Assembly (NCBI GenBank): GCA_965652645.1
Contig: CBFGXE010000003.1
Coordinates: 48,151-112,150, forward strand
DNA from: an uncultured bacterium
GTDB taxonomy: Bacteria; Pseudomonadota; Gammaproteobacteria; Steroidobacterales; Steroidobacteraceae
DNA: 64,000 bases
Reading direction: 5' to 3'
The position numbers and the translations under genes are program-made. Shown here in pieces: positions 1 to 64,000 of this stretch (positions within the stretch are counted from its first letter, which is position 1; each line of letters opens with the position of its first letter). The notes under the pieces were generated by a model. The model was not told the DNA's origin. It ran no database searches and worked only from the letters and a program-made list of their open reading frames with translations.

Positions 1-7
1 GCTCCCC

Positions 8-1069
8 GTGCCGGCCATCCTGGCCCAGGTGCTGGTGGTGCTGCTGGCGCTGGGCGTGGGCCTGGCCCTGTCACGGCTGCTGCGCCACTGGTTCGCCGGC
101 ACGCGCATGGCCACGCGGCGCCACTGGTCCGCGCGGCTGGCCGAGTTCGTGCTGGTGGTGACGCCCGCGCTGGTGGCCGCCGCCCTGGTGGGCTGGCTGC
201 AGTTCGTCGAGGGCCGGCTCGACGCCATCGACCTGGCGCCGGGCGAGGCGAAATTCTCCGTGTGGGGCCTCATCAAGGCCCTGGTGGTGGTCACGCTGTT
301 CCTCGCCGCCGCCAGCCTGATCTCGCGCACGGTGGAAAGCCGCGTGATGAAGGTGGAGGGCCTGGCGCTGCCCACCCGCATCGGCATCAGCAAGTTCACC
401 TACTTCTTCCTGCTCGGCCTCGGCATCCTGCTGGGCATCAACGCCGCCGGCATCGACCTCACCACGCTGACGGTGCTCACCGGCGCCGTGGGCCTGGGCC
501 TGGGCTTCGGCCTGCAGGCCATCGCCGCGAACTTCGTCAGCGGCTTCGTGCTGCTGATGGACCGCTCGATCAAGCCCGGCGACGTGATCAGCTTCACCGG
601 CATGACCGGCACCAGCACCGAGAACTTCGGCTGGGTGGAGGAACTGCGCGGCCGCTACGTGGTGGTGCGCGACCGCGACGGCGTGGCCACGCTGGTGCCC
701 AACCAGAACGTGATCACCAATCCGGTGATCAACTGGAGCTATTCGGATCCGAAGGTGCGTCTGAAGCTGCCGGTGCGCATCAGCTACGCGGACGACCCGG
801 AAGAGGCGCTGAAGCTGCTGGAAGGGGTGGCCTTCTGCAATCCCCGCGTGCTCGGCGATCCGAAGCCGGTATCGCGGCTGATGGGCTTCGGTGACTCGGG
901 CATCGAGCTGGAATTGCGCTTCTGGATCACCGACCCGCAGGAAGGCGTGAACAACGTGCGCTCGGACGTGAACCGGGCCATCTGGAGGGCGTTCAAGGAG
1001 AACGGCATCACCATTCCGGTGTCGCAGCACGACCTGCGCATGGTCACCGTGCGGGGCGGCGGCGCGTGA
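8..1069 (+). CDS. mechanosensitive ion channel, MscS family
   Basis: 353-aa ORF. N-terminal TM helices are followed by the MscS pore/core block LGLGFGLQAIAANFVSGFVLLMDRSIKPGDVI and the beta-domain GWVEELRGRYVVVRDRDGVATLVPNQNVITNPVINWS. The first codon at 8 is GTG and the frame stays open to the left window edge, so the true start may lie outside the window. Confidence 0.85.
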   Translation: MPAILAQVLVVLLALGVGLALSRLLRHWFAGTRMATRRHWSARLAEFVLVVTPALVAAALVGWLQFVEGRLDAIDLAPGEAKFSVWGLIKALVVVTLFLAAASLISRTVESRVMKVEGLALPTRIGISKFTYFFLLGLGILLGINAAGIDLTTLTVLTGAVGLGLGFGLQAIAANFVSGFVLLMDRSIKPGDVISFTGMTGTSTENFGWVEELRGRYVVVRDRDGVATLVPNQNVITNPVINWSYSDPKVRLKLPVRISYADDPEEALKLLEGVAFCNPRVLGDPKPVSRLMGFGDSGIELELRFWITDPQEGVNNVRSDVNRAIWRAFKENGITIPVSQHDLRMVTVRGGGA

Positions 1070-2598
1070 TGCGCCGCGCCGGCCGCGCCGACACGACCGG
1101 ACTCCCCGACATCATCGACCTGCTGGTCACCGGCGGCGGCATCAATGGCGCGGGCATCGCGCGCGATGCGGCCGGACGCGGGCTGTCGGTGTGCCTGGTG
1201 GAGCAGGATGACCTTGCCTCGCACACCTCCTCCGCCAGCACCAAGCTGGTCCACGGGGGGCTGCGTTACCTGGAGCACGGCGAGCTGCGGCTGGTGCGCG
1301 AATCGCTGGCCGAGCGCGAACGCCTGCTGGCCATCGCCCCGCACATCGTGCGGCCGCTGCGCTTCGTGCTGCCCTATGTCGATGGCCTCAGGCCGCGCTG
1401 GCTGCTGCGGCTGGGCCTGTTCGTCTACGACAACGTGGGCGGGCGCGAGAAGCTGGCTGCCTCGCAGGGCACGCGCCTGGCCGGCACTGTCCTGGGTGCG
1501 CCGCTGCGCGCAGACATCGAGCATGGCTTCGAATATTCGGACTGCTGGGTGGAGGACAGCCGCCTGGTGGTGCTGAACGCGCTGGACGCGGCCGAGCGCG
1601 GCGCGCGCGTGCTGACGCGCACGCGCCTCGTCTCCGCCACGCCGCAGGCCGATGGCTGGCTGGCGAAGCTCAGGGGACCAGATGGCGCCGAAACAACCCT
1701 GCGCTGCCGCGTGCTGGTGAATGCCACCGGCTGCTGGGTGAACGAGGTGCTCGGCCGGCTGGGCGTCGTGCCGCGCCAGCGCCTGCGCCTGGTGAAGGGC
1801 AGCCACCTGGTGCTGCGGCGGCAGTTCGAGGGCACGCACGCCTACCTGCTGCAGGCCCCGGACCGGCGTGTGCTGTTCGCCATTCCCTTCGAGCGCGACT
1901 GGACGCTGGTGGGCACCACCGACGTCCCTTTCGACGGCGACCCGGCGCAAGTCAGGATCGAGGCCGCCGAACAGGAATACCTGCTGGCCGGCCTCAACCG
2001 CTTCCTGCGCCGGCCTGCATCCGCGGCCGACGTGGTGGCCACCTACTCCGGCGTGCGCCCGCTGTATGACGATGGCAGCGCGACGGCTGCACAGAAGGTG
2101 TCGCGCGACTATCACCTCGAGTTGCAGCACGGCGCCGGTGGCGCGCCGGTGCTCTCGGTTTACGGCGGCAAGATCACCACCTATCGCCGCCTGGCCGAGG
2201 CCGTCCTGCAGCAGATACTGCCGCTGCTCAGGCGCGAGGACACAGGTGGCTGGACCGACACCGGGGTGCTGCCCGGCGGCGACATCGCCGATGCGGACCT
2301 TGCATCCTTCACCGCCCGCTCGCGCGAGCGCTGGCCCGGCATGCCGCCGGCGCTGGTGGACCGGCTCGCCCGGCTCTATGGCACCCGCATGGCACGCATC
2401 CTGGGCGGTGCGCAGACCGTGGACCAGCTCGGGCAGCACTTCGGCGCCACGCTCACCATCGCGGAGGTGCGCTACCTGGTGGAGCAGGAATGGGCGCGCG
2501 GTGCCGGGGACATCCTCTGGCGCCGCACGCGCCTGGGCTATGCCCTGCCCGGCTCAGCCGTGCACTACCTGCAGGATGCTGTGGCGCAGCTGCTCTGA
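1066..2598 (+). CDS. glpD: aerobic glycerol-3-phosphate dehydrogenase (FAD)
   Basis: 510 aa. FAD-binding N-terminus DLLVTGGGINGAGIARDAAGRGLSVCLVEQDDLASHTSSASTKLVHGGLRYLE, with colinear resemblance to GlpD throughout. The start (GTG 1066 or ATG 1069) overlaps the MscS stop (GTGATG). Confidence 0.95.
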   Translation: MMRRAGRADTTGLPDIIDLLVTGGGINGAGIARDAAGRGLSVCLVEQDDLASHTSSASTKLVHGGLRYLEHGELRLVRESLAERERLLAIAPHIVRPLRFVLPYVDGLRPRWLLRLGLFVYDNVGGREKLAASQGTRLAGTVLGAPLRADIEHGFEYSDCWVEDSRLVVLNALDAAERGARVLTRTRLVSATPQADGWLAKLRGPDGAETTLRCRVLVNATGCWVNEVLGRLGVVPRQRLRLVKGSHLVLRRQFEGTHAYLLQAPDRRVLFAIPFERDWTLVGTTDVPFDGDPAQVRIEAAEQEYLLAGLNRFLRRPASAADVVATYSGVRPLYDDGSATAAQKVSRDYHLELQHGAGGAPVLSVYGGKITTYRRLAEAVLQQILPLLRREDTGGWTDTGVLPGGDIADADLASFTARSRERWPGMPPALVDRLARLYGTRMARILGGAQTVDQLGQHFGATLTIAEVRYLVEQEWARGAGDILWRRTRLGYALPGSAVHYLQDAVAQLL

Positions 2599-4989
2599 CA
2601 GCACCAGCTGCGCATCCTCGGCCACGCGTTCCAGCACGTCATCGAATACCAGTCGCCCCTCGGCATCGCCGCGGATCACGCCGCGGCGGCGCAGCTGGGC
2701 CAGGAAACCGTCGAACAGCGTGCGGTCGAAGAACTCCGGCGAGTAGAACCCGTACAGCGTGACGATGCGCCGGGCCATCTGCTGGCAGCGCGCGCCGAGT
2801 TCCGCCTGCGCGATGGTGCCGCTGCCGGCGTGCAGCAGCAGCGCGATCGCCAGGTAATAACGCTGCAGGGTCTGCAGCATGGGCTGCGCCAGCATCGACA
2901 GCTGCACGGCCTCGGCCGCCGCGGCGGCCGGCGCATGCCAGCACTGCGCATCCTGTGCATCCTGGTGCAGCAGCCCGGCGCTGCGCAGGGCGGCAAGCTG
3001 CTCCTGCACCACGGCGGCGATCTCCCCCTCCTCCCAGCGCAGGAAAAGCTCCCCGGACACATAGGGATAGATGCGCCCGGCCAGGCGCAGCACGTCGCTC
3101 GTGCGCAGCGTGGTGTTCGAGAGGAAGCAGCAGGCCAGCAGCGAGGGCAGCGCCACCAGGTGCAGCACGTTGTTGCGGTAGTAGGCCATCGCGGGCGCGT
3201 GCTCGGGGGCCAGCCCCACCGCCTCGGCGGGCAGGCGCACCAGCAGCTGCCGCTCGAAGCCCAGCGCGATGATCTGCCCCGCATCCAGCTCCGTGACGGT
3301 GACGCGTGGCGCATAGGGCGCGGTGCGCAGCAGCCTCAGGTAGACATCGAGCTGGCGTGCCAGGTCGGCCTCGAGCATGGCCTGGCGCGGCGCAGCCAGC
3401 ATGGTGAGGGCCAGCAGGTTGACCGGGGTCACCGCGGCGGCCGCATGGATGTGGCGCATGATGAGGCCGGCCAGCACGTCCACCGCACTGCCCACCGCGG
3501 CCGCGCGTCCCTCCTGGCCCAGCTTGTCGCGCCAGTCCGGCACGTGCGCATCGAGCAGGGGCTGCAGGGGCAGCGGCTCGCCGATGTTCACGTGCACCTG
3601 GCCGAAGTTCTCGCGCAGGCGCTTGAGGCCGCGCAGGAAACCCCACAGGTTCTCCTTCTCCTTCGGCTTGCCCGACAACTCGCCAAGATAGCTGTCGATC
3701 TCCATGATGCGCTCGTAGCCGATGTACACCGGCACGAACACCACGGGACGCACCGGCTGGCGCAGGTAGCTGCGCAGCGTCATCGACAGCATGCCGGTCT
3801 TGGGGGCCAGCGAGCGGCCGCTCCTGCTGCGCCCGCCCTCGATGAAATACTGGATGGGATGGCCGCGCGCCATGATGGCGCCGAGGTAGCGCGTGAACAC
3901 CGCCGAATAGAGCGGGCTGCCGCGGAAGCTGCGGCGCAGGAAGAAGGTGCCGCCCTTGCGCATCATGCGGCCGATCACCGGCAGGTCGAGGTTGATGCCG
4001 GCGGCGATGTGCGGCACCGCGAAGCCATGCGTGTAGATGGCGTAGGGCATCAGCAGGTCATCCATCGTGCTGCGGTGGCAGGGCACGTAGACCAGCTCGC
4101 TGCCGGCGGCGATGTCGGTCAGCGAGTCGATGTGCGACACGTGCACGCCGTCATAGATGCGGGTCCACAGGCGCCTCAGCACGCGCTCCATCATCCGCAC
4201 GAAGACATGCGAGTAGTCGGCGGCGATCTCCTCGAACATCCCCCTGGCCTCAAGCAGCGCCTGCCGGCGGGGGATCTTGCGGTCCCGCGCTTCCTGCGCG
4301 GCGATGGCACGCACGGAGCGGCCGCGCAGCACCTCGGTCATCAGGGTGCGCTGGTGCGAGAGGTCTGGACCGACGTAGGCGGTGCGCGAGGCATCCAGCT
4401 GGCCGGCAAGGTGGCGCGCCACGCGCCGCGCCGCCGGGTTGTCGGCGCGGCCCCCATTGGCCAGCGAGCGCAGCGACACGCCGGGGCCGAACTCCACCAC
4501 GATATTGCGGCCGTTGAGCAGCACTGCCAGCGCGCGACCGATGCCGCCGGAGAGCACCCAGTCCTCCGAGAACAGCAGGCGGAACCAGGAGACGTACTCG
4601 CGCCGCGGCGCGCGGCCCCAGTACACGGCCACCGGCACCAGCAGCACGTCGCGCGCGGGATCCTCTCCCAGTGCGTCGAGCATCTGCCGCAGTTCCGGCG
4701 GCGGCCGGCGGTCGACGCGCCGGCGCCAGAACCCCAGCTTGCGCGTGAGCACCAGCAGCGACTGCAGGCGCAAGCTGCTGCCCGGGAACAGCAGCTTGCG
4801 CGGACGCGGCAGGCCGGCCTGCGCGCAGGCCCGCTGCAGCACGCGCACGTCAAGCGCGCGATGCGCGCCCAGCACGTAGCACACGGGCACGTCGGCCTGC
4901 GCCACGCGCTCGGCCGCGTCGGCGGGCCGCACCGTAAAGCGCAACCAGGGCAGCAGGGTGCCGGTGAACCGGTCCATGGGTCCTTCCAT
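2554..4989 (-). CDS. plsB: glycerol-3-phosphate 1-O-acyltransferase
   Basis: 811 aa, the PlsB size class. Acyltransferase H(X)4D block VPCHRSTMDDLL, followed by FFLRRSF and YFIEGGRSRSGR blocks typical of PlsB. Confidence 0.95.
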   Translation of the reverse strand: MEGPMDRFTGTLLPWLRFTVRPADAAERVAQADVPVCYVLGAHRALDVRVLQRACAQAGLPRPRKLLFPGSSLRLQSLLVLTRKLGFWRRRVDRRPPPELRQMLDALGEDPARDVLLVPVAVYWGRAPRREYVSWFRLLFSEDWVLSGGIGRALAVLLNGRNIVVEFGPGVSLRSLANGGRADNPAARRVARHLAGQLDASRTAYVGPDLSHQRTLMTEVLRGRSVRAIAAQEARDRKIPRRQALLEARGMFEEIAADYSHVFVRMMERVLRRLWTRIYDGVHVSHIDSLTDIAAGSELVYVPCHRSTMDDLLMPYAIYTHGFAVPHIAAGINLDLPVIGRMMRKGGTFFLRRSFRGSPLYSAVFTRYLGAIMARGHPIQYFIEGGRSRSGRSLAPKTGMLSMTLRSYLRQPVRPVVFVPVYIGYERIMEIDSYLGELSGKPKEKENLWGFLRGLKRLRENFGQVHVNIGEPLPLQPLLDAHVPDWRDKLGQEGRAAAVGSAVDVLAGLIMRHIHAAAAVTPVNLLALTMLAAPRQAMLEADLARQLDVYLRLLRTAPYAPRVTVTELDAGQIIALGFERQLLVRLPAEAVGLAPEHAPAMAYYRNNVLHLVALPSLLACCFLSNTTLRTSDVLRLAGRIYPYVSGELFLRWEEGEIAAVVQEQLAALRSAGLLHQDAQDAQCWHAPAAAAAEAVQLSMLAQPMLQTLQRYYLAIALLLHAGSGTIAQAELGARCQQMARRIVTLYGFYSPEFFDRTLFDGFLAQLRRRGVIRGDAEGRLVFDDVLERVAEDAQLVLSEQLRHSILQVVHG

Positions 4990-4994
4990 GGGTG

Positions 4995-5519
4995 TCAGGG
5001 CACGAAGCGGGCGCGGCGCGACTCGACCAGGAAGTACTGGAACAGGTAGCGCAGGAACGGAATCGCCTCGAGCAGGCGGTGGTCGGCCTCGACCATGTGC
5101 AGCGCCAACCGGTTTTCCCTGGCGAAACGCATGCTGTCCTCGTACGGGATCACCGTGTCACGCCAGCCATGCACCAGCGCCACCGGGCAATCCGGCATGC
5201 CATGCTTGAGCGGCGGGACGCCGGGCGCAAGGAGGGCCGGCGCCATCAGGAACACGCCGCCGGCATGCAGGGGCTTCGCCGCAGCCAGCGACACATAGCC
5301 GCCCAGGCCCGCGCCCGCCAGCAGCAGGTGGCCGGAGAAGCCGCGGCAGAACTCGTGCAGCATCTGCACGCGCTCCTCCACGTTGTCGACGCCGCGGTAG
5401 TCCACGGCCGCCACCTCGTAGCCTTCGGCCTCGGCGATCTCGTAGAGGGCACGGATCTTCGTGCCGAAAGGGGTCCCGTCGCGCCCGTGGGAGAACACGA
5501 CATGTCCGGTAGCGCTCAT
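4995..5519 (-). CDS. alpha/beta-hydrolase-fold protein (YqiA-like esterase family), nucleophile serine replaced by glycine
   Basis: 174 aa. VVFSHG oxyanion-type start. The nucleophile-elbow position reads AGAGLGGY instead of G-x-S-x-G-G-Y. Candidate Asp (HGWRDTVIP) and His (VEADHRLL) are retained. Starts 9 nt after the sheath-like gene stop, and its stop is 5 nt before the plsB start. Confidence 0.7.
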   Translation of the reverse strand: MSATGHVVFSHGRDGTPFGTKIRALYEIAEAEGYEVAAVDYRGVDNVEERVQMLHEFCRGFSGHLLLAGAGLGGYVSLAAAKPLHAGGVFLMAPALLAPGVPPLKHGMPDCPVALVHGWRDTVIPYEDSMRFARENRLALHMVEADHRLLEAIPFLRYLFQYFLVESRRARFVP

Positions 5520-5528
5520 GGCGCAATC

Positions 5529-7115
5529 CTACCCGAGCGCGGCGAAGTGATTGAGGCTGACGGCTCGCGAGCGGCTGCCAGCGGGACGGTGCTCCACCAG
5601 CCAGGCAAGGCGCGTGGCCGCATGCGGCGTGTGGTAGCCCCAGATGAGCCGGAACACGCCGGAGGTCAATTCCGCGTGGCCGTTCAACCGCTCATCACAG
5701 ATCACGAACCAGTGCCGCTCGCGCGCGGCATCGCCAAAGGCGCCCAGGCGCGCGTGATGGGCAAGGAACTGCTCCACCTGCCGGCACACGCGCTCGCGGC
5801 TGCGCGCGGTATTGCCCTCCAGGCTCACCCAGCGGGTGCCGCGCTCGATGCTCGCCGCCAGGTACAGCGCCAGGCGCCGCGCCGCCAGCAGTCGCGCATC
5901 CGGACCATTGCCCAGCTCGCCTGCCAGCGTGCAGGGTGCCACGCTGTCGCGGCGCGCCAGGCGCGTGTTGCGCAGTGCGTTCACGCCCAGCTGCGCCAGG
6001 CGCGCGCGCTGCATGCGGTCCACCCACGCCAGTGGCGTGGTGCCCGGCCGGAGCAGCGGCGGCTCCTGTGGACCATCCCATGAGCCGGCAGGTGCATCAC
6101 GCAGCAGCGTGCCGATGGCCGCGGCCGAAGGCGGGAACTCGGCCATGGAGCCGACAAGCCGGTCCGTCGCGGACACGCGCGGGAAGAACATCAGGGCATC
6201 GGCGCTGTGGAAGGGCCAGTCGGCCAGTCCCTCCAGCGCGTCCTCGACGCTGCGCCACTGCCGTGGCGGATCGACCAGCAGCAGCGCCTGGCGCGCACGG
6301 CACAGGCGTGCGCCCACCACCAGCGCGCTCATGCCCACGTCGCGCTCGCGCGAGGGAGGCGGCAGGTAGAGGAAGTTGAACGCGGGCCCGTCGCGCAGGG
6401 CACACAGGCCCGTGCGGTCGGCTTCCGAGCCGATGAGGTCGTAGTCGGAGAGCAGCTCGCCATCATCGCCGTCGCCATTGCACTCGACGTAGCCGATGAG
6501 CGCGCGCGGGTCCGGCCCGCGCGTGACGTCCGGCCGCGTCGAAGGCAGCGGCATGGCCACGCGCACCAGCTGCGAGGCGGCCAGCTTGCGCGTCACTTCG
6601 CGCGCGGAGCCCGGCAGGATGGACACGCGGCGGAAGATCTCCTGCTCCTCCACCAGCTCCGACCCCGGGCGGCGCACCCGCTGCACCACCAGGTTGAAGA
6701 GATCCTGGTCCTGCCGTGCGATGCCATCGTGGTCCACCGAGGCGCGCAGCGCCTCCTGGCGGCCGGGGCTCAGCCCGGTGAGCGTGAGCCGCTCGCGGCC
6801 TGCCGGCAGGTCGATGGTGGGAGCGCGCGCGCCGCTGACGACACGCACGACCACGGCGCGGGCGCCGCCATGCTCGAAGAACTGCTGCACGGAGTGCGGC
6901 AGCAGCGAATCGGTCCACAGGCCGCCGAAGACGCGCTGGAAACGGGCGAAGTCGGTGACGATCACCGGCTCATTGACAGGACCCTTCAGGGTGCGGCCAA
7001 CGAAGGCGACCGTGCCGGTGTCAGCCGGTTCGATGGCCCCGCTGGTTTCTGCGTCGACAAAGGAACCCGGGGCGGCAAGACCGCCGTCGAGACCGGGCCC
7101 CCTGGATGCGGTCAC
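5529..7115 (-). CDS. phage/eCIS contractile tail sheath family protein (divergent, orphan)
   Basis: N-terminal block APGSFVDAETSG..TGTVAFVGRTLKGPVNEPVIVTDFARFQRVFGG. Central and C-terminal blocks MFFPRV, FPPSAAAIGTLLRDA, LAARRLALYLAASIERGTRWVSLEGN, QVEQFLAHHARLGAF and RHWFVICDERLN are colinear with the conserved blocks of sheath proteins such as Afp2-type. The ORF track extends to 7355, but that part is Cys/Arg-rich and overlaps the upstream gene. GTG at 7115 is the only plausible start before the conserved N-terminus. Confidence 0.7.
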   Translation of the reverse strand: MTASRGPGLDGGLAAPGSFVDAETSGAIEPADTGTVAFVGRTLKGPVNEPVIVTDFARFQRVFGGLWTDSLLPHSVQQFFEHGGARAVVVRVVSGARAPTIDLPAGRERLTLTGLSPGRQEALRASVDHDGIARQDQDLFNLVVQRVRRPGSELVEEQEIFRRVSILPGSAREVTRKLAASQLVRVAMPLPSTRPDVTRGPDPRALIGYVECNGDGDDGELLSDYDLIGSEADRTGLCALRDGPAFNFLYLPPPSRERDVGMSALVVGARLCRARQALLLVDPPRQWRSVEDALEGLADWPFHSADALMFFPRVSATDRLVGSMAEFPPSAAAIGTLLRDAPAGSWDGPQEPPLLRPGTTPLAWVDRMQRARLAQLGVNALRNTRLARRDSVAPCTLAGELGNGPDARLLAARRLALYLAASIERGTRWVSLEGNTARSRERVCRQVEQFLAHHARLGAFGDAARERHWFVICDERLNGHAELTSGVFRLIWGYHTPHAATRLAWLVEHRPAGSRSRAVSLNHFAALG

Positions 7116-7119
7116 CGGG

Positions 7120-7254
7120 TCACGGACCTGACCGCGAATCTGCAGGGACCTGACCCTGCCGCTGCTTCTGCTCGGCAGCGGCGCGCGCAGCCTCTTCCTG
7201 CTTGCGGGCGATTTCCCCGAGCATGATGCGCAGCCATTCTGAAAGCTTTGCCAT
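7120..7254 (-). CDS. possible 44-aa leader/small protein (MAKLSEWLRIMLGEIARKQEEAARAAAEQKQRQGQVPADSRSGP)
   Basis: Hand-translated; below the ORF-track size cutoff. ATG at 7254-7252 and TGA at 7122-7120, 4 nt before the sheath-like GTG. No Shine-Dalgarno. 14 of 44 codons end in A/T, more than in neighbouring genes. The start codon lies inside a 7-bp hairpin. Confidence 0.3.
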   Translation of the reverse strand: MAKLSEWLRIMLGEIARKQEEAARAAAEQKQRQGQVPADSRSGP

Positions 7255-7269
7255 GCGGCAAAGTTTAGC

Positions 7270-8445
7270 TCAACTGCGCGGTACCTGTCGCTGTTCGACG
7301 ACGGCAGCCTCGGCCTCGCGCTGCGCCTGCAGCAGGGCCGGATCATCCAGGCCATCCCAGTTGGCGCCCTCGGGCACGCGGTTGTGCACGCGCGGCGCGG
7401 CGGCGACCAGCGTCTCGTCGGTCTGCGTGGGATCGCTCACCGACAGCGTGAGGCCGCGCGGGTCGCCGGCAATTTCGGCCACCCGCTCCCAGTCGATGGT
7501 CTCCTGCCGTTCGGCCAGCAGTTTCTCGATGCGCTTGTTCAGCGTCCTGGAGAGGATCTTCGGCCGCGACTTGCTCCAGTCACGCTTGTCGTCTTCCAGC
7601 ACGTCGAAGGCCTGCAGGTAGAGCTGCCCCTCGTGCCAGCCGAACACATAGGGCTGGTTTACCACCTGCACCTGGGTGCCCGGGCCGATCATCTCGAAGA
7701 AGGCGGCCACGTCTTCCGGATACATGCGGATGCAGCCGTGACTGGTGCGCATGCCCACGCCATAGGGCTTGTTGGTGCCATGGATGAGATAGGTGGGCCA
7801 GCCAAGCGTGAACTTGTGGCGGCCCAGCGGGTTGTCGGGGCCGGCCGGCACCACGGCTGGCAGCGGATCGCCGTTCTTGCGGTGTTCCTCGCGGATGGAG
7901 GCGGTGGGGCGCCAGGCCGGATCCTTCTCCTTCGAGACGATCTTCGTCTTGCCCTCGGGCGTGGACCAACCCACCTTGCCGATGCCGATGGGATGGGTGT
8001 AGACCACCTGCGGCTCGCCCTTCTTCGCCGGCGGGAAATAGAAGATGCGCATCGCGGCCAGGTTGACCACGATGCCCTTGCGCTCGGCCGCGGGCAGCAC
8101 GAACTGCGTGGGCACCACCACCTCGCGCCCCACGCCCGGCAGCCAGGGGTCAACGCCGGGGTTGGCGCGCACGATTTCCTGGTAGCCCACGTTGAAGCGG
8201 CGCGCCACATCGGGCAGCGTGTCGTGCTCGCCGATGATCACCACCTGCACGTGGCCCACCACGTCGTCATCGGGACCGATCTCGAAGCGGTGGGTGGCAA
8301 CGGAGGGCAGCAGCACCGGCGCTGGTGGCGGAGCAGGTTCCACCACTTCGGGCTCGGCGACCACCTCGACGGGCGGGTCGAGCAGCGAGCAGGCGGCGAG
8401 CGATGCGGCCAGCGCGGCCGCCAGGAGGATCGGCTTTCGGCTCAT
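7270..8445 (-). CDS. L,D-transpeptidase lipoprotein with LysM domain (YkuD/ErfK family)
   Basis: Real start at MSRKPILLAAALAASLAACS (lipobox), ATG 8445. LysM-like HDTLPDVARRFNVGYQEIVRANPGVD. YkuD catalytic block GTNKPYGVGMRTSHGCIRMYPEDV. The ORF-track extension to 8766 is non-coding-like. Confidence 0.9.
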   Translation of the reverse strand: MSRKPILLAAALAASLAACSLLDPPVEVVAEPEVVEPAPPPAPVLLPSVATHRFEIGPDDDVVGHVQVVIIGEHDTLPDVARRFNVGYQEIVRANPGVDPWLPGVGREVVVPTQFVLPAAERKGIVVNLAAMRIFYFPPAKKGEPQVVYTHPIGIGKVGWSTPEGKTKIVSKEKDPAWRPTASIREEHRKNGDPLPAVVPAGPDNPLGRHKFTLGWPTYLIHGTNKPYGVGMRTSHGCIRMYPEDVAAFFEMIGPGTQVQVVNQPYVFGWHEGQLYLQAFDVLEDDKRDWSKSRPKILSRTLNKRIEKLLAERQETIDWERVAEIAGDPRGLTLSVSDPTQTDETLVAAAPRVHNRVPEGANWDGLDDPALLQAQREAEAAVVEQRQVPRS

Positions 8446-8491
8446 GGCCGGATTATGGCATGAGCGGCGCGGGATGCAGCCCGGCCTGCTC

Positions 8492-8983
8492 CTACAGCAG
8501 CAGCGGCTGGTCGGGCAGCTCGTTGCCGTCGCCGGACGCACCAGGAAAGTGTTTTTCCAGCAGTTTTGCCGCGCCATCCACCACGATGAGGGCCCCTTCG
8601 GCATGGCGGCCGGCGCGAAAGACTGTCTCTGCATTGCGACAGAGCGCGTCCCAGTCGGCCTGCGGCACCACGCGGGCCAGTGCACGGTCGGCCACGATCT
8701 CCACCGCATGCTCGGCATGCAGCACATAGATGAGCACGCCGTTGTTGCGCTCGGTATCCCAGACACGAAGCCGGGAAAACACCTCGATGGCGCGTTCGCG
8801 CGCGCTCACCCCGGTGAAAAGATCACCCAGGTCCAGCGCGTGCTCGGCCACGAACCGCAGCTCTCCCGGGTGGTGCATCTCCACGTGGGCGATGCGTTCG
8901 GCAATCTTTTCCAGCACCGGCTTCGGGTACCTGAGCTTCAGCACCCAGAAGGGGGTGAACAGGTGACGCAGCAGGCGCAGCAT
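8492..8983 (-). CDS. TPM domain-containing protein (small, third gene of LemA-TPM-TPM operon)
   Basis: 163 aa from MLRLLRHLF. Blocks GELRFVAEHALD and ARERAIEVFSRLRVWDTERNNGVLIYVLHAEHAVEIVADR are typical of the family. The ATG shares one base with the upstream stop (TGATG at 8985-8981). Confidence 0.8.
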   Translation of the reverse strand: MLRLLRHLFTPFWVLKLRYPKPVLEKIAERIAHVEMHHPGELRFVAEHALDLGDLFTGVSARERAIEVFSRLRVWDTERNNGVLIYVLHAEHAVEIVADRALARVVPQADWDALCRNAETVFRAGRHAEGALIVVDGAAKLLEKHFPGASGDGNELPDQPLLL

Positions 8984-9888
8984 CACCAGCGACCCGACGC
9001 ACCGCCGCCGCCAAAGCCGCCGCCGCCGCCGCGGAAACCACCCAGGCCGCCGCCAAAACCACCACGCCCCGCGCCGCCGCCGATCCCGCCACCGAAACCA
9101 CCGGGCCAGCCGCCCCAACCGCCGCGACCACTCCGTCCTGCCTGGCGCAGCGCGCTGCGCCCGAGGCCCATGAACAGGCTCAGCAGGAAGGCCACCACGC
9201 CCACGCCGATGGCTGCGGCAATGATCTTCGACACCAGCCACACCAGGCCGCCCGCGGCGGCGCCGGTGGCCAGCGAACCCAGCGGCCGGCCCAGCATCGC
9301 GCGCAACGCTGCGCCTCCCGCCACCACGCCGAAGAACAATATCGGCAACAGGCCGCCGATGCGGTCGGCTGGCCGCTTCCACTGCCGGTCCGGTGGCGGC
9401 AGAGGCTCGCCATCCACCACCTGCATGATGCGTTCGACGCCGGCGTTGATGCCGCCGTGGATGTCGCGCTGGCGGAACAGCGGCTTGATGGTCTCCTCGA
9501 TGATGCGGCGGGCGATGGCATCCGGCAGCACGCCTTCGAGGCCATAGCCAACCTCGATGCGCAGCGTGCGGTCCTGCAGCGCCACCAGCAGCAGCGCGCC
9601 ATCGTCGACGCCCTCGCGGCCCAGCTTCCACGCCTCGGCCACGCGGATGGAGTAGGCCTCGATGGATTCAGGCCGGGTGCTATCCACCAGCAGCACCGCC
9701 ACCTGCGCGCCCTTGCGCTGCTCGAAGGCGGCCAGCTTCTGCTCGAGCTCGGCCTGCTGGCCGGCGGTGAGCGTGCCGGTGAGATCGGTGACGCGCGCGG
9801 CCAGCGGCGGCAGCGGTTGCAGTTCCTGCGCGCCGGCAGGTGCAACCGCACCCGCCAGCGCCAGCACCACCAGCAGCGCACGCAACAT
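8983..9888 (-). CDS. TPM domain-containing protein (YgcG-like) with TM segments and Gly-rich tail
   Basis: 301 aa. Signal peptide MLRALLVVLALAGAVAPAGA. TPM core ARVTDLTGTLTAGQQAELEQKL..GAQVAVLLVDS..LLLVALQDRTLRIEVGYGLEG. C-terminal GGFGGG-type repeats. TGATG overlap with lemA at 9890-9886. Confidence 0.85.
   Translation of the reverse strand: MLRALLVVLALAGAVAPAGAQELQPLPPLAARVTDLTGTLTAGQQAELEQKLAAFEQRKGAQVAVLLVDSTRPESIEAYSIRVAEAWKLGREGVDDGALLLVALQDRTLRIEVGYGLEGVLPDAIARRIIEETIKPLFRQRDIHGGINAGVERIMQVVDGEPLPPPDRQWKRPADRIGGLLPILFFGVVAGGAALRAMLGRPLGSLATGAAAGGLVWLVSKIIAAAIGVGVVAFLLSLFMGLGRSALRQAGRSGRGGWGGWPGGFGGGIGGGAGRGGFGGGLGGFRGGGGGFGGGGASGRW
8986..9135 (-). repeat. low-complexity Gly-rich coding tract (GGFGGG/GGWGG units) at the C-terminus of the YgcG-like protein
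   Basis: Translation GRSGRGGWGGWPGGFGGGIGGGAGRGGFGGGLGGFRGGGGGFGGGGASGRW. The DNA is (GCC/GCG/ACC)-rich on the plus strand and generates a spurious Pro-rich plus-strand ORF. Confidence 0.8.
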
Positions 9889-10475
9889 CAGTTGCCGAAG
9901 TCCACCTGTGGTGCCGCGCTCACCGCCGCCTCGTCTTCCACGGTGAAGTTGGGCTTCACGTCATGGCCGAACATCTTCGCGGTGAGGTTGGACGGGAAGG
10001 AGCGCACGGTGCCGTTGTAGGCCTGCACCGCCTGGATGTAGCGCTGGCGTGCCACGGTGATGCGGTTCTCCGCGCCTTCCAGCTGTGCCTGCAGCTCGAG
10101 GAAGTTCTGGTTGGACTTCAGGTCCGGGTAGTTCTCGGTGACCGCGAACAGGCTCTTCAGCGCCTGGGTGAGCTGGCCCTGCGCCTGCTGGAACTGCTGC
10201 ATGGCGGCCGGATCGTCGAGCAGCTCGGGCGTGAGCTGGATGGAGCCGGTCTTCGCGCGCGCCTCGGTCACGCCCAGGAGCACGGTTTCCTCCTGCGCGG
10301 CAAAACCCTTCACGGTTGCCACCAGGTTGGGGATGAGGTCGGCGCGCCGCTGGTACTGGCTCAGCACCTCCGACCAGGCGGCCTTCACCGCTTCATCCTG
10401 TGTCTGCAGGGTGTTGTAACCGCAACCGGACAGCAGCACGGCAACGCCCAGCAGGGCGAACTTCAGGACTCGCAT
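9888..10475 (-). CDS. lemA: LemA family protein
   Basis: 195 aa from MRVLKFALLGVAVLLSGCGYNTLQ. LemA blocks AWSEVLSQYQRRADLIPNLV, NYPDLKSNQNFLELQAQLEGAENRITVARQRY and YNGTVRSFPSNL. Strong SD (AGGAGGAGACC) upstream of ATG 10475. Confidence 0.9.
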   Translation of the reverse strand: MRVLKFALLGVAVLLSGCGYNTLQTQDEAVKAAWSEVLSQYQRRADLIPNLVATVKGFAAQEETVLLGVTEARAKTGSIQLTPELLDDPAAMQQFQQAQGQLTQALKSLFAVTENYPDLKSNQNFLELQAQLEGAENRITVARQRYIQAVQAYNGTVRSFPSNLTAKMFGHDVKPNFTVEDEAAVSAAPQVDFGN

Positions 10476-10710
10476 GGAAGGTCTCCTCCTTTCCAGGGAC
10501 ACCACTTTGTGCGGACGCGAACCGCATCCTGCAAGAGGAATTGTTGCACGGACGACAGCACCGTGCAGGCTCGCCCTATCCCGAAAGGGATAGGCCGTTC
10601 CCCCTCGCCGGAAACCCTGCCGGCCCACCGTCCGGCGAATGGGCAGCAAGCCGGGTGAGCCGCACCATGTGCCCACGAGCTGACAACTCAGATGACCCGG
10701 CTGCAAGGGA

Positions 10711-11931
10711 GTGAACATGGCCACCATTCGTCCGAACCCGACCTTTCCCCCCCGCGCCGCCGTGCTGGCCCTGCTGGGCCTCACGGCTGGCGCACCCCTT
10801 CTGCTCACGGCCTGCAACCCCGACGCGGCGCAGGCCGCCGCAGCGCAGGCACCCTCCGCCCCGCAGGTGAGCGTGGCCGAAGTGCTGGAGCGGCAGATCA
10901 CCACCTTCCAGGAATTCACCGGCCGCATCGAGGCGGTCGAGCGGGTGGAACTGCGCCCCCGGGTGTCCGGCTACATCGAATCCGTCGCCTTCCAGGAAGG
11001 CGCGGAAGTGAAGAAGGGCGACGTGCTGTTCATGATCGATCCGCGCCCCTATGAGGCCAGCCTCAAGCGTGCCCGCGCCGAACTGGCGCGTGCGCAGAGT
11101 GCGCACCGCCAGGCCCACACCGAAAAGGAGCGCGCGGAGAAGCTGCTGGCCTTGCGTGCGCTCTCGCAGGAGGAATTCGACGCCCGCACGGCCGGCAGCG
11201 AGCGCAGCGCCGCCGACGTGCAGGCAGCCCAGGCCGCGGTGGATGCCGCGGAGCTCGACCTTGCCTTCACGCGGGTGCGGGCGCCGATCAGCGGCGTGGT
11301 CGGCAAGGCGGAAGTCACGGCGGGCAACTTCGTGGCCAGCGGCGAGACACTGCTGACACGGCTGGTTTCCATTGATCCGGTGTACGTGCGCTTCGAGGGC
11401 GACGAGGCCGCCTACCTGCGTCAGGCCCGCCAGCAGCGCGAGCTGGGAGGACAGGCCGCCGCGCAACCGGTGTGGGTGGGCCTCGCCAACGAGGACGGCC
11501 ATCCGCACAAGGGCGTGGTGGTGTTCACCGACAACGAACTGGACGCCCAGACCGGCACCATTCGCGCCCGCGCCAGGCTCTCCAACCGCGACCGGCTTTT
11601 CACTCCCGGGCTGTTCGCGCGCGTGAAGCTTGGCGAGGGCGCGACCCACCAGGCCATCCTCATCGAGGACCGCGCGGTGGGCACCGACCAGACGCGCCGC
11701 TTCGTCTACGTGGTGAAGGCGGACAACAGCCTGGAATACCGCCCGGTGGAGCTGGGTCCGCTGCACGAGGGCCTGCGCGTGGTGCGCGACGGCCTGGCGC
11801 CGGGCGAACGCATCGTGGTGAACGGACTGATGCACGTGCGTCCCGGAGTCACCGTGGATCCGCAGCTGGTGGCCATGCGCGCGCCGGCCGGTGAGGAGGA
11901 CCGCAAGATCGTGGCGGGCAACAGGCCGTGA
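10711..11931 (+). CDS. efflux RND transporter periplasmic adaptor subunit (lipoprotein)
   Basis: 406 aa. Lipobox LLLTACN. Membrane-fusion-protein blocks VSGYIESVAFQEGAEVKKGDVLFMIDPRPY and AELDLAFTRVRAPISGVVG. Start GTG 10711 or ATG 10717. The stop overlaps the pump start (GTGA). Confidence 0.9.
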   Translation: MNMATIRPNPTFPPRAAVLALLGLTAGAPLLLTACNPDAAQAAAAQAPSAPQVSVAEVLERQITTFQEFTGRIEAVERVELRPRVSGYIESVAFQEGAEVKKGDVLFMIDPRPYEASLKRARAELARAQSAHRQAHTEKERAEKLLALRALSQEEFDARTAGSERSAADVQAAQAAVDAAELDLAFTRVRAPISGVVGKAEVTAGNFVASGETLLTRLVSIDPVYVRFEGDEAAYLRQARQQRELGGQAAAQPVWVGLANEDGHPHKGVVVFTDNELDAQTGTIRARARLSNRDRLFTPGLFARVKLGEGATHQAILIEDRAVGTDQTRRFVYVVKADNSLEYRPVELGPLHEGLRVVRDGLAPGERIVVNGLMHVRPGVTVDPQLVAMRAPAGEEDRKIVAGNRP

Positions 11932-14900
11932 ACATCTCGAAGTTCTTCATTGATCGGCCGGTGTTCTCGGGCGTGCTGTCCGGGTTCATCCTCATCGCCG
12001 GCCTGATCTCGCTGTCCCGGCTGCCCATCAGCGAATACCCTGAGGTGGTGCCGCCCTCGGTGGTGGTGCGCGCCACCTACCCCGGCGCCAATCCCCAGGT
12101 GATCTCCGAGACGGTGGCGGCCCCGCTGGAGCAGGAGATCGTGGGCGTGGAGGACATGCTCTACATGTCTTCGCAGGCCACGCTGGACGGCAACCTCTCC
12201 CTCACCGTCACCTTCCGCATCGGCACGGACATCGACCGGGCGCAGGTGCAGGTGCAGAACCGCGTGTCATCGGCGCTGCCGCGCCTGCCGGAGGAAGTGC
12301 GCCAGCTCGGCGTTTCAACCACCAAGACCTCGCCGGACCTGATGATGGCGGTGAACCTGGTGTCCACCACGCCGGGCCATGACGCGCTGTACCTGCGCAA
12401 CTATGCGCTGCTCAACGTGAAGGACGAGCTGGCGCGGCTGCCCGGCATGGGCAGCGTGCAGGTGTTCGGCTCCGGCGACTACGCCATGCGCGTGTGGCTG
12501 GACCCGGAAAAGCTCGCCGTGCGCGGGCTTACCACCGGCGACGTGATCGGCGCCATCCGCGAGCAGAACCTGCAGGTGGCGGCGGGACAGATCGGCGCCC
12601 CGCCCTCCCCCGGCGCGGATTTCCAGATCGCGCTCGACACCATGGGAAGGCTGTCGAGCGAAGAACAGTTCCGCGACATTGTGATCAAGACCGGCGCCGG
12701 CGGCGAAGTGCTGCGCCTGGGCGACGTGGCGCGCGTGGAGATGGGCGCCAGCACCTATTCGCTGCGCGGCCGCGTGGACCGGGACGAGACCGTGACCATC
12801 CCCATCTTCCAGGCGCCGGGTTCCAACGCGCTGGAACTGGCCGCGCAGGTGAGATCCACCATGGACCGCCTGCAGCAGCAGTTCCCGGCCGGCATGAGCT
12901 ACCGCATCATCTACGACCCCACCGTGTTCGTGCGCCAGTCCATCGACAGCGTGATCGTCACGCTGCTGGAGGCCGTGGCGCTGGTGGTGCTGGTGGTGAT
13001 CCTGTTCCTGCAGACCTGGCGCGCCTCCATCATCCCGCTGGCCGCGGTGCCGGTGTCGGTGGTGGGCACCTTCGCGGTGCTGCATGCGCTGGGCTTCTCC
13101 ATCAACACGCTGTCGCTGTTCGGCCTGGTGCTGGCCATCGGCATCGTGGTGGATGACGCCATCGTGGTGGTGGAAAACGTCGAGCGCCACATCGCCAATG
13201 GCCTGAAGCCCATAGAGGCGACCAGGAAGGCGATGAGCGAGGTGAGCCGCCCCATCATCGCCATCACGCTGGTGCTTACCGCCGTGTTCGTGCCGGTGGC
13301 CTTCGTGGATGGCCTCACCGGGCAGTTCTACAGGCAGTTTGCGCTCACCATCGCCATCTCCACGGTGATCTCGGCGTTCAACTCACTGACGCTGTCGCCG
13401 GCACTGGCGGCGCTGCTGCTGAAGCCGCATGGCACGCAGCCGGACCGCCTCTCTGCCTGGCTCGACCGGCTGCTGGGCGGCTTCTTCCGTCGCTTCAACC
13501 GCGGCTTCGAGGCTGCCGGCAACACCTACCAGCGGGCACTGGGCCTCACCGTGCGCCGCACCGGCATCGCCATGGTGCTGTACGTGGGCCTCGCCGCGCT
13601 GGCCGCGCTGGGCCTGGGCAAGGTGCCGCAGGGCTTCATTCCCGGACAGGACAAGCTCTACCTGGTGTCGGTGATCCAGCTGCCGCCCGGCTCCTCCATC
13701 GACCGCACCGAGGAGGTGGTGAAGCGCGTGGCGGAAATCGGCCTTGCCGAGCCGGGCGTGGAAGGCGCGCTGCAGTTCGCCGGCATGTCCCCGAACAACT
13801 ACAACACCAGCACCAACTCGGGCCTGGTGTTCTTCGCGCTGAAGCCGTTCAAGGACCGCGAGGATCCCGCGCAGGCGGCCAATGCCATCGCCGGCACGCT
13901 GAACGCGAAGCTCTCGGGCATCCAGGAAGCCTACATCGGCGTATTCCCCCCGCCGCCGGTGCAGGGCCTGGGCAGCATGGGCGGCTTCAAGCTCAATGTG
14001 CAGGACCGCGGCAACCACGGCGCGGAGGCGCTGTACAAGGCCACGCAGGAGGTGCTGGCGAAGGCCGCGCAGGACCCGGCGCTGGCCGGCGTGTATTCCA
14101 CCTACCAGGTGAACGTGCCGCAGGTGCGCGTGGAGGTGGACCGCGTGAAGGTGAAGCAGCAGGATGTGCGCATCACCGACGTGTTCCAGACGCTGCAGGC
14201 CTACCTGGGCTCGGCCTACGTGAACGACTTCAACCGCTTCGGCCGCACCTGGCGGGTGATGGTCCAGGCGGATGCGCCGTTCCGCAACGACATGAACGAC
14301 ATCCTGGCGCTCAAGACGCGCAATGCACGGGGCGAGATGGTGCCGCTGGGCTCGATGGCGACGCTGGAGCGCAGCTTCGGGCCGGACTTCGTCGAACGTT
14401 TCAACGCCTACCGCTCCGCCGACATCACCGGCGGCGCGGCACCCGGCCACAGCTCCGGCGAGTCACAGGCGGCGATCGCGCGCATCCTCGACGAGACCCT
14501 GCCGCAGGGCATGAGCTACGAGTGGACCGAGCTGGCCTACCAGCAGCAGACCGCCAGCGGCACCGCGCTGCTGGTGTTCCCGCTGTGCGTGCTGTTCGTG
14601 TTCCTGGTGCTGGCCGCGCAATACGAAAGCCTGAAGCTGCCGCTGGCCATCATCCTGATCGTGCCGCTGGCGCTGCTGTCGGGACTGGCCGGCGTGCTGC
14701 TGCAAGGCAGCGACAGCAATGTGTTCACGCAGGTGGGATTCCTGGTGCTGGTGGCGCTGGCGAGCAAGAACGCCATCCTCATCGTGGAATTTGCCAGGCA
14801 CCTGCAGGAGGACCGCGGGCTGCCACCGATGCAGGCGGTGCTGGAAGCCGCGCGCCTCAGGCTGCGACCCATCCTGATGACCTCCATTGCCTTCATCATG

Positions 14901-15098
14901 GGCGTGGTGCCGCTGGTGCTCGCTGAAGGCGCCGGCGCGGAGGTGCGCCAGGCGATGGGCGCCACGGTGTTCGCCGGCATGATCGGCGTGACGCTGTTCG
15001 GCCTGTTGCTCACGCCCGTGTTCTACCTGCTGGTGCAGCGCCGCCGCGCCGCTGCCAGCGCGCCGGTATCACTGGAGGCAAGCCATGGCCACACGTAA
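11928..15098 (+). CDS. multidrug efflux RND transporter permease (HAE1, AcrB/MexB type)
   Basis: 1056 aa. N-terminus MNISKFFIDRPVFSGVLSGFILIAGLISLSRLPISEYPEVVPP, 12-TM/two-loop architecture, and conserved GIVVDDAIVVVENVERH. Confidence 0.95.
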   Translation: MNISKFFIDRPVFSGVLSGFILIAGLISLSRLPISEYPEVVPPSVVVRATYPGANPQVISETVAAPLEQEIVGVEDMLYMSSQATLDGNLSLTVTFRIGTDIDRAQVQVQNRVSSALPRLPEEVRQLGVSTTKTSPDLMMAVNLVSTTPGHDALYLRNYALLNVKDELARLPGMGSVQVFGSGDYAMRVWLDPEKLAVRGLTTGDVIGAIREQNLQVAAGQIGAPPSPGADFQIALDTMGRLSSEEQFRDIVIKTGAGGEVLRLGDVARVEMGASTYSLRGRVDRDETVTIPIFQAPGSNALELAAQVRSTMDRLQQQFPAGMSYRIIYDPTVFVRQSIDSVIVTLLEAVALVVLVVILFLQTWRASIIPLAAVPVSVVGTFAVLHALGFSINTLSLFGLVLAIGIVVDDAIVVVENVERHIANGLKPIEATRKAMSEVSRPIIAITLVLTAVFVPVAFVDGLTGQFYRQFALTIAISTVISAFNSLTLSPALAALLLKPHGTQPDRLSAWLDRLLGGFFRRFNRGFEAAGNTYQRALGLTVRRTGIAMVLYVGLAALAALGLGKVPQGFIPGQDKLYLVSVIQLPPGSSIDRTEEVVKRVAEIGLAEPGVEGALQFAGMSPNNYNTSTNSGLVFFALKPFKDREDPAQAANAIAGTLNAKLSGIQEAYIGVFPPPPVQGLGSMGGFKLNVQDRGNHGAEALYKATQEVLAKAAQDPALAGVYSTYQVNVPQVRVEVDRVKVKQQDVRITDVFQTLQAYLGSAYVNDFNRFGRTWRVMVQADAPFRNDMNDILALKTRNARGEMVPLGSMATLERSFGPDFVERFNAYRSADITGGAAPGHSSGESQAAIARILDETLPQGMSYEWTELAYQQQTASGTALLVFPLCVLFVFLVLAAQYESLKLPLAIILIVPLALLSGLAGVLLQGSDSNVFTQVGFLVLVALASKNAILIVEFARHLQEDRGLPPMQAVLEAARLRLRPILMTSIAFIMGVVPLVLAEGAGAEVRQAMGATVFAGMIGVTLFGLLLTPVFYLLVQRRRAAASAPVSLEASHGHT

Positions 15099-16500
15099 CC
15101 TGATCCCCGCCGTCGCCGCCGCCGTGCTGGCGGCGTGCGCGGTGGGCCCGGACTACCGCACGCCTGATCTGTCGCTGCCGCAGCAACTGGAGGGCAGTGC
15201 CGAAGCTGGCGTGCGCGAGGCGGATGGGGCCAGCCTCGCCACTTTCTGGACACAGTTCGGCGATCCGGTGCTCGACGGGCTGGTGCAGTCGGCGATGTTC
15301 GCCAACCACGACCTGCGCATCGCGCTGTCACGATTGAACGAGGCGCGCGCGTTGCGCGGTGCCGCCCGCCTCGACCTGGGCCCCACCGTGATGGTGAATG
15401 CCGGCTACAGCGAAGGCCGCCTCGCAGAGTTGGAGTCCCGCGGGGGCCCGCGCGACGTGGAGGGCTACGACGCGGGCTTCGACGCCACCTGGGAACTGGA
15501 CTTCTTCGGTCGCAGCCGTCGCGCGCTGGAGGCAGCCAATGCGCAGCTGGGCGCGGCCGAGGCCGGGCTGCGCGACGTGCAGGTATCGGTGGCGGCCGAA
15601 CTATCGCGCAGCTATTTCGAGCTGCGGGGCAACCAGCAGCGCCTTGAGGTGGCCCGCCGCAACGTGGCCAACCAGGCCGAAACGCTGCAGCTCACGCAGG
15701 CGCGGCTGGAAGCCGGCACCGGCACGGAGCTGGATACCTCGCGCGCCGCCGCGCAGCTTGCCGCCACGCGCGCCTTCATCGCTCCGCTGGAAGCCGCCGT
15801 GGCGCGTGCCATCCACCGCATCGGCGTGCTCTCAGGGCAGGACCCGGGCGCATTGCGCGCGCAGCTTGCCCTGCCGGGCGAACTGCCCGCGGTACCGGAG
15901 TTCATTCCGGCCGCCAATCCGGCGGAGCTGCTGCGCCGGCGCCCGGACATCCGTGTGTCGGAGCGGCGCCTCGCGGCGGCCACGGCGCGCATCGGGGTGG
16001 AAGTGGCCGACCTCTTCCCGCGCGTAACGCTCACCGGCGGCGCGGGTTACAGCGCGGCCAGCCTGGATGCGCTGGGCGACCCGGGCAGCGGCCGCTACCG
16101 GATTGCCCCCGGCCTCTCCTGGGCGCTGTTCGACCTGGGCCATGTGCGCGCGCGCATTGCCGCCGCCCGCGCCCGCGGCGAGGGCGAGCTGGCCGCCTAT
16201 GAGCAGGCCGTGCTGCTGGCACTGCAGGAAACCGAGGATGCACTGGTGACCCACGCCCGGGCGCGGGAGCGGCTTGGGCAGCTCTCCCTGGCCGCCGAGG
16301 CCAGCGGCACGGCGGCACGGCTGGCACGGCTGCGCTACGAGAACGGCGTGGTGGACTTCCTGCAGGTGCTGGATGCCGAACGCACCCTGCTGCAGGCCGA
16401 GGACACCCTGGCCCAGGGCCGCACCGAGGCCGCCACCAGCCTGGTGGTCCTCTACAAGGCGCTGGGCGGGGGCTGGCCTGCGCCGGCGGGCGGCGGATGA
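15085..16500 (+). CDS. efflux transporter outer membrane factor lipoprotein (NodT family)
   Basis: 471 aa. Lipobox VLAACAVGPDYRTPD, which is the classic NodT/OprM N-terminus. Two repeat halves. 14-nt overlap with the pump gene. Confidence 0.9.
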   Translation: MATRNLIPAVAAAVLAACAVGPDYRTPDLSLPQQLEGSAEAGVREADGASLATFWTQFGDPVLDGLVQSAMFANHDLRIALSRLNEARALRGAARLDLGPTVMVNAGYSEGRLAELESRGGPRDVEGYDAGFDATWELDFFGRSRRALEAANAQLGAAEAGLRDVQVSVAAELSRSYFELRGNQQRLEVARRNVANQAETLQLTQARLEAGTGTELDTSRAAAQLAATRAFIAPLEAAVARAIHRIGVLSGQDPGALRAQLALPGELPAVPEFIPAANPAELLRRRPDIRVSERRLAAATARIGVEVADLFPRVTLTGGAGYSAASLDALGDPGSGRYRIAPGLSWALFDLGHVRARIAAARARGEGELAAYEQAVLLALQETEDALVTHARARERLGQLSLAAEASGTAARLARLRYENGVVDFLQVLDAERTLLQAEDTLAQGRTEAATSLVVLYKALGGGWPAPAGGG

Positions 16501-16523
16501 CCTACACTTGAGGCAATGAAGGC

Positions 16524-18305
16524 GTGCCACGGCACTTCACCGATCCCGAGCAGCCCATGAACGCGGTCTCACCGACATCCTGGTGCGCCAACGCCGCTCC
16601 CTGGCGCGAGCAGCTTCTCTCGGCCACGGCGCAGGCCAGCCGGCTGCTGCTGGAATCCTCCAACGTGATGTCGCGCATGCCCGAGGTGCTGCAGCTCATC
16701 GGCGAGGCCGCCGAGGTGGATCGCACCACGCTGGCCCTGGTGGACATCTGCGATGGCGGCGAGCGCTGGCTGGAAATCCGCAGCCAGTGGACGGCGCCGG
16801 GCATCGACCGCGACGGCAGTGCCGGCAGCAGCGGCATCTGGCGCCCGCGTCGCCTCGACTGCTTCTGCACCGAACTGCAGGCCGGGCGCAGCGTCTACCT
16901 GTGCAGCGAGAGCTGGCCCTCGGACATTTCCATCGCCAGCCAGGACGCGAAGAGTTCCATCATCGTGCCGTTCATGATCGACGGCGAATACGGCGGCGTG
17001 GTCGGTTTCGACTCGCTGCGCCAGGAACGCCGCTTCGACACCGCGGTGGTCTCGGCGCTGGAGATCGCCGCCAGCGTGATCGGCGCGGCGCTGCAGCGCG
17101 AGCGCCTGCTGGAGACCATGCGCCGCGAGCGGGAAGAGGCCGCCGAGCAGCGCGTGGCCGAGCTCGCCCGGGCCAACGCGGCGCTGCGCAAGAACCTGGA
17201 GCGCCTGGCCGGCCAGCCGGCGGAGTTTTTCAGCCACCTGCTGCTGGAAACGCTGCGCAATGCCGGCGCCGAGGCGGCCACCGCCGTGGTGCGCAGCCAG
17301 GAGTCCGACGACTGGGTGGTGGTGTGCCACTCGCGCGACGGGCGCATTACCCAGGCCGATTTCGCCGCCAGCGTGCCGCTGCGCGATTCCACTTTCGTGC
17401 AGCAGATGGCGGTGCTGCGCGAGCCGGTGCACGTGCCGCTGGATGGCAGCGCGCCGCTGCCGGAATGGCCGGAGCTCATCGACTTCCACCGCCGGTCCGG
17501 GCACGGCAGCCTCTACATGCTGCCGCTGGTGTTCGGCGAGAGCAACCTGGGCGTGGTGGGGCTCGGGTTCCGCCGGCACCAGCCGCTGCGCTCGGAGCTG
17601 GCGGAACTGCTGGTGGCACTGGGCCAGCAGGTCACGCTGGCGCTGGGCCTGAAGCGGCTGTTCCACAGCGCGCGGCAGACCGCGGTGCTGGCCGAACGCA
17701 ACCGCATCGGCCGGGAGATCCACGACGGACTCGCGCAGGCCTTCACCGGCATCCTGATGCAGCTCGCGGCTGCCGAGGAGCTGGCCGAGGGGTCGCCGCT
17801 GCAGTCCGTCCACCACCGCATCCGCGACATCGCGCGCGAGGGACTGACCGAGGCCCGCCGCTCGGTGCTGGCGCTGCGCGCGGACGAGCAGCCCCGTCCG
17901 GGCGGGCTGGAGATGGCGCTGCGCCAGCTGGCCGAGCGCTCCACGATATCCGGCCGCATCGTCTCTACCTTCCATGGCGGCGGTGCCACGGGACTGGCGC
18001 CCGAGCACGAGCATGCGCTGCTGCGCATCGCGCAGGAGGCGGTGATCAATGCCGTGCGCCACGCCGAGCCGCGCAACATCGAGATCCACCTGGGCAGCAG
18101 CGGCGAGGAGGTGATGCTGTGCGTGCGCGATGACGGCCGCGGCATGCGCGGCAGGCCCGAGCTATACGCCGGCCAGGGCTTCGGGCTGGCCAACATGCGC
18201 GAGCGCGCCGAGGCACTGGGCGGCCGCTGGGAGCTGGACAGCGATGCAGTCAGCGGCACGCGCGTCACCGTGCGCATCCCGCGCCAGTCACGGAGTGCGG
18301 CATGA
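16524..18305 (+). CDS. soluble GAF-domain sensor histidine kinase (HisKA_3/NarX-LiaS type)
   Basis: 593 aa with no TM segment. Two GAF-like regions. H-box ERNRIGREIHDGLAQAF and HATPase_c blocks (AVINAVRHA, DDGRGM, GFGLANMRERA). Start uncertain: GTG 16524 or ATG 16557. Confidence 0.85.
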   Translation: MPRHFTDPEQPMNAVSPTSWCANAAPWREQLLSATAQASRLLLESSNVMSRMPEVLQLIGEAAEVDRTTLALVDICDGGERWLEIRSQWTAPGIDRDGSAGSSGIWRPRRLDCFCTELQAGRSVYLCSESWPSDISIASQDAKSSIIVPFMIDGEYGGVVGFDSLRQERRFDTAVVSALEIAASVIGAALQRERLLETMRREREEAAEQRVAELARANAALRKNLERLAGQPAEFFSHLLLETLRNAGAEAATAVVRSQESDDWVVVCHSRDGRITQADFAASVPLRDSTFVQQMAVLREPVHVPLDGSAPLPEWPELIDFHRRSGHGSLYMLPLVFGESNLGVVGLGFRRHQPLRSELAELLVALGQQVTLALGLKRLFHSARQTAVLAERNRIGREIHDGLAQAFTGILMQLAAAEELAEGSPLQSVHHRIRDIAREGLTEARRSVLALRADEQPRPGGLEMALRQLAERSTISGRIVSTFHGGGATGLAPEHEHALLRIAQEAVINAVRHAEPRNIEIHLGSSGEEVMLCVRDDGRGMRGRPELYAGQGFGLANMRERAEALGGRWELDSDAVSGTRVTVRIPRQSRSAA

Positions 18306-18931
18306 GCTCCCCGGCGCCCATCCGCGTCATCCTCGCCGACGACCACCCGGTGGTGCGCGACGGGCTGGCCACCATCGTCAACCAGCAGAAGGACATGCAG
18401 GTGGTGGCCGAGGCCGATGACGGCGACGCCGCCATCGCCGTCTTCGAGGAACACCGCCCGGACGTGATGGTGCTCGACCTGCGCATGCCGCGCCGCGACG
18501 GCGTGTCGGTGGTGGAGCATGTGCTGGACCGGCACCCGAAGGCGCGCCTGCTGATCATGACCACCTACGACGGCGACGAGGACATCTTCAAGAGCCTGAG
18601 CCGCGGCGCCAAGGGCTACCTGCTGAAGGACGCCCCACGCCAGGAGATCCTCGCCGCCATCCGCGCCGTGGCTGCCGACCAGCCCTACACCTCCGGCGCC
18701 ATCGCCGCCAAGGCCCTGCAGCGCATGGCGCGCCCCAGCCTCACGCAGCGCGAGCTCGACGTGCTGCAGCAGCTCGCCCAGGGACGCAGCAACAAGGAAA
18801 TCGGCCGCCGGCTGGCCATCACCGAGGGCACGGCCAAGACGCACGTGAAGGCCATCCTCACCAAGCTGGATGCCATCAGCCGCACCGAGGCGGTGGCGGT
18901 GGCGCACAAGCGGGGGCTGATCCGCCTCTAG
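18302..18931 (+). CDS. response regulator, NarL/LuxR family
   Basis: 209 aa. Receiver IRVILADDHPVVRDGL..PDVMVLDLRMP and LuxR HTH LTQRELDVLQQLAQGRSNKEIGRRLAITEGTAKTHVKAILTKL. ATGA overlap with the kinase gene. Confidence 0.9.
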   Translation: MSSPAPIRVILADDHPVVRDGLATIVNQQKDMQVVAEADDGDAAIAVFEEHRPDVMVLDLRMPRRDGVSVVEHVLDRHPKARLLIMTTYDGDEDIFKSLSRGAKGYLLKDAPRQEILAAIRAVAADQPYTSGAIAAKALQRMARPSLTQRELDVLQQLAQGRSNKEIGRRLAITEGTAKTHVKAILTKLDAISRTEAVAVAHKRGLIRL

Positions 18932-18954
18932 CGCGCCACCGGCGCGCCGGCCGC

Positions 18955-19155
18955 TCAGTGCAGCGTGGCCCAATTGAGGATGCGGATGTCCTCGGCGGGC
19001 AGGTCGAGGTTGCGCGCCAGCAGCGTGCGCAAGTCGGCCGCCTCGCGCTGCGGACGCAGCGCGGCGCGCAGCTCCACCACGCCCCGGTATTCGTCCGGCG
19101 CGGCAGGCATCTCGGCTGCCTCGGTCATGAAATGCGCGTAGTACTTGCGGGACAT
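18955..19155 (-). CDS. small hypothetical protein (66 aa)
   Basis: MSRKYYAHFMTEAAEMPAAPDEYRGVVELRAALRPQREAADLRTLLARNLDLPAEDIRILNWATLH. Coding-like composition, with GGAGGG about 11 nt upstream of ATG 19155 (alternative ATG at 19173). No family recognised. The rest of the 243-aa track ORF looks non-coding. Confidence 0.4.
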   Translation of the reverse strand: MSRKYYAHFMTEAAEMPAAPDEYRGVVELRAALRPQREAADLRTLLARNLDLPAEDIRILNWATLH

Positions 19156-19305
19156 GGAAAAATAGCCCTCCATGGACAGGCTATTCCCGTGCCGTGCACG
19201 CCGCTGTGCGCGGCCGCACAGAACATCATCATATGGTGAAATGCGTTTTTCCCTGATTACACGCGCATCCGACACGCGCAATGCAGCGCATGCAGGTGCG
19301 CCGCG

Positions 19306-19809
19306 ATGAGCCGCTACCGCCCTCCCTCGCGCCCGGGTTCGCGCTACATCACGCCCGCGGGCCACGCACGAATGAAGGCCGAGCTGGACCAGCTCTGGCG
19401 CGTGGAGCGCCCGCAGGTAACCGCAGCCGTGAGCGCGGCGGCCGCGCTGGGCGACCGCTCGGAGAACGCCGAGTACATCTACGGCAAGAAGCGCCTGCGC
19501 GAGATCGACGCGCGCGTGCGGCACCTGCGCAAAAGGCTGGACGGCATGGTGGTGGTGGACCAGCCACCCTCCGACCCGCAGCGGGTGTTCTTCGGTGCCT
19601 GGGTGACGCTGGAGCGCGGTGAGGATGGCGCCGAGCTGCGCTACCGCATCGTCGGGCCGGACGAGTTCGACATGGAAGAGGGTCACATCAGCATGGACGC
19701 GCCGCTGGCGCGGGCACTGCTGGGCAAGCCGCTGGATGCCGAGGTGGTGGTGAACGTAGCGGGCCGCGAGGCCCGCTACGTGATCACTGCCGTGGACTAC
19801 GTGGCCTGA
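19306..19809 (+). CDS. greB: transcription elongation factor GreB
   Basis: 167 aa. ITPAGHARMKAELDQLW..RPQVTAAVSAAAALGDRSENAEYIYGKKRLREIDARVRHLRKRL (Gre coiled coil with acidic tip) and a C-terminal FKBP-like domain. Confidence 0.9.
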   Translation: MSRYRPPSRPGSRYITPAGHARMKAELDQLWRVERPQVTAAVSAAAALGDRSENAEYIYGKKRLREIDARVRHLRKRLDGMVVVDQPPSDPQRVFFGAWVTLERGEDGAELRYRIVGPDEFDMEEGHISMDAPLARALLGKPLDAEVVVNVAGREARYVITAVDYVA

Positions 19810-21234
19810 TCAGACCACGCGCACGTTCTTGAACTGCCAGGGATCGGACAGGTCGAGGTCTTCGGCGAACAGGCGCTCCCGGTCGGCCAGCGGCGACCAG
19901 TCGGAATAGGCACCAGTGACCGTGCCCAGGTAGGGGCGGCACAGCTCCAGCATGCGCTTGTGGTCGAGTTCGTCGGGCTCGACCAGGCCGCGATCGGGGT
20001 TCTCGATGGCCCAGATCACGCCGGCCAGCACGGCCACGGTGACCTGCAGGCTGGTGGCATTGTTGTAGGGCACCAGCTTGCGCGCCTCCTCGACCGACAG
20101 CTGCGAGCCATACCAGTAGGCGTTCTTCTTGTGCCCGGCCAGCAGCACGCCGAGCTCGTCGATGCCCGAGGTGATCTCGTTCATCAGGATGCGCTTGCGC
20201 TCCTGCATGTTCCAGTTGCGCCCGGCCAGCTCGTGGATGGACATCACGGCCGAATCACACGGGTGGTAGGCGTAATGCGAGGTGGGCCGGTAGACCACAT
20301 CGCCATGCTCCTTCACCGTGTAGTAGTCGGCGATGGAGATGGACTCGCTGTGCGTGATCAGGAACCCGTGGATGGGCCCGGCCTTGGGCGTCCAGGTGCG
20401 CACGCGCGTGGCGGCGCCCGGCTGGTTCAGGTAGATGGCCGAGCCGCAACCGAAATCGTGGCGCTTGGCATCGCGCGGGAAGTTGCGCTCATGCGAGCCC
20501 CAGCCCAGCTCCGCCGGCTGGCAACCCTCGGAGACGAAACCGTCCACCGACCAGGTGTTCACGAACTCGCCAACTTCCTTCGGGCGGTTGGTGACCTGCG
20601 TGTCGCGCTCGGCGATGTGGATCACCTTCACGCCCAGCGCGCGCGCCAGGGCGGCCCATTCCTCGCGATTGGCGGGATCGGGCCTGTCGGCCTGCACGCC
20701 GATGTCGCGTTTCAGGTTGAGCAGCGCCTCCTTCACGAAGTGCGAGACCAGGCCCGGGTTCGCGCCATGGGTGATGACGGCGGTGGGATTCTTCGCGGTG
20801 AGCTCGGTGCGCAGCGTCAGCGCATCCTCGCGCAGCGCGTAGTTGGTGCGGCGGGCCGGGGGCACGGTGGGATCGGTGTAGCCGCCCAGCCATGGCTCGA
20901 TGCAGGTGTCGATGTACATGGCGCCGCGTTCCCAGCAGTGCTTGATCAGCGCGGTGCTGGAGACGTCGACCGACAGGTTGACGAGGAAGTCGCCGCGGCC
21001 CAGCAGGCCGTCGAGCACACGCCGGTAGTTCTCGCGCACCAGCGGCTCGACGATGAAACGCACGCCCAGCTGTTCGGCCTCGGCGCGCCCGGCCTCATCG
21101 GCGGTGACGATGACGATGCGCGAGGCGGGAATGCCGATGTGGCGGAGGAAAAGCGGCAGCACGCCCTGGCCGATGCTGCCGAAGCCCACCATCACGATGC
21201 GGCCGGGGAATTCCACGTGAACCTTGTCAGTCAT
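19810..21234 (-). CDS. hss: homospermidine synthase (saccharopine dehydrogenase-like)
   Basis: 474 aa. Rossmann start GRIVMVGFGSIGQGVLPLFLRH and blocks NLSVDVSSTALIKHCWERGAMYIDTCIEPWLGGY and RTNYALRE, as remembered for bacterial HSS. Its stop abuts the greB stop with 0 nt spacing. Confidence 0.75.
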   Translation of the reverse strand: MTDKVHVEFPGRIVMVGFGSIGQGVLPLFLRHIGIPASRIVIVTADEAGRAEAEQLGVRFIVEPLVRENYRRVLDGLLGRGDFLVNLSVDVSSTALIKHCWERGAMYIDTCIEPWLGGYTDPTVPPARRTNYALREDALTLRTELTAKNPTAVITHGANPGLVSHFVKEALLNLKRDIGVQADRPDPANREEWAALARALGVKVIHIAERDTQVTNRPKEVGEFVNTWSVDGFVSEGCQPAELGWGSHERNFPRDAKRHDFGCGSAIYLNQPGAATRVRTWTPKAGPIHGFLITHSESISIADYYTVKEHGDVVYRPTSHYAYHPCDSAVMSIHELAGRNWNMQERKRILMNEITSGIDELGVLLAGHKKNAYWYGSQLSVEEARKLVPYNNATSLQVTVAVLAGVIWAIENPDRGLVEPDELDHKRMLELCRPYLGTVTGAYSDWSPLADRERLFAEDLDLSDPWQFKNVRVV

Positions 21235-21249
21235 TTCGTTGTCTGTACC

Positions 21250-21921
21250 TCATTGAGTGTCGAGCCTGTGCCAGCCGGGCGCGAGGGTCTTCCCGAAACC
21301 CGGCAGCGCTTCCACGCGCCGCAGCCAGCGGGCCAGCTGCGGGTAGTGCACTTCGGCAGGCAGGAAGCGGCTGGCCAGTTCCCGCGCGCCGGGTTGCAAT
21401 AAGGCCCGATGCAGCACGCGGATGCAAGGAAAAATCGCGATGTCCGCCGCCGACGGGGCATCTCCCACGATCCAGTCGCCTTTCGACAGCCTGGCTTCGA
21501 TGGTGCGCGCTTCGCCGGCCACCGTGTGCATGGCGCGCAGCAGCGCGGCCTCGCCGAAACGCGGCGCCGGTTTCACCAGCTCGCCCACCAGGCGCATCAG
21601 GTCGGCCTCGGTGTAGGCCTGGAATTCGTTGATCACGCGCATGATCACGCCGGCCTCCTCGGGGCTGTTGCCGAACAGCGGCGGCGAGGGGTACTTGAGG
21701 TCGAGGTAATAGAGGATGGCCAGCGACTCGAACACCACGTAGTCGCCGTCGCGCAGCACCGGCAGGCGCCCGCGCGGGTTCATCGCCATCAGCTGCGGCG
21801 ACTTGTGCTCCTGGAAATCCGTCTGCAGCAGGTGGCTGCGCCACTCCAGGCCCTTCAGCTGCAGGGCGAGCAGCACGCGCCAGCAGTAGGGGCTGCCGCT
21901 GCCCCAGTACACGTCGATCAC
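21250..21921 (-). CDS. glutathione S-transferase
   Basis: 223 aa. Thioredoxin-like N-domain MIDVYWGSGSPYCWRVLLALQLKGLEW..NPRGRLPVLRDGDYVVFESLAILYYL. Lies 15 nt upstream of hss on the same strand. Confidence 0.85.
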   Translation of the reverse strand: MIDVYWGSGSPYCWRVLLALQLKGLEWRSHLLQTDFQEHKSPQLMAMNPRGRLPVLRDGDYVVFESLAILYYLDLKYPSPPLFGNSPEEAGVIMRVINEFQAYTEADLMRLVGELVKPAPRFGEAALLRAMHTVAGEARTIEARLSKGDWIVGDAPSAADIAIFPCIRVLHRALLQPGARELASRFLPAEVHYPQLARWLRRVEALPGFGKTLAPGWHRLDTQ

Positions 21922-21976
21922 CGCGGGATTGTAGCGGCGAATTGTGCCCGGCGCCGCGCGGCCCCATCATTCGCGG

Positions 21977-22840
21977 ATGAGCGACACGAGTGTTCTCCCT
22001 CCCCTGGTTGATGCCGCAGGATTTGCGGCACTGCTCGACTCGCCGGGTCTCATCGTGGTGGATTGCCGCTTCGACCTGGCCGATCCCGCGCAGGGGCTGC
22101 GGGAGTATGAATCAGGCCACGTGCCCGGCGCGGTGTTCGCGTCGATGGACCAGGACCTGGCCGCGCCGCGCGGCCCGCGCTCCGGGCGGCATCCGCTGCC
22201 TTCGCCCGCGGCTTTCGCGCACCTGCTGGGCCGCTGGGGATTCACGCCCGATTCGCATGTCATCGCCTACGACCAGGCCAGCGGTGCCGGCGCCGCGCGG
22301 CTGTGGTGGATGCTGCGCGCCCGCGGCCATGCGCGGGTGCAGGTGCTCGACGGCGGCTGGCAGGCATGGCTGGCGCAGGGCGGCCCGGTTTCCAGGAGCG
22401 CCCCCGCGATCGCACCCACGCAGGTTTCGCCGCGGGAGTACGCCGGCGTGCTCGATGCGGCCCAGGTCGGGGAGGGACTGGCACGGCAGCAGATCGTGCT
22501 GGTGGATGCGCGGGCCCCGGAGCGCTTCGCGGGACGCAGCGAGACCATCGACCCGGTGGCCGGCCACGTGCCCGGCGCCGCCAACCATCCCTACACGCAC
22601 AACCTGGATTCCACGCAGCACTGGCTTGCGCCCGCCGGACTGCGCCAGCGCTGGGCGCCCCTTGTGCAGAAGGCAGCCAACCGGCCCATGGTGATGATGT
22701 GCGGCTCTGGCGTCACTGCATGCCACAATCTGCTTGCGCTCGAGCTGGCCGGCCATGCCGACACCCGCCTGTACGCAGGCAGCTGGAGCGAGTGGATCAC
22801 CGATCCGGCGCGGCCGGTTGCCACGGGAGAGGACGCTTGA
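21977..22840 (+). CDS. 3-mercaptopyruvate/thiosulfate sulfurtransferase (tandem rhodanese, SseA-like)
   Basis: Two rhodanese domains with active-site loop MMCGSGVTACH (CGSGVTA as in SseA). Start taken at MSDTSV (ATG 21977); ATG 21944 is an alternative. Confidence 0.85.
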   Translation: MSDTSVLPPLVDAAGFAALLDSPGLIVVDCRFDLADPAQGLREYESGHVPGAVFASMDQDLAAPRGPRSGRHPLPSPAAFAHLLGRWGFTPDSHVIAYDQASGAGAARLWWMLRARGHARVQVLDGGWQAWLAQGGPVSRSAPAIAPTQVSPREYAGVLDAAQVGEGLARQQIVLVDARAPERFAGRSETIDPVAGHVPGAANHPYTHNLDSTQHWLAPAGLRQRWAPLVQKAANRPMVMMCGSGVTACHNLLALELAGHADTRLYAGSWSEWITDPARPVATGEDA

Positions 22841-22848
22841 ACGCCGAC

Positions 22849-24777
<1,929 letters not shown>

Positions 24778-24780
24778 GGC

Positions 24781-26880
24781 TCACCACATGTCGCGCAGGC
24801 GCCCGGTGGCGTCGATGCTCACCGGATCCTCCGCCGCGGCCAGGCGCGAATCGGAGGCCCGCGCGCTGACGAAGGAAGCCTGCTCGAAGCACTTCATCAC
24901 CTTGTCGGTGACGAAGCGGCTGCGGCCGCCATAGACATGCGCGTCGCCGCGCGGAGACTGCTGGGTGAGCGGGAACTTCAGCGGCTGGATCAGCTGCAAT
25001 TCGTTGCGGGCGCGGGTCATCGCCACATACAGCAGCCGCCGCTCCTCGTCGATCTGTTCGGGCTTGCTGGCGAATTCGTTCGGGAAGCTGCCGTCCACCA
25101 CGTTGAGCACGTACACCGTGTCCCACTCCATGCCCTTGGCCGAGTGCACGGTGGACAGCACCAGGTAATCCTCGTCGAGGTTGCCCTTGCCCGACAGGTC
25201 GCTGGTGGACTGGGGCGGATCGAGCGTGAGCTCGGTGAGGAAACGCTCGCGGCTGGGGAACTGCTGCGAGAGCTGGTCGAGCTGGTCCAGGTCGCCGATG
25301 CGCGTGTGGAAATGCTCGTAGATGCGCTCCAGGTGCGGCTGGTACCACTCGCGCACCTGGCGCACCTGGCCCGGCCAGGGGCGGCCGGGCTCGGCGAGCT
25401 TTTCCATCAGCCCGGCCAGGCGGCGGAAGTCGCGCTCCACGGCGGCGGGCACCTTGATGCCGGCCAGCGACTTCAGCGAGCCGCCGGCCTCGGCCAGGGC
25501 ATCGAGCGTCCAGCGCGCATTCACCGGCCCCATGCCGGGCAGCAGCTGCAGCGCGCGGAAGGCGGCCAGGTCGTTGCGCGGGTTGTCCGCCCAGCGCAGC
25601 ACCGACAGCATGTCCTTCACGTGCGCGCCCTCGAGGAACTGCAGGCCGCCGTATTTCACGAAGGGAATGCGGCGGCGGGCCAGCTCCACCTCGAGCAGGT
25701 CGCTGTGGCTGCCGCTCCTGAACAGCACGGCCTGGCGGCGCAGGCCCACGCCGCCCTCGCGTCGCTGCAGCACCTGCTGCGCCACGTATTCGGCCTGGGA
25801 GTCCAGGTCATCCACGGTGACGAAATGCGGCGCGGTGCCGCCGGGCCGGGTGGCCAGCAGGTGCTTGCGGAACTGGCGCGGCGCCTCGGCCATCAGCGCG
25901 TTCGCGGCGTCGAGCACGGACTGCGTGGAGCGGTAGTTCTGCCCCAGCGGGATCACCTCGGCCGCCGGCGTGAAGCGGTCAGGGAAGCCCAGGATGTTCT
26001 CCACCGTGGCGGCGCGGAAGGCATAGATGGCCTGCGCGTCGTCGCCCACCACGGTGAGGCCGGCGCCATCCGGCTTCATGGCCAGCACGATGTCTGCCTG
26101 CAGCTTGTTGGTGTCCTGGTACTCATCGACCAGCACGTGGTCGAACTGGCTGCCCACGTGCCGCGCCAGCTTCGGCTCGGACATCAGGATGCTCCAGTAG
26201 AGCAGCAGGTCGTCGTAGTCGAGCAGGCCCAGCTGCTGCTTGCGCGCCACGTAGGCGCGGTAGAGTTTCACCAGGTCAGGCTCCCACTGCGCGCACCAGG
26301 GAAACTGGTCGCGCAGCGTGTCGGCCAGCGGGCGGCCGGTATTCACGCGATGCGAGTAGATGGCCAGGCAGGTGTCCTTGCGCGGGAAGCGTTGCGTGGA
26401 CTCCGCCAGCCCGAGCTCGGTGCGAATGGTGTCGAGCAGGTCCGCGGCATCGGCGCGGTCGATCACCGAGAAGGCCGGGTCGAGCTTCAGCTGCGGGGCG
26501 TAGTGGCGCAGCAGGCGGTTGCCCAGCGAGTGGAAGGTGCCTGTCCAGGTGAGCCGCTGCCCGATGAGGCGCGACCTGCCGCCCAGCGTGTCATCCAGCG
26601 ACTGGCGCAGCACCTCCAGCGCACGGCGCCGCATCTCCACGGCCGCGCGGCGCGTGAAGGTGAGCAGCATGATGCGATGGGGATCCACGCCGTTCACGAC
26701 CAGGTGCGCCACGCGATGCGCCAGCGTGCTGGTCTTGCCCGTGCCTGCCCCGGCGACCACCAGCAAGGGGCCGGCGCGCAGCGGCCCGCCCGGCACGGGC
26801 TCGCCGAAGCTCGCGGCCTTGCGCTGCGCCGTGTTGAGGGATTCCAGATGGGAGGGAACTGCGGACATAATCGACCGCAA
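24781..26880 (-). CDS. ATP-dependent DNA helicase, UvrD/Rep/PcrA superfamily 1
   Basis: 699 aa. Walker A LLVVAGAGTGKTSTLAHRVAHL, motif II VLVDEYQDTN, and TVHSAKGMEWDTVYV and LLYVAMTRAR motifs. Confidence 0.85.
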   Translation of the reverse strand: MRSIMSAVPSHLESLNTAQRKAASFGEPVPGGPLRAGPLLVVAGAGTGKTSTLAHRVAHLVVNGVDPHRIMLLTFTRRAAVEMRRRALEVLRQSLDDTLGGRSRLIGQRLTWTGTFHSLGNRLLRHYAPQLKLDPAFSVIDRADAADLLDTIRTELGLAESTQRFPRKDTCLAIYSHRVNTGRPLADTLRDQFPWCAQWEPDLVKLYRAYVARKQQLGLLDYDDLLLYWSILMSEPKLARHVGSQFDHVLVDEYQDTNKLQADIVLAMKPDGAGLTVVGDDAQAIYAFRAATVENILGFPDRFTPAAEVIPLGQNYRSTQSVLDAANALMAEAPRQFRKHLLATRPGGTAPHFVTVDDLDSQAEYVAQQVLQRREGGVGLRRQAVLFRSGSHSDLLEVELARRRIPFVKYGGLQFLEGAHVKDMLSVLRWADNPRNDLAAFRALQLLPGMGPVNARWTLDALAEAGGSLKSLAGIKVPAAVERDFRRLAGLMEKLAEPGRPWPGQVRQVREWYQPHLERIYEHFHTRIGDLDQLDQLSQQFPSRERFLTELTLDPPQSTSDLSGKGNLDEDYLVLSTVHSAKGMEWDTVYVLNVVDGSFPNEFASKPEQIDEERRLLYVAMTRARNELQLIQPLKFPLTQQSPRGDAHVYGGRSRFVTDKVMKCFEQASFVSARASDSRLAAAEDPVSIDATGRLRDMW

Positions 26881-26958
26881 CTATAGCCAATGCGGTTTCC
26901 GCGTGCCTTGAGCCGTAGCGCATATCCAGCGCCTTGTCGCAACAACGCAGGTTAATCC

Positions 26959-27477
26959 ATGAGTGAAAAGCAGACGGTGTTCAGCGGCACCGTGATCTCC
27001 GTCAACGTCGAACAGGTGGCGCTGCCCAACGGCACCCGCGCGCGCTACGAGATCGTGCACCACCCTGGCGGCGCCGCCGTGGTCGCCGTGGATGACGGGC
27101 AACGGGTCTGCCTGCTGCGCCAGTACCGGCCGGCTGGCGGTGGCTGGGTCTGGGAACTGCCCGCGGGGCGCTTGGAGCCCCGCGAGCCCCCGGATTGCAC
27201 CGCGCGGCGCGAATTGCGCGAAGAAGCCGGCTGCGAGGCGGAGAGCTGGGAATCGCTGGGCAGCATCCTCTCCTCGCCCGGTGTCTTTTCGGAAACCATC
27301 CACCTGTACCTGGCGCGCGGCCTCAGGCAGGGCGCCAGCAGCCATGAGCAGCACGAAGTGATCGAGGTGCACTGGGTGCCGCTGGCTGATGCGGCGCGTC
27401 AGGCGCTCAGCGGCGAATTGCGGGATGCCAAAACTGTGATAGGCCTCCTGCGCGCGATGAGCCACATGTCACAATGA
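26959..27477 (+). CDS. NUDIX hydrolase (ADP-ribose pyrophosphatase-like)
   Basis: 172 aa. Nudix box GRLEPREPPDCTARRELREEAGCE and NudF-like topology. Confidence 0.85.
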   Translation: MSEKQTVFSGTVISVNVEQVALPNGTRARYEIVHHPGGAAVVAVDDGQRVCLLRQYRPAGGGWVWELPAGRLEPREPPDCTARRELREEAGCEAESWESLGSILSSPGVFSETIHLYLARGLRQGASSHEQHEVIEVHWVPLADAARQALSGELRDAKTVIGLLRAMSHMSQ

Positions 27478-27512
27478 CAGGAGATCTGGTAGCGACTGGT
27501 ATCTTCCTGGTG

Positions 27513-27830
27513 ATGGGCAAGAAAGACGACAAGTTCTCGATGCATGTGCCGGAGGAAGACTCCGAGCGGCAGATGCCCGACCACCTGGAGATCATCGAGA
27601 CCGGTCCTGGCGGCAAGCCGAAGAATCGCCTGCAGGGCGGCGCCTACGACCCCTACCAGAAGCAGGACCCGGGCTCCCCGGGCGACACGGCGCGCATCCG
27701 CAAGCCGCGCGTGGACCTGCGCAAGCTCTCCGAGTGGATCAAGACCACGCAGCAGGTGAAGGCGCTGCGCGAGGAAGACCTGCGCGAGGCCGCGCGCCTG
27801 GCCGGGAAGGGCGGCAAGCCCCGCAAGTAG
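27513..27830 (+). CDS. hypothetical basic, disordered-looking protein
   Basis: MGKKDDKFSMHVPEEDSERQ...RKPRVDLRKLSEWIKTTQQVKALREEDLREAARLAGKGGKPRK. High third-position GC consistent with real coding. Start uncertain (ATG 27474 or 27513). No family recognised. Confidence 0.5.
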   Translation: MGKKDDKFSMHVPEEDSERQMPDHLEIIETGPGGKPKNRLQGGAYDPYQKQDPGSPGDTARIRKPRVDLRKLSEWIKTTQQVKALREEDLREAARLAGKGGKPRK

Positions 27831-28955
27831 TCAGGCCGGATGCAGCGGCCGCCAGCGCGCCCGTGCATCCAGCAGGCGCGGCAGGGCCAGCAGGCCCGCA
27901 GCCAGCGCGATCACCGCGGCATGTGCCCACCACAAACCCGGCACCGGCGGCAGTTCGCCGCGTTCCAGCAGCGTGCGGCCGCTGGTGAGCAGGCCCGCAT
28001 GCAACGCGAACAGCAGCACTGCCAGCGGCACGCGCGCATGGCGCCCCTGCCGCGGGCGCAGCCGTGACAGTGGCACCGCGAGGAACCCGAGCACCAGCAC
28101 GCTGGCCACCCAGCCGATGCGCCAGTGCAGCTCCGCCACATGGCGGGGATCGGTCGAGGCCAGCAGCACGCCGTTGGCCAGTCCGTCCACGCGCGGGCGC
28201 CCCGGCAGCCGCGCCTGCGGCACGGCGAGCCGTACCAGCTGTTCCCTGAAGCGGGTGATGCGCCAGTCCAGTCCGCCCGGCGTGCCCTCGTAACCCTCGC
28301 CGTCGAAGAGGCTCACCAGGATGAAGTCGCCCTCGGGCGCGATGCGGTAACGCGCCCGCTCGGCCAGCAGCACCTGCAGCCGCTGCGCACCGGCGCGGAC
28401 AGGCAGGTCGCGCTCGATGAACACCTCGCGCAGTGTGCCGTCGGGATCGGCGGTGCGGAAGTGCAGCGTGGTGCCCTCGCCCACGTCGCGGAACTCGCCG
28501 GGCGCCAGCCCGCGCGTCACGGCGGTGCGCAACGCCGCCAGCCGCAGCGCCGCTACCTCGCGCGCGGCAGCGGGTGCATCGATGAAGGCCACCCAGGCGG
28601 CCAGCAGCGCCACCGGCAACACCACCGCCCCGGCAGCCAGGTAGAGCACGGAACGCGGCATGCCCGCCGCCTGCGCGGCGGTGACCTCGCTGTCGTAGTA
28701 GAGGCGTCCCAGCCCCAGCACGCCGCCGAGCACCACCGCGAAGGGCAGGATCACCCCGAGGTTGCTGCGCAGGGAGAGCAGCACCAGGCGCGGCACGCTG
28801 GCGCCGGGAATCTGCCCGTCGGCGGCGCGTCCCATCACGAAGGAGAACTGGTAGACCAGCAGCACGGCCAGCAGGATCACGGCCACCAGCAGGGTCTGCG
28901 CCGCGATCGCGCGCAGCACATGGCGGAAGAAGATGCCCCGCGCCGCCGCGCGCAT
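27831..28955 (-). CDS. LptF/LptG family permease (YjgP/YjgQ)
   Basis: 374 aa. N-terminus IFFRHVLRAIAAQTLLVAVILLAVLLV. Three TMs, a periplasmic beta-jellyroll-sized insert, then three TMs, typical of the family. No partner LptF/G gene is adjacent. Confidence 0.8.
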   Translation of the reverse strand: MRAAARGIFFRHVLRAIAAQTLLVAVILLAVLLVYQFSFVMGRAADGQIPGASVPRLVLLSLRSNLGVILPFAVVLGGVLGLGRLYYDSEVTAAQAAGMPRSVLYLAAGAVVLPVALLAAWVAFIDAPAAAREVAALRLAALRTAVTRGLAPGEFRDVGEGTTLHFRTADPDGTLREVFIERDLPVRAGAQRLQVLLAERARYRIAPEGDFILVSLFDGEGYEGTPGGLDWRITRFREQLVRLAVPQARLPGRPRVDGLANGVLLASTDPRHVAELHWRIGWVASVLVLGFLAVPLSRLRPRQGRHARVPLAVLLFALHAGLLTSGRTLLERGELPPVPGLWWAHAAVIALAAGLLALPRLLDARARWRPLHPA

Positions 28956-28958
28956 GGC

Positions 28959-29600
28959 CTACCAGGGCGCGTCGGCGCGGCGCGCGTAGCGGAACCAGGG
29001 GTCGGATGGCCCCGGCACCGCAACGCCCGCTGCATCGCGCTGCAGCTCATACAGGGAGACGCCGTCGGCATCGAGCTCCAGGCGCTCTTCCACGCGCAGC
29101 GTCTCGCCGGTGCCCGGCGCGGAAATGCGGCAGCCGCTGCTGCCGCTGCCGGTGAAGCCGCCGCCGCTGCGCGTGACCAGGATGTCGCACCCCAGGCGCG
29201 GCTTCACGTCCTGCGCCAGCATGCTCTTGAAGAGGTCGCGGTTCAGGTGGCCGTCGCGCCAGCGCGAAGGCTCCACCAGGTCGGCCTTCGACAGCAGGGC
29301 CCGTTCGCCGTCCTCCGCGGGGCGCAGCACCAGCAGGTATTGCGCGAACACGCGCCGCGGGTCATCGGCGGCCATCTCCTGCACGTAGAAAACATGCCTG
29401 GCCACCTGCGCGGCCTGCACCGGCGCGATCACCAGGTGCACGGCCGGGTGCCCGCCACCGGTGCGCGACTGCGCCAGGTTGTCGTAGCTGCCGGGCAGCA
29501 TGGTCGCCAGCTGCGTTGCGAAGAGTTCGCCGCGCTCCGGCTGCGAGGCGCACGCCGCCAGCAACAGGAGTGCACACCACAATGAATTCCTAACCACCAT
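28959..29600 (-). CDS. CpcT/CpeT-like (DUF1001) beta-barrel lipoprotein
   Basis: 213 aa from MVVRNSLWCALLLLAACAS (lipobox). Blocks LATMLPGSYDNLAQS, HVFYVQEMAADDPRRVFAQYLLVL, RLGCDILVTRSGGGFTGSGSSGCRI and DPWFRYAR are colinear with remembered CpcT blocks (FSNQAQA, FFVEQAY..PYRLRVLKL, GC..V...G..F.G....GC, GPFYFVR). Confidence 0.55.
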   Translation of the reverse strand: MVVRNSLWCALLLLAACASQPERGELFATQLATMLPGSYDNLAQSRTGGGHPAVHLVIAPVQAAQVARHVFYVQEMAADDPRRVFAQYLLVLRPAEDGERALLSKADLVEPSRWRDGHLNRDLFKSMLAQDVKPRLGCDILVTRSGGGFTGSGSSGCRISAPGTGETLRVEERLELDADGVSLYELQRDAAGVAVPGPSDPWFRYARRADAPW

Positions 29601-30627
29601 AGACCACCCGCCATTGCGCCGGATAAGTGAGGCCAAGCTTGACGATTGAATCGAGCAGCGCCGGATAGTCGCGCCCGGCCGCCGCCGCGGCGCAGGCGAA
29701 ATCCTCCTCGCGGGCCAGGTGCGGGTTCGCATTGGCCTCCAGCGCGTAGACGCTGCCGTCCGCGCGCATGCGGAAGTCCATGCGCGCGTAGCCGGTGAGG
29801 CCCAGCGCGCGGTAGATGCGGCGCGTGAGCCGGTCGAGCTGGGCCTGCACGCCGGGCGGCAGGTCGCGCGCCGGGGCGCTGTCGATGCCGTAGCGGGCGC
29901 GGTACTTGGCGTCCCACTTCACCTTGCGCGTGGCGATGGCGCTGCCCTTGTCGGACATGCTGCCGAAGTTCAGCTCCCATACCGGGAAGGTGGTGATGCG
30001 CTGGTTGCCCAGCGCGCCCACGTACAGTTCCCGCCCCTCGATGTATTCCTCGACCAGCGCATCGGACTTGTGCTGTTCGATCACGAACTCCACCCGCTCC
30101 CTCAGCTGCCCGGCATTGGTCACCACCGAGGCCTGCGCGATGCCCTGGGAGGCGTCGTCGGTGCTGGACTTCACGAACAGCGGGTAGCGGATGCGGCGCG
30201 GGATCTTCACCTTCAGCTCGCGGCGGAACACCTGGAACAGGGGCGTGGGGATACGGTGGTACGCAAACACCTGCTTGCACAGCGCCTTGTCGCGCGACAG
30301 CAGCAGCCCGCGCGGATTGCAGCCGGTGTAGGGCTGGCGCAGCATCTCGAGGAAGGCCACCACGTGCTGGTCGTAGCTGACGATGCCGTCGAACTCCTCC
30401 AGCAGGTTGAAGACCACGTCCGGCTGCCATTCGGCGATGGTGGCGCGCAGCTCGGTGATGGTGTCGAGCACCCTCAGCGCGCGCACCTCGTGGCCGGAAG
30501 CCTTCAGCGTCTGGATGACGTCGAACTCGGTGCGCCACTCCCCGATGGCCTTGGCATCCTGCCCGTCGAGGGAATCGGGCGGCATCAGGGTCGGATGCAG
30601 CACCACCAGTACGCGCGAACGCTTCAT
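29590..30627 (-). CDS. ATP-grasp ligase, D-alanine--D-alanine ligase-like family
   Basis: 345 aa. Pre-ATP-grasp N-domain (VLVVLH..PDVVFNLLEEFDG), central domain (LSRDKALCKQVFAYHRIPTP..YPLFVKS), and C-terminal catalytic block GYARMDFRMRADGSVYALEANANP. ATGA overlap with the upstream peptidase gene and an 11-nt overlap with the downstream lipoprotein gene. Confidence 0.8.
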   Translation of the reverse strand: MKRSRVLVVLHPTLMPPDSLDGQDAKAIGEWRTEFDVIQTLKASGHEVRALRVLDTITELRATIAEWQPDVVFNLLEEFDGIVSYDQHVVAFLEMLRQPYTGCNPRGLLLSRDKALCKQVFAYHRIPTPLFQVFRRELKVKIPRRIRYPLFVKSSTDDASQGIAQASVVTNAGQLRERVEFVIEQHKSDALVEEYIEGRELYVGALGNQRITTFPVWELNFGSMSDKGSAIATRKVKWDAKYRARYGIDSAPARDLPPGVQAQLDRLTRRIYRALGLTGYARMDFRMRADGSVYALEANANPHLAREEDFACAAAAAGRDYPALLDSIVKLGLTYPAQWRVVYGG

Positions 30628-31655
30628 AGGTTCAGTTGCGGACGCTCCCTTTCGCCGAACAGCCGCGCCATGCTGCCGAGCAGCCAGCGCGCGTGCGGCA
30701 TCGCGTCCCGCTGCGACCCCCTGAGGTAAAGCCCCATATTATCCGCGCGCTCGATGGCGATGCGCAGTACCTGCTGCAGGTTATACGCTTCGGCCGCGCC
30801 CTGGCTGCCGGCCAGCAGCTCGCGGCGCCGGGCGCGCAGGAAGGTTGCCGCCCTGGTCAGCCCGGCGCGCGGCGGGCGCCGCGTGAACACGCGCAGCAGC
30901 AGCGTGTCGGATGCCTCGCTGCACCAGTCGGTCTGGCGGGCGAGCTTCTCGCGGTAGTGTTCGGCCAGCGTGCGCTGGTTCTTTCCCAGCGGCTCGATGT
31001 GCGCGCGGCTGGTGACCCGCGGCGGCTCGGTGGACAGCTGGCGCATCAGCTCGTCCACGTAGCGCAATTTCTCCCAGGCCGGCCAGCTCGCATAGCTGCG
31101 CCGCCAGTCCGAGTTCGGCTTCAGCCATACCGCGAAGGTCTCGGCGAAGTCCTCGGTGGGATGCGCCTGCGCGTACCAGTCGCCCAGGTGCTGCACGAAA
31201 CGCCGGCTGCCCGGCCGCGCGCGGTAGGAATCGGGGTATCGCAGCGACGCCGGGCCGAACAGCTCGCGCCAGCGGGCGCGGCGGCGCAGGCGGTAGGCCG
31301 TGTCGATGGCGTGGCCCACCTCATGGCGCAGGATGCGCATCATCCACTTCTGGTTGCCCCCCTCCACCTGCCGCATCATGCGCCGCTCCAGCCGCATCAG
31401 CCGTGGATGGGCCAGGTAGAAGGGCACGGCGATGCCCGGCACGCCGTCGGGGGAGAACCACTCCTCGGCCAGCCACATGTGCGGGCGGAAGTTCAGGCCG
31501 CGCCGCGCCAGCTCGTCGTGCACGCGGTTCAGGCGCCGTTCCAGCGACGTGCCACGCAGCTTCAGCCCCAGGTCGCAGAAGCGCACCTGCAGCAGCTCGG
31601 TATCGGTCAGGCGCGACCAGTGCGCGCCGCCGCGCAGCTCACGTGTCCTGGGCAT
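30624..31655 (-). CDS. putative zinc-binding metallopeptidase (HExxH)
   Basis: 343 aa. HEVGH at residues 111-115 (about 31311-31325), followed by HPTEDFAETFAVW, which could supply a third ligand. No signal peptide. Resembles the 'putative zinc-binding metallopeptidase' family as I remember it. Confidence 0.7.
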   Translation of the reverse strand: MPRTRELRGGAHWSRLTDTELLQVRFCDLGLKLRGTSLERRLNRVHDELARRGLNFRPHMWLAEEWFSPDGVPGIAVPFYLAHPRLMRLERRMMRQVEGGNQKWMMRILRHEVGHAIDTAYRLRRRARWRELFGPASLRYPDSYRARPGSRRFVQHLGDWYAQAHPTEDFAETFAVWLKPNSDWRRSYASWPAWEKLRYVDELMRQLSTEPPRVTSRAHIEPLGKNQRTLAEHYREKLARQTDWCSEASDTLLLRVFTRRPPRAGLTRAATFLRARRRELLAGSQGAAEAYNLQQVLRIAIERADNMGLYLRGSQRDAMPHARWLLGSMARLFGERERPQLNL

Positions 31656-32169
31656 GCACCGGCTCCACTATCCAGTCGAGGATGTAGCGTTCCTGCGCTT
31701 CGGTTTCAGGCACGTGCGGCCACACGCCCGAACGGGCGTTGTGCTGCCACAGGCGGTTCAGCTCGGTCATGGCCTGCTGCGGAGCCTGGCCGCATTCCCT
31801 GAGGTAGCAGCCGATGGTCATGCCGGTGCGCCCGTAGCCGGCGCGGCAGTGCACGTAGACCGCCCCCTCCCCGGACAGCTCCTGTGCCAGCACCCGCTGG
31901 ATGCGGCGCATGTCCGCCGGCTTCGCCGGCACGGAATGATCGGGAACCGGCAGGCGGTGCACCCTGGCTTCGGCAGGCAGGAAAGACCTGTAGTCAGGCA
32001 TTTCCCCTTCCTGCGTCAGGTCGATGAAGGTGCGCACGCCGGCGGCCAGCAGCAGCTGCAGGCGGCGGCTGTGGCCGGCCACGCTGCCCGCACAGGGGTG
32101 CTCGCCGGCGAGCAGGCGGCCACGCTCCACCCAGTAGCTGTTGGCCAGCGGCGGTGGCGGCATCCTCAT
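31639..32169 (-). CDS. cytoplasmic Cys-based protein phosphatase (dual-specificity/PTP fold)
   Basis: 176 aa. P-loop [11 protein letters not shown] (HCX5R) with an upstream general-acid candidate, VPDHSVP. No signal peptide. 17-nt overlap with the peptidase gene and an ATGA overlap with ttcA. Confidence 0.8.
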
Positions 32170-32987
32170 GCGTGCTCCCCCGGCGCCAGTCCCCTGAAGT
32201 CGAAGAGGCGGGTATCGGCCAGGGTGGAAGGCTCCACGTTGCGCAGCGCGCTGAAGAGGGTCTCGATGCGCCCGGGATGTTCAGCCTCCCACGCAGCCAG
32301 CATCTGCTTCACCTGCGCGCGCTGCAGGTTCTCCTGCGAACCGCACAGGTCGCAGGGAATGATGGGGAAACCCCGGGCGCTCGCATAGCGTGCGATGTCG
32401 CGCTCGGCCACATAGGCCAGCGGCCGGATCACGATGTGGCGGCCATCGTCCGAGCGCAGCTTGGGCGCCATGGCCTTCAGCCTGCCGCCGTGGAAGAGGT
32501 TCAGGAACAGCGTCTCGACGATGTCGTCGCGGTGGTGGCCCAGGGCAATCCTGGTCACGCCGTTCTCCGCCGCATAGCGATACAGCGCTCCGCGGCGCAG
32601 GCGCGAGCACAGGCTGCACATGGTGCGGCCCTCGGGGATCACCCGCTTCACCACGCTGTAGGTGTCCTGCTCGATGATGTGGTAGTCCACGCCCAGCGAG
32701 GCCAGGTATTCCGGCAGCACATGCGCCGGAAAACCCGGCTGCTTCTGGTCCAGGTTCACCGCCACCAGCGAGAACTCCACCGGCGCGCTGCGCTGCAGGG
32801 ACAGCAGCATGTCGAGCAGGGTCCAGGAATCCTTGCCGCCCGACAGGCACACCATCACGCGGTCGCCCGCGCCGATCATGGCGTAGTCCTCGATGGCCTT
32901 GCCCACCAGGCCGCGGATCTGCGCGGCCAGCCGGCGCTTGGTGGAAGACAGTGGCGGCGGTGCGGCAACGACGGCTTCGATGCTCAC
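32166..32987 (-). CDS. ttcA: tRNA 2-thiocytidine(32) synthetase
   Basis: 273 aa. PP-loop [16 protein letters not shown] and Cys motifs [10 protein letters not shown] and PCDLCGSQ typical of TtcA. The GTG start overlaps the carboxypeptidase stop (GTGA). Confidence 0.9.
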
Positions 32988-34486
32988 CGTGCCTCCTCCA
33001 GGTAACGTGCTTCCAGGTAGCGCAGTGCGGGTGCGGCGGACAGCGGCCGGCCGGTGACTTCCTGCGCCAGCTCGCCCGGACCGAGCCGCGCGCCGGCGGC
33101 GTGCACCTTCTCCTTCAGCCAGCCCGTCACCACGCCGAGTTCGCCGCGGGCAATGCGGGCATCCAGGTCCGGTGTCTGTGCACGCAGGCTCTCGTAGAGC
33201 TGTCCGGCAATCACCGCGCCGATGGCATAGGAAGGAAAGTAGCCGAAGGCGCCATGCGCCCAGTGCACGTCCTGCAGGCAGCCCTCGGCGGGATTGGCAG
33301 GCGTGACTTCCAGCCTGTCGCGCATGCCCTGGTTCCAGGCTTCGGGCAGGTCGCGCACCGCCAGCCTGCCATCAAGCAGGTCCTTCTCGATGGCGTAACG
33401 CAGCAGCACGTGCATGGGATAGGTGAGCTCGTCGGCATCCACGCGGATCGCCCCGCGACGCACCTGCGTGACCAGGCGGTAGAGGTTGCCCGGCTCCCAT
33501 TCCGGCCCGCTGACACCGAAATGTTTCTCCAGCAGCGGCCGCAGCCATTCCAGGAACGGCCGGCTGCGGCAGATGACCATCTCGATGAACAGCGCCTGGC
33601 TTTCCTCCAGCGCCATGCCGCGGGCGCGGCCCACCGGCTGCGTGTACCAGGCCTGCGGCACGCCCACTTCGTACAGCGCATGGCCGGTCTCGTGCATGGC
33701 CGCCAGCAGCCCCTTGAAGGGATCGGCCTGGTCGAAGCGCGTGGTGACGCGGATGTCGCCGGCCACGCCCTCGGTGAAGGGATGGTCGCTTTCATCCAGG
33801 CGGCCGCGGCTGAAGTCGAAACCGAATGCCTTCATCAGCTCCACGGCCAGCGCGCGCTGGCGGCCGGGCGTGAACTTGCCGGCCAGCGGCAGCGCCGGCG
33901 AGGCCTGCTGGCGTTCGATGGCCTCGCGGATCAGCGAGGGCACGCGCCGCGCCAGCGCGCGGAAGATGCTGTCAACCAGGGCGCTGCGCATGCCGGGCGT
34001 GTAGTCATCCATCAGCGCGTCATAGGGGGAAAGCTGCAGCGCCTGGCCCAGCAGCGCGGCCTTGTCGCGCACCAGGTGCAGCACCTCGGTGAGCACCGGC
34101 GCAAACAGGCCGAAGTCCTTCTTCTCGCGCGCCTCGGCCCAGCGCACCTCGGCCAGCGAGGTGGCGCGGGCCAGGCGGCCGATCAGCGACACCGGCGTGG
34201 CGATGGCATGGTCGCGCTGGCGCGCCATCTCGCGCAGGTTGGCGCGCTGCCACGCATCCAGCGTGGCGATGCCGGCCTGCGCACGCTCGATCAGCCGGCT
34301 CACGCGCGGCGAGGTGAGGATGTTGTGCTGTTCGATCTCGATGGCCGCCAGCTGTTCACCGCGCACGCCGGCGCTGCCGCGCGGCATCATCACGGCGGCA
34401 TCCCAGCGCAACAGCGACAGCGCGCCACTGAAAGCGTGCAGACGCTGCCACTCCTGTTCGAGCTGTTTGTAGGGGGTGGCGGCCAT
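32984..34486 (-). CDS. M32 family metallocarboxypeptidase (Taq-like)
   Basis: 500 aa. HPF block [10 protein letters not shown], zinc site [10 protein letters not shown], and downstream [18 protein letters not shown]. Confidence 0.9.
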
Positions 34487-34583
34487 CGGGGGTGTCCCCG
34501 CGGCGAGGGGCCGCGGGGCAGTCGCCCATTCTAGCGAGGACGGCCGGGGGACGCCGGAACAACTGCCCAGGCAGCCGCTTCGC

Positions 34584-37500
34584 TCAGTGCGGGGCCGCCT
34601 CCGGAGCCACCAGGCCCGGCTGGGCGGCCTGGCCGACCTTCAGCCGATCGATGAGCCGCGACAGGTACTGCGGCGAGCGGGTATTGCGGGCGATCTTCAG
34701 GTAGAGCGCCGGCACCAGGAACAGGGTCAGGGCCACCGCGAACAGGGAGCCGAAAAGCACGGTTGCGCCGATGGACTGGCGGCTCTCGGCGCCGGCGCCG
34801 GTGGCAATGGCCAGCGGCACCGCGCCCGCCGCCGTGGCCAGGGTGGTCATGACCACCGGGCGCAGGCGCGTGACCGAGGCCTCGATGATGGCCTCGACAA
34901 ACTCCACGCCGCGGTCACGCAGCTGGTTGGCGAACTCCACGATGAGGATGCCGTTCTTGCTGGCGATGCCGATCAGCATCACCGCGCCGATCTGGCTGAA
35001 GACATTGATGGAGGAGCCGTACAGCCACAGCCCCACCAGCGCGCCAGTCAGCGCCATGGGCACCGCGGCCAGGATCACCAGCGGGTGCACGAAACTCTCG
35101 AACTGCGCCGCCAGCACCAGGTACACGATGAGCAGTGCGAAGGCGAAGGTGAGCATCAGGCCGCCCGAGGAGCGCTTCAGCTCGCGCGACTCGCCGTCGT
35201 ATTCGATCTGGATGGGTACCTCGCCCTGCTGCTGGCGCACCACGTTTTCCAGGTAGTCCAGCGCATCGCCGAGCGCATATCCCGGCCCGAGGTTGGCGCT
35301 CACCATCACCGAGCGCAGGCGGTTGAAGCGGCGCAGTTCCGAAGCCGCGCCGGTCTCCTGGATGGAAACCACGCTGGCCAGCGGTACCAGCTCGCCGCTG
35401 CGCGCGGAGCGCACGTAGATGTTGTCCAGGTCGCCCACCGAGGCGCGCTGTTCGTCGCGCGCCTGCAGCACCACGTTGTATTCATCGCCGCCCATGGGGA
35501 AGGTGCCCACCACGCGCGAACCGAGCATGGTCTCCAGCGCGCGCGACACGTCGGTCACCGAGACGCCGAGGTCGGCGGCCTTGTTGCGGTCGACCGCCAC
35601 GCGCAGCTGCGGCTGGCGCTCCTCGTAGTCCATCTCCAGGTTGGTGAGACGCGGGTTCTCCCCGGAGGCAACAGCGATGACCTTGTTGGCCACCTCGGCA
35701 ACCTGCTGGAACTCCGGTCCCTGCAGCACCACCTGCACCGGCTTGCCGGAGCCGCCCAGGCCGCCGGGCGTGCGGGGCACCACGCGTGCGCCCGGGATGT
35801 CGCGCGTGCGCGCCTGCAGGCGGGCCACGATCTGCTCGGCGGTATCGGGCCGCTCGCCCCAGTTCTTCAGCGGCATGAACACCATGCCATTGCTCACCGA
35901 GGCCTGGTTGTTCCAGTTGCCGGTGCGGCGGATCACGCGCGTGGCATTGCCGCGCTCCACCTCGTCGTAGGCGATGGCCGCCACCAGCTCGAGCTGGCGC
36001 TGGGTGTATTCCATGCTCGAGCCTTCCGGCGCCTGCACCATGATCTGCACGCGACCGCGGTCCTCGCGCGGGGCCAGCTCGGTGGCCAGCTGCATGCCCT
36101 TCCACGGCCAGCCCACCACCAGCAGCGAGATCAGCAGCACCGCCGACAGCCCGGCCATGGACAGCAGCAATACCGGCCGCGCACCGCCCAGGGTCCAGCG
36201 CAGCATGTTGCCGTAGGAGCGGGCGCAGGCCTGGAACAGGCGATCAACCCCCGCTGCCAGCCGGCCGCGATGGATGCCATTGGCGAACAGCCTGGAGGTC
36301 ATCATCGGGGTGAGCGTGAGGGCCACCAGCGCCGAGAACAGCACCGCCGCGGCGATGGACACGCCGAACTCGGAGAACAGCCGTCCCACGTTGCCCTGCA
36401 GGTAGGAGATGGGCAGGAACACCGACACCAGCACCAGCGTGGTGGCGATCACGGCGAAGCCGATCTCGCGGCTGCCGTTGATGGCCGCCAGCAGCGGCGG
36501 TTCCTTCAACTCTATGCGGCGCACGATGTTCTCGAGCACCACGATGGCGTCGTCCACCACCAGGCCGATGGCCAGCACCGCGCCCAGCAGCGTCAGCGTG
36601 TTGATGGAATAGTCCAGCGCCGCCATCACCACCGCCGCGGCCAGGATGGACACGGGGATGGTCGCGGCCGGGATCAGCGTGGCCCTGAGCGTGCCCAGGA
36701 ACAGGAAGATGACCACCAGCACGATGACGCCCGTCTCGGCCAGCACCTTCATCACCTTCACCATGGACTCGCGGATGAACACCGAGTTGTCGATGTTCAC
36801 CTCGAAGGTGATGTCCTCTGGCAGGCCCTCGCGGATCAGCGCGATCTCCTTCTTCACCGCCGCCGCCACGTCGAGCACGTTGGCCGTGGACAGCGGCGTG
36901 ACCGGCATCAGCAGCGCCGGCCCCGTATCCGTGGCCGAGCCGCCGCGATGCGTCTCGGCCGCCAGCTGCACCTGCGCCACCTCGCCCAGCCGCACGAGGT
37001 AGCCATCGGCGCCGCGGCCGACCACCAGGTTGCGGAATTCCTCCTCGTTGCGCAGCGAGGTGTCGGTGCGCAGCGTGAACTCGCGCTGCTGCGACTCGAT
37101 GCGCCCGGCTGGCAGCTCGATGTTCTCGCTGCGCAGCGCGTTCTCGATGTCGTTGACCGTCACCTGGCGGGCGGCCATCGCGCCCCGGTCCAGCCAGATG
37201 CGCATGGCGTAGCGGCGCGCGCCGTTGATCATCACGTTGGCCACGCCTGGCACCGCGGCCAGGCGGTCCACCAGGTAGCGCTCCGCGTAGTCGGTGAGCT
37301 CCAGCGCGTTGCGGGTGTTGCTGGAGAGGATGCCGAACAGCACCGCGTCGGCGCCGCTTTCCACCTTCTCGACCTGCGGCGGGTCGGCCTCGTCGGGCAG
37401 GCGGCGCATCACGCGCGTGACGCGGTCGCGCACGTCGTTGGCGGCAGAGTCGATGTTGCGGCTGGCATTGAACAGCACGTCGATGTTGGCGCGCTCGTCG

Positions 37501-37754
37501 CGGCTGCGCGAGGTCACCTTGTCGACGCCCTCCAGCCCGGCGACTTCGTTCTCGATGAGCTGCGTGATGCGGGTCTCGATCACGCCGGCGTTGGCACCAC
37601 GATAGGTGACATTGACGCTGACCGCCGGCTGCTGGATGTCCGGGTATTCGCGGATGGACAGGCGCAGCGCCGCCATGATGCCCACGATGAGCAGCAGCAG
37701 CGACAGCACGGTGGCGAAGACCGGCCGCCGGATCGAGAGCTCGGAAATGATCAT
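34584..37754 (-). CDS. efflux RND transporter permease subunit
   Basis: 1056 aa. MIISELSIRRPVFATVLSLLLLIVGIMAALRLSIREYPDI and GLVVDDAIVVLENIVRR. 12-TM architecture. Confidence 0.95.
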   Translation of the reverse strand: MIISELSIRRPVFATVLSLLLLIVGIMAALRLSIREYPDIQQPAVSVNVTYRGANAGVIETRITQLIENEVAGLEGVDKVTSRSRDERANIDVLFNASRNIDSAANDVRDRVTRVMRRLPDEADPPQVEKVESGADAVLFGILSSNTRNALELTDYAERYLVDRLAAVPGVANVMINGARRYAMRIWLDRGAMAARQVTVNDIENALRSENIELPAGRIESQQREFTLRTDTSLRNEEEFRNLVVGRGADGYLVRLGEVAQVQLAAETHRGGSATDTGPALLMPVTPLSTANVLDVAAAVKKEIALIREGLPEDITFEVNIDNSVFIRESMVKVMKVLAETGVIVLVVIFLFLGTLRATLIPAATIPVSILAAAVVMAALDYSINTLTLLGAVLAIGLVVDDAIVVLENIVRRIELKEPPLLAAINGSREIGFAVIATTLVLVSVFLPISYLQGNVGRLFSEFGVSIAAAVLFSALVALTLTPMMTSRLFANGIHRGRLAAGVDRLFQACARSYGNMLRWTLGGARPVLLLSMAGLSAVLLISLLVVGWPWKGMQLATELAPREDRGRVQIMVQAPEGSSMEYTQRQLELVAAIAYDEVERGNATRVIRRTGNWNNQASVSNGMVFMPLKNWGERPDTAEQIVARLQARTRDIPGARVVPRTPGGLGGSGKPVQVVLQGPEFQQVAEVANKVIAVASGENPRLTNLEMDYEERQPQLRVAVDRNKAADLGVSVTDVSRALETMLGSRVVGTFPMGGDEYNVVLQARDEQRASVGDLDNIYVRSARSGELVPLASVVSIQETGAASELRRFNRLRSVMVSANLGPGYALGDALDYLENVVRQQQGEVPIQIEYDGESRELKRSSGGLMLTFAFALLIVYLVLAAQFESFVHPLVILAAVPMALTGALVGLWLYGSSINVFSQIGAVMLIGIASKNGILIVEFANQLRDRGVEFVEAIIEASVTRLRPVVMTTLATAAGAVPLAIATGAGAESRQSIGATVLFGSLFAVALTLFLVPALYLKIARNTRSPQYLSRLIDRLKVGQAAQPGLVAPEAAPH

Positions 37755-38893
37755 GACGGCTGGGAGGAGCCGGGCTGCAGGACGGGCGCCCCCGCTCCGC
37801 CCCCGGCGGCGCCGGGCGCTTCGGCTTCACGGACCAGCACCCCGTCGCGCAGCTTGAGCGTGCCCTCGGTCACCACGCGGTCGCCGGCCCGCAGGCCATC
37901 GGTGATCTCCACGAAGCCGGGTTCGCGCCGGCCCAGCGTGACCTCGCGCTTCTCGACGACCTCCCCGCGCACCACGTAGACGAACTGCCGTGCCTGCTCG
38001 GGCACCAGCGCTTCCTCGGGGATCACCAGCGCGGGCCGCTGGTCCTGCGAGAGCGCGACGGTGAGGAACATGCCGGGCTTGAGCGCGAGGTCCGGATTGG
38101 GCACGGCCGCCCGCACGGTCACCGAGCGGGAGGACGGATCCACGCGCGAGTCGACGCTGATCACCCTGCCGGTGAACTGCCGGCCGGGATAGGCATTGGT
38201 GCGCGCCACCACCGCCTGCCCGGCCTTCAGCGCACCCACCTCGGCCTCGGGCACGGAGAAGTCGACCTTGATGGTGCTGGTGTCATCCAGCGTGGTGACC
38301 AGCGTGCCGGGATTGATCAGCGCGCCGACGCTCACCCGTCGCAGGCCCACGTGCCCGGTGAAGGGTGCGCGGATGTAGGTGTCGGAAAGGCGCGATTGCG
38401 CCGCGGCCACGCGCGCCTCGTTGGACTTCATCGTGGCCTCGAGCTGCTCGTGCTGCGCCTTCGACAGCGCCTGCGTCGCCAGCAGCTCGCGGGCGCGGCC
38501 GAACTGGCTGCGGCTCTCTTCATAGGCCGCGGTGGCGGCTGCGAGGTCGGCCTCGGCAGTGCCGCGGTCCAGCTCGACCAGCACCTGGCCCCGCTGCACG
38601 GGCTGTCCGTCGGTGAAATGGATGGCCGTGACGATGTTGCTGGTCTTGGCCGTGATGTCCACGGCCTCGTTGGCACCGGCGGTGCCGATGGCCTCCAGCC
38701 CCACGTTGAGCTGGCGCTGGCGCGCCGGGGCGGTGACGACGCGGACCGGGGCCTGTGCGCCGCCCATTGCGGATCCGGACATGGCGTTGTTGTCCGCCGG
38801 CGTGTCGTGCTTGGACTCATAGATGGCCCAACCCGCGCACACCACGGCCAACGCGACACTGACGACTGCTACTACGGTGCGCGGCTCTGACAT
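37751..38893 (-). CDS. efflux RND transporter periplasmic adaptor subunit
   Basis: 380 aa from MSEPRTVVAVVSVALAV (ATG 38893, frame-checked). Blocks TAIHFTDGQPVQRGQVLVELD and SDTYIRAPFTGHVG. ATGA overlap with the pump gene. The track ORF extension to 39415 is non-coding-like. Confidence 0.9.
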   Translation of the reverse strand: MSEPRTVVAVVSVALAVVCAGWAIYESKHDTPADNNAMSGSAMGGAQAPVRVVTAPARQRQLNVGLEAIGTAGANEAVDITAKTSNIVTAIHFTDGQPVQRGQVLVELDRGTAEADLAAATAAYEESRSQFGRARELLATQALSKAQHEQLEATMKSNEARVAAAQSRLSDTYIRAPFTGHVGLRRVSVGALINPGTLVTTLDDTSTIKVDFSVPEAEVGALKAGQAVVARTNAYPGRQFTGRVISVDSRVDPSSRSVTVRAAVPNPDLALKPGMFLTVALSQDQRPALVIPEEALVPEQARQFVYVVRGEVVEKREVTLGRREPGFVEITDGLRAGDRVVTEGTLKLRDGVLVREAEAPGAAGGGAGAPVLQPGSSQPS

Positions 38894-38984
38894 AGGCCGG
38901 CCATTATCGCACCCGTACCGCGGGGCGCGGGGCGGCAATTGGCATTCCCTGATGCCAACGCACACATCCGGCCCTGATGGGGGC

Positions 38985-39950
38985 TTATGGCGGGGCCAGC
39001 AGGGTTTCGAGTCCCGAAGGAGCGCCGCCCTCACCGACCCAGAACAGTGCCGATGTGCCGTCCGGGGACACCAGAAGCAGCCTGCCCGAGCTCGCCCAGG
39101 TGCGCGGCCAGGCGGAGTCCTGCGGGCCGGCGCCCAGCGTGAGGCCCAGGCGCAGCCAGTCCGGGGCGCGGGCCGCGAAGCAGCAGTGCACCGCGACCGC
39201 GCCGCGCCGGTGGTCCAGCAGCAGCGTGGCATCGTGCGCGGCCGTCGCGGCCCACAGCTCGCGTTCCAGCACCGCGGCGAAGCCAGCACCTTCCGCCACG
39301 GACACCACGGTGGCCAGCAGCTGTGCGGCTGCCACCGGCAGCATCTCCGGCACAGCGGGCGCCGCGGGCTTGTACACGGCGAGCGCGGCCTGGGTGAAGT
39401 CCGGACCCGAAGCAAGCTGGGCGGTGGAGGCGAAGGGATTCAGCGCCGGGAAACGGGGCCGCTCGCCGATGCCGCCGGCAATGCGCGCCAGCAACTCCCG
39501 CGGCGTGATGGCGCCGCGCTGGTCCTGCTTCCAGGCATCCAGCCACGCACCCACCGGCTGGTCGATGATGCCGGGGCGGCGCCGTTCCAGCGCATCGAAG
39601 ACCAGCGGCAGCACCAGCACGGACAGGCCGCGACCATCGACGGGCTCTTCGGCGCTGGCACCGGGGCGCACCCATGCCTCGGTGACGCCGGCGCGATGGC
39701 GCAGCAGCAGTTGCGTCTGCGCAGTGGCGGCGGCGGCGGCGACTTCCGCCGTGGCCGGCGCCAGCTCCCACGGCGCGGCGCCGCCGCGCACCAGCGCACG
39801 CGGACCGGCGAGCTCTCCCGGCCACTGGCCTGCCGCCTCGTGCCACGCCCAGGCACGGCGCCAGAAGGGCCAGTGCGCGGTCAGCGCGCCCACGGCCAGG
39901 GAAGCTGTCACCAGCAGGACGACAGCGACGATCACCACCCCACGCTGCAT
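38985..39950 (-). CDS. membrane-anchored hypothetical protein, possibly a degenerate beta-lactamase/serine-hydrolase fold
   Basis: 321 aa with an N-terminal TM (VVIVAVVLLVTASLAVGAL). Weak colinearity with beta-lactamase-family proteins (GLSVLVLPLVFDAL..IDQPVGAWL..ITPRELLARIAGG..AAQLLATVVSVAEGAGFAAVLEREL). The SxxK position reads SVLV. Confidence 0.35.
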   Translation of the reverse strand: MQRGVVIVAVVLLVTASLAVGALTAHWPFWRRAWAWHEAAGQWPGELAGPRALVRGGAAPWELAPATAEVAAAAATAQTQLLLRHRAGVTEAWVRPGASAEEPVDGRGLSVLVLPLVFDALERRRPGIIDQPVGAWLDAWKQDQRGAITPRELLARIAGGIGERPRFPALNPFASTAQLASGPDFTQAALAVYKPAAPAVPEMLPVAAAQLLATVVSVAEGAGFAAVLERELWAATAAHDATLLLDHRRGAVAVHCCFAARAPDWLRLGLTLGAGPQDSAWPRTWASSGRLLLVSPDGTSALFWVGEGGAPSGLETLLAPP

Positions 39951-39978
39951 GGCGACATGATACCGCTACACTCGCAGG

Positions 39979-41442
39979 ATGCCCCTTCGCATCTGCTTCA
40001 TCGCCTCGGAGGCGACGCCGCTGGCCAAGACGGGCGGCCTGGCAGACGTGGCCGGCGCGCTCATCCGCCACCTGCATGCAGATGGTCACGACGTGCGCGC
40101 CTTCATGCCGCTGTACAGCCAGGTCGACCGCAGCCGCCTCGACATCTCGCCCGTGGAAACGCTGCGCGCCATCCCCGTGCAGCTCGGCGGCCATGCCTTC
40201 ACCTTCGACGTGCACGTGGCGCACCTGCCCGGATCCTCCGCGCTGATCCACCTGGTGGACGCACCGGCGCTGTATTCGCGCGCACGCCTCTACACCAGCG
40301 ACGCCGACGAGCACCTGCGTTTCCTGCTGCTCACCCACGCCGCGCTGCTGTGCTGCCAGCGCATGGCCTTCGCCCCGCAGATCCTCCACTGCAATGACTG
40401 GCACACGGGCTTCGGCCCGCTGCTGCTGAAGACCACCTATGCCTGGGACCGGCTGTTCCATGGCACGCGCAGCCTGATGTCCATCCACAACATTGCCTAC
40501 CAGGGCGTGTTCGGCGCGCACCTGGCCGGCGACACCGGGCTGGGCGATGCCGCGCACCTGCTCGATGGCGGCGAGCGCGCGGCCGGGCGCATCAATCCGC
40601 TGCGCGAGGGCATCGCCCATGCCGATGCGGTCAGCACGGTGAGTCCCACCTATGCACGCGAGATCCAGACGCCTGAATATGGCTACGGGCTCGACGGCCT
40701 GCTGCGCGCGCGCGCCGGCGTGCTCTCCGGCATCCTCAATGGCGTGGACACCGCCGACTGGGATCCGGCCACCGATGCCTTCCTGCCGCGGCACTTCGAT
40801 GCCACGCGGCTGCAGGTGAAGGCGGCGCTGAAGCGCGAGTTCGCGGCCCGGCGCGGCCTGCGCCTGGTGCCCCGCCGCCGCGTGCCGCTGGTGGGCATGA
40901 TCACCCGTCTCACCCCGCAGAAGGGCTTCGACCTGGTGATGCAGGTGCTGCCCGGGCTGCTGGCGCAGCGGGATTTCCGCTGCGCCGTGCTGGGCAGCGG
41001 CGATGCGGTATATGAGGAGTTCTTCCATTCCCTGGCGGCGCAGCATCCGGACCGGGTCAGCTTCCACGCCGGCTACAGCGAGGAGCTGGCGCACTGGATC
41101 GAGGCGGCCAGCGACATGTTCCTGATGCCCTCGATGTACGAGCCCTGCGGCCTCAACCAGATGTACAGCCAGCGCTACGGCACCGTGCCCATCGTGCGCC
41201 GCACCGGCGGACTGGCCGACTCGGTACGGCATTTCGATCCTGCCACCGGCGAGGGCACCGGCGTGGTGTTCAATGACTACGACACGGGCGCCGTCACCTG
41301 GGGCCTCACCACGGCGCTGGACTGGTACGCGAAGAAACCCCTGTGGGAGCGCATCGTGAGGAACGCGATGGCCGAGGATTTCTCCTGGGAGCGCCGCGTG
41401 GGTGAATACGCCGCGCTGTACGGGCGGATGCTGGCCGCGTGA
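39979..41442 (+). CDS. glgA: glycogen synthase (ADP-glucose)
   Basis: 487 aa. MPLRICFIASEATPLAKTGGLADVAGAL (KTGGL motif), a C-terminal GT-B domain, and PSMYEPCGLNQMYSQRYGTVPIVRRTGGLADSV. Confidence 0.95.
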   Translation: MPLRICFIASEATPLAKTGGLADVAGALIRHLHADGHDVRAFMPLYSQVDRSRLDISPVETLRAIPVQLGGHAFTFDVHVAHLPGSSALIHLVDAPALYSRARLYTSDADEHLRFLLLTHAALLCCQRMAFAPQILHCNDWHTGFGPLLLKTTYAWDRLFHGTRSLMSIHNIAYQGVFGAHLAGDTGLGDAAHLLDGGERAAGRINPLREGIAHADAVSTVSPTYAREIQTPEYGYGLDGLLRARAGVLSGILNGVDTADWDPATDAFLPRHFDATRLQVKAALKREFAARRGLRLVPRRRVPLVGMITRLTPQKGFDLVMQVLPGLLAQRDFRCAVLGSGDAVYEEFFHSLAAQHPDRVSFHAGYSEELAHWIEAASDMFLMPSMYEPCGLNQMYSQRYGTVPIVRRTGGLADSVRHFDPATGEGTGVVFNDYDTGAVTWGLTTALDWYAKKPLWERIVRNAMAEDFSWERRVGEYAALYGRMLAA

Positions 41443-41445
41443 AGC

Positions 41446-41889
41446 TCAGCGCAGTTTCAGCGTGCCGGAATGGTCGAAGGGAATGGTCTTGATCATGCCC
41501 TTGGCCAGCCGCACCTTGCCCAGCACGCGGTAGGTGGGCTCGCCGCGGTTGCGATCGCCGATCATGCGCAACACCGCCGCGGCGGCATTGGCGGTGACGT
41601 CGAGGTCGAACTCCGCCGAACCCATGGCCGGCACCTGGATGTCGCGGCTGGATTCGCCCGTGGCGAAGGTCTCGCCCGAGAGTTGCACCTCGTAGGTGAT
41701 GCCGCGCACGGGCAGCTCCACGGCGTTGGGGTTGTGCACGCGCATCTTCACGCGCAGCTGCTGCTTGAGCAGGTCGCCGCTGAGCAGCCCGACCTCCATC
41801 ACCTGCAGGCGTGGTGGCTCGAGTCTGGCGAGCGCGCAGCCGCCGAGCAGGGCCACGACCATGGTGGCGGCAAGGACGCGGATCCACAT
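41446..41889 (-). CDS. LEA type 2 (LEA14/WHy, NDR1/HIN1-like) lipoprotein
   Basis: 147 aa. Lipobox ALLGGCA. Pattern QQLRVKMRVHNPNAVELPVRGITYEVQLSGETFATGES typical of LEA_2 beta-sandwich proteins. Lies 3 nt after the malQ stop and 3 nt from the convergent glgA stop. Confidence 0.7.
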   Translation of the reverse strand: MWIRVLAATMVVALLGGCALARLEPPRLQVMEVGLLSGDLLKQQLRVKMRVHNPNAVELPVRGITYEVQLSGETFATGESSRDIQVPAMGSAEFDLDVTANAAAAVLRMIGDRNRGEPTYRVLGKVRLAKGMIKTIPFDHSGTLKLR

Positions 41890-41892
41890 TGT

Positions 41893-43260
41893 TCAGCCCC
41901 CCCGGTTGTGCACGTGGATGAGGTCACGATAGCGCAGGGCCAGTGGCGCTGTCAGTGACTCCAGGTGCAGACGCCAGGTCCAGTTGCCGGAGCGGGTGCC
42001 GGGGCGGTTCAGGCGCGCCTCGCTGCCCAGGTGCAGCAGGTCCTGCACCGGCAGCACGGAGAGCACGGCCACCGAGGAGAGCACGCTGCGAAGCATGGCA
42101 TCGGGCACCTCGTGGTCGGCGCGGCCGAGGAAACGGCGCACCTGGTCGCGGGCATGTTCAGGCAACGAGGCATACCAGCCCACGGTGGTGTCGTTGTCAT
42201 GCGTGCCGGTGTAGGCGATGCTGTCGGGCTCGTGCATGTGCGTGAGGTGCGGGTTGGACGGATCACCGTCGAAGCCGAACTGCAGCACGCGCATGCCCGG
42301 CAGCGCGAAGGCCTTGCGCAGCGCCGTCACCTCCGGCGTGATCACGCCGAGGTCCTCGGCGACAAGCTCCAGCTGCGGCAGTCGCGCGCGCACCCTGGCA
42401 AGGAGCCGGTGCCCGGGCGCCTCGCGCCACTGGCCGCCCCGCGCATCGGGCGCACCGGCGGGAACTGCCCAGTAGGCCTGCAGCGCGCGGAAATGATCGA
42501 TGCGCAGCAGGTCGAAGCGTTCGGCCTGCAGCCCCAGCCTCGTGAGCCAGAAGCGGAAACCGTCGCGCTGCTGCCAGGCCCAGTCATACAGGGGATTGCC
42601 CCACAGCTGGCCATCCTCGGAAAAATAGTCCGGCGGCACGCCGGCCACCGCCTGCGCCTCGCCATTGGCGTCGAGCTGGAACTGGTCGCGGTTCACCCAG
42701 GTGGCGACGGAATCCGGGGCAACGTAGATGGGCAGGTCGCCGAAGAGATGGATGCCGCGCGCGGCCGCATGCGCGCGCAGCGCGCGCCACTGCGCATCGA
42801 AACGCCACTGCGCACGGGCCAGCCCATGCATGGGCGTCGCCAGGCGTTTCGCGGCCGCGGCCAGCGCCACCGGCTTGCGATCACGCAGGTCCACGGGCCA
42901 GCGCCACCAGGGCAGCGCGCCCTGCTCGGCGCTGATGGCCTCGAACAGCAGGTAGTCCGGCAGCCAGGCAGCCTGCGTGGACTGCCATTCCGCGAAGTCG
43001 TCGGCATTGCCGGGATCGCGGGCATGCGGATCGAGCAGTTCCGGGTTGCCCGCGCGATCCGAGCGCGCCCAGTAGGGTGAGCCGGAGCGGTCCACCGGCA
43101 CCAGCGGCAGCAACTGCCACACCGTGAAACCCGCGTCGGCCAGCCAGTCGATGAAACGCCGGCTGCGATCCCCCAGCGCGCCCTGCCCCTCGTGGCACAG
43201 CGCGGAGGCCGGCAGCAGGGCACCGGCGCGCCGGCGCACCAGTACGCGCCCCGCGTTCAT
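41893..43260 (-). CDS. malQ: 4-alpha-glucanotransferase (amylomaltase)
   Basis: 455 aa from MNAGRVLV (ATG 43260, ATGA overlap with the upstream gene). Blocks GIHLFGDLPIYVAPDSVATW, LLRIDHFRALQAYWAVP and YTGTHDNDT. Confidence 0.9.
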   Translation of the reverse strand: MNAGRVLVRRRAGALLPASALCHEGQGALGDRSRRFIDWLADAGFTVWQLLPLVPVDRSGSPYWARSDRAGNPELLDPHARDPGNADDFAEWQSTQAAWLPDYLLFEAISAEQGALPWWRWPVDLRDRKPVALAAAAKRLATPMHGLARAQWRFDAQWRALRAHAAARGIHLFGDLPIYVAPDSVATWVNRDQFQLDANGEAQAVAGVPPDYFSEDGQLWGNPLYDWAWQQRDGFRFWLTRLGLQAERFDLLRIDHFRALQAYWAVPAGAPDARGGQWREAPGHRLLARVRARLPQLELVAEDLGVITPEVTALRKAFALPGMRVLQFGFDGDPSNPHLTHMHEPDSIAYTGTHDNDTTVGWYASLPEHARDQVRRFLGRADHEVPDAMLRSVLSSVAVLSVLPVQDLLHLGSEARLNRPGTRSGNWTWRLHLESLTAPLALRYRDLIHVHNRGG

Positions 43261-44972
43261 GACCGGCGCATCACGCCGCCGAGCTCCGGATCTCCCTGCC
43301 CGACGCTGATGGGCTGTTGCAGGTGTTCCGGGGGCTCGAGCCGCAGCGCGCGATACAGGCTGGTGAGCTGGTGGCGGTAGAGTTCGTCGAAGTCGCGCAC
43401 GGCGCCGGCCGGGTTGTAGTCGCCGAACCACCAGAACCAGTCGGAGGCCTCGCAGGCGGCCAGCTGGCGTTCGGCGCGCGCCAGCTCCTCCGGTCCCAGG
43501 CGGCCCTGCGCCACCACTTCATCGTAGGCGCGCTTGGCCTCGCACAGCAGGTCCCAGCCGCGGTTCTTGTCCGGGTCTCCCATCCACGTGGACAGCGTGC
43601 CGTACACCCAGGAGCCCGGGCGCAGTTTCGGCAGCGCCGCCGGGGCGATGCCCTGCGTGCGATGGGCATCCACGCACTCGGCCAGCGTGGCCAGGCGCAG
43701 CCGCGGATGCCGGGCAAGCAGCGTGTACATGGCGGAGAGGAAGTACCAGCCGTTGCAGGGATAGTGCTCCCAGGCGTTCTCGCCATCCAGTGCCACGAGC
43801 AGCACGCGACCGGGTGCATCGGCCGTGCGCTCGGCAATGGCGGCCAGCTCGTGCGCGAAATTGGCCGCGGCGTCATCGCCATGCCAGCGCGAGTAGGTGA
43901 AACCGATGAGGTCGGAAAGCCCGTCATGGCGGAAGAAGCAGCGCAGGGCGCCGCCAGGCAGCGACCATGGCTGGTTGAGGAGTTTCTCGGCCGGCCCCTG
44001 TCCAGCGGGCACCTCGATGCCGGAAATGTGCAGCGAGGGATGCAGCACGGCGACGCTGGTGGCCAGGCAGTCGAACCCCGCGGCCTCGATGGCCGCCACG
44101 GCCGCCTCGCTCACCGCGCCTTCGGACGGCCAGCAGCTGCGCGGCCGCTGGCCGAACACGCGCACGTGGGACTCCACCGCCCGCTTCAGGTGCCAGGCCG
44201 CGCGTTCGGCACCGCCGGGATAGGCCGGGGCATGGGGGCGCGGCGCATGCGGCTCGCCCTCGCGCGCGGCGCCGAAGTCGATCAGCAGCGGCAGGATGGG
44301 ATGGCTGAAGGGTGAAGTGGCCAGCTCGCAGCGCCCGGTCTCGGCCAGCGCGCGGTAGCGCGGCAGCACGCCGGCGAGCAGCTCGCCGACGAGCGCCAGC
44401 AATTCGCGGCGATCGGCGGCATCAAAACCCCGGGCCTTCGCTTCGAGCTTCGCGACGCGCGCGTCGCCGCGCCGCACCGATTCCCCCAGCCAGGCCAGGT
44501 GGTACCAGACCGACAGGTCGTGCAGGAACTGGTCGGACAGGTAACCGATGCGTTCCGGATGGTCCATGGAACGCGCGATTTCCACCAGCGCGGCAAAGGG
44601 TGGATGGCGCTCGATGAGGTTGTGGCGGTCGGCGCGCAGGCAGGCCTGCAGCAGCGACTGGCGCGCGGCGGCATCCTGCGGCAGTGGCGCATCCGACAGG
44701 GTGGCCAGCAGCGCGTCGGGCAGTGGCGCGCCGCCGTCGAGGCAGGCGCGCACGGCGGCGGCAAGGTCCTCGATCTGCTCCACCAGCACGGGCGTGAAAT
44801 TGACCACGGCCTTCGCGCCGGGCACCTGCTCCAGGTGCGCGGCCATGTCCACGTAGTCCTTGATGACGTGCAGCCAGGTCCAGGGCAGCACGTAGCGGCC
44901 GGAAAGCGCGTCGCGGTACGGCGGCTGGTGCATGTGCCAGAACAGCACTACTGGCAGCCGCGTGTCGTTCAT
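43257..44972 (-). CDS. glycoside hydrolase family 57 protein
   Basis: 571 aa from MNDTRLPVVLFWHMHQPPY (GH57 region I). ELATSPFSHPILPL and LVALDGENAWEHY (nucleophile-region motif). ATGA overlaps on both sides. Confidence 0.85.
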   Translation of the reverse strand: MNDTRLPVVLFWHMHQPPYRDALSGRYVLPWTWLHVIKDYVDMAAHLEQVPGAKAVVNFTPVLVEQIEDLAAAVRACLDGGAPLPDALLATLSDAPLPQDAAARQSLLQACLRADRHNLIERHPPFAALVEIARSMDHPERIGYLSDQFLHDLSVWYHLAWLGESVRRGDARVAKLEAKARGFDAADRRELLALVGELLAGVLPRYRALAETGRCELATSPFSHPILPLLIDFGAAREGEPHAPRPHAPAYPGGAERAAWHLKRAVESHVRVFGQRPRSCWPSEGAVSEAAVAAIEAAGFDCLATSVAVLHPSLHISGIEVPAGQGPAEKLLNQPWSLPGGALRCFFRHDGLSDLIGFTYSRWHGDDAAANFAHELAAIAERTADAPGRVLLVALDGENAWEHYPCNGWYFLSAMYTLLARHPRLRLATLAECVDAHRTQGIAPAALPKLRPGSWVYGTLSTWMGDPDKNRGWDLLCEAKRAYDEVVAQGRLGPEELARAERQLAACEASDWFWWFGDYNPAGAVRDFDELYRHQLTSLYRALRLEPPEHLQQPISVGQGDPELGGVMRRS

Positions 44973-46261
44973 CCGCTCCGTGTGGCCGCCATCAGGGTTT
45001 CGGGAGTGACGAGCACGATGCCGCGCGGCGTGACGTCGAAGCGCTGGCGGTCGAGCTCCGGATTCACGCCGATCTGCATGTTGTCGACGATGTCGCAGTG
45101 CTCGTCGATGATGGCGTTGCGGATCACGCAGTTCCTGCCGATGCGCACGCCGGGCATGATGACCGAACGCTCCACCAGCGAGCGCTCGTCGACCCGCACG
45201 GCCGAGAACAGCAGCGACTCGCGCACCACCGCGCCGGAGATGATCGAGCCCCCGGCCACCAGCGAATTGATGGCCGTGCCGGTGCGGCCCTCGTCCGACA
45301 GCACGAACTTGGCCGGGGGCTGCTGCACCTGGTAGGTCCAGATGGGCCACTCCTCGTCATAGACGTTGAGCTCGGGCGACACGTGCACCAGCTCGAGGTT
45401 GGCCTCGTAGAAGGCATCGACCGTACCCACGTCGCGCCAGTAGTTCTGCGCCTTGGTGCGCACGTTGCGGAACGGGTAGGCGAACACCTGCAGGGATTCG
45501 ATGGCCTTGGGGATGATGTTCTTGCCGAAGTCGTGCGCGGAATTCTCGTCGGCCGCGTCCTCGTGCAGCAGGCGCTCGAGCAGGTCGGCATTGAAGATGT
45601 AGATGCCCATGGAGGCCAGCGCCACGTCGGGGTTGCCGGGCATGGGCTCCGGTTCACGCGGCTTCTCGGCGAACCGGGTGACGCGGTTCCAGCCGGTGAC
45701 CGACAGCACGCCGAACTCGCGCGCATCGGCCAGCGGCACCTCCACCACGCCCACGGTGATGTCGGCGCCCTTCTCCACGTGGTAGGCGATCATCGGACCG
45801 TAGTCCATCTTGTAGATGTGGTCGCCGGCCAGCACCAGCACGTGGCGCGGGCCATGCGCGCGCAGGTAGTCGAGGTTCTGGAAGACGCTGTCGGCCGTGC
45901 CGCGGTACCAGTGTTTGCCCACCTGCTGCTGCGCGGGGATCACGTCGACGAACTCGCCGAACTCGCCCCTGAGGTAACTCCAGCCGCGCTGCACGTGCTG
46001 GATCAGCGACTGGCCCTTGTATTGCGTGAGCAGGCAGATCTTGCGGATGCCCGAGTTCACGCAGTTGGAGAGCACGAAATCGATGATGCGGAACTTGCCG
46101 CCGAAGGGGGTGGCGGGCTTGCAGCGATTCTCGGTGAGGCCGCGCAGGCGCTCGCCCCGTCCGCCGGCCATGATCATCGCCATCGTGCCGCCCGTGAGGC
46201 GGCTGACGTAGCGTCCGGATGAAGTGCGCGAGGCGGTAGCCATTGCAGCTATATTTACCAC
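44969..46261 (-). CDS. glgC: glucose-1-phosphate adenylyltransferase
   Basis: MAMIMAGGRGERLRGLTENRCKPATPFGGKFRIIDFVLSNCVNSGIRKICLLTQYKGQSLIQHVQRGW is near-colinear with E. coli GlgC, with a left-handed beta-helix C-terminus. Start GTG 46261 or ATG 46243. Confidence 0.95.
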   Translation of the reverse strand: MVNIAAMATASRTSSGRYVSRLTGGTMAMIMAGGRGERLRGLTENRCKPATPFGGKFRIIDFVLSNCVNSGIRKICLLTQYKGQSLIQHVQRGWSYLRGEFGEFVDVIPAQQQVGKHWYRGTADSVFQNLDYLRAHGPRHVLVLAGDHIYKMDYGPMIAYHVEKGADITVGVVEVPLADAREFGVLSVTGWNRVTRFAEKPREPEPMPGNPDVALASMGIYIFNADLLERLLHEDAADENSAHDFGKNIIPKAIESLQVFAYPFRNVRTKAQNYWRDVGTVDAFYEANLELVHVSPELNVYDEEWPIWTYQVQQPPAKFVLSDEGRTGTAINSLVAGGSIISGAVVRESLLFSAVRVDERSLVERSVIMPGVRIGRNCVIRNAIIDEHCDIVDNMQIGVNPELDRQRFDVTPRGIVLVTPETLMAATRSG

Positions 46262-46288
46262 AGGCCGCCTTCATAAAAGCGATGGTTC

Positions 46289-48487
46289 ATGACGGATTCG
46301 ACCTACACGCGGGAGGGTGACTCGACCACTCACGCCATCGCGATGGAACTGCGACGCGTTGCCGGCGGCCGGCACCACGATCCGCACACCGTGCTGGGAG
46401 TGCATGCCGCCGGCAGCGGCAAGGTTGTGCGCGCCTACCTTCCGGCCGTACGGGATGTACACATTGCCGGCGGGCCGGCACTGCGCCGGCTGGGCGACAC
46501 GGATTTCTTCGAGGGAGAATTGCCCGGAGGCGCCGGCTCGCATCCGCGGCTGTGCTGGACCGATGCGCATGGCGCACGCCATGAACGCATCGATCCCTAC
46601 AGCTTCAACCCGACGCTGCAGCCGGCGGACCTCGCGCTGTTTGCCTCGGGCGTGCACGTGGAAGCCTGGAAGATGCTCGGCGCGCACCCGGCCAGTTTCG
46701 ATGGCATCGATGGCGTGCGTTTTGCCGTGTGGGCGCCGGATGCCGAGCGCGTGAGCCTGGTCGGGCCGTTCTGCGAATGGGATGGCCGCCGCCTGCCCAT
46801 GCGGGCGTTGGGCAGCAGCGGCGTGTGGGAGCTTTTTGTTCCCGGGCTGCCGCTGGGCACGCTGTACAAGTTCGAACTGCGCAACCGGGCCAGCGGGGAA
46901 ATCCTGGTGAAGACCGACCCGCACGCGCTGGCGATGGAACTGCGCCCGGCAACTGCTGCCATCGTCACCGATACGCACGCCTACACCTGGGGCGATGCCG
47001 CCTGGCTCAAGGCCCGCGCACAGCGCGACTGGCTGCATGCGCCCATGTCCATCTACGAGGTGCATGCCGGCTCCTGGAACCGCCACCCGGACGGGCGATT
47101 CTTCAGTTACCGCGAGCTGGCCACGGAGCTGCTGCCCTACGTGAAACGCATGGGTTTCACCCACATCGAGTTGCTGCCGGTCACCGAACATCCGCTGGAT
47201 GACTCCTGGGGCTACCAGACCACCGGCTACTTCGCGCCCAGCAGCCGCTTCGGCACGCCCGACGACTTCAAGCATTTCATTGACTGCTGCCATGCCGAGG
47301 GCATCGGCGTGGTGCTCGACTGGGTGCCGGCGCATTTCCCGCGCGACGCGCACGGACTGGCGCGCTTCGACGGCACCGCGCTCTATGAATACCCGGACCC
47401 GCTGAAGGGGGAGCACGCGGACTGGGGCACGCTGGTGTTCAACTACGAGCGGCACGAGGTGAAGAGCTTCCTGCTCTCCAGCGCCTGCTACTGGCTGGAG
47501 CATTTCCACCTGGATGGCCTGCGTGTCGATGCGGTGGCCTCCATGCTCTACCTGGACTACGGCCGGCGCGGGCAGTACGTGCCGAACCGCCACGGCGGCC
47601 GCGAGAACCTGGAGGCCGTGGAGTTCCTGCGCACGCTGAATGCCATTACCCATGCGCGCGCGCCCGGCACCGTGATCATGGCGGAGGAATCCACCTCCTG
47701 GCCCATGGTGAGCCGTCCCGTCGACGCCGGCGGCCTCGGCTTCTCGATGAAGTGGAACATGGGCTGGATGCACGACACGCTCAACTACTTCGCGCAGGAC
47801 CCGCTGTACCGCAAGCACCACCAGGACCAGCTCACCTTCGCGATGATGTATGCGTGGACGGAGAACTTCATCCTGCCGCTGTCGCATGACGAGGTGGTGC
47901 ACCTGAAACGCTCGCTGCTGGGCCGCATGCCCGGCGACCGCTGGCAGCAGCTGGCCAACCTGCGGCTGCTCTACACCTACATGTGGACGCTGCCGGGCAA
48001 GAAGCTGCTGTTCATGGGCGGGGAGCTTGCCCATCCCTGGGAGTGGGACTTCCGCGTCGCCCTGCCCTGGTTCCTGCTCGAGCACGCCGAACACCGCGGC
48101 GTGCAGCAGCTGGTGGCCGACCTCAACCGGCTCTACGTGAACGAGCCGGCCCTGCACTGGCATGAATTCGAGCCGGAGGGATTCCGCTGGATCGACTGCA
48201 GCGACCGGCAGCACTCGGTGCTGGCCTACCTGCGCACGGCCGGCTGGCGGCAGCTGGTGGTTGTGTTGAACTTCACGCCCGAGCCACGCGCGGGCTATCG
48301 CATCGGCGTTCCCGAAGCCGGCACCTGGCAGGTGCTGCTGAATTCCGACTCCTCGCATTATGGCGGCGCCAACATCGGTGGTGCCCTGTACACCGCCGAG
48401 GCCGTGCCCATGCACGGCCTGCCCGCATCCCTCGCCCTTGACCTGCCGCCGCTGGCGGGGCTGGTGCTGGTCAGGTCGTCTTCATGA
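46289..48487 (+). CDS. glgB: 1,4-alpha-glucan branching enzyme (GH13)
   Basis: 732 aa. [58 protein letters not shown] and [11 protein letters not shown] (GH13 regions I-IV). Confidence 0.95.
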
Positions 48488-51029
48488 GTCCCATTTCCAG
48501 CGGATGGGACAACAGCGGATGCCAGGGATACACGCGCACCTCCAGCTGGTACTGGCCCATGCCCGGCGGAGCGGCCGACACGATGAAGTCGATGGTGCCG
48601 TCATCGGCGACGTCACCGGCGGGCTCGAAGCGTGCCAGCCAGTGGCCGGGCGGCGTGCCATGCCCGAATGAGCACAGCGGCGCCAGTTCGAAGCCGGCAT
48701 CGGGGAGCAGGCGCCGTGCCTTGAATTCAACGCACAGGTCGGCGGGATCGAGCCCCGCGAGTTGCACGCGCGCCCGCATGGCCAGCGGCGCATCCACACC
48801 GGCGGCGCGGCGCTCCTCGCGCACGTCGAGGATGTGCACGCCCTCCCAGCGCTCGCGCACGCGGCGTTTCCAGCCGGCCAGTTCCACCGCCGGCTGCGCG
48901 CCGTCGGCCAGAAGGCGCTGCCCCGTCTCCGCGGCGGGCCGGTAGAGCTTCCCAGCATAGTCGCGCACCACCCGGCGCATGTTGAAGCGCGGGATCACGC
49001 TGGCCATGGCATGGCGGCAGCGGCGCACCCACTCCGGCGACAGGCCGGCGCTGTTGCGCGCGTAGTACAGCGGCACCACCTCGGCTTCCAGCGCGTCGAG
49101 GATGGACGCGGCATCCAGATCGTCGCGCCGCGCCTCGTCCATCGCATCGGCACCGGGCAGTCCCCAGCCATTGCCGCCGTCGAAGGCCTCCGCCCACCAG
49201 CCATCGAGGATGGACAGGTTCAGCCGGCCGTTGACCGCAGCCTTGATGCCCGAGGTGCCGCTGGCCTCCAGCGGTGCGATGGGATTGTTGAGCCACACGT
49301 CGACGCCGGTGACCAGCCAGCGTGCCAGCTGGATGTCGTAGTCCTCCAGGAAGACCAGTCGGCCGGCGAACTCCGGCTGCAGCATGGCGCGTTTGATCTC
49401 GCGCAGGACCTGCTGGCCGGGATGGTCGGCAGGATGCGCCTTGCCGGCAAAGAGGAACAGCACCGGGCGGTCCTCGTTCGTCACCAGCTTCAGCAGCCGC
49501 TCCCGGTCGCGCAACAGCAGCGCGGCGCGCTTGTAGGTCGCGAAGCGGCGCGCGAAGCCGATGGTCAGCACATTCGGGTTGGCCGGGTCGAGCAGCCGGG
49601 TGACCTGCTGGAGCTGCGCGCTGCTCATGCCCTTGCGCCGGTATTCGCGTTCCAGCCGCGAGCGCACGCCCGCCAGCATCCTCGACTTCACGTCCTGCGC
49701 CGCCGTCCAGAACGGCGCGTCCGGCAATTCATCCACGGCCTGCCAGTAACCGGTGTCGCAGAGCCGGTCGCGCCACTCGGGCAGGCGCTCGTCCAGGAAC
49801 CCCGCCCAGACGGAGGACAGGAAGGTGGGCACGTGCACGCCGTTGGTGACGTAGCCCACGGGATTCTCGGCCGGCGGAATGTCCCGCCAGTGGTCGGCGC
49901 AGAGCCGGGACGACACGCCACCGTGGATGCGGCTCACGCCGTTGATGCGCCGCGCCCCGTTCAGCGCCAGCCGTGTCATGTTGAAGACGCCGCTGCTGCC
50001 CGGCGCGCGGCCGAGGACCAGCAGGCGCTGCACGTCGCCGCCCAGCTGGGGAATGAGCCCTGCGAAATGCTCCACGAAGAGATGGTCCGGGAAGGCGTCA
50101 TGGCCGGCCGCCACCGGCGTGTGCGTGGTGAACACGCACTGCGCGGCCACGGCCTCCAGGGCGGCCTCGAATTCCACGCCCGCGGCGAGCTGCTCGCGCA
50201 GCAGCTCCAGCGCAAGGAAGGCGGCATGGCCCTCGTTCATGTGCCACACGGCCGGGCTCAGTCCGAGCGCACGCAGCGCCCGCAGGCCGCCGATGCCCAG
50301 CACCATTTCCTGCTTGATGCGATGCGCCTCGTCGCCGCCATAGAGGCGGAAGGTGATGTCGCGGTCGGCGCTGCTGTTCCCTTCGACGTTGGTGTCGAGC
50401 AGGAACACGGGCACATGGCCCACCTCGGCGCGCCACACCCGCGCCAGCACCTGCCGGTCCGCGATGGGCACCTGCACCACGAGCCAGTCGCCCGCGCCGT
50501 CGCGCACCGGCTCCAGCGGCAGGTCGCGCGGGTCCACGTCGCTGAAGCCGGCGTGCTGCGTGCCGTCGCTGTCCACCATCTGGGAGAAATAACCCTGGCG
50601 GTATGCCAGTCCCACGGCGACGAAGGACAGCTGCTCGTCGCTGGCCGCCTTGCAGTGGTCACCGGCGAGGATGCCGAGGCCGCCGGAGTAGATCGGGAAA
50701 CTTTCGTGGAAGCCGTACTCGGCGCAGAAATAGGCCACCAGCGAGCGCGTGCCGTCGGTGTGCTGCGCCTGGTAGCGATCGTAGTTGGCCAGCGCCTCTT
50801 GGTAGCGGGCCAGGTAGGCCGGATCGGCCGCGGCGGCATCAAGCGCCGCCTGGCTCACGCAGCGGAGCATCAGCCGCGGGTTGGCATGGGTCTCGCGCCA
50901 CAGGTTCTGGTCCAGGTCCTCGAACAGGGCGCGCGTGGGACGGTGCCAGCTGTAGGACAGGTTGGAAGCCAGCTCGTTGAGTCGCTCGAGGGCTGCCGGG
51001 ATGACGGGGGAAATTTCAACGAGGCGCAT
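48471..51029 (-). CDS. glgP: alpha-glucan (glycogen/maltodextrin) phosphorylase, GT35
   Basis: 852 aa. [14 protein letters not shown]-terminus typical of the alpha-glucan phosphorylase family. [30 protein letters not shown]-lysine block [25 protein letters not shown]. Confidence 0.9.
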
Positions 51030-51057
51030 GAGGGTAGTTTAGACATAGACTGTTGCC

Positions 51058-51537
51058 ATGCGTATCAGCGTAGTCCTCGCCTGGCTGTCCCTGCTGGTGG
51101 CCGTGCCCGCCTGCGCGGCACAATCCCGCACCAGCCATGACCCGGCGCAATTGCGCGCCTTCGCGCGCGACACCCTCACCATCGAGCGTCGCGACGGGCG
51201 CGACACCTTCCAGGTGTGGCTGGCGCGCACGCCCACCGAGCAGCAGCAGGGGCTGATGTGGATCCGCGAACTGCCGCGCGACTACGGCATGCTTTTCCTG
51301 CTCGATGCCCCGCGCGACATGGACATGTGGATGAAGAACACCTACGTGTCGCTCGACATGCTGTTCTTCGACACCGACGGACGCATCTCGCACATCCACC
51401 GCAATGCCACGCCGCTGTCGGAGGAAATCATCAGCTCCCGCGGCCCCGTTGCCGGGGTGCTCGAACTGCTGGCCGGCGAAGCAGAGCGCCGCGGCATCCG
51501 TCCCGGCGACCGCATCCTGCTGCCCAGGCTGCGTTGA
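51058..51537 (+). CDS. DUF192 domain-containing secreted protein
   Basis: 159 aa with a signal peptide. QQGLMWIRELPRDYGMLFLLDAPRDMDMWMKNTYVSLDMLFFDTDGRI and VLELLAGEAERRGIRPGD match DUF192 as remembered. Confidence 0.8.
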   Translation: MRISVVLAWLSLLVAVPACAAQSRTSHDPAQLRAFARDTLTIERRDGRDTFQVWLARTPTEQQQGLMWIRELPRDYGMLFLLDAPRDMDMWMKNTYVSLDMLFFDTDGRISHIHRNATPLSEEIISSRGPVAGVLELLAGEAERRGIRPGDRILLPRLR

Positions 51538-51650
51538 CATCAGTTGCCAAGGCAACCCAGGTCACGGTAGGCATCCTGCCGCAGGGCGGGTAGCATGCTG
51601 TCATCCCGCCAGCTGGCGGGAACAACTTCTGGACACTGGGAGTCAAGAAC

Positions 51651-52748
51651 ATGAAGAAGCCTCTGGTGAAAACGGCCATCGCGGCAGTGCTCATGGGGGG
51701 CATGTCTGCCCTCCATGCCGGCGCCGAAGTGGGCCAGTGGACCATCGGTGCTGGCGGCATGTGGACGGAGACCGATTCCGACCGTGGCGTGGGCGATGAC
51801 TTCGGGTTCTATTACTCACTCGGCCTGGTGCTGACCGAGAAGTGGGACGTCGGCATCAATGCCTTCTCGGGCAACCATGATGACCTCGCGCCCGGCGCCA
51901 CCTGGGACCGCGAGATCAAGGGCCTGACCATCGACTTCGCCCGCGTGTTCGATCGCGACCAGCGCGTCAGCCCCTACCTGCTGATGGGCGCCGGCATACT
52001 CGACCAGCATCGTCCCGACACCGGCCCGAACAGCCAGGACAAGGAGGTGGCCGTCAAGCTGGGCGTCGGCGCCACCGCCGACCTGGTGCGCTTCGCCAAC
52101 GACGCCAAGCTGCAGCTGAAGGGCGACGTGGCTGCGCGCGGCTCGATCGGCCGTGGCATCGTCGACACGGTGGCCACGCTGGGCCTGCAGCTGGCGCTGG
52201 GTTCGGTGGCCGCGCCGCCGCCACCGCCGCCTCCGCCGCCACCCCCGCCGCCGGCAGCGCCACCGCCGCCTCCGCCGCCGCCGCCGCCTCCGCCGCCGCC
52301 GCCGCCCCCGCCGCCTCCGCCCGACACGGATCGCGACGGCGTGGTCGACGCCAGCGACCGCTGCCCGGCCACGCCGGCCGGCGATCGGGTCGACGCGGCG
52401 GGCTGCAGCCTGACCATCCGGCTGGAGGTGTTGTTCGCGACCAATTCGGCCACGATCAACCCGTCCTCCTATCCGGAGCTGGACCGGGTGGTGACCTTCC
52501 TGCGCGAGACCTCGCCGTCGGCAACGGGCGTGATCGAAGGCCACACCGACAGCCAGGGTGCCGAGGAGTACAACCTCGACCTCTCGCGGCGGCGCGCAAA
52601 CGCCGTGCTGAAGTACCTGGTGGATGCCGGGGTGCCGGCCTCGCGCCTCTCCGCGGAGGGCCACGGCGAGTCACAGCCGGTGGCCGACAACTCCACGGCG
52701 GAAGGCCGGGCCCAGAACCGCCGCGTGGTACTGCGCCGGACCAACTGA
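51651..52748 (+). CDS. OmpA family outer membrane protein (MopB-like) with polyproline linker and thrombospondin type-3 repeat
   Basis: 365 aa. Signal peptide, N-terminal beta-barrel region, 13-Pro + AA + 21-Pro linker, DTDRDGVVDASDRCP (TSP3 calcium-binding repeat), and an OmpA_C domain (GHTDSQGAEEYNLDLSRRRANAV..NRRVVL). Confidence 0.9.
   Translation: MKKPLVKTAIAAVLMGGMSALHAGAEVGQWTIGAGGMWTETDSDRGVGDDFGFYYSLGLVLTEKWDVGINAFSGNHDDLAPGATWDREIKGLTIDFARVFDRDQRVSPYLLMGAGILDQHRPDTGPNSQDKEVAVKLGVGATADLVRFANDAKLQLKGDVAARGSIGRGIVDTVATLGLQLALGSVAAPPPPPPPPPPPPPAAPPPPPPPPPPPPPPPPPPPPPDTDRDGVVDASDRCPATPAGDRVDAAGCSLTIRLEVLFATNSATINPSSYPELDRVVTFLRETSPSATGVIEGHTDSQGAEEYNLDLSRRRANAVLKYLVDAGVPASRLSAEGHGESQPVADNSTAEGRAQNRRVVLRRTN
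52215..52322 (+). repeat. (CCN)n simple-sequence tract encoding P13-AA-P21
   Basis: Counted codon by codon in the ompA frame: 13 proline codons (52215-52253), GCA GCG, then 21 proline codons (52260-52322), mostly CCG. Confidence 0.95.
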
Positions 52749-52768
52749 CCCTGTTCCGCGTGTGACAC

Positions 52769-52805
52769 AGGCCCGGGACCTCGCGGTCCCGGGCCTTTTT
52801 TTTTT
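52769..52805 (+). terminator. rho-independent terminator of ompA
   Basis: Perfect 12-bp stem AGGCCCGGGACC / GGTCCCGGGCCT (52769-52780 / 52785-52796), loop TCGC, followed by a run of T to 52805. Begins 21 nt after the ompA stop. Confidence 0.9.
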
Positions 52806-53014
52806 CGCACTGCCGCGATCCCGGCGGCACCATGGCCGGCCGGCACAAATCTCCGCCGCGCATCTGCCCGGAATTGCCCGGTTCTGTGCGCAAGTTCCTG
52901 ATCCAAAGTGACTTAAGCGGCAAATTACGTCGTGTTAAGGTCAATCCGCCGGTGGATCCGGAGGCCCCCGCCTCCTGCCTGCCTGGCGGGGACAAGGCAT
53001 CCAGGAGCATTGGA

Positions 53015-56000
53015 ATGATGACTTTCCCCCGAGTTGTGTCCCCTCGCCCGGCCGGCGCCCTGCCATGGGCGGCCATGCTGCTGATGGCGGGCGGGAGTCT
53101 TGCCGCGGCCGCCGAAACGGGCGGACCCTTCGCCGCGGACGAGGCGCTGGAGGAACTCGAGGAAGTCGTCGTCACAGGCTCGCATGTGCGCCGCGATGCC
53201 TTCACCTCTCCCTCCCCGATCCAGGTGCTGGAACGCGAGTCGGCGGTGCTGGCCGGCATCGCCACCACCAGCGACGTGCTGCAGGGCTCCACGATTTCCG
53301 GTGGTGGCCAGCAGATGAACAGCTACTTCGGCAACTACGTGGTCGACGGCGGGCCCGGCGTGAACACGCTGGGCCTGCGCGGACTCGGACCCACACGCAC
53401 GCTGGTGCTGCTCAATGGCCGTCGCCTCGCGCCTTCGGGCATGCGCGGCTCGGTTGGCGCGCCGGACCTGAACGTGCTGCCGTCCTCGGCGCTGATCGAG
53501 CGCATCGAGGTGCTGAAGGATGGCGCATCCTCCACCTACGGATCCGATGCCGTGGCGGGCGTGGTGAACATCATCACGCGCGAGGGCTTCAACGGGCTGA
53601 ATGCCACGGCACACCGCTCCTCCACCTTCGATGGCGGCGGCAACGAGACCGGATTCGCCCTGTCCGGCGGCATGAGCTCCGCGCGTGGCCACCTGCTGGG
53701 CAGCTTCGAGCTCTATGACCGCTCGCACCTGACGATCGGTGATCGCGACTGGTCGCGCTGTCCCACGCAGGTGCTGGTGGACCCGCTCACCGGCGAATAC
53801 GTGCCTGGGGATTCCATCCTCAACGAAAACGGCACGCCGCGGTGTTTCCCCATCTCCACGCTCAGCGGCGTGTTCCCGGGCATCGCGCATGGCTATGTGG
53901 TGGCGCCGATCTGCGAACTGCCGGATTACACGCCCTGCGTGTTCGACCGGGCGGTGCCCGACAACACGGGCGCCGCGGACATCCCGGGCTGGCGCGGCGT
54001 GGACGACGTGGCCGAGCGCCCGGCCTTCGACCCGCGGCAGCTGCAGACTTCGCTGATCTCGCCCACGCGCAACTACACCGCCTTCCTCTCCGGCGCGCTG
54101 GACGCCGGCGTGATGGGCAACGGCGAGCTGTATTTCGAGGCCCTGTACCACTACCGCGAATCCCGGCAGACCATCACCCGCCAGCTGCAGCTGGACTACC
54201 AGTCGGACGCAGACTTCAACCCGCATCCCTTCGTGCCCGCCACGCTGACGGCGCCCGGCGGCGGGCTGGACTGGGGCGGGGTGGCCATCAACCCGTTCGG
54301 CGACTTCGTCATCGCGCGTGCCTTCACCATCTTCGGCAACGACCGCCCGTCGCAGGAATCGAAGTTCGGCCGCCTGGTGACCGGACTGCGCGGTGACCTG
54401 GGCTTTGCCTCCGGCTGGCGCTACGACGTGAACCTGGCGCTGAACCGCTCGCGCGGCCGCTACACCATCGAGTCGGCGCTGCACGACCGCGTGTACAACT
54501 CCACCTACCTCGCCGAGGTGGCGGCGGATTTCGACGGCCCCACCCGCATGGGATTCGACGGCCTGACCTACACCTGCCAGGTGAACGTGGACGTGCCAGG
54601 CAGCGGCTGCGTGCCCGCTCCACTGCTGGACGAGGACTTCCTGGCCAACAACATCCCGCAGGACTACCGCGACTACATCTGGCACGACATCACCGGGCAC
54701 ACCACGTACCGCGAGTCGACGGTGTCGGCCATCTTCGATGGCCCGCTGGCGACGCTGCCCTACGGCCGGCTGCGCGGCGCCATCGGCGCCGAGGCGCGCT
54801 GGATGAAGCTCAACGACGTGCCCTCGGTGCAGATGCAGAACCAGAACATCTACCAGCAGAGCAGCGCCGGCATCACCCGCGGCAAGGACAACGTGGCGGA
54901 GATCTTCGGCGAACTGGACATCCCGCTGCTGGCCGGGCTGCCGGCGGCCGAGTCGCTGGCCCTGAACCTCTCGGCGCGCTACACCGACTATGACTCCTAC
55001 GGCTCGGACACCACGTACAAGGTCGGCGCCGAATACCTGCCCACCAACTGGCTGCGGCTGCGCGCCACGCACGGCACCTCCTACCGCGCCCCGGCCATCT
55101 ACGAGCAGTTCCTCGCGCCGACTTCCGGCTTCCTGCCCTCGCAGGCCGACCCCTGCTACCAGTACGGGGACCTGCCGGATACCTCAACCACCTACATCAA
55201 CTGCGCGTCGGAGGGCCTGGCCCCGGACTTCCTGCAGATGAACAGCGTGCAGGTGAATTCCGGCGGCGGCGCGGCGCTGGGGCTCAGGAGCGAGGAATCC
55301 ACCGCCGACACCGCCGGCATCAGCCTGCAGCCGCGCCTGCCTGCCGGCGGCCCGCAGCTTTCGTTCGCCGTGGACTGGTGGCGCATCAAGGTGGACAACC
55401 AGGTGGTGCAGATCGGCGCCGACAACCTGCTGAACTACTGCTATGCGGACCCGGACTTCCGCTCCGTCAGCGGCTATTGCGACTTCATCACCCGCGACAA
55501 CAATGACGAGCTGGTGGTGGATGACCTCTTCCGCAACATCGCTCGCCAGAAGGCCGAGGGACTGGACTTCAACCTGCGCGTGGAGCAGGCCTTCGGCCCG
55601 GGGCGCTTCGGCGCCGACCTGCGCGCCACGCGTTACCTGCACCAGACCAGCCAGATCGTGCCCGAGGGACCGGTGGATGAACTCAATGGCATCGTGACCA
55701 TGCCCAAGCTCGTGGCCGACCTCGACCTGCGCTACGCCTGGGGCCGGTGGACCGCGTACTACGGCCTGGTGTACCTGGGCCGGCAGGACAGCAACGGCTG
55801 GCTCGGCGTGGACCCGGCGGTGGAACCGTTCGATTTCCGCATGGGCGCCTACCTGATGCACAACGCATCGGTGCGTTACACGGGCAGGGGCGACTGGAGC
55901 GTGGTGGTGGGCATCCGCAACCTCACCGACGTGGCGCCGCGCACCCTCTCGCCCGGCGACACCACCACCCGCGTCGGCAACGCGCCGCTGTACAGCGGCT

Positions 56001-56050
56001 ACGACTACTTCGGCCGCCGCGGCTTCGTGACGCTCAGCAAGAACTTCTAG
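53015..56050 (+). CDS. TonB-dependent outer membrane receptor
   Basis: 1011 aa from MMTFPRVVSPRPAGALPWAAMLLMAGGSLAAAAE (signal peptide), with AGGAG 7 nt upstream of ATG 53015. Plug blocks EEVVVTGSHVRR, TLGLRGLGPTRTLVLLNGRR, IERIEVLKDGASSTYGSDAVAGVVNIIT. C-terminal barrel ends in ...TLSKNF. Confidence 0.9.
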   Translation: MMTFPRVVSPRPAGALPWAAMLLMAGGSLAAAAETGGPFAADEALEELEEVVVTGSHVRRDAFTSPSPIQVLERESAVLAGIATTSDVLQGSTISGGGQQMNSYFGNYVVDGGPGVNTLGLRGLGPTRTLVLLNGRRLAPSGMRGSVGAPDLNVLPSSALIERIEVLKDGASSTYGSDAVAGVVNIITREGFNGLNATAHRSSTFDGGGNETGFALSGGMSSARGHLLGSFELYDRSHLTIGDRDWSRCPTQVLVDPLTGEYVPGDSILNENGTPRCFPISTLSGVFPGIAHGYVVAPICELPDYTPCVFDRAVPDNTGAADIPGWRGVDDVAERPAFDPRQLQTSLISPTRNYTAFLSGALDAGVMGNGELYFEALYHYRESRQTITRQLQLDYQSDADFNPHPFVPATLTAPGGGLDWGGVAINPFGDFVIARAFTIFGNDRPSQESKFGRLVTGLRGDLGFASGWRYDVNLALNRSRGRYTIESALHDRVYNSTYLAEVAADFDGPTRMGFDGLTYTCQVNVDVPGSGCVPAPLLDEDFLANNIPQDYRDYIWHDITGHTTYRESTVSAIFDGPLATLPYGRLRGAIGAEARWMKLNDVPSVQMQNQNIYQQSSAGITRGKDNVAEIFGELDIPLLAGLPAAESLALNLSARYTDYDSYGSDTTYKVGAEYLPTNWLRLRATHGTSYRAPAIYEQFLAPTSGFLPSQADPCYQYGDLPDTSTTYINCASEGLAPDFLQMNSVQVNSGGGAALGLRSEESTADTAGISLQPRLPAGGPQLSFAVDWWRIKVDNQVVQIGADNLLNYCYADPDFRSVSGYCDFITRDNNDELVVDDLFRNIARQKAEGLDFNLRVEQAFGPGRFGADLRATRYLHQTSQIVPEGPVDELNGIVTMPKLVADLDLRYAWGRWTAYYGLVYLGRQDSNGWLGVDPAVEPFDFRMGAYLMHNASVRYTGRGDWSVVVGIRNLTDVAPRTLSPGDTTTRVGNAPLYSGYDYFGRRGFVTLSKNF

Positions 56051-56062
56051 GCCAGGTACCGC

Positions 56063-57079
56063 CTACTGCCCGAGCTGCGCCACGACGAGGTCCACCTCGT
56101 CGGCGCTGCCGAGGACCACGCAGCTGCGCTGGTGGATCTCGCGCGGCTGAAGGTCGAGGATGCGCTGGCCAGGAGCGGCCAGCGCCTTGCCACCGGCCTG
56201 CTCCACCAGGAAGGCCATGGGATTGGCCTCGTACATCAGCCTGAGCTTGCCGGCCGGCGCCTTCTTCGTCGGCGGATACATGAACACGCCGCCCTGGATC
56301 ATGATGCGGTGTACGTCGGCCACCATCGCGCCCACGTAGCGGCTGGAATAGCCGTTCTCCTGCGCCCAGTTCAGGTAACGCTGGTAACCCTCCGGCAGCG
56401 TGAGCCGGTTGCCCTCGTTGAGCGAATAGCACTTGTTGCGCTTCGGGATCTGCAGTCCCTCGGCCACGCGCACGAACGCGCCGATGGAAGGGTCGAGCAC
56501 GAACATGTCCACGCCGCTGCCGATGGTCAGCAGCATCACGGTGGAGGAGCCGTAGAGCACGTAGCCGGCCGCCACCTGGCGCGTGCCCGGCTGCAGCAGC
56601 GAATCCTCGATGCGCGATGAGCGGCGGTCCTTGCGCAGGATGCTGAAGATGGTGCCGACGCCGCCGGCGATGTCGAGGTTCGAGGAACCGTCCAGCGGGT
56701 CGAACATCACGCAGTAGCGGGTTTCCCCGTCATTGCTGTCGCGCAGGATCACCGCCTGCTCGTTTTCCTCCGAGGCCACCACGGCCACGCCCTGCCGGCC
56801 GCCCAGGTTGCGCATCAGGATGTCGTTGGCGATCACGTCGAGCTTCTGCTGCGTCTCCCCCTGCACGTTCTGCTCGCCCGCGCTGCCCAGCACGTCTTCC
56901 AGGCGTGCCCGGCGCACCTGCGCGGAGATCATCTTCGCCGAGATGGAGATCGCGGAGAGGATCCAGGACAGCGCGCCGGTGGCCTCCGGGAAGCGCGCCT
57001 GCTGCTGCAGGATGTGCGACTGGATGGTGACGATGGGGCGGATGCCGGCGCCTGCGGCCGGTGGGTAATTGGCGTCCAT
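56063..57079 (-). CDS. fbp: class 1 fructose-1,6-bisphosphatase
   Basis: 338 aa. GEQNVQGETQQKLDVIANDIL, DPLDGSSNLD, GSSTVMLL and YVGAMVADVHRIMIQGGVFMYP are colinear with E. coli Fbp. Confidence 0.95.
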   Translation of the reverse strand: MDANYPPAAGAGIRPIVTIQSHILQQQARFPEATGALSWILSAISISAKMISAQVRRARLEDVLGSAGEQNVQGETQQKLDVIANDILMRNLGGRQGVAVVASEENEQAVILRDSNDGETRYCVMFDPLDGSSNLDIAGGVGTIFSILRKDRRSSRIEDSLLQPGTRQVAAGYVLYGSSTVMLLTIGSGVDMFVLDPSIGAFVRVAEGLQIPKRNKCYSLNEGNRLTLPEGYQRYLNWAQENGYSSRYVGAMVADVHRIMIQGGVFMYPPTKKAPAGKLRLMYEANPMAFLVEQAGGKALAAPGQRILDLQPREIHQRSCVVLGSADEVDLVVAQLGQ

Positions 57080-57118
57080 CCGCCGATTATCGCCCTGTTC
57101 CGTTTATCCTTGCTGCCC

Positions 57119-57811
57119 ATGTGGCAATTTGGCGAGATGGAGCGCGAAGCGCTTGCCCTGAGCCTGGCCGTGGCCCTGCGCGCAGTTGCCATAAACCTGC
57201 TGCCGGCGGTGGTCATCGCCTGGCTGCTTACCCGACGCCGTTTTCCGGGCCGCATGCTGCTGGATGCCTTCGTGCACCTGCCGCTGGTGCTGCCCCCCGT
57301 GGTGGTGGGCTACCTGCTGCTGCTGCTGCTGGGCACGCGCGGCCCGGTGGGCGGCTGGCTGGACCGGACCTTCGACATCCAGCTCACCTTTTCCACCCTG
57401 GGCGCGGCGGTGGCCACGGCGGTGATGTCCTTCCCGCTGATGGTGCGCGCCATGCGCATCTCGCTGGAGAACGTGGACACGGGACTGGAAGAGGCGGCAC
57501 GCACGCTGGGCGCCTCGCCCTGGCGACGTTTCCGCACCATCACGCTGCCCCTGATGCTGCCCGGCGTGCTGGCCGGCGCGATCACTGCCTTCGCCGCGGG
57601 ACTGGGCGAGTTCGGCGCCGTGATCACCTTCGTGTCGAACATCCCCGGGGAGACGCGCACGCTGCCGCTGGCCCTGTACACGGCGCTGCAGTCACCCGAC
57701 GGGGATGCCACGGCGGCGCGCCTGGCGGCGCTGTCGCTGGCGCTGGGACTGGCCGGCCTGCTGGCTTCCGAATGGCTGGCGCGGCACCTGCGCCGCTGGC
57801 TGGGCAAGTGA
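57119..57811 (+). CDS. modB: molybdate ABC transporter permease
   Basis: 230 aa from MWQFGEMEREAL. LDAFVHLPLVLPPVVVGYLLL, MSFPLMVRAMRISLENVD, EEAARTLGASPWRRFRTITLPL and GEFGAVITFVSNIPGETRTLPLALY are near-colinear with E. coli ModB. Confidence 0.9.
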   Translation: MWQFGEMEREALALSLAVALRAVAINLLPAVVIAWLLTRRRFPGRMLLDAFVHLPLVLPPVVVGYLLLLLLGTRGPVGGWLDRTFDIQLTFSTLGAAVATAVMSFPLMVRAMRISLENVDTGLEEAARTLGASPWRRFRTITLPLMLPGVLAGAITAFAAGLGEFGAVITFVSNIPGETRTLPLALYTALQSPDGDATAARLAALSLALGLAGLLASEWLARHLRRWLGK

Positions 57812-57812
57812 C

Positions 57813-58895
57813 GTGCTGAACGTTGCGCTGCAAGTGGCGCGCGGGCGTTTTGCACTGGATGCGCGCTTCGCCTCGCCCACGCCCGGCGTCACCGCCCTGT
57901 TCGGCCGCTCCGGCTGCGGCAAGACCACGCTGGTGAATGCGCTGGCGGGCCTGCTGCCCACGCGCGGCAGCATCGAGCTCGACGGGGAGACCTGGCTGGA
58001 CAGCGCCCGCGGCATCGGCGTGCCGGCCGAGCGGCGTCGCATCGGCTATGTGTTCCAGGATGCGCGGCTGTTCCCGCACTACACAGTGCGCGGCAACCTG
58101 CTGTACGGCGCACCACAAGGTGGCGACGTGCGCAGGTTCGACGACGTGGTGGAGCTGCTGGGGCTGGCCGGCCTCCTGGCACGCCGTCCCGGCTCGCTGT
58201 CCGGCGGCGAGCGCCAGCGCGTGGCGCTGGGCCGTGCACTGCTTTCCGGGCCAAGGCTGCTGCTGCTGGATGAACCGCTCGCCTCGCTTGATGTGTCGCG
58301 TCGCGAGGAAGTGCTGCCTTACCTGGAGCGCCTGCGCGACGCCTTCGCCATCCCGATGGTGTTCGTCAGCCACCAGTTCGACGAGGTGCTGCGCCTGGCC
58401 ACGCACCTGGTCGTGCTGGATGAAGGACGCGTGGTGGCTGCCGGCAGCATCGGCGCGGTGAGCCTGGAGCCGGCGCTGCGCGCCATCGTGGGCGTGGATG
58501 CCGTGGGCGCGGTGGTGGACGGCACGGTGGAAACCGTATCGCCCGACCAGGGCCTTTCAACGGTGCTGATCGGCGCCGACAGCCGCCTGTTCGTCAGCTC
58601 GTTGGCGCTGGTGCCTCGCCAGAAGGTGCGCCTGCAGCTGCTGGCGCGCGACCTGATCCTCGCCGTGGAGGAACCGCGCGGCCTGTCGGTGCGCAACCAG
58701 CTGCGCGGACAGGTGGTGTCCATCACGCAGGATGGCGGCGCCTGCCTCATCGCGGTGGACATCGGCGGCGCCACGCTGCTGGCACGCATCAGCGCCGCGG
58801 CCACGCGCGAGCTGGCGCTGGCGCCGGGCAGGCCGGTGTGGGCACTGGTGAAGGCGGTGTCGTTCAGCGCGCACCCGCACGGCGTGGGCAGGTAG
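57813..58895 (+). CDS. modC: molybdenum ABC transporter ATP-binding protein
   Basis: 360 aa from GTG 57813 (VLNVALQ), 1 nt after the modB stop. Walker A GRSGCGKTT, RRIGYVFQDARLFPHYTVRGNL, signature LSGGERQRVALGRAL, Walker B LLLLDEP, and a C-terminal TOBE/Mop-like domain. Confidence 0.9.
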   Translation: MLNVALQVARGRFALDARFASPTPGVTALFGRSGCGKTTLVNALAGLLPTRGSIELDGETWLDSARGIGVPAERRRIGYVFQDARLFPHYTVRGNLLYGAPQGGDVRRFDDVVELLGLAGLLARRPGSLSGGERQRVALGRALLSGPRLLLLDEPLASLDVSRREEVLPYLERLRDAFAIPMVFVSHQFDEVLRLATHLVVLDEGRVVAAGSIGAVSLEPALRAIVGVDAVGAVVDGTVETVSPDQGLSTVLIGADSRLFVSSLALVPRQKVRLQLLARDLILAVEEPRGLSVRNQLRGQVVSITQDGGACLIAVDIGGATLLARISAAATRELALAPGRPVWALVKAVSFSAHPHGVGR

Positions 58896-58913
58896 CCGCA
58901 CCCGCGCCACGGC

Positions 58914-60230
58914 TCACGCGCCGCGCTGGACCTCGCCGGCATGCAGCCCCTGCGCGCTGCGCGGCTGCACCAGCAGCTTGTCGATGACCAGCCCGTCCAT
59001 GTCCACCACCTCGATCGACAGGTCGCGCCAGGCCAGCTTCTCGCCGGGCACCGGCAGCCGGCCCAGGTGCCAGAGCACGAAGCCGGCCATGGTGTTGTAG
59101 TTGTCGCCGCGCGCCAGGTCCTTGCGGGCCAGCGCACGCTCGACCTCGTGGATGGACAGGTGGCCGTCGATCAGCCAGCTGCCGTCCTCGCGCGGCACCG
59201 CACCGGCTGCGTCGCGGCTGCCCATGTCCGGCAGGTCGCCGGCAATGGCCTTGAGGATGTCGGCCGGCGTGACCAGCCCCTCGATGCCGCCGTATTCATT
59301 GGTCACCACGCCAAGGTGCACGCTGGATCGGCGGAAGGTCTCCAGCAGCTTGAACACCGAGATGCTCTCGGGCACGTGCAGCGGCGGCTGCACGTCGGCG
59401 TCGAGGTCGAGGTGGCCGCGCCGCAGGGCCTCGCCCAGGTTCGCCAGCGACACCACGCCGATCAGCTGCTCGAGCTCCCCGCGGCAAAGCAGGAAGCGCG
59501 CATGGCCGCTGCGGCGCGCCTCATCCCAAAGCGTGGCCACCGGCTCGCCGGCATCCAGCCAGAGGATGTCGCCACGCGGCACCATGATGGAGCCGATGCT
59601 GCGGTCGGCCAGGCGCAGCACCGAGTCGATCATCTCGGCCTCGTGCCGGTGCAGCGCGCCGGTCTGCATGCCCTCGGTGGCCAGCGCGCGCACGTCATCA
59701 TCGGTGACTTCCGACTGGCGTGATTCCGCAGGCACCAGCTTCAGCAGCGCGTTGGTGGATCGCTGCAGCAGCCACACCAGCGGCGCGCCGAAGCGCGCGA
59801 TGACCTGCATGGGAATGGCCACCAGCACGGCCCAGCGGTCGGCATAGGCCAGCGCCAGGCGCTTGGGCACCAGCTCGCCGAGCACGATGGAGAAATACGT
59901 CATCACCACCACGATCAGGCCGTAGGCCAGTTCCTCGGCATAGGGCTCCATGCGCGGTTCCAGCGAGGTGAACCACGCCGCCAGTCCGGCCGAATAGGCC
60001 GCGCCGCTGTACACGCCGGTGAGGATGCCCACCAGGGTGATGCCCACCTGCACCGAGGAAAGCAGTCGCGTGGGATCGGACAGCAGGATGAGCGCGGCCT
60101 TTGCGCCGCGATGCCCCGACTCGGCCAGGGCCTTCAACCGCGAGCGGCGCGCGGAGACCAGCGCCAGTTCGGCGGAGGCGAACAATCCGTTCAGGACGAT
60201 GAGGCCGAAGATGACCGCGGCAGCGCGCAT
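58914..60230 (-). CDS. hemolysin/CNNM family protein (DUF21-CBS pair-CorC_HlyC)
   Basis: 438 aa. DUF21 N-terminus IVLNGLFASAELALVSARRSRL, CBS region, and a C-terminal transporter-associated domain. Confidence 0.85.
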   Translation of the reverse strand: MRAAAVIFGLIVLNGLFASAELALVSARRSRLKALAESGHRGAKAALILLSDPTRLLSSVQVGITLVGILTGVYSGAAYSAGLAAWFTSLEPRMEPYAEELAYGLIVVVMTYFSIVLGELVPKRLALAYADRWAVLVAIPMQVIARFGAPLVWLLQRSTNALLKLVPAESRQSEVTDDDVRALATEGMQTGALHRHEAEMIDSVLRLADRSIGSIMVPRGDILWLDAGEPVATLWDEARRSGHARFLLCRGELEQLIGVVSLANLGEALRRGHLDLDADVQPPLHVPESISVFKLLETFRRSSVHLGVVTNEYGGIEGLVTPADILKAIAGDLPDMGSRDAAGAVPREDGSWLIDGHLSIHEVERALARKDLARGDNYNTMAGFVLWHLGRLPVPGEKLAWRDLSIEVVDMDGLVIDKLLVQPRSAQGLHAGEVQRGA

Positions 60231-60308
60231 CTAGGGGTGCGGTATTTCCATGCGAGCTGGCATCATAGCGCGCTTTCCGGCCCGTATTTCCGCAACGCAG
60301 CGCCCATC

Positions 60309-60629
60309 ATGAAAACCGTGCACACCTTCCGCGGCGTGGTGATGAACAAGCCCGTGAAACAGCCGCAGTCAAAGCCCGCCAGCACCGGGCCGGCGAAAAT
60401 CCGCGTGTCGCGCGAGACGGCCGGACGCGGCGGCAAGGGCGTTACCGTCATCACGGGCCTGCCGCTGGCCGGAGAGGCCCTGGAGGCGCTGGCGGCACAG
60501 CTGAAGCGCTCCTGCGGAGCGGGCGGTGCGGCCCGGGGAGACCGCATCGAAATCCAGGGCGAACACCGTGACCGGCTCGTGGCTGAACTGGTGCGACTGG
60601 GCTACGATGCAAAACGCGCCGGAGGTTGA
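60309..60629 (+). CDS. yciH: SUI1/eIF1-like translation initiation factor YciH
   Basis: IRVSRETAGRGGKGVTVITGLPL..LKRSCGAGGAARGDRIEIQGEHRDRLVAELVRLGYDAKRAGG is colinear with E. coli YciH. Start ATG 60309 or 60342. Confidence 0.85.
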   Translation: MKTVHTFRGVVMNKPVKQPQSKPASTGPAKIRVSRETAGRGGKGVTVITGLPLAGEALEALAAQLKRSCGAGGAARGDRIEIQGEHRDRLVAELVRLGYDAKRAGG

Positions 60630-60651
60630 CGCGCTGCCCCGGGAGACCGCC

Positions 60652-60927
60652 ATGTCCGCAAGAGTCCTGCCTGCCGCCCTGCTCGCCGCTGCCCTGCTGG
60701 GCCTCGGGGCCTGCGCCGCGCAGCCGGCTGCGCCACTGGCCGCCAACGACAACGCGGCCCCCGACCACGACAACTGCACACCCACCGGTTCGCGCATCCG
60801 CTCGCGCGACGGCGACTGCACGCCCAAGGGTTATCCCTTCCGCAGCTATTCAGCCGAAGAGCTGCAGAACACCGGCCAGATCAGCCTCGGTGAAGCGCTG
60901 CGGCAGATAGACCCGGCCTTCCGGTAG
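60652..60927 (+). CDS. small hypothetical lipoprotein
   Basis: 91 aa. MSARVLPAALLAAALLGLGACAA (lipobox). Duplicated CTP(T/K)G motif. C-terminal YSAEELQNTGQISLGEALRQIDPAF resembles the opening strand/helix of TonB-receptor plug domains. Confidence 0.5.
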   Translation: MSARVLPAALLAAALLGLGACAAQPAAPLAANDNAAPDHDNCTPTGSRIRSRDGDCTPKGYPFRSYSAEELQNTGQISLGEALRQIDPAFR

Positions 60928-60952
60928 CCAACACCGCGGGCGCGGCGGGAGT

Positions 60953-61420
60953 TCAGCGGCTCACCGGGCCTTGGAGGGCCGTGAGCGGCATCACCTCGAG
61001 CTGCACCGTGAATTCCGGCTCGCCACCGTCGAACTTGATGGTGAGCGGCACCTTCTGGCCGGGCACCAGCGCGGTCTTCAGCGCGCCGAGCATCAGGTGG
61101 ATTCCACCCGGCTCCAGCCGCAGGGTTTCTCCGGGCTGCACTGCCAGCATCGCCAGGGGCCACATGCGGGTCATGCCCTTCTCGTCGATGCTGGTGCGGT
61201 GCAGGGTGACCTCGTCGCTCACCGGGGAGACGACCTTCAGCAGCTTGCGCTCCTCGTCGCCCGAGTTGGTGAAGGTGAGGTAGCCGGCGGCGGTCTTCGC
61301 CCCCGGGGTGGTGGCACGGGCCCAGCCGCCGCTGGCCCTGACCTCGGCGAGGCTCGTCAGGGGAAGCGCCAGGCCCAGCGCCAGCGCCGCCAGGGCCGGG
61401 GTGCGGAATGCGGTGTTCAT
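60953..61420 (-). CDS. copper chaperone PCu(A)C
   Basis: 155 aa with a signal peptide. GGWARATTPGAKTAAGYLTFTN, HRTSIDEKGMTRM and GGIHLML (His/Met copper-ligand pattern of the PCuAC/DUF461 family). Confidence 0.85.
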   Translation of the reverse strand: MNTAFRTPALAALALGLALPLTSLAEVRASGGWARATTPGAKTAAGYLTFTNSGDEERKLLKVVSPVSDEVTLHRTSIDEKGMTRMWPLAMLAVQPGETLRLEPGGIHLMLGALKTALVPGQKVPLTIKFDGGEPEFTVQLEVMPLTALQGPVSR

Positions 61421-61477
61421 GCGTCCATTCTACCTCTAAGCTTCGCGCCCCATGTCCCGCCACCACCCCTGTTCCGC

Positions 61478-63421
61478 ATGCTGAAGTTCGACGCCGTCAC
61501 CCTGCGCCGCGGCCCGCGCGTGCTGTTCGCGGGGGCCAGTTTCAGCCTGTTCCGCGGCGAAAAAGTCGGCATCACCGGCGAGAACGGCAGCGGCAAGTCC
61601 AGCCTGCTGGCGCTGGTGCGCGGCCAGCTGCAGCCGGACGAGGGGCATTTCGAAATGCCCTCGAACCTGGCCATGGCCCATGTGGCGCAGGAGCTGGACG
61701 CCAGCGACCGGCACGCGATCGAGTTCGTGCTCGACGGTGACGAGGAGCTGCGCGAGCTGGAGGCCGGGATCGCCGCGGCCGAGGCCGCGCATGACACCGA
61801 CGGCACGCGCCTGGCCAACCTCTACACGCGTTATGCCGGCATCGGCGGCTACGACGCGCGCGCGCGCGCCGCGCGGCTCATGCATGGCCTGGGTTTCGCG
61901 ACCGCCGACGAGACGCGCGCGGTGCGCGAGTTCTCCGGTGGCTGGCGCGTGCGCCTGAACGTGGCGCGCGCGCTGATGTGCCGCTCCGACCTGCTGCTGC
62001 TGGACGAGCCCACCAACCACCTGGACCTCGACGCCATCGTGTGGCTGGAAGGCTGGCTGAAGGACTACCAGGGCACGCTGCTGCTGATTGCGCACGACCG
62101 CGAGTTCCTCGACCGCGTGGTGAACCGCATCGTCAACATCGAGCAGCAGAAGGCCACGGTCTACACCGGCAACTACAGCGACTTCGAGGAAACGCGCGCC
62201 GCCACGCTGGCGCAGCAGTCCGCGCTGCATGCCAGGCAGCAGCGCGAAATCGCGCACATGGAGGACTTCGTGCGCCGCTTCCGCGCCAAGGCCAGCAAGG
62301 CCCGCCAGGCGCAGAGCCGCATCAAGGCGCTGGAGCGCATGCAGCGCATCGCGCCGGCGCACGTGGACTCGCCGTTCGAGTTCAGCTTCGCCGAGCCGCT
62401 GAAGCTGCCGCGCCCGCTGCTGGCCATCCAGCAGCAGTCGGCCGGTTACGGGGACCGCGTGCTGCTGTCGGGCGTGAGCCTCACGGTGTATCCGGGGGAC
62501 CGCATCTCGCTGCTGGGCCGCAATGGCGCCGGCAAGTCCACGCTGATCAAGCTGCTGGCCGGCGAGCTGGAGCCACGCAGCGGCACGCGCGATGACGCGC
62601 GCGATCTTTCCGTGGGTTATTTCGCCCAGCACCAGCTCGAGCAGCTGGATCCCGCCGCCTCCGCGCTGCTGCACCTGCAGCGCCTGGCCCAGAAGTCGGG
62701 CCAGCGTCCTTCCGAGCAGGAGCAGCGCAACTACCTGGCGACCTTCGGCTTCCGCGGTGACCGCGTGTTCGAACCCGTCGGTCCCTTCTCCGGCGGCGAG
62801 AAGGCGCGCCTTGCGCTGGCGCTGGTGGCCTGGCCCAGGCCCAACCTGCTGCTGCTGGACGAGCCCACCAACCACCTGGACCTGGAGATGCGCCAGGCGC
62901 TGGCCATGGCGCTGCAGGAGTATGCCGGCGCAGTGATCATGGTGTCCCACGACCGCCACCTGCTCGCCACGGTGACCGACCGCTTCCTGCTGGTGGCGGG
63001 CGGAGCGGTGCAGGACTTCGATGGTGACCTGGACGACTACGCCCGCTGGCTGGCCAGGGGCGGGGCAGCGGCCCTGCCGAACACGTCGGCACCGGCAGGT
63101 CCCGCGCCGCAGAAGCCGCAGCAGAAACCACAGCAGGCGAAGCGCGAAGGCAGCGCGCAGCGCAAGCCGGAAGCCGCGGGACAGAAGTCCCTCTCCTCGC
63201 TGCGCTCGCGCCTGGCGCGCGTGGAGAAGAGGATGCAGGAGCTGGCGGTGGAGGCCGCGGAGCTGGATCGCGAGCTGGCGGACCCGGCGCTCTATGAACC
63301 GGGGGCGCGAACACGGCAGATGGACGTGACCGCCCGGCGCGCGCGCATCGCGCAGGAAACCGCAACCGTGGAAGCCGAGTGGCTGGAACTCACCGAGGAG
63401 CTGGAGCGCGCCTCAGCCTGA
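61478..63421 (+). CDS. yheS: ABC-F family ATPase, YheS-like
   Basis: 647 aa from MLKFDAVTLRRG (ATG 61478, frame-checked). Two ABC cassettes (GENGSGKSS; GRNGAGKST; two LSGG-type signatures FSGGWRVRLNVARAL and FSGGEKARLALAL). The linker FRAKASKARQAQSRIKALERM is nearly identical in pattern to E. coli YheS. C-terminal coiled coil. Confidence 0.9.
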   Translation: MLKFDAVTLRRGPRVLFAGASFSLFRGEKVGITGENGSGKSSLLALVRGQLQPDEGHFEMPSNLAMAHVAQELDASDRHAIEFVLDGDEELRELEAGIAAAEAAHDTDGTRLANLYTRYAGIGGYDARARAARLMHGLGFATADETRAVREFSGGWRVRLNVARALMCRSDLLLLDEPTNHLDLDAIVWLEGWLKDYQGTLLLIAHDREFLDRVVNRIVNIEQQKATVYTGNYSDFEETRAATLAQQSALHARQQREIAHMEDFVRRFRAKASKARQAQSRIKALERMQRIAPAHVDSPFEFSFAEPLKLPRPLLAIQQQSAGYGDRVLLSGVSLTVYPGDRISLLGRNGAGKSTLIKLLAGELEPRSGTRDDARDLSVGYFAQHQLEQLDPAASALLHLQRLAQKSGQRPSEQEQRNYLATFGFRGDRVFEPVGPFSGGEKARLALALVAWPRPNLLLLDEPTNHLDLEMRQALAMALQEYAGAVIMVSHDRHLLATVTDRFLLVAGGAVQDFDGDLDDYARWLARGGAAALPNTSAPAGPAPQKPQQKPQQAKREGSAQRKPEAAGQKSLSSLRSRLARVEKRMQELAVEAAELDRELADPALYEPGARTRQMDVTARRARIAQETATVEAEWLELTEELERASA

Positions 63422-64000
63422 GTCCTTCTCGGGGATGAGGTGTCCCGCCCGCTCGCGCTTGGTGCGCAGGTAGCGCGCGTTGTGCGTGTTGGGTTCGGCC
63501 AGCAGCGACTCCATCTCTTCCACGTCGATGCCGCGCGCGCGCAGCTCGCGCACCTTGTGCGGGCTGTTGGTGAGCAGCCGGATGCGCGTGAAACCCAGTT
63601 GCCGCAGCATGGTGGCGGCGATGGCATAGCTGCGTTCATCGGCCCTGAAACCCAGGTGCCGGTCGGCATCCACGGTGTCGAGGCCGGAGTCCTGCAGCTG
63701 GTAGGCACGCAGCTTGTTGGCAAGGCCGATGCCGCGACCTTCCTGCGCCAGGTAGAGCAGCACGCCGCCGCCCTCGTCATGCAGGCGTTTCACCGCCGTC
63801 TGCAGCTGCTCGCCGCAGTCACAGCGCAGGCTGCCCAGCAGGTCGCCGGTGAAACAGGAGGAATGCGCCCGCACCGGCACCACGGTGCCTGGATCCGGGT
63901 CGCCCACCACCACGGCCACATGTTCGCTGGCATCCCGCCGGTCGCGGAACAGCACCAGGCGGCTGTTCTCCTCCTCGCGCAGCGGTACCCGCGCCTCGCT
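63413..64000 (-). CDS. ribA: GTP cyclohydrolase II (N-terminus beyond window edge)
   Basis: VRAHSSCFTGDLLGSLRCDCGEQL (zinc Cys triad), EGRGIGLANKLRAYQLQD and RLLTNSPHKV. The frame is open to base 64000, so roughly the first 10-15 codons are missing. Confidence 0.9.
   Translation of the reverse strand, partial: SEARVPLREEENSRLVLFRDRRDASEHVAVVVGDPDPGTVVPVRAHSSCFTGDLLGSLRCDCGEQLQTAVKRLHDEGGGVLLYLAQEGRGIGLANKLRAYQLQDSGLDTVDADRHLGFRADERSYAIAATMLRQLGFTRIRLLTNSPHKVRELRARGIDVEEMESLLAEPNTHNARYLRTKRERAGHLIPEKDSG

Follow-up and report, generated by a model that had tools for sequence, protein, structure and literature searches.

We report here that, among seven tightly packed minus-strand genes of an uncultured Steroidobacteraceae bacterium, only two co-travel over at least four bacterial phyla: one encoding a Peptidase_Mx (PF15887) protein, hereafter Mx, and one encoding a divergent ATP-grasp ligase. 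The locus is best explained, with a probability of about 0.55, as a lineage-specific mosaic around an ancient two-gene Mx–ATP-grasp module, a putative make-and-break or process-then-ligate pair. The M32 carboxypeptidase, the CpcT-like lipoprotein, LptF and the upstream RND pump would then be passengers of genome packing in Steroidobacteraceae. No description of the Mx–ATP-grasp pair was found in the published literature.

Organisation of the gene cluster

The window, which is the whole stretch of 64,000 nucleotides analysed, carries the seven open reading frames on its minus strand at 27831-34486. All were present in the sequence at the coordinates given by the initial annotation, and profile scores upheld each of its seven family assignments. 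The features are as follows.

27831-28955, minus strand: LptF, LPS export permease (TIGR04407, 253 bits against a cutoff of 230)
28959-29600, minus strand: CpeT/CpcT-family lipoprotein (PF06206, 63.7 bits), start ATG at 29600, lipobox LLLLAAC
29590-30627, minus strand: divergent Ddl-family ATP-grasp ligase, core member 2 (Dala_Dala_lig_C, 90 bits)
30624-30627, minus strand: ATGA stop/start overlap of Mx and ATP-grasp, read from the sequence; translational coupling probable
30624-31655, minus strand: Mx, Peptidase_Mx HExxH zincin-like protein, cytoplasmic, core member 1 (PF15887, 34.9 bits against a cutoff of 27)
31639-32169, minus strand: DUSP23-like dual-specificity Cys-phosphatase, HCX5R (PF22784, 62.7 bits)
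32166-32987, minus strand: TtcA, tRNA 2-thiocytidine(32) synthetase (equivalog NF007972, 457 bits against a cutoff of 272)
32984-34486, minus strand: M32 carboxypeptidase, Taq-type (PF02074, 508 bits)
34487-34583, minus strand: intergenic leader of 97 nt between the RND pump gene and M32, read from the sequence
34584-37754: RND pump gene upstream of M32

The spacing was also as first described. Overlaps of 4 nt join M32 to TtcA (GTGA), TtcA to the phosphatase (ATGA) and Mx to the ATP-grasp ligase (ATGA), overlaps of 17 nt and 11 nt lie at the phosphatase/Mx and ATP-grasp/lipoprotein junctions, and a gap of 3 nt separates the lipoprotein gene from LptF. These six tight junctions in succession are the longest such run in the window (naive P ~0.002). 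Tight junctions are, however, common in this genome, with a gap of 3 nt or less at 8 of the 22 other co-directional junctions of the window, so that tightness by itself is only weak support for a common function. Internal terminators or promoters, which had been named as signs of separate transcription, did not appear: the minus strand within the cluster contained no terminator-like site, and a scan for sigma-70-like promoters, which has little power at a genomic GC content of 70%, returned none. The 97-nt leader had no match in Rfam and no significant structure (z = -1.53). In 34 relatives M32 abuts a divergent glgA instead, and the RND pair is therefore a variable insertion.

Conservation of the pair and of its neighbours

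Approximately 170 related loci were compared, with every scan anchored on Mx and taxon labels taken from the MAG records. The ATP-grasp gene lay directly downstream of Mx on the same strand in 54 of the 57 distant loci with enough sequence, which came from Nitrospirota, Acidobacteriota, Gemmatimonadota and other lineages; named carriers include Nitrospira, Vicinamibacterales and a Gemmatimonadetes MAG, among others. The three distant loci without the ligase all belong to one clade, in which Mx is kept with no adjoining ligase. The 4-nt overlap between the two genes recurred at 52 of 63 distant junctions and at 66 of 72 junctions of the Steroidobacteraceae type, and both the gene order and the overlap are common to Pseudomonadota, Nitrospirota, Acidobacteriota and Gemmatimonadota. 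The other junctions of the cluster differ widely among relatives. This adjacency and conserved overlap over at least four phyla support a functional link between Mx and the ATP-grasp ligase, as the initial annotation had proposed for these two genes. No fusion protein of the two was found.

That annotation had further placed all seven genes in one pathway that might make or edit a peptide or C-terminal tag, possibly bound for the envelope. Consistent with such a unit are the packing of the genes on a single strand, the lack of terminator-like sites within the cluster, and the order M32-TtcA-PTP-Mx-ATP-grasp, retained by the majority of 80 Steroidobacteraceae-type genomes. Conservation in these genomes is, however, just as good for the flanking Nudix and UvrD-like genes, and the gene order is therefore family-level synteny. 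M32, although present in 63 of 67 Steroidobacteraceae-type genomes, was found at no distant locus; its junction with TtcA is variable, and 13 genomes carry an extra, unrelated gene there. The CpeT-like gene was detected in 40 of 66 related genomes, probably an undercount, and likewise at no distant locus, and LptF adjoins in 20 of 66, the closest relatives only; LptG was absent from the window. None of these three genes stands beside the pair outside Steroidobacteraceae, the scores of LptF and TtcA are those of housekeeping equivalogs, and an envelope-destined product found no support. Thus the two-gene core is conserved as a neighbourhood while the seven-gene unit does not extend beyond close relatives, and the single-pathway reading, largely refuted by the comparative data, is highly improbable.

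The phosphatase and TtcA, which had also been grouped with the pair, occupy an intermediate position. The phosphatase (active-site motif HCRAGYGR, family PTP-SAK/DSP, nearest solved structures DUSP23-like) was present in 63 of 67 related genomes and lacking in three Steroidobacteraceae genomes. In 58 of 70 cases it carries a fused ADP-ribosylglycohydrolase domain that is absent at the present locus. TtcA adjoins in 66 of 67 related genomes. Both recur in Nitrospira, in another arrangement: TtcA adjoins the pair on the divergent strand in eight Nitrospira-type loci, including Nitrospira sp. CR1.2, and in some Nitrospira the phosphatase position is taken by a non-homologous LMW-PTP of unrelated fold. 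At most distant loci both are missing, and the same is true of GatA, which lies beside the pair in another clade. The phosphatase and TtcA are thus recurrent yet dispensable neighbours, TtcA being a housekeeping gene.

The Mx protein and the ATP-grasp ligase

Mx carries the motifs HEVGH (residues 111-115) and EDFAETFA (residues 168-175), which are kept in 89/92 and 91/92 distant representatives. Clustered at 50%, the family has 2028 representatives. Among 166 homologues, 68 positions are at least 97% identical, including H111, E112, H115, E168, D169 and E172, and the protein is therefore under strong constraint. No significant match to solved peptidases was obtained by sequence, and none by fold, the best fold match being anthrax lethal factor (E=0.083, probability 0.54). 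Lethal factor was consistently the first structural match, and lethal factor and MtfA-type gluzincins share with Mx an HExxH motif followed about 50 residues on by a Glu-bearing helix (EDFAETFA in Mx); the match is sub-significant, though, and does not establish Mx as a gluzincin. In a profile comparison with E. coli MtfA only the HExxH helix aligned (probability 1.3%). From its motifs, Mx is predicted to carry out metal-dependent catalysis.

The ATP-grasp protein is publicly annotated as a D-alanine--D-alanine ligase, and every one of its nearest relatives of solved structure is a Ddl or VanA (E down to 8e-22). It nevertheless falls below every NCBIfam Ddl cutoff (126 vs 243) and every Van cutoff, and just under the RimK Pfam threshold (20.8 vs 21). 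Residues K97, K144, E180, E187, R255, D257 and N272 are invariant in 133/133 homologues and E270 is conserved in 132; judged from the alignment, the ligase retains all ATP/Mg2+-binding and acyl-phosphate residues, as in the Ddl and VanA enzymes whose subfamily fold it shares, but has lost those with which Ddl binds D-Ala, and no longer seems capable of binding it. The D-Ala1 site (E15, S150) and the D-Ala2 site (G276, S281, L282) of Ddl are all substituted, consistently across phyla: E15 by K in 84 of 133 homologues, S150 by A in 120, G276 by N, Q or H, S281 by E in 131 and L282 by D in 129. A true Ddl, the outcome that would have undermined the initial annotation, was rejected because these sites are substituted, S281-L282 by a near-invariant Glu-Asp.

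Possible roles of the pair

Pairing of a ligase with a zinc-dipeptidase is known from VanA/VanX. A corresponding cell-wall role here, with the ligase making D-Ala-D-X or another muropeptide bond and Mx acting as a VanX-like dipeptidase, would agree with the nearest solved relatives and the public annotation of the ligase. It is very unlikely, given the substituted D-Ala sites, scores well short of every Ddl and Van cutoff, an HExxH protein with no VanX-type fold and unrelated to VanX, and the lack of mur/fts or vanH/vanX-type neighbours in any locus examined. ATP-grasp enzymes and peptidases are also combined in graspetide-type clusters (PMC8939145), and the ligase might modify a ribosomal precursor peptide for which Mx is the leader peptidase. 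We consider this extremely unlikely: about 130 loci showed no small ORF conserved next to the pair, the loci have no exporter or further tailoring gene in common, a PADLOC search for defence systems gave no match, and the pair lies amid housekeeping genes in every lineage.

Reversible protein modification, in which the ligase attaches one or more amino acids to a specific protein, possibly a translation-related one, at its C-terminal carboxylate or one in a side chain, and Mx trims or removes the tag, is unlikely but has a precedent. In Pseudomonas, RimK is co-transcribed (with RimA) with the polyglutamate-specific protease RimB, which undoes the addition made by the ligase, and the additional signalling enzyme of that operon is comparable to the facultative phosphatase of the present locus (PMC7343187, PMC11957791), which could form a second regulatory layer; the tubulin ligase/carboxypeptidase cycle is similar. 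The presence of translation-related neighbours fits this idea (TtcA in both Steroidobacteraceae and Nitrospira, GatA in a third lineage), as do the sub-significant matches of Mx to lethal factor, an endopeptidase acting on proteins, and the loss of E15, which in Ddl holds the free amino group of D-Ala1 and would be dispensable if the acyl donor were no free amino acid. On the other hand, no target protein gene is conserved beside the pair, characterised members of the Ddl type act on small molecules, and TtcA and GatA may be chance housekeeping neighbours. The Rim enzymes also differ from the present pair: RimK, a member of the family named after it, attaches glutamate to protein S6, and RimB, a retropepsin-like aspartic protease, represents another hydrolase class than Mx. 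It is quite unlikely that Mx is instead a non-catalytic partner of the ligase (scaffold, specificity subunit or inhibitor) or acts on an unrelated substrate. The lack of significant similarity between Mx and solved peptidases would fit such a role, and strict translational coupling would suit an obligate complex, but the near-invariant HExxH and E168/D169/E172 helix are hard to explain without metal-dependent catalysis.

The preferred make-and-break or process-then-ligate reading resembles glutathionylspermidine/trypanothione synthetase-amidase, in which an ATP-grasp C:N ligase and the hydrolase of its own product occur in a constant ratio as opposing cytoplasmic activities (PMC2427367). That enzyme is a single polypeptide with a papain-like Cys amidase and a GspS-type ligase, whereas the present pair consists of two proteins, one zincin-like with HExxH and one of Ddl type. 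The ligase would activate a carboxylate and couple it to an amine other than D-Ala, probably a cationic one because the near-invariant Glu-Asp replaces the site that holds the D-Ala2 carboxylate, as mapped by just one alignment with E. coli DdlB (25% identity); an amine of the polyamine type would suit such an acidic nucleophile site. Mx would then cut the same or a closely related amide bond, so that joining and cleavage together would form a synthetase/amidase make-and-break cycle or a process-then-ligate pair whose cytoplasmic substrate would be a small molecule or a peptide. Conservation of the gene overlap suggests that both proteins are made in fixed proportion, and they may form a complex.

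The seven-gene string and its packing

Seven minus-strand open reading frames, for which the initial annotation had suggested a joint role, perhaps in making or editing a small peptide or a C-terminal tag, were all found where it had placed them. Each family name that it gave was confirmed by Pfam and NCBIfam searches, and its overlaps and gaps were the same when the junctions were read base by base. The string and the adjoining features are:

27831-34486, minus: seven genes in the order Peptidase_M32; TtcA equivalog; DSP-type Cys-phosphatase with HCX5R; Peptidase_Mx (PF15887; the HEVGH protein, here Mx); Dala_Dala_lig_C ATP-grasp ligase; CpeT/CpcT-family protein with a lipobox; LptF equivalog
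31639-32169, minus: the phosphatase
30624-31655, minus: Mx
29590-30627, minus: the ATP-grasp ligase, with Mx referred to as the pair
34584-38902, minus: MFP-RND efflux pair
27474-27830, plus: 118-aa protein without family match

Table. Junctions of the string on the minus strand, read from the bases.
Junction; spacing
RND pump (34584-37754) to M32; 97-nt gap
M32 to ttcA; GTGA, 4-nt overlap
ttcA to phosphatase; ATGA, 4-nt overlap
Phosphatase to Mx; 17-nt overlap
Mx to ATP-grasp; ATGA, 4-nt overlap
ATP-grasp to lipoprotein (ATG at 29600); 11-nt overlap
Lipoprotein to LptF; 3-nt gap

The TtcA protein matched its equivalog model NF007972 at 457 bits (cutoff 272) and carries the cysteine motifs CSLC and CDLC in its translation. 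LptF matched TIGR04407 at 253 bits (cutoff 230), and no LptG-like gene was found within the 64-kb window. The proposal of one operon was favoured by the co-directional genes, their minimal spacing and the finding of no terminator-like site on the minus strand within the cluster, and was weakened by a neighbourhood that is not kept beyond close relatives. Gaps of 3 nt or less also occur at 8 of the 22 other co-directional junctions of the window; such tight junctions being common in the source genome, packing alone says little about shared function.

The flanks consist of housekeeping genes, with the MFP-RND efflux pair, glgA, a LEA_2 protein and malQ upstream, and a Nudix hydrolase, the 118-aa protein, a UvrD-like helicase and speA downstream. 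The gene for the 118-aa protein overlaps the Nudix gene upstream of it by 4 nt, gave no Pfam or PADLOC match, and is kept beside Nudix, at 41-83% identity, in the closer Steroidobacteraceae-type genomes. Its stop abuts that of the convergent lptF, the last gene of the string, with no gap between them (27830/27831). The GC content of the window is 70%, and a 92-aa ORF antisense to the CpeT-like gene (29110-29388, plus; third-position GC 0.946, against 0.897 in the real gene) displaced that gene in automatic GC3-based gene picking; this ORF is a shadow-ORF artefact of high GC.

An RNA leader element or riboswitch in the 97-nt gap was rejected, since Rfam-type searches of the gap and the rest of 26500-35500 gave only sub-threshold chance matches and the fold of the leader was not significant (z = -1.53). 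One of the matches, to the Guanidine-III riboswitch inside the M32 coding sequence (34051-34107, minus; 21.6 bits, gathering score 36, E=0.42), is almost certainly due to chance.

Conservation within and beyond the Steroidobacteraceae

All scans were anchored on Mx and the best 80 loci of each were kept, with taxon labels taken from the MAG records. The closest relatives of the ATP-grasp and Mx proteins were found in Steroidobacteraceae MAGs. In the family scan, which used one genome per species (56-96% identity), the proteins of the window were compared with the loci by tblastn, counting those with enough flanking sequence. TtcA was present in 66/67 loci, M32 and the phosphatase in 63/67 each, and the CpeT-like protein in 40/66, probably an undercount; LptF was adjacent in 20/66. 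The unrelated Nudix and UvrD-like genes were about equally conserved, and much of the conservation of the seven genes is thus ordinary family-level synteny.

The tightness of the junctions varied sharply from gene pair to gene pair in these loci. The 4-nt overlap of Mx and ATP-grasp was present in 66 of 72, M32 and TtcA overlapped in 29%, and the median gap between phosphatase and Mx was 37 nt. In three genomes the phosphatase is missing, and TtcA and Mx overlap directly. Upstream of M32, the RND pump was found in about 27 of 63 relatives and a divergent glgA abutting M32 in 34, which gives the efflux pair the look of a variable insertion. Between M32 and TtcA, 13 of the genomes have a further gene of about 800 nt (loci L023, L024, L025, L032, L035, L037, L043, L044, L051, L052, L058, L070 and L078); its product is hydrophobic and apparently a multi-pass membrane protein.

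The Mx family comprises 2028 representatives at 50% clustering, 658 of them with E <= 1e-30, and with a profile of its divergent members, proteins labelled Nitrospira, Vicinamibacterales/Acidobacteria and Gemmatimonadetes were found. In gene-called, Pfam-annotated contigs a Dala_Dala_lig_C gene directly follows Mx, mostly with a 4-nt overlap, and this order was seen in Nitrospira, Vicinamibacterales, one Gemmatimonadetes MAG and other lineages. No M32, CpeT-like gene or LptF was found near Mx/ATP-grasp in the annotated distant contigs. A metagenome comparison (best 80 loci, 42-57% identity to the Mx of the window) placed ATP-grasp directly downstream on the same strand in 54 of the 57 loci whose sequence extends 1250 nt or more downstream, and the 4-nt overlap in 52 of 63, from which the conserved unit is a two-gene Mx/ATP-grasp module. 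The three loci without a downstream ATP-grasp belong to one clade. The conservation of the neighbourhood across genomes, on which the initial annotation had proposed to test its pathway, thus holds for Mx and ATP-grasp, which persist in distant lineages, and fails for the other genes of the seven. The seven-gene "pathway" is a lineage-specific mosaic around the pair, and the pair is under strong purifying selection.

Two departures from the usual arrangement were observed. Loci L087, L088, L100 and L123, of one clade, have a well-conserved Mx with no ATP-grasp adjoining it, and at L094:3338-6310 the order is Mx, ATP-grasp, Mx, with two Mx genes around the ligase. A fusion of Mx and ATP-grasp (Rosetta stone) was also sought, and the 664-aa candidate P0357 was rejected as it has no ATP-grasp domain.

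Neighbours of the pair were sought by unbiased clustering of flanking ORFs in the distant loci and by a Pfam census of nearest neighbours. Three families recurred in the distant loci, and no more: TtcA, low-molecular-weight PTP (LMW-PTP, PF01451) and GatA. TtcA lies beside the pair in 8 loci, on the strand opposite Mx, and LMW-PTP between TtcA and Mx, on the Mx strand, in 7 (L098, L101, L106, L118, L122, L137 at L137:4647-5234, and L147, with the motif CTGN[IV]FRS). These loci are from Nitrospira; one, L150, matches Nitrospira sp. CR1.2, in which the accessions of TtcA, Mx and ATP-grasp are consecutive. The slot of LMW-PTP, just upstream of Mx, is that of the DSP phosphatase in the window, and the two folds are unrelated. 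A Cys-phosphatase and TtcA thus stand beside the pair in two phyla, in differing orientation and with two unrelated phosphatase folds, and both are absent from the other Nitrospira loci and from those of Acidobacteriota and Gemmatimonadota. This recurrence is more than we would expect by chance, and may reflect a true though optional link.

GatA was seen in another single clade, where its gene immediately precedes Mx in the same orientation (L105, L108, L114, L129, L136, L158 and L167). Being subunit A of the Glu-tRNA(Gln) amidotransferase, it adds to TtcA another housekeeping neighbour with a role in translation. The "Amidase" of 9 of the 85 nearest neighbours is this housekeeping GatA of a single clade and was dismissed as a specific partner, as was the MscS channel, seen in only 2 of the 85.

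In 58 of 70 relatives the phosphatase slot holds a protein of about 460-520 aa or more. This long version joins a DSP phosphatase, at its N-terminus, to an ADP-ribosylglycohydrolase (PF03747, E=6e-55), as at L024:8441-9925, L067:8371-9900 and L172:5380-6963. In the lineage of the window the phosphatase part alone is present (176 aa), with no remnant of the ADP-ribosylglycohydrolase found within the 64 kb, and its nearest solved structures are DUSP23-like. With such a fusion, the substrates may be ADP-ribose-related or phospho-ribosyl compounds and not phosphoproteins.

Active site of the ligase and conserved motifs of Mx

The ATP-grasp fold of the ligase was recognised by Dala_Dala_lig_C (PF07478, 90 bits), and in the PDB the protein comes closest to Ddl and VanA (E down to 8e-22). 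The best NCBIfam Ddl model scored 125.8 bits against a cutoff of 243, and in the best 25 of the 40 families matched, all Ddl/Van models were below their cutoffs. The ligase was aligned to E. coli DdlB, from which the numbering is taken, and then to 133 homologues across all sampled lineages.

Table. State of DdlB positions in 133 ligase homologues; roles are those that we take the residues to have in DdlB.
Position; role in DdlB; homologues
K97, K144, E180, E187, R255, D257, N272; ATP/Mg2+ binding and catalysis; invariant in all 133
E270; ATP/Mg2+ binding and catalysis; E in 132/133
E15; D-Ala1 triad, binds D-Ala1; mostly K, else a hydrophobic residue
S150; D-Ala1 triad, binds D-Ala1; A in 120/133
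Y216; D-Ala1 triad; kept in 132/133
G276; D-Ala2 site; N, Q or H
S281; binds D-Ala2 carboxylate; E in 131/133
L282; binds D-Ala2 carboxylate; D in 129/133

From these residues the ligase should be catalytically active. Of the D-Ala1 triad Y216 alone is retained in the family, and at the D-Ala2 carboxylate site G276, S281 and L282 are all replaced. The initial annotation had considered that the protein might prove a bona fide Ddl; with scores below the listed Ddl/Van cutoffs and the D-Ala1 and D-Ala2 residues replaced, it is very likely not a D-Ala-D-Ala ligase. The public annotation in the MAG and metagenome records examined, D-alanine--D-alanine ligase, is by the same active-site comparison very likely wrong. 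The acidic pair formed at S281 (to E) and L282 (to D) suggests a site for a positively charged nucleophile.

Mx has HEVGH at residues 111-115 and matched PF15887 at 34.9 bits (cutoff 27). Across 166 sequences 68 positions are at least 97% identical, including H111, E112, H115 and, on a predicted helix (166-178), E168, D169 and E172; these motifs point to metal-dependent hydrolysis of the zincin kind, and one of the three acidic residues on the helix may supply the third metal ligand, as in gluzincins. No signal peptide was found in Mx. Single-sequence and profile searches of the PDB gave no significant match, and a first fold model (pLDDT 70.6) had no structural match. With a model built from a 104-sequence alignment (pLDDT 82.4), Foldseek ranked anthrax lethal factor first and in 9 of the top 10 places; the best match had E=0.083 and probability 0.54 and none reached E <= 0.001, so that the resemblance is suggestive and not significant. 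Membership of MtfA / peptidase M90 was rejected, as hhalign against E. coli MtfA aligned 14 columns in the HExxH area with a probability of 1.3%.

Possible function of the pair

A literature search on Peptidase_Mx (PF15887) or on a HExxH/Ddl-like ATP-grasp gene pair found nothing relevant. The most likely reading of the pair is an ATP-grasp carboxylate-amine ligase with a hydrolase that acts on the same amide bond or on a close relative of it; translational coupling would keep the two proteins in fixed proportion. In function the pair comes nearest to trypanothione/glutathionylspermidine synthetase-amidase (PMC2427367) and to RimK with the polyglutamate-specific protease RimB (PMC7343187). A bolder and tentative reading, to which we give a probability of about 0.35, is that the pair makes and removes an undescribed amide-linked product, for example a conjugate of an amino acid or peptide with a cationic amine such as a polyamine, or a reversible tag on a translation-related protein; that this role is housekeeping-like and common to bacteria of soil and sediment in at least four phyla; and that some lineages have wired it to a Cys-phosphatase, sometimes ARH-fused, and to tRNA thiolation by TtcA. 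Between a small molecule and a protein tag, we lean only slightly to the former, because the ligase has a Ddl-type architecture and because no target ORF is conserved beside the pair.

Several known kinds of system were weighed as alternatives. The likeness of the ligase to Ddl and VanA would fit a cell-wall role of the Ddl/VanA-VanX type, which was found wanting. The family model of the RimK-type protein glutamate ligases, PF08443, stayed below its cutoff (20.8 bits against 21) and covered residues 112-199 only. An ATP-grasp enzyme could also belong to a RiPP or graspetide cluster, and here no precursor ORF (18-75 aa) conserved across lineages was found beside the pair; the small-ORF clusters that recur near it are shadow ORFs, confined to close relatives. 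An anti-phage defence system was dismissed too, there being no PADLOC match for Mx, ATP-grasp, the phosphatase, the PTP-ARH fusion, CpeT or the 118-aa protein, and the surroundings of the pair are housekeeping genes, not mobile or defence islands.

The string also carries a caution for genome scans, in that even an operon with perfect packing may be a mosaic, made up of several passengers and a single real module. The module here occurs widely, in at least four phyla and with about 2000 Mx clusters at 50% identity; it is uncharacterised, its ligase is very likely mis-annotated, and its association with Cys-phosphatase and TtcA is optional and intriguing. Its carriers, among them Nitrospira, Acidobacteriota and Steroidobacteraceae, are environmentally important. 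The substrate of the pair, once worked out, would give a function to two large families, and could bring to light a cytoplasmic metabolite, or a reversible modification of proteins, that is new.
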